Shown: piece after piece, positions 1 to 16,228 of the stretch
Layout: each line of letters opens with the position of its first letter
Position numbering within the stretch: the stretch's first letter is position 1
Assembly (NCBI GenBank): GCA_965644315.1
Contig: CBFFRQ010000082.1
Location: 1 to 16,228, forward strand
From: Caecitellus pseudoparvulus
Lineage: Eukaryota > Protista > Bigyra: Bicosoecida
Reading direction: 5' to 3'
DNA length: 16,228 nucleotides
Made by a program: the position numbers and the translations under genes
Notes under the pieces: model-generated
Told to the model about the DNA's origin: nothing
The model's input: the letters and a program-made list of their open reading frames with translations, nothing else
Databases searched by the model: none

Positions 1-77
1 AACTGCAGCTGGACCCTGTCTGCACCGCTCGAGGCTGAGAATGAATGTCCCTCTTTGTTGGGGTACTTGAATGCCAT
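1..77 (-). CDS. Possible 5' end of a divergently transcribed gene running off the left edge (MAFKYPNKEGHSFSASSGADRVQLQ...)
   Basis: Minus-strand ATG at 77-75 in a good Kozak-like context (atcATGg; -3 A, +4 G). The frame is open for 25 codons to the window edge and lies head-to-head with the 324 gene, 246 bp apart. It is too short to recognise a product and could be chance. Confidence 0.25.
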   Translation of the reverse strand, partial: MAFKYPNKEGHSFSASSGADRVQLQ

Positions 78-323
78 GATTTTTCGCGTTGGAAGTGTCG
101 CTCCAAGTATATCACACCGTGCGCTTGCAGAGTGATGCACAGCACAGTCGAAACCACAACAACGAAACTCAAGATCAACACCCGAGCTGAGAGCTGGGGT
201 GGCGCGTTTCTGGAAGATCACTTCTTCCTCACGCACAAATCTCTGAGTGGGGCAACGTTGTGGACCAGACCGCGAAAGTGCTCACCAGGCAGGACTCAAG
301 TTTGCTACAAGGATACTTGAAGC

Positions 324-2741
324 ATGGCGAGTGTTGAATCTGAGTGCGATGTGCCGACTCCAAGTGCCGAGTGGTGGTGCCAGGAGCTCCTTGGCTTGGC
401 AGAGGCGGTGAAGGCCGATGGCGTGGTGGCGGAACTTGCTCAGCGTCTGGGAAGCGCCTTCATTTCCCACTGCAAGACTGACCCCGTTGACAACCTTCAA
501 ACCGCACTTTCAGGCTTCGAGTGTGCAGTTCTTTCTGCTCCAGCGAAGGGGCTGGATGCAGGTGACCTGGCGATCGCGCTGGCGCACGTCGCAGTGTGTG
601 CCGCTCCTGCGAGCCAGAGCAAGGCTGTGCAGCCAGAGCGAGTCTTCGACTGCCTGTCGTCTGCTGACAAGTCAGCCCTTCAAAGCAAGGCTGGTGTTGT
701 GTTCGATGTCATCACCAAGGCACAGCAGGAATCTCTCCTTACAGCCGCTGAGCGAGCTCTTGGCGTGCAGTTGCAGGGGCCGGAGCTGACTGGCTTTGCG
801 CGGGGCTTGCTGCATTCGTACCGTCAGAACCCCCCCGGGCGAGGAAGGCAGGCGAAGGACTTCATTTCATTGGTCACGAATAAAAGCCGCAACTTGTTTG
901 GCAAGGTAGATGCCCAAGCCTTCCTCGCCACCCTTCTGAGGTCAAACCGGATGGGCATGGTGAGCCGGGTGATCGCTGCCGCGCCAATCGAAGCACCCGC
1001 CGGAGCAGAGTTCCCCGCCAGCCAGTCGGCGTTGCAGCACGCTATACTCAGCGAAGTGGAGCAGTCTTTGAAGGATTGGTCCTGTGACCATGCCGTGCAG
1101 AAGGCTGCGCTGAAGTGCATGAAACAGTGGAAAGTGCACGTGGACGCATTTCCCACCCTCGCCCACGCTGCAAACAAGGCCGCTCTGAAGTTCGCGGCCA
1201 GTGCGCGGAACCCTGATGTCCTCTCCGGGTACTTGTCGGCCTTGCCTCCCCATTGGCGGGAGAAGTCACTCAGATGGCTGCAGGGCCGCATCAGTGCAAG
1301 TGAGAAAGAAAGCAAGACCTCTACGCCAGGCCAAGCAGCCGCTCCAGAGGAGAGCACACCTTCTTCTCAAGCTAGGGAAGCTGCATCGCCTGCGTGCACC
1401 CCGATCATGTCCACTCCAACTGCCGCAAAGTATCGCGAACAGTCCGCTGTTGGCGAAGATGAGGACAGTGATGCAGCCGGCGGTGGTGGCGACCAGGATC
1501 ATGTTCCAGACCGACTACAAACAACGCCAAAGCTCGCGAAGACTGTGACGAAGCAAACGCAAAACGCGCGACTGCTGCGACTTGAGCGGCTGCTGTCTCA
1601 AGAGGGGGGCGCCATTGCGAACATTCAACGTCTGTGTGAAGAAGAAGCCCCCGCACCAGAGCCAAGCAGGCTTGTCCATTGGTGCAGTGAGCTGGCGCCA
1701 AGCGAGTCGGCTCTTTTGCATGGCGTCCCTGTTGGGTTCGCGTGCGCTTCTCCGGGCGAAGCTGACGATAGACTGCACCGCGTGCTTGAGCAAGGTTCGC
1801 TGGCAGGGTTGCCACAGCCCGTCCTTGGCCGCCCTGCGACTGTCTGCAATGACGGGCGGTGTGTGCTGCCTGAAAACTTACCTGTGTATTGGGTAGACAC
1901 TTTGGACGCACTGGTTGCACTGTCAGACCACGTCCCGCCAGCATGCCCGGTGGGCTTCGACGCAGAGTGGACCATGGGCATGGGGCTGCTGGACCTGCAA
2001 GGTGGGAGCATCGCCTCCCGGCGCAGCGATTGCGCATGCTTGCTCCAATATGCGTGGCCAACAGGAGTTGCGCTACTTGATTGGAAAGCCCTCGTCCAGG
2101 CGGCAGAGACGGACACTCAAGCATCTGAGGCCGCACCGGCGGCTGTCGGCAGCGGGGAAACGAGCTGCTCTGCTTCCGCACAGGCGGTGCAGAAGCTCTT
2201 TGGGCCTTCCCATTCACACATCGCCAGCTTTGCAGGAAGCGGTGATTGCGGCATGTTGTCAGGGAGTCCCTTGGGTGTCGCTTTCACGAAACTGGCGTCT
2301 CAGACAAATTGGTACGACACAGACAAGGAGTCCAAGCGCCTGTTCCAAGCAGTGGACGCTGTGCAGAAGCAGCTCCCTGCATCTGCTGCGAGCATCTTGC
2401 TCCAGCCTTTGCCCGAGAAACCACCACAATCGCTCACAGCCACCCATGACTGGCTTGTAGGCGGTGGGATGTGCAAGTTCTGGCAGGTCAGCGACTGGCT
2501 GCGTCGACCTTTGTTGCCAGGCCAAGCTCACTATGGAGCCTTGGATGCATATGGAACTCTCATGGTCTGCCAGGTCCTTCTTGAGGTTGAGGGTGCCCTC
2601 AAGGAGGCTGGTCTGCCTGTGGATTGGGCCGGGCCGCGGAAGGCAAGCAAGAAGGGAGACAAAGCCAAGTACAAGAAATGGCACCGCAAGGGTGGCGCAA
2701 GGCGAGGTCGTGGAGGAGGGCGCGGCCAAGCTGCCAAGTAG
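324..2741 (+). CDS. Mut-7/EXD3-like 3'-5' exonuclease (DEDDy, WRN/RNase D superfamily), 805 aa
   Basis: ATG context agcATGg. The C-terminal domain (about 1881-2590) has ExoI VGFDAEW (D546, E548; nt 1950-1970), the LLQ strand (CLLQYAW), ExoII IASFAGSGD (D641) and ExoIII WQVSDWLRRPLLPGQAHYGALDAY (Y737, D741). This matches the Mut-7/EXD3 pattern SxWxxRPLxxxQxxYAALDAY. The N-terminal half looks helical, followed by a disordered acidic/Pro-Ser linker and a K/R/RGG-rich tail. Orthology is not established, so no symbol is given. Confidence 0.88.
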   Translation: MASVESECDVPTPSAEWWCQELLGLAEAVKADGVVAELAQRLGSAFISHCKTDPVDNLQTALSGFECAVLSAPAKGLDAGDLAIALAHVAVCAAPASQSKAVQPERVFDCLSSADKSALQSKAGVVFDVITKAQQESLLTAAERALGVQLQGPELTGFARGLLHSYRQNPPGRGRQAKDFISLVTNKSRNLFGKVDAQAFLATLLRSNRMGMVSRVIAAAPIEAPAGAEFPASQSALQHAILSEVEQSLKDWSCDHAVQKAALKCMKQWKVHVDAFPTLAHAANKAALKFAASARNPDVLSGYLSALPPHWREKSLRWLQGRISASEKESKTSTPGQAAAPEESTPSSQAREAASPACTPIMSTPTAAKYREQSAVGEDEDSDAAGGGGDQDHVPDRLQTTPKLAKTVTKQTQNARLLRLERLLSQEGGAIANIQRLCEEEAPAPEPSRLVHWCSELAPSESALLHGVPVGFACASPGEADDRLHRVLEQGSLAGLPQPVLGRPATVCNDGRCVLPENLPVYWVDTLDALVALSDHVPPACPVGFDAEWTMGMGLLDLQGGSIASRRSDCACLLQYAWPTGVALLDWKALVQAAETDTQASEAAPAAVGSGETSCSASAQAVQKLFGPSHSHIASFAGSGDCGMLSGSPLGVAFTKLASQTNWYDTDKESKRLFQAVDAVQKQLPASAASILLQPLPEKPPQSLTATHDWLVGGGMCKFWQVSDWLRRPLLPGQAHYGALDAYGTLMVCQVLLEVEGALKEAGLPVDWAGPRKASKKGDKAKYKKWHRKGGARRGRGGGRGQAAK

Positions 2742-3245
2742 CAGGGTCGTGTTTTAAGGTGTGGGGCTGCGAATGTGGGAGCCGGACGAGTGTGGCTTGA
2801 GTCACACTCAAGTGTCGAGCAAAGCTGAATGCTTGTTGTCGCCACGAGCACTCAGGTCGCCATCGACGCGCCTGCTGCACAGGGCTCCTGCCCGATGCTT
2901 TGAATAGGTGGCCAGCTTGGTGTTGGAGGTCGTGCTCGGGCGGGGCCGCGAAGCGGTGTCTCGTGGTCCCTGAAGTGCCACCGGCTCCACGCAGTTTGAA
3001 GCGCTTGACCGCCACCTCGTCGAGCCACGCAAGTGTGCTTTTCAAACACAATTCAACCCATGACACGATGCTCAGTCGCCAAGCAAATTACTACAAATCC
3101 CTTTTCAGCCATCGAGCTTCGTTGTAGCTGTTTTTGTTGGCTGGACGAGACGCTTGAAAGGAGCGCTTCCAATCGTCGCAGAGCGACGCACACACGTGTC
3201 GGACTTGAGACGCCCCACGTCGATACAGCGCAAGACAGACGCAGC

Positions 3246-5726
3246 ATGCGTCGCTATGGGTTGCTTCTTGCGGCGTTCTTAACGGTATGCAGCGCTGGAA
3301 AGCCTGCACCTCTCCTCTCTCAAGTTGAGCCGCACCTGCACTTGAGCATGGCAGCTTTCCATCACGGAGACTTGGGAGTGGCTTTGGCTGCGGCCAAGGC
3401 TGCGGTGCGGATGGCCCCCCTTGACGCGATGGTGCACTCAGCTTTGGGGGACATTCTCACGCAGCATGGCATCCAGGCCCACAACAAGAGCAACCACCAG
3501 GCTGCATCGCGCTTCTTCCGTGCTGCGGTGACGCACCACCTTCGATCAGCGAGCCTGGGGGCGCCTTCGTTTGCGTCCGCTCTGGCAGACACTCGGACGC
3601 TTCTGGACAAGATGATCACACACACGCCATATGCTGTGGGAGGGGCTTTGTCCATCTTGACTGGGCCCTGGGTACAAGCGGTGTTGGGCAAGGGCTCCCT
3701 AGTTGAGGCTTTGCAAGAGCACGCGATCGAGCAGCAAATGCTCAGTGAAGGCGCCTTGCAAGAGCTGCAAGACTACAGAGACTACAAACAACGCCAAGCC
3801 GAGGCGAATGGCTTCAATTCGTCTCAGCTGCTGGTCGGCATCGAAGCCAGCGGGCCCAACGCTTGGCTTCCCAACGTGCCAGAGTCAGCATTCAAGGAGT
3901 GGGCAGCGGCGGAAGAGGTGCCCCTGGGTCCACAGGCTGCTCTGGCGGCAGCTTTGTTCGACAATGGTTACATGCGCAAGGCAGTGCAAATGCTGTGCAA
4001 GCCCGACCTGCTTACAGTGAACGTGACGGCAGCGTCTGGCCTGTCCCTCGGCATTGCTTCAATGCCGCCAGCACAGGTCCTTCAAGCGACCACCGCCTTG
4101 CGTGTGTGTGGTGTCGTGCATTTGACGGGTGCAGTGCCCCCCACATTCACCGCTGCCGTTCGCAAGGCAGTGCGAGAGGGGGAGGGGGGGGTGTCTCCTG
4201 AGCAGCTCCTGCAGCTGCTTCAGGCTGACGCCGCCATCGCCAACCCCCTTGTTCACCCGGTGCTGCATCGAGCCATGCAGACCGACTTCTCCACTGTCTC
4301 GCAAGCATATATTGAGGCCGCAGACGACCCTCAGTATGAGGAAGAGCTGCGGGTTGTGCAGAGACTCTCAGCAGACTCGGGAAGCCTGTTCTCACTGGAG
4401 GACCTGCAGGCACCAGCAAGTGGCGCTCTGACAGCCCAGCGCCTCATGTCAGTGTTTGGACCTCCACATGGCGATACCCTTCACCGGGAGAAGGTGCGAT
4501 TCGTCAAGGCTGGGCAGTCCAGCGGGCGTCTAGACGCTGTTGGGGCCAGTGTCACCGCGCGTGGTGCAGCGCAGGACACACGCGGCCCAAACCTCAGCGT
4601 CGACTTCGTGCCTGTCAATGGGATGGTTCCATGGCCACGAAGCCGCAAGACCAATGCCACTGCCCTGGGCCGCCAGCAGGCCGGCTTGGCCTCCGGCGCC
4701 TGGGCTCTGTCGGTTGCACAGTACGCGGCCGCGATGTCCCACACGCAGCACGGATACCTTTCCACAAGCTCCCAGCTGCCAGCATTCATGGTACACGCAG
4801 TGTTCCCACTGGGGGCAGACACTGCCACGGACAAGCGGCTGGACGCAGCAGCTGCCACGAGCCACGCCGAAGTGCCCAAAGCCGCAGAGGGCCGTGATCC
4901 ACCCACTGCAGACGGTAGTGACGCACGAGCAGTGCCAGAAGCATGGCAAGTCGGCAACCCCTCCCCCGGCAAGGCACCCATTGCAGTGGCCGTCGTGCCA
5001 GGATCACACATCGTGTGCATGCCTGACGTCCGGGCCGCAGCCACTGCCACCTCCAAGCACGTCAAGCCCATGCACCCCACCAAGCAAGTGCCCACGGCCG
5101 AGTTGGCCAGCCTCTGCCCTGAGGCCCTGCCCAAGCTCGTCACCCTGCACGTCAAGCGCGGTGACGTCTTGCTCATGGACTCGCGGCTGGACCGCGAGAT
5201 CCGCCGAGGCCCTGGTGCAACGAAGCTAGCCCACAGCCAGGCCTTGCATGTGCTGCACACCCAGCCCTGGCCAGCTGCACAGCCCGGCCACCTGCCGGCA
5301 GTACTGCAGAGTGGTTCAGCGCACGCCAGGCACACTCTGAGTCCGTTGGCTGCCAACACCACCTACCACGCCACGACAGCGAACGCGACTGCAGCAGAGC
5401 GCATTGACCCCGACTCACCTCTGGCGCCACAAGCTGCACACCTGGATGACCTCAACGCGCTGGAGTACGGCTCCACACTGCACGTCGGCATGTTGCCTCC
5501 TGACGCGTACTGGAAAGCGGCGCGAGCGGCAGACAACAGGCTTCGCCGAGCCGAGCAGAACGCCACTACCCTGCATCCGGGTGCGCGGAGTGCAGTGTTG
5601 CCGCTGCACCTGCCGCTGCATCGCTGGTACATGTCATCGGGAACGGGTCCAGGAGACGAAGGCTGCTCGGCTGAGGATCGACGAGCTGGTACGTGTGCGT
5701 GGAGCCAGCACGCCTCGGGTAAGTGA
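3246..5726 (+). CDS. Secretory-pathway protein with TPR-like repeats and a degenerate PhyH-like 2OG-Fe(II) dioxygenase fold (about 826 aa)
   Basis: The ORF track starts at a GTG (3033). ATG 3246 (agcATGc) gives a typical signal peptide, MRRYGLLLAAFLTVCSAG. TPR-like segment: HLHLSMAAFHHGDLGVALAAAKAAVRMAPLDAMVHSALGDIL (about 3333-3460). PhyH-family motifs occur in order: LRVCGVVHLTGAVP (about 4098), HAVFPLGAD (about 4794), VVPGSH (4992-5009), LHVKRGDVLLMDSRL (5145-5189). The 3' end may be altered by an intron at 5719. Confidence 0.72.
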   Translation: MRRYGLLLAAFLTVCSAGKPAPLLSQVEPHLHLSMAAFHHGDLGVALAAAKAAVRMAPLDAMVHSALGDILTQHGIQAHNKSNHQAASRFFRAAVTHHLRSASLGAPSFASALADTRTLLDKMITHTPYAVGGALSILTGPWVQAVLGKGSLVEALQEHAIEQQMLSEGALQELQDYRDYKQRQAEANGFNSSQLLVGIEASGPNAWLPNVPESAFKEWAAAEEVPLGPQAALAAALFDNGYMRKAVQMLCKPDLLTVNVTAASGLSLGIASMPPAQVLQATTALRVCGVVHLTGAVPPTFTAAVRKAVREGEGGVSPEQLLQLLQADAAIANPLVHPVLHRAMQTDFSTVSQAYIEAADDPQYEEELRVVQRLSADSGSLFSLEDLQAPASGALTAQRLMSVFGPPHGDTLHREKVRFVKAGQSSGRLDAVGASVTARGAAQDTRGPNLSVDFVPVNGMVPWPRSRKTNATALGRQQAGLASGAWALSVAQYAAAMSHTQHGYLSTSSQLPAFMVHAVFPLGADTATDKRLDAAAATSHAEVPKAAEGRDPPTADGSDARAVPEAWQVGNPSPGKAPIAVAVVPGSHIVCMPDVRAAATATSKHVKPMHPTKQVPTAELASLCPEALPKLVTLHVKRGDVLLMDSRLDREIRRGPGATKLAHSQALHVLHTQPWPAAQPGHLPAVLQSGSAHARHTLSPLAANTTYHATTANATAAERIDPDSPLAPQAAHLDDLNALEYGSTLHVGMLPPDAYWKAARAADNRLRRAEQNATTLHPGARSAVLPLHLPLHRWYMSSGTGPGDEGCSAEDRRAGTCAWSQHASGK

Positions 5727-5799
5727 GTGCAAGACGTGGCTGAATGTTTGTGTGTATGCAATGAATCTGGGAGTGACCTTTGAACGGCCACATGCGCAG
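5719..5799 (+). other. Candidate 81-nt spliceosomal intron spanning the apparent stop codon of gene 2
   Basis: Perfect donor G|GTAAGT at 5719, T-rich interior, branch-like TGAC (A5776, 23 nt from the end) and acceptor GCGCAG|G at 5799. Splicing would give the C-terminus ...QHASGAQELAILAAEHP* (TGA 5838-5840). Confidence 0.4.
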
Positions 5800-6462
5800 G
5801 TGCTCAGGAGCTTGCTATTCTCGCAGCAGAGCACCCATGAAACGCGCATGAAACAGCACGACACTTCGGCGCGCCGTGTGCACGCTAACCTTCCTGCCAA
5901 CGGACAGCTCACGCATAAGCGAAGGAAATAAGTGCAATGATTCGAAAGAGCTGCTTAACACTGCAGACAGGTCAATAAAGAGCTTTTCAGCTGGCGCAAA
6001 GTCTCCTCTAACAGTGCTCTTCATTGCTCCCACCAAACAGGCTGGTGCGGAGATGGTGGAGGAGGACACCGTGTCCGCCCTGCCGCTGCAGCAAGAAGCT
6101 ATCAAGCGCCCAGACAATTTTCTCAAGACAGGTCACTGCCGCTGTGAACTAGCGTGCCGAGTACGTCGCTGTAAGCAGCTTTCACACCCGCATGGTGCTG
6201 CCGAGGAGTGGCCTCGCTCTCGCAGCGAGCCCGCCGCCGCCGTCGATTGGAGCTGCCGCAACGCTCGACTACAAATAAACTGCACGGCACCAACAGAAAG
6301 CCCGGCACAAGATAGGATCGACAGCAAAGTACTGCGATCATTAAATTCGTCCTCTGTGCGCGCGCTGTTGGATTTCCTGAGGACTCCTCGCGCAGCCGCC
6401 GCAGCGGCCGCTTGGCGTGTTTGTCACGCTGGCCGGAAACACCAAACAGCTGAAGGCGCACC

Positions 6463-9400
6463 ATGGTGCTAGGTGGAGCCCCAGCACAGGGACTCTTGTA
6501 CCTTGTGTTGGTGCTCTTCGGTACTTCCGCCCTTGGGCTGTTCGTGCGGCAGCACGGCCCAGTGAGTGCAAGCTTGCTCCTTGCCTTCTGCACTGCCTTT
6601 CGCTTCAAGCGCCCGTCACTGGGCACGTGTTCACGGCACCGCGCGCATCGTGCTCAGGATGGGGAAGCCCAACCTCCTCTACATGTCAGACTCTCGCCTG
6701 AAGCTGCCACTTCCTCCCCTCCACTGCGCCGGGCGCTGTTTCAGGCGCCTGCACACTTGGGCAGAGGTGAGAGGTCGCTGCGCGCACCTGGACCCTGTCC
6801 GCGTTTCCAGCCCACAGAGATGCACCAGCACATAACACTGCACTTCTTGTTGCACAGACTTGCCGTTTGAAGATGTTGACGCCATCCTGGATCACGACGT
6901 CAACGCCATCAACGCCTCGCATCCTGCGCTGCTGGCGGCTGCTGCTGCCATCAACGCCAGCATGGCCATCACAGGACTGGGCAGCGCCATGGACCTGGGG
7001 GCAGACTACGACGGTGATGGGGCCCGGGACTGGATCCTGGGTGCGCCCCTGCTTGCTGTGGGGGGGCGACAGGTGGGTGGAGTGTTCTTCCTCTCGGCAA
7101 TGGGTGGTCCACGAGGCGTACCAGCTGAGCGCTTGTGGCAGGCTGGAGATGACTTGGCCACGTCCAACGTCACCATCGTGTCCCTGACCTCCACGGCTGG
7201 CAACGCCAACATCACCGAGCTGGGTGGCACCAGCTTCAAGCCTGCCTTTGGCGCGTCAGTGGCTTTGTTGGGGGATGTGGACAGCAACGGGTGGCCTGAT
7301 GTGGCGGTGGGCGCGCCAGGGGACGTGTTCGGGAAGGACGCCAGTGGCGGGCGGGTTTTCATCCTGTTCATGGGTGCAGGGCCACGTGTGCTGCGGTACA
7401 CTGTCCTGGACCGTAAGACTGTGCCTGGTCTGCGGCCCAGCGCTTTCATCGGGCAAGCTCGCCTGGGCCACAGCGTCGTGGGGCTGCGCGACCTGAACTC
7501 GGACGGCGTGCCTGACCTCGCCATTGGCGCACGCACGACACGGCACACCTGGCTGCGGGTGCCGTTTGCCCGGGGCCCTGAGGTGCTGGTTGTATTCTTG
7601 GACCAGTATGGGCAAGCTCGCAACGTGACACACCTGCACAACCTCGTGGAGGGCGGAGGGCACCAGTACAGCCCCTTCAACCCCCAGGCCGAACACTGGG
7701 GCGAAACACCACCCCGCAGACCAGACGGCACGACATTCGATCGGCAGTACAACGAGCACCACGATGATTGGTTCGGGCTGAGTCTGGCGTACTTGGGGCG
7801 AGGCGTGCTGGCCATTGGCGCTCCAGGCCGCCGCAACGCGGACCGCGCCATGCGCAGCCTGGACGGAACAGTCGTGTTGCTGACGTTGAGTCCCACTGGC
7901 ATGCCGACACGGCTGCACTTGATTGACAACGGTGCCTTTCATGACTTGCAGCTGGCCAAGGCGGATGAGAACCCTCAAATTCGCAATGGACTGGGCATGT
8001 CCTTGGCAGCTGTTCCGCCTGCGAACGGCGATGGCACGATGGACTTGCTCATCGGCGCGCCGCCTACTGCGTTGCTGGTGCCGTTAGATGATGCCTTTCG
8101 GCCCAGTGGGGAGTACTTCAGCCTGAGCCTCGAAGGCGTGCTGTGGCGCCCCAACGCGACTTTGGGGGACACCGTGCCGTCCACACTGCAGGGCCTGCGC
8201 GAAGGGTCAGCTCCAGGCGCGTGGCAGACATGGGCAGCTGGCATGGTGGCGGCGTGGACAAGGGATGACGCGCCACCTGCTCTGGCTGGGCGGGAGGCTG
8301 AGCCGCCACAGCTGAATGCTGCCCTGCAGCTGGCCATCAGCTTGCCAGGTGTGCTGTGGAGCGAGGAGCAACCCACTCGACAATGTGGCTCCTATCTGCC
8401 AACGTACTCAAGTACTTGGACAATGTCGACCCTTGTCTACTGTCCTTCCGCGTCAACAGTTGATCCCGACAGTGTATCCGAGTTTGCCGAGTCCATCCTC
8501 TTCACAGCCCTGCGCTTTCCTCCTGCACCAACACTGGCGTCGCAGCTGGGAGGTGACGAAGAGCAAGGGCCAGCTGTGCTGCTCACAACCCCCACATTCA
8601 TTTCACCTGCCGTGGAGGAGGCCCTCCTTCCCAACGCCAGCAATTCTGAATCGCTGCCACTTCATGATCGCTGGGAGTACGCTGAGGAGGCAGTGTTTGG
8701 CTCCAGTGTGCTCGCGTTGCCGTTCTTGACAGAGGCGCCTTGGCCATCTTGGCTGGAGCCCCAGGGTGACGGAGTTCCCTCTAACAACGACAATCTGCCG
8801 TGGGAGGAGGGGCATGCAGGGAAATGGCACAAGAAAGGCATCCGCATCCTGCTGATTGGCGTGGAGCAGGTTGGCGAGGCAAGTTCTGGCACAGTGGGGC
8901 TGTTGCAAGTGGCGTACGATGCGACTGCGCGCCAAGTGATCGCGTCGCACATGGTGGCAGTGAACCAGACTGCAGTTGGCACAGGGCTTTTGTCTGGAGT
9001 GAAGCTTGGCATGCTTCTGGGGTTTGGTCGCTGCATGGCCTTTCTGCGCGCTCAGCAGAATGACGGGGATACGTGGACCAGGCCGCGAGGGTCGGGGAGG
9101 TTAGTTGTCGCTGCGCCAGAAACACAGCTGGTGAACTCCACCCAAAAGGGAGCGTTGGTTTCCATTCCCGTCACTGGCTTCGAGGTGCAGCCTTCTCACC
9201 ACCCTTCTGGGGGAATGACTGTGATGTCGCCTGAGATGTTCACGAGCATTGAGCCGTATATTGGCCCCATCGCGGATGCAATGACGGTCATCCGCACACC
9301 TCACTGGGACAACATGAAACAAACCGAAGTGGCCGTTGCTGCATCCCCATCAGAAGTATCCTTCACACCATTCGGCGCACTTGCGTTTGTGAGCGCCAGT

Positions 9401-12400
9401 AATTCGCACTGGATGAGCCTGAGTTGGCCAGGTTCTCCAGCCGTCTGTTCGTCTGCGTCAGATGGCTTGACTCGCTTCGGCGCGTCAGTGGAGTGGCTGG
9501 GAGGCAGCACCATTGCTGTGCTGGCGCCAGATGAGACGCAAGTCTGTGCCGGGGTCACACATGGCATCGGATCGGGGGCAATCTACGTCCTGTCCCTGTC
9601 ATTCATCACAAGCTCTTCCCTTGCCCAAGTGCAGACCTGGCACCGCATCTTCGCCCCAGCCATGGCACCCTCGCCCGGAGCAGGCTTCCCAGCCCGCATG
9701 TTGCGGCTTGCAGTGGCACCAAGCTTTGCTCAAGACGGTACACCAGACTTGCTCATCACGACAAGCGGCACTGCAGCGTTGCCACACGCTGGCAGTGGCT
9801 TGCAGGAGGCTGTTCGCACTCCGAACTCAGTGTCAGCTCAGTACTGTCTGCTGCACCTGGACAGCCAGTTCAAGGTGCCAACGTCTGTGTTCTCGCGCCC
9901 TGTGACGTGTGTGCAGGAAGGCATGCCCGGCGCTGTGCCGTCTCACGCTGTCTTGAACGGCTCCAGCTCAGCTGTGTTGATGACTGGCTTGAACGGATCA
10001 GCACCGCATCTTGGACTCGCCACTGCACTGCCACTGGGTGATCCAGATGGCAACGGAGCGTTGGATGTGCTCATGTTGCTGCCAGGCATGGGTGTGTTCT
10101 CGTTGCTCCCCAATGGTACCGTGAACAGCACTGCGGCGCCACACCAAGGCGCGATGATGGCGGGTGAGATCGTGCAGCCTGGGTGGGGCTACATCCCTCG
10201 TGCATACGGCCCACCTGGAGGAGGATTTGGTGTTTCGTATGACGAGCAAGCCGAGTTGGCGACGCGCATTGACCCACTGACTTGGGCGCCAGGGCACAAG
10301 GCTGACTACAACATGGCGCGGCTGTACTTGGCTGCGATGGGCAAGCGCATGCGAGGGTGCTGGGAGACGGGGTCGCAGTCGTTTGTGCCAAGTACTGGGA
10401 CCGTGTTTGCAAAGTACGTTGCTGAACTTCCCCAATTGTCAAGCCCCACAGCTCGTGCGTTGCTGAACGACGCTCTGGGTGAACTTGAGTCAGCCGAGTG
10501 GACCAGTGCGGATGGAGCTCTGACTCTGCAGGCTTGGGTGGGCACCGTGCAAGGGCCCGCAGACATGGACACAGCTGGAGCTGCACTGCTGCGTGACGGC
10601 GAGAGCGATGGCTTGTCTCGTGTGGAACGGAATCTGGAGGGCTCGGTATTGGTGTCAGGAAGCGGCGACAGCAGCTCCAGCTCCAGCAGCTCTGGATCGA
10701 GCAGTGAAGACGTTGAGGGTGAGGTGTGGACATCCACATGGCGAGATGGAGAGGCAGTGTTTCGGAACGCGAGCATTGTCGCTGACGGGGAGGAGACATT
10801 GATGGGGTCTCAAGTCTGTCATGTCCGGAGCAAGCCGTTGGAGTGCGAGGAGGGCGGTGCTTCGTGTCTGCACCGCTTTGCTGCTGTGTGTGGAGAGTTC
10901 AGGGAGCCGCAAAGGCTGGCACGGCAGCTTTCTCCTTACTATGTTGCAAGCAATCTCAATGTCGGGTTGGGCAGTGTGTATGGACAACGGGCTGAGCGGA
11001 CGGCTGACAGCCTGCAGTGCAACTTCTGGGAGTCCAACCTGAACTCCAGGTTCAGCTCCACGACCACCCAGCTGCTTCAAGGCGCCACAGACAAGTACCG
11101 GCCTGGCAACTCCATGTTTCCTGGGGCTTCAGTGAGTGCAAGCAACTCAGCCGCGAATGTGAAGGACTTGCACCAAGCCAGCGCATATTCCCTGGGCATG
11201 TCCATGGCGCCCATGCACGACTTCGATGGAGATGGAGTGGCTGAAATGCTCGTGGGAGCACCCCTGGCTGGAGAGATTGGCCGGAATTATGGCTTAACCA
11301 CTTTCGGCCGAGAGCCTGCTCAACTGCGTCGATCCAATGTTGGCGCGGTGTTCATGGTGCATATGGTGCCAGGGAATCAGTCTGAAGCAGGCACCAAGCA
11401 AGCTGTCAGGACTCCCCGTGAATGGAACAGCGGTGAATACTTCTATGGCTCCACCGGCACGACATCGCAGCACGCGAATGTGGAGCCTGGGGAGAAGGTG
11501 CTGGCAGATGGCATGTACCGTGTGGGGCACTTTGACCGCATCGGGCGACACAGCACAGGCGGACACATGCACCTGGAAGACGGTGATGCTGCTAGTACTC
11601 TTGACATCGGAGCTGAAGGGGCGCAGCTTGGCTGTGCAGTGGCGAACGTGGGCTGGCACAACCACTCTGGGTCGCCCAGACTGACCATGGCAACGGGAGC
11701 TTCAGGCATCGCAGCGCTGACAGGCACGTACAGCAGCTCTGTGAACGGACGTGGTGCTGTGTTGTTGCTGGACTTCTCTGAAGCGGGGCTGTTGGTGGAC
11801 TGGAGCTATGTGGATGTGCTGGATGTGCACATGGAACACTCAGCTGCTCTGCCGCCTGTGCACCCGAAGAACCGCTTCCCGGTCAGCCTGGCTGCAGCTG
11901 GAGATTTGGAAGGCGACGGCACTGTGGACGTCGCGGCAGTGTTCCACGACGGCTCGACACGCAAGCGGTACATCGTGCTGCTGCACCGTGATGCCAACGG
12001 CACTTTCAGCCACAGCTCCCTCATCGCGCCTGCTTCCATCCCTGGCCTGCCGCCATCCTTCACAGCGTACAGTGCACGGCCTGAGATGGGGTTCGGGGAC
12101 AGCATGACGTATGTGGGGCGTGGCGTGGTGGCGATCGCACTGTGGCGGGCCAGTCCACGTGTGCTGGACAAGTTCAACTCTTCAGCATTCAACCCAGCAG
12201 CACCGTACGGAGCATCAACAAGCGGGGCGACGACTCTCTTCCGCCCACAGCACATGAAGGCCGAGACATCACAGAGTACAGCCGGGCTGTACTCTGAAAA
12301 CCACCACCCTGTGACTCGAGAAGGCAAGGGCATGTTGATGCTTGTGCGACTGGGCAGGAATGGCACCGCGCTAAACGCGAGTCTGCTGCAGGAGAATGAC

Positions 12401-15400
12401 ATCCGGCCCTTCGGCATCGATGTGGGCGGCACAACTGTGGGCATCGGGTTGTCCGGGCTGCACCCAGAGCTGCTGTATGGGCATGTGGGGCCGTCATCTG
12501 CAGGGCAAGTCATGGACGACGGCGCTGAGCCAGGAAGTGAAGGCGTGTTTGGAAGGCCGAGCATGGTGCCCAATCCGCTGGGTTTCAGTCAGGAGAACGG
12601 CTTTGCTTCCTCCATTCCAGACATGCTGGTCCAGGTGGATTCATGGCGGCAGAAGGCGCATCCGAAGTGGCGGAACGGCGGGGAGGTGTTCACGGCCAGC
12701 CAGTACATGGACGGCACGTATCGAAGGAAGGTTAATGGGAATCGATGGCCTCTGCAAGGCGATGTGAAGCTGCTGCAGACGAACAACAAGGGATCATACT
12801 ACCAAACCTTCAATGTGAACTGGGGAGCGTTGGCTACGAGCTACTGGAACTTCCAGCCATCAGTCACCGGGATTCCTGACGTATCAATGAACGGGCTGTC
12901 AGGGCACGTCATGCCGACTGCATTCAATGCCTTCAATCGAAGGTACTCGAGCACTGGACCAAGTTCGAGCACGAAGAAGACCACGGCAAGGATGGGGAAC
13001 TTGATGTCTGCTGAGAGAATGTTTGAGCAGTCAATGGCAAGGACAGGCTCATCGTCAACTGTGACAAGGGGTCCGAACATTGGGGGGGTGCTGAGATCGA
13101 CGAGCTTTTCAGCGTCCAGGAACCCCATGCCAAGAAGCGCCCCTTTACGAGAGCTTGCCACAACAAACTCCAGAAGTGACTGGATCCGAGACCAGTCAGA
13201 CTGGTACAGAGCGCAGCACAACGGAAAGGACTTCTTCAGGGATGCAGGGCTGCAAGCGTTCTCAGACTATGTCGGAAACTCGTTTCCATACACAACCGAA
13301 ACTTGGGCAGGTGGAGCTCGCATGCCTCCTGGGGCGACTGTTCCTCCAATGGGTCAGTCGTTGTACTTTCCCCAGATAGCGAACGCAAAGCGCTTCCCAG
13401 CCCTGCAAGCTGGTAAGGCACCTACCTCCATGCCGGTGTCCACAGCGGTACTGTGTCCCTTTATCAGCCAGTCAGAGTTCTTCTACCGCACAACTTCTTA
13501 TGTCCCTGCTGTCAGCCGAAGTTCCTGGTCGAGCGCAATCAATGGCTTCGTGGACAGCCACCTGAAGAAGGAAAGCATCCTGGGCGAGTCCCGTGAGCAG
13601 TACATGACTGGAAGTGCCTACTCAAGCGTGCCTTCAAGGTTCAAGGCTTTTTGCATAGATAATCTTCAACAGACAAATCGCCGGAATGGTCTGGACAACG
13701 TTTGGTCAGACCTCCGCAAGCTCCCGCACAACCTCCCCCATCCACGGGACATCCTCTGGCCACGCATGTTTGGCAACCAAGCCCTGCGGTACTTCGGAGA
13801 GCGCATCCAGCGCCACGCCGAGATCTATGCCGTGTACCTCAACCCAGACGGCTCCGTGCGGCAGAGCGTGCCTGTGGTCAAGGCATCGCCTCTGTACGAC
13901 CGCATGCTGCCCAACTGGAGCAACATCGGCTCCAGCATGGCCCTGCTGCGCCAGACAGAGTCGGGCATGCTGCACATTCTGACTGCAGCGGCGTACATGG
14001 ACGATCTGAAGATGCGGGGTTCCCTGAACACCTGGGGCTATGCCAAGACTTCCAACTTCTACGTGCTGGAGGCATTGCCCGCTCCTCCAACACAGTACGA
14101 GCCTGTGTTGGTGCCGGAACACCGCCTGAGCACGTTGGCGTCTGTGGTGCGAGCGGGCAATGGTAGCTCTGTGCCACCCCCAGCTGAAGTGCTGGCGCCT
14201 GTGTCGCCTTGGGTGCGACCAAGTGTCGTGCCGTTGCTGTGGTCACCTTCTCCGTCCTCTACAGCCACTCCTTCAACTTCAAACACGGCAACTGCGTCAG
14301 TCAGCGGCACGCCCAGCAACACACCTTCATCCACGAGCAGCCCCACCAGCACTGCAAGTCCTTCAGTTTCTTCAGAGGTCACCAGCAGCCCGTCATCGTC
14401 GGTGACCGCCGATGTCACGGCATCAGTGAGCCCCTCGCCCACCTCCAGCACGACAGCTTCAGCCTCTGCCACAGTCAAGAGCGCATCTCCGACTCCATCG
14501 CCCACAGCCTCCGCAACAGGTGCTGCGACACCCACAGCATCATCAAGTGCAGCAGCCACACCCTCCACGACACGCAGTCCTGATCCATCCGTTCCCGCTG
14601 CGCCATCGCAAAGCGCTGCACCTTCCACTGTTCCGGGTGTCACGCCGCCTCCACGTCGAGTGCTACCCCGAGTGACGTACATCGACGCAGCCACGCCTGT
14701 ACTACCGTTGACAGTGCTCAGTGTCTCTGCCTTCACTTCTGCTGCGGCGCTGGTGGACGTGCCTGTGACCTTCCGGGCTCTGGGCGAGCTCACCTCCATT
14801 GGGGCTGCTGTGGCGTCAGTGAAGTACGTGGCCAGTCCTGCCCCTGACCTCCTGGCCTTGGCCAGTTCGGATCCGATCGCAGCTGCTGCAGCCATGGCCG
14901 ACGAACAGGGTGGCAGCCCTCCCTCCGCCCGTGTTCTGGCCCCATCCTTGGCAGGCCCGCTGTCGTTGACAGCGTTCACGTCGCTGAACACTCGCGTACA
15001 GGTGTCTCTCTCTGTGACAGACGTGAGGAGCAGCTCAGACGCGGCGTCATTCCAAGGCCTGTTCCTGTTCAATGTGACTGCCTACTCCTCTGCCTCCTTC
15101 GACACTCTGCTCAGCATTCCCCTCCTCGTACACGTGAAGCTGCCAGCTGGCTCGGCCACTCCAGAAGTCATCGAAGGCTACGCTGTGCCAGATGGAGACA
15201 GCAGCAGCATGGAGCAGAGTCTGACCATTGACAGCAGTGGGACGGCGGACCTGGACTGGTTCCTGCTACAAGACCAGCCCTCACAGTGTTGGCTGTCAGT
15301 GTCCAGTGTGGGCGGCCTTGTGCCGTCACGGGGCGAGCTGCTCGCTCTCGCCCCAACTCGAGATGTCTTGCAAGCCGACCCTGCACTTCGAGGCGCTCTG

Positions 15401-16228
15401 CACGGCACGACACAGCCTGGGAGTGTCAGCACAGTGCGGATTGCGATGGACCTGTCCCAGCTCCCTCAGGGCTTGCACCGCGCTGAGCTGGTGCTGGTGC
15501 TGGGAGATGTGCAGGGCACTGTGCAGACCATTCCTGTGCGCATCTTGGTGGCCACGGTGCAACCATGCCCTGGGCGAGTGCGGGTACCGCCCTTGGCCCC
15601 ACCTGCATCCCTGGGCTCTGGAGCCGCCGCATCAACTGCTGTCACAGCGTTGAGCCTGCGAAACCTTGGAGTGGACCCAGTGGCTGTTGTGGATGCCGCT
15701 GTGCTGGATGGAGATGTGGCCATTGCCCCAGTGGCTGACGCATGTGCTTCGAGTCGCAACAGCACTGATGTGAGCGCGGCCGTGGAGGTGCAGTTTGACG
15801 CGTTGGCCGCGTTGGCCAGTCTGGAGGCAGCGTCCACCAGCTGGCTCAGTGTGGCGCCCATGTTGGACGCGGGCGTGGTCATTCCTCCCTTGGGTGATGC
15901 TGTGGCGCCGCTGTCGGTCCGTATTTCTGACTCCAGCACGCCTGAGCCTGGCCAGTACACTGGGACAGTGCTCATTCTCCTTAATGACACTCGCACAGGG
16001 GCGCTGACTCTCGGAAGCTCAGTGGTGAGTGTTCGTGTGGCGCAAGGCACAGCTGCGCTTGGCCAGTCCAGCCTGCTGCCACTGACTTCGACTCTCAGCG
16101 GGCAGCACCTGCCGCTGCAGCCGTCCACTGTCATCACGTCGCCGTACATCTCAGATGACGACCAGTTGATGACTCCAGATGGTGTGCTGCTTGCTCTGGT
16201 CGTGCTGCGAGATGCGCTGGGCCGACCT
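6463..16228 (+). CDS. Giant secreted/surface protein (>3,190 aa, 3'-partial): FG-GAP/integrin-alpha-like beta-propellers, S/T/P stalk, tandem Ig-like domains. Probable exons: 6463-6561, 6658-6766, 6858->16228
   Basis: Strong Kozak context (caccATGg) and signal peptide MVLGGAPAQGLLYLVLVLFGTSALG. Manual translation shows no stop from 6836 to 16228 (3,131 codons; first in-frame ATG at 6962). The ORF track probably missed it because it has no stop inside the window. Phase-1 intron 6767-6857 joins the signal-peptide frame to the long frame (G|AC = Asp). It contains repeated FG-GAP motifs such as FGASVALLGDVDSNGWPDVAVGAPG and many N-x-S/T sequons. Confidence 0.9.
6562..6657 (+). other. Probable intron 1 of the giant gene (96 nt, phase 0, in-frame, no stop)
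   Basis: Donor CCA|GTGAGT, pyrimidine-rich interior, branch-like TTCAC (A6633, 24 nt from the end), acceptor TGCTCAG|G. The length is similar to intron 2. It is not required to keep the frame open, so confidence is lower. Confidence 0.55.
6767..6857 (+). other. Intron 2 of the giant gene (91 nt, phase 1)
   Basis: Donor GAG|GTGAGA, branch-like CATAAC (A6835, 22 nt from the end), polypyrimidine tract CACTTCTTGTTGCACAG. It contains the TAA (6833-6835) that bounds the long frame. Removing it fuses the signal-peptide exon in frame to the 9.4-kb ORF. Confidence 0.82.
6977..14070 (+). repeat. About 15-17 FG-GAP (integrin alpha beta-propeller) protein repeats
   Basis: Approximate blade starts: 6977 LGSAMDLGADYDGDGARDWILGAPL; 7247 FGASVALLGDVDSNGWPDVAVGAPG; 7463 LGHSVVGLRDLNSDGVPDLAIGA; 7772 FGLSLAYLGRGVLAIGAPG; 7991 LGMSLAAVPPANGDGTMDLLIGAPP; 8696 FGSSV; 9023 FGRCMA..LVVAAP; about 9270 (degenerate); 9476 FGASVEWLGGSTIAVLAP; 9686 FPAR..DGTPDLLI; 10010 LGLA..GDPDGNGALDVL; 11192 LGMSMAPMHDFDGDGVAEMLVGAPL; 11627 LGCAVANVG..ATGA; 11876 FPVSLAAAGDLEGDGTVDV; 12092 FGDSMTYVGRGVVAI; about 12437-13858 (split); 13925 IGSSMALL. 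Confidence 0.85.
10670..10705 (+). repeat. Poly-serine coding tract (SSSSSSSSGSSS)
   Basis: Alternating agc/tcc codons (agcagctccagctccagcagctct) in the frame of the giant gene. Confidence 0.7.
14243..14653 (+). repeat. Ser/Thr/Pro/Ala low-complexity mucin-like stalk (about 135 aa)
   Basis: SPSPSSTATPSTSNTATASVSGTPSNTPSSTSSPTSTASPS...SASPTPSPTASATGAATPTASSS...VPGVTPPP. It lies between the propeller region and the Ig-like region. Confidence 0.85.
14660..16228 (+). other. Tandem Ig-like beta-sandwich domains (one unassigned, two BACON-like, start of an invasin/filamin-like domain)
   Basis: SLTIDSSGTADLDW..WLSVSSVGGLVP..PGSVSTVRIAMDLSQLPQGLHRAELVL..TIPVRILV (about 15150-15555) and LSLRNLGVDPV..SWLSVAP..LSVRI..PGQYTGTVLI..VSVRV (about 15560-16045) follow the BACON-like pattern. 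GTAALGQSSL...LVVLRDALG resembles the VxLRDxxGN strand of invasin/filamin-type Ig domains. Confidence 0.6.

Follow-up and report, generated by a model that had tools for sequence, protein, structure and literature searches.

Our results suggest that the window, which is the whole of contig C82 of Caecitellus pseudoparvulus (16,228 nt), probably carries part of one copy of a multi-copy gene encoding a giant surface receptor, a member of a contact-sensing family with a diversified ectodomain. The window copy comprises roughly the first three quarters of the gene, which is truncated by the contig end. The encoded protein is very probably extracellular, with several propellers, a mucin stalk and an Ig-like rod. 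To judge from those sister copies that are complete, and from the syntenic one on contig C63, it would continue into further beta-sandwich sequence, a Cys-rich ephrin-receptor-like motif, about nine helices and a cytosolic tail. In such a protein, stalk and rod would hold the propeller head tens of nanometres off the membrane, the head would bind particles, prey or surfaces, and the multi-pass module may relay contact, perhaps as a flux of ions (Ca2+). Recognition of prey and surfaces is a necessity for heterotrophic marine flagellates, and we know of almost no receptors from these organisms.

Gene model and architecture of the ectodomain

The main frame of the gene (plus strand, frame 2, 6836-16228) runs for 3131 codons without a stop and is open at the contig end. 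It is missing from the ORF list because only ORFs ending inside the source sequence are listed, and those running off it are left out. The first-pass annotation was thus right to point to a stop-free frame of about 9.4 kb absent from the ORF track, and its proposal that the protein continues past the window fits the approximately 1000 further residues found in the copies on C103 and C6. Such genes break short-read assemblies and escape ORF lists, which is a lesson for annotation. The end of the window had no overlap with the C-terminal-only contigs of the genome, and these pieces were left unjoined.

The annotation had also spliced the giant frame to a signal-peptide exon, and the comparison of copies supports a putative signal-peptide exon joined to it at 6858. 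In 5/5 copies an ATG-initiated hydrophobic leader stands in phase, the GTGC donor at 6566 is invariant, and joining to the acceptor AG (6856-6857) leaves the reading frame intact. In other respects the leaders have diverged, and that of the paralogue on C78 likewise has a VVEQH motif. Within the intron, all copies conserve a 65-nt block (6705-6766) that precedes a GTGAG and is a possible mini-exon. We rejected a long first exon (6463-6766, with the GTGAG donor at 6767) as a general model, since it produces a frameshift in C63 and a stop in C102. The two exons were analysed separately, not as a joined spliced model. Exon 2 aligns collinearly with its counterparts on C63, C6, C103 and C102 (88-92% nucleotide identity) and with the C78 paralogue (56% amino acid identity). 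The features of the window, all on the plus strand, are the following.

6463..6565, plus strand: leader (putative signal-peptide) exon; ATG, hydrophobic core LLYLVLVLF, then V-R/E-Q-H-G; ends in phase 1
6566..6857, plus strand: intron of 292 nt, GT..AG, from the comparison of copies
6858..16228, plus strand: exon 2, with no stop before the contig ends; stop-free frame from 6836 on
6872..8143 (frame residues 13-436), plus strand: propeller 1, integrin-alpha-like FG-GAP with Ca loops; from Pfam FG-GAP, PDB and a low-confidence AF2 model
8144..8587, plus strand: insert or linker between the modelled propellers; pLDDT 20-30 over model residues 400-611
8588..10144 (frame residues 585-1103), plus strand: propeller 2, a predicted generic beta-propeller containing cassette 1; AF2 pLDDT 50-78
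10145..11182, plus strand: inter-unit module with a poly-Ser run (10670-10693), a Cys cluster and variable cassette 2
11183..14191 (frame residues 1450-2452), plus strand: second FG-GAP unit, with FG-GAP matches at residues 1454-1486 and 1680-1733, and cassette 4
14192..14656 (frame residues 2453-2607), plus strand: mucin-like S/T/P/A stalk of 155 residues, from composition
14675-15142, 15140-15553 and 15551-16051, plus strand: three predicted ASH/PapD/MSP-type Ig-like beta-sandwiches, from AF2, VIA and Foldseek
16052..16228, plus strand: linker, then the first part of a further domain truncated where the contig stops

The FG-GAP repeats with Ca-binding loops that the annotation had described are borne out by matches to PF01839 (E 5.7e-16, 4 stretches) and PF13517 (E 5.1e-11), and by five strict D-x-D/N-x-D/N-G loops. 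Their number is another matter: piecewise scans and a blade profile recovered seven significant blades (around frame residues 50, 137, 210, 313, 386, 1454 and 1680) and four marginal ones, and the 15-17 blades first counted are not verified by sequence. The AF2 models covered residues 9-1103 (unit 1) and the post-stalk rod. The unit-1 model, of low confidence (mean pLDDT 48), has two propellers. In this low-confidence model, the nine best structural matches of residues 13-436 are all integrin alpha heads (VIA, Z 18.7-20.5), and propeller 1 superposes on the integrin alpha5 head with Z 20.5 and rmsd 4.2 Å over 305 residues. The PDB sequence matches agree, as all 59 of 59 are integrin alpha chains (best E 5.6e-07). 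Propeller 2 of the same model resembles 6- and 7-bladed propellers (VIA, Z 16-18, best 17.9). Neither the insert or linker (8144-8587) nor the inter-unit module (10145-11182) had a Pfam match, and Atlas features of the second unit point weakly towards FG-GAP families. An ancient internal duplication of the propeller region was considered and rejected, since hhalign of residues 20-1100 against 1440-2420 produced only blade-sized matches with probability <=16%. Outside the family, the only relatives found for unit 1 were generic bacterial FG-GAP proteins, covering at most 34% of the query.

The S/T/P stalk stands as first described, with 79% of its 155 residues being S (45), T (27), P (28) or A (23). 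The Ig-like rod behind it is also present, but the count of at least four domains has to be lowered to three complete ones, as modelled, and a partial one at the contig end. The AF2 model of the rod has a mean pLDDT of 78, and exceeds 85 over most of residues 50-518. In VIA comparisons it superposes on CEP192 ASH, VAP MSP and HYDIN PapD-like domains with Z 10-11 and rmsd 1.9-3.2 Å over ~100 residues; these superpositions concern model residues 215-352 and 352-518, whereas for the first domain the matches span two domains. Foldseek adds matches to tandem Ig arrays (E 1e-15). The predicted fold is thus ASH/PapD/MSP-like, and an invasin, filamin or BACON identity was not demonstrated.

The membrane module and the function of the family

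At their C-termini, the complete sister copies, of 4130 and 4212 codons, have a Cys-rich module and about nine membrane helices, as judged by hydropathy. We find the module in C103, C6 and C78, and the C63 copy extends over its first 208 residues. Its members are 36-93% identical and share many invariant polar and aromatic positions. This revises the initial picture of a giant single-chain surface protein held off the cell: the multi-propeller head on stalk and rod stands, but the protein is probably not just an adhesin, because sister copies and C63 continue into the Cys-rich, nine-helix module and are therefore receptor-like.

A Pfam search with the last 1353-3051 residues of C103 and C6 gave no match to PF06011, not even with the threshold relaxed to E 1, and the PF06011 matches of the genome sit at other loci. 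A profile of the module family matched a PF06011-positive protein on C69 with E 2.9e-13 in a small database. Aligning the sister-copy module by hhalign to nine PF06011-linked modules of the genome, six above the family cut-off and three just below it, gave a probability of 98% (E 1.5e-13, 320 columns). Atlas neighbours of the module include PF06011 and Ephrin_rec_like clusters. This indirect evidence suggests that the membrane module is distantly related to PF06011 (fungal Flc/TRP-like) proteins, which to our knowledge have no established channel activity, even in fungi. The profile of the C-terminal 1200 residues matched no PDB sequence. In a word search, the only relative of the membrane region outside the assembly was P0019, which is 98% identical to the C78 paralogue and therefore from the same species.

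The product could instead be a structural coat or adhesion protein, forming glue, a glycocalyx or a fibrous appendage, with the multi-pass module as a mere anchor devoid of signalling. Mucin stalk, tandem Ig-like domains and propellers are all typical of adhesins, Foldseek also returns Chlamydomonas mastigoneme and pilin arrays for the rod, and a high copy number would suit an abundant structural product. Yet, the conservation of some nine helices far exceeds the needs of an anchor, and relatives of the C-terminal module stand behind other heads in other giant proteins, a C-type lectin in P0020 and FG-GAP repeats in P0021. Furthermore, work on fungi implicates the PF06011 family, to which the module appears related, in Ca2+ homeostasis (PMC9600462, PMC8618638). 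We thus regard a purely structural role as unlikely, and favour a contact-sensing receptor.

Copies, cassettes and the homogenised head

The family has at least seven copies with 88-92% nucleotide identity, all with intact frames, and the ends of contigs hold another five C-terminal pieces. The dN/dS between copies is 0.17-0.27 over the whole gene and 0.10-0.16 if only the backbone is counted, which, as far as substitution patterns can tell, shows that the backbone is under purifying selection.

One may ask whether this multi-copy mosaic is partly an artefact of assembly, with short contigs from different haplotypes or co-assembled strains mistaken for true paralogues. The collinearity of the window with the end of C63 does take in the two genes upstream, with 97-99% identity in that part; short contigs and contig ends hold many of the copies, other giant FG-GAP frames come as nearly equal pairs, each partner on its own contig, and metagenome runs contain many variants. 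However, C6, C103 and C102, which are collinear with the window only from about 6673-6706 onward, are flanked by unrelated sequence, and their leader exons have diverged strongly; the copies on C6 and C78 are far from the ends of their contigs (181 kb and 435 kb). The dS between C82 and C63 is 0.03 and 0.09 in the flanking genes and 0.31 in the giant gene, and the backbone value of ~0.22 in all ten copy pairs is far above that of the flanks. Finally, flank and gene start are both found on marine metagenome contigs, whose summed depth rises 3-6 fold at ~6700, a step at the gene boundary that is seen in four runs from four studies, all of DNA. These observations make an artefact quite improbable. 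It is more improbable still that the window copy lacks the membrane module, being secreted without an anchor or in decay: the contig does end before any membrane helix and five C-terminal-only and three N-terminal-only pieces are unpairable, but the copy has 3131 stop-free codons and a backbone dN/dS of 0.10-0.14 against every other copy, the syntenic C63 copy runs into the module, and ending inside repeats is a normal outcome of short-read assembly.

The true copies that we favour differ in a patterned way, and the one nearest to the window changes along the gene. Cassette 1 (8894-9505, residues 687-890, within propeller 2) exists in two types, one shared by the window and C103, the other by C63, C6 and C102, with a dS of 1.1-1.4 between types versus 0.2 on the backbone. 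Cassette 4 (12725-13705) is an insert within the second FG-GAP unit (residues 1964-2290). The head behaves in the opposite way: over residues 20-440 the window is 96-98% identical to C78, a paralogue with only 56% identity overall, and dS is 0.17-0.27 there versus 1.6-3.0 elsewhere. In the unit-1 alignment the rows of C63 and C6 are slightly short. Trees of segments are mostly star-like, with support <95%. Recent gene conversion was ruled out: the longest identical tract between copies is 170 nt, and exchange is therefore old, not ongoing. On the evidence of these comparisons, the family evolves as a mosaic in which old, diverged cassettes are combined differently among copies, and its integrin-like head has been homogenised by gene conversion with the C78 paralogue.

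Such a mosaic of cassettes would diversify binding specificity. The conserved backbone, homogenised head and old variable cassettes point to residues 687-890 and 1964-2290 as the probable ligand-binding parts. It is conceivable, if on the doubtful side, that the copies make up a combinatorial recognition repertoire, in which a constant, gene-converted head is associated with ancient cassettes reassorted among loci and haplotypes. If so, a single-celled predator would have giant contact receptors with differing specificities for prey, kin or surfaces. Their logic would parallel that of variant surface-receptor families, except that these receptors would also be linked to a multi-pass signalling module.

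Relation to integrins and other known systems

The protein shares with metazoan integrin alpha an N-terminal FG-GAP propeller with Ca loops, and an extracellular head set on a beta-sandwich leg. The differences are many. Integrin alpha has one propeller, ~1100 residues, and a single transmembrane helix followed by GFFKR, whereas the window protein has several propellers, its family has ~4100-4200 residues and the complete sister copies are multi-pass. The GFF[KR]R motif is absent from the full sister copies. The thigh/calf domains (PF08441 and relatives) had no match in the protein by Pfam or in the genome, and integrin beta (PF00362) had none in an exon-by-exon search of the genome, although the control genomes were equally silent for both. 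The initial view that this is not a canonical integrin alpha therefore holds, given several propellers, no thigh domain and multi-pass sister copies.

The three post-stalk domains have the predicted fold of the ASH/PapD-like/MSP arrays of HYDIN, CEP192 and VAP. The latter are cytosolic or ciliary, whereas the rod is very probably extracellular. With 7-18% identity and no Pfam match, the likeness is therefore one of fold, and kinship is not shown. Fungal Flc1-3 and TrpR (PF06011) likewise have multi-pass modules, with a kinship that is indirect, by profile. They have ~700-800 residues and a small TRP_N ectodomain, while the ectodomain of the present family has 3,400 residues.

Among stramenopile protists, FG-GAP "integrin-like" multi-pass proteins were described in a 2026 paper (PMC13524835), and for this reason the window gene cannot be upheld as the best candidate for an undescribed system, as had been proposed. 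The gene is striking, but it is not a new kind of gene. In Pirsonia diadema and other bigyromonads, these FG-GAP/EGF proteins have 360-2,680 residues and were described by domain counts only (PMC13524835). Like the present family, they have signal peptides, FG-GAP repeats, Cys-rich modules (of EGF type in Pirsonia) and sometimes several transmembrane helices; some have C-type lectin domains, and their families are expanded in a marine heterotrophic flagellate (PMC13524835). An ASH-type rod, a PF06011-like module, a near-identical multi-copy subfamily and a mosaic of cassettes are not reported for the Pirsonia-type proteins (PMC13524835), a comparison made by description.

With this gene, the emerging class of giant FG-GAP multi-pass receptors gains a well-delimited subfamily. 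This class is not canonical integrin, and its head is the closest to the integrin alpha propeller outside integrin-bearing lineages. What is new, as read from the sequences compared here, is the combination of at least seven intact copies at 88-92% identity with old cassettes (dS >1) and a head homogenised with that of C78.

The giant gene and its proposed first exon

The first-pass annotation had reported a hidden giant gene at the end of the window, and our results show that this gene is real. Plus-strand frame 2 runs for 3131 codons without a stop and contains Pfam-significant domains (FG-GAP, E 5.7e-16, in four stretches; FG-GAP_3, E 5.1e-11). Given a G+C of ~60%, a 9.4-kb open frame is not a chance occurrence, and it was missing from the ORF list only because the listing omits ORFs that run off the sequence end. 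The window spans the full length of contig C82 (16228 nt), one of 215 in a genome of 30.6 Mb.

Features of the window
321-2738, same strand as the giant gene: open frame, 806 codons
3009-5723, same strand as the giant gene: open frame, 905 codons
5852-6469, plus strand: 206-codon stop-free frame directly upstream of the leader exon
6565/6858, plus strand: proposed splice join
6705-6766: conserved block within the proposed intron
6836 to the final base, plus strand: giant frame

The giant frame itself has no suitable ATG, and its first exon is proposed from an alignment of five copies of the gene found in this genome. All five have an ATG-started hydrophobic leader, elsewhere poorly conserved, that terminates in V-(E/R)-Q-H-G, an invariant GTGC 4-8 bases past this motif, and an invariant CAG directly before ACTTGCC; between-copy conservation starts exactly at D-L-P-F-E-D-V-D. 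This leader motif is also present in a more distant paralogue on contig C78. Joining 6565 to 6858 leaves all five copies in frame, and this comparative evidence supports the earlier proposal that a signal-peptide exon is spliced onto the giant frame. A single long exon up to GTGAG at 6767 was rejected, as it breaks in two copies. The 65-nt block within the proposed intron is kept in all five copies between variable flanks, with GTGAG or GTGCG coming next. Its possible roles include those of an alternative donor, a mini-exon and a regulatory element.

The two upstream frames are 98.6% (321-2738) and 96.9% (3009-5723) identical to their counterparts on contig C63, and give weak Pfam hints of a 3'-5' exonuclease (E 0.055) and of TPR (E 0.01), respectively. 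The intergenic stretch at 5852-6469 has no Pfam match in its open frame and is the least conserved between the two contigs (88%). The locus was also found in contigs from four runs, each of a different study, and two of these have the label marine metagenome. A 6.8-kb metagenome contig covers the upstream flank, ending at 6824. Summed contig depth, which is not a measure of copy number, increases three- to six-fold at ~6700, the start of the repeated unit, in agreement with a multi-copy gene in nature.

Head, stalk and rod

The order of domains essentially matches the one first described, from FG-GAP head through stalk to Ig-like rod. Blades were mapped by piecewise scans and with a blade profile made from bacterial FG-GAP proteins.

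Features of the giant frame (frame residues unless stated)
~50, 137, 210, 313, 386, 1454, 1680: significant FG-GAP blades
~910, 1067, 1599, 2330: marginal FG-GAP blades
2453-2607: stalk, 79% Ser/Thr/Pro/Ala
60-215, 215-352, 352-518 of the post-stalk model: three predicted beta-sandwich domains

The frame has five strict Ca-loop motifs. The 15-17 blades counted originally could not be reproduced by sequence, but the idea of several propellers survives. A low-confidence AlphaFold2 model of residues 9-1103 (mean pLDDT 48, pTM 0.43) suggests two propellers, between which 150-200 residues are unmodelled. In this model, the nine best structural matches of residues 5-428 are integrin alpha heads (Z 18.7-20.5), and residues 577-1095 resemble propellers of generic type with 6 or 7 blades (Z 16-18). 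A plain PDB sequence search gave 59 matches, all of them integrin alpha chains (best E 5.6e-07), with alignments falling on the Ca-binding blades. Further along, residues 1440-2452 include two clear FG-GAP blades, and their language-model features are weakly FG-GAP-like.

The post-stalk region (residues 2555-3131) was folded from a 17-row alignment with better confidence (mean pLDDT 78, and >85 across most of model residues 50-518). Its sandwiches best match ASH/PapD-like and MSP domains, such as those of CEP192, VAP and HYDIN (Z 10-11, rmsd 2-3 A over ~100 residues). Foldseek concurs, matching the model to tandem Ig arrays (E ~1e-15). The third sandwich is followed by a linker and the opening strands of another domain, at which point the contig ends.

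Copies, cassettes and the shared head

The last kilobase of the window has four other matches in the genome, at 92-94% identity. Contig C63 is collinear with the whole window, both upstream genes included; C6, C103 and C102 have only the gene in common with it, starting at ~6673-6706. The copies on C6 and C103 are complete (4130 and 4212 codons) and run ~1000 residues past the position equivalent to the window end. This extension comprises further extracellular sequence, a motif rich in Cys (type C-x-x-G-H-x-G-x-L-C-x-x-C-x-x-x-Y), ~nine helices of hydrophobic character and a tail that is basic and rich in Ser. The syntenic C63 copy runs 208 residues into this module, where its contig ends. 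Five more C-terminal pieces lie at contig ends, as do three N-terminal ones, the window being one of these three, and the assembly thus has at least seven copies. The window's own copy presumably continues into the same membrane module; the giant protein is probably located at the cell surface and may sense contact through this module. The C103 and C6 copies are 93% identical as far as the penultimate helix; identity falls to ~30% in the last helix and cytosolic tail, and the cytosolic end thus differs between copies.

Frames are intact in all five long copies, among which dN/dS is 0.17-0.27 overall and 0.10-0.16 in the backbone, with a backbone dS of 0.20-0.24 in each of the ten pairs. Their variation is clustered in blocks, or cassettes, at residues 687-890, 1166-1290, 1366-1400, 1964-2290 and 2587-2630, and across the final helix and the tail. 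The first of these exists in two types, one in the window and C103, the other in C63, C6 and C102, and dS is 1.1-1.4 across types versus 0.14-0.21 inside them. The copy nearest to the window shifts along the gene, from C6 to C103, C63, C6 again and C102. The window and C63 are nearly identical in the flanking genes (dS 0.03 and 0.09), with a dS of 0.31 in the giant gene.

The C78 paralogue (C78:46003-59046) is 56% identical overall, but across the integrin-like propeller (residues 20-440) its identity rises to 96-98% and its dS is 0.17-0.27, versus 1.6-3.0 elsewhere. In the tree of this segment it falls within the star of copies; the other segment trees are star-like, with modest support. In the window, high identity to C78 is limited to the propeller at 6893-8155, with a dS as low as among near-identical copies. 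This propeller marks a conversion tract of ~1.5 kb. The overall picture is one of concerted evolution of the head, with old cassettes retained and reassorted. No identical tract between copies exceeds 170 nt, and hence the exchanges are not recent. Cassettes may contribute to specificity. This cassette-and-conversion pattern is the new part of our results, and the one worth following.

Relatives and known receptors

A PF01839 scan of the genome picked out no fewer than 28 separate open frames, the majority 3000-8000 codons long. Giant frames form pairs of near-equal size whose members lie on separate contigs: C56 and C6 (6846 and 6851 aa), C22 and C79 (675 aa each), C40 and C13 (3184 and 3334 aa), and C6 and C1 (2448 and 2422 aa). 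Either two haplotypes or numerous segmental duplicates may be represented in the assembly.

The C-terminal part has few relatives. When the 1200 residues that precede the tail were compared in full by HMMER with 1.84 billion representatives, only 74 proteins reached E <=1e-3 and 11 reached <=1e-30. The ten clusters looked up derive mostly from metagenomic collections, none yielding an informative name. One relative, P0019, matches the C78 paralogue at 98% identity and is therefore from the same species. Three others (P0020, P0021 and P0022) share ~30% identity across 1300-1500 C-terminal residues and have different heads: FG-GAP in P0021, and in P0020 (3368 aa, NCBI) a C-type lectin preceding the post-stalk rod, Cys motif and multi-pass module. 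The differing heads imply that rod, Cys motif and helices form a reusable receptor chassis.

The module of the sister copies has no Pfam match, even at E 1, and falls outside PF06011 proper; PF06011 matches in the genome sit at other loci. Yet, a profile of the subfamily retrieved the best PF06011-positive protein of the genome (E 2.9e-13, in a small database). An hhalign comparison with nine of the genome's modules linked to PF06011 (six that pass the Pfam cut-off and three that fall just short of it) gave a match of 98% probability (E 1.5e-13), which spans 320 columns and extends from the Cys motif through the helices. Among the language-model neighbours are clusters of PF06011 and of Ephrin_rec_like from algae and haptophytes. 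For the sister copies, these profile comparisons support a distant homology to PF06011 proteins, whose fungal members have been studied for a regulatory role in Ca2+ homeostasis and as putative TRP-like channels (PMC9600462, PMC8618638).

As first proposed, the protein is not a canonical integrin. Pfam detected no thigh domain, whether in the protein or across the genome (control genomes were silent too), the full sister copies have no GFFKR motif, and, unlike integrin alpha, the family has a multi-pass C-terminal end in its complete copies. A search of the genome for integrin beta, run without a positive control, gave no match. The gene had also been considered the best candidate for an undescribed system, but the literature already begins to describe such receptors. 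In the diatom parasitoid Pirsonia diadema, 445 genes are reported as 'integrin-like'. Their products have FG-GAP and EGF domains along with signal peptides, lectin domains and, in some cases, several TM helices; integrin-like genes show raised expression in its zoospores and are expanded in bigyromonad stramenopiles (PMC13524835, 2026). The window gene is one truncated copy of this receptor class.
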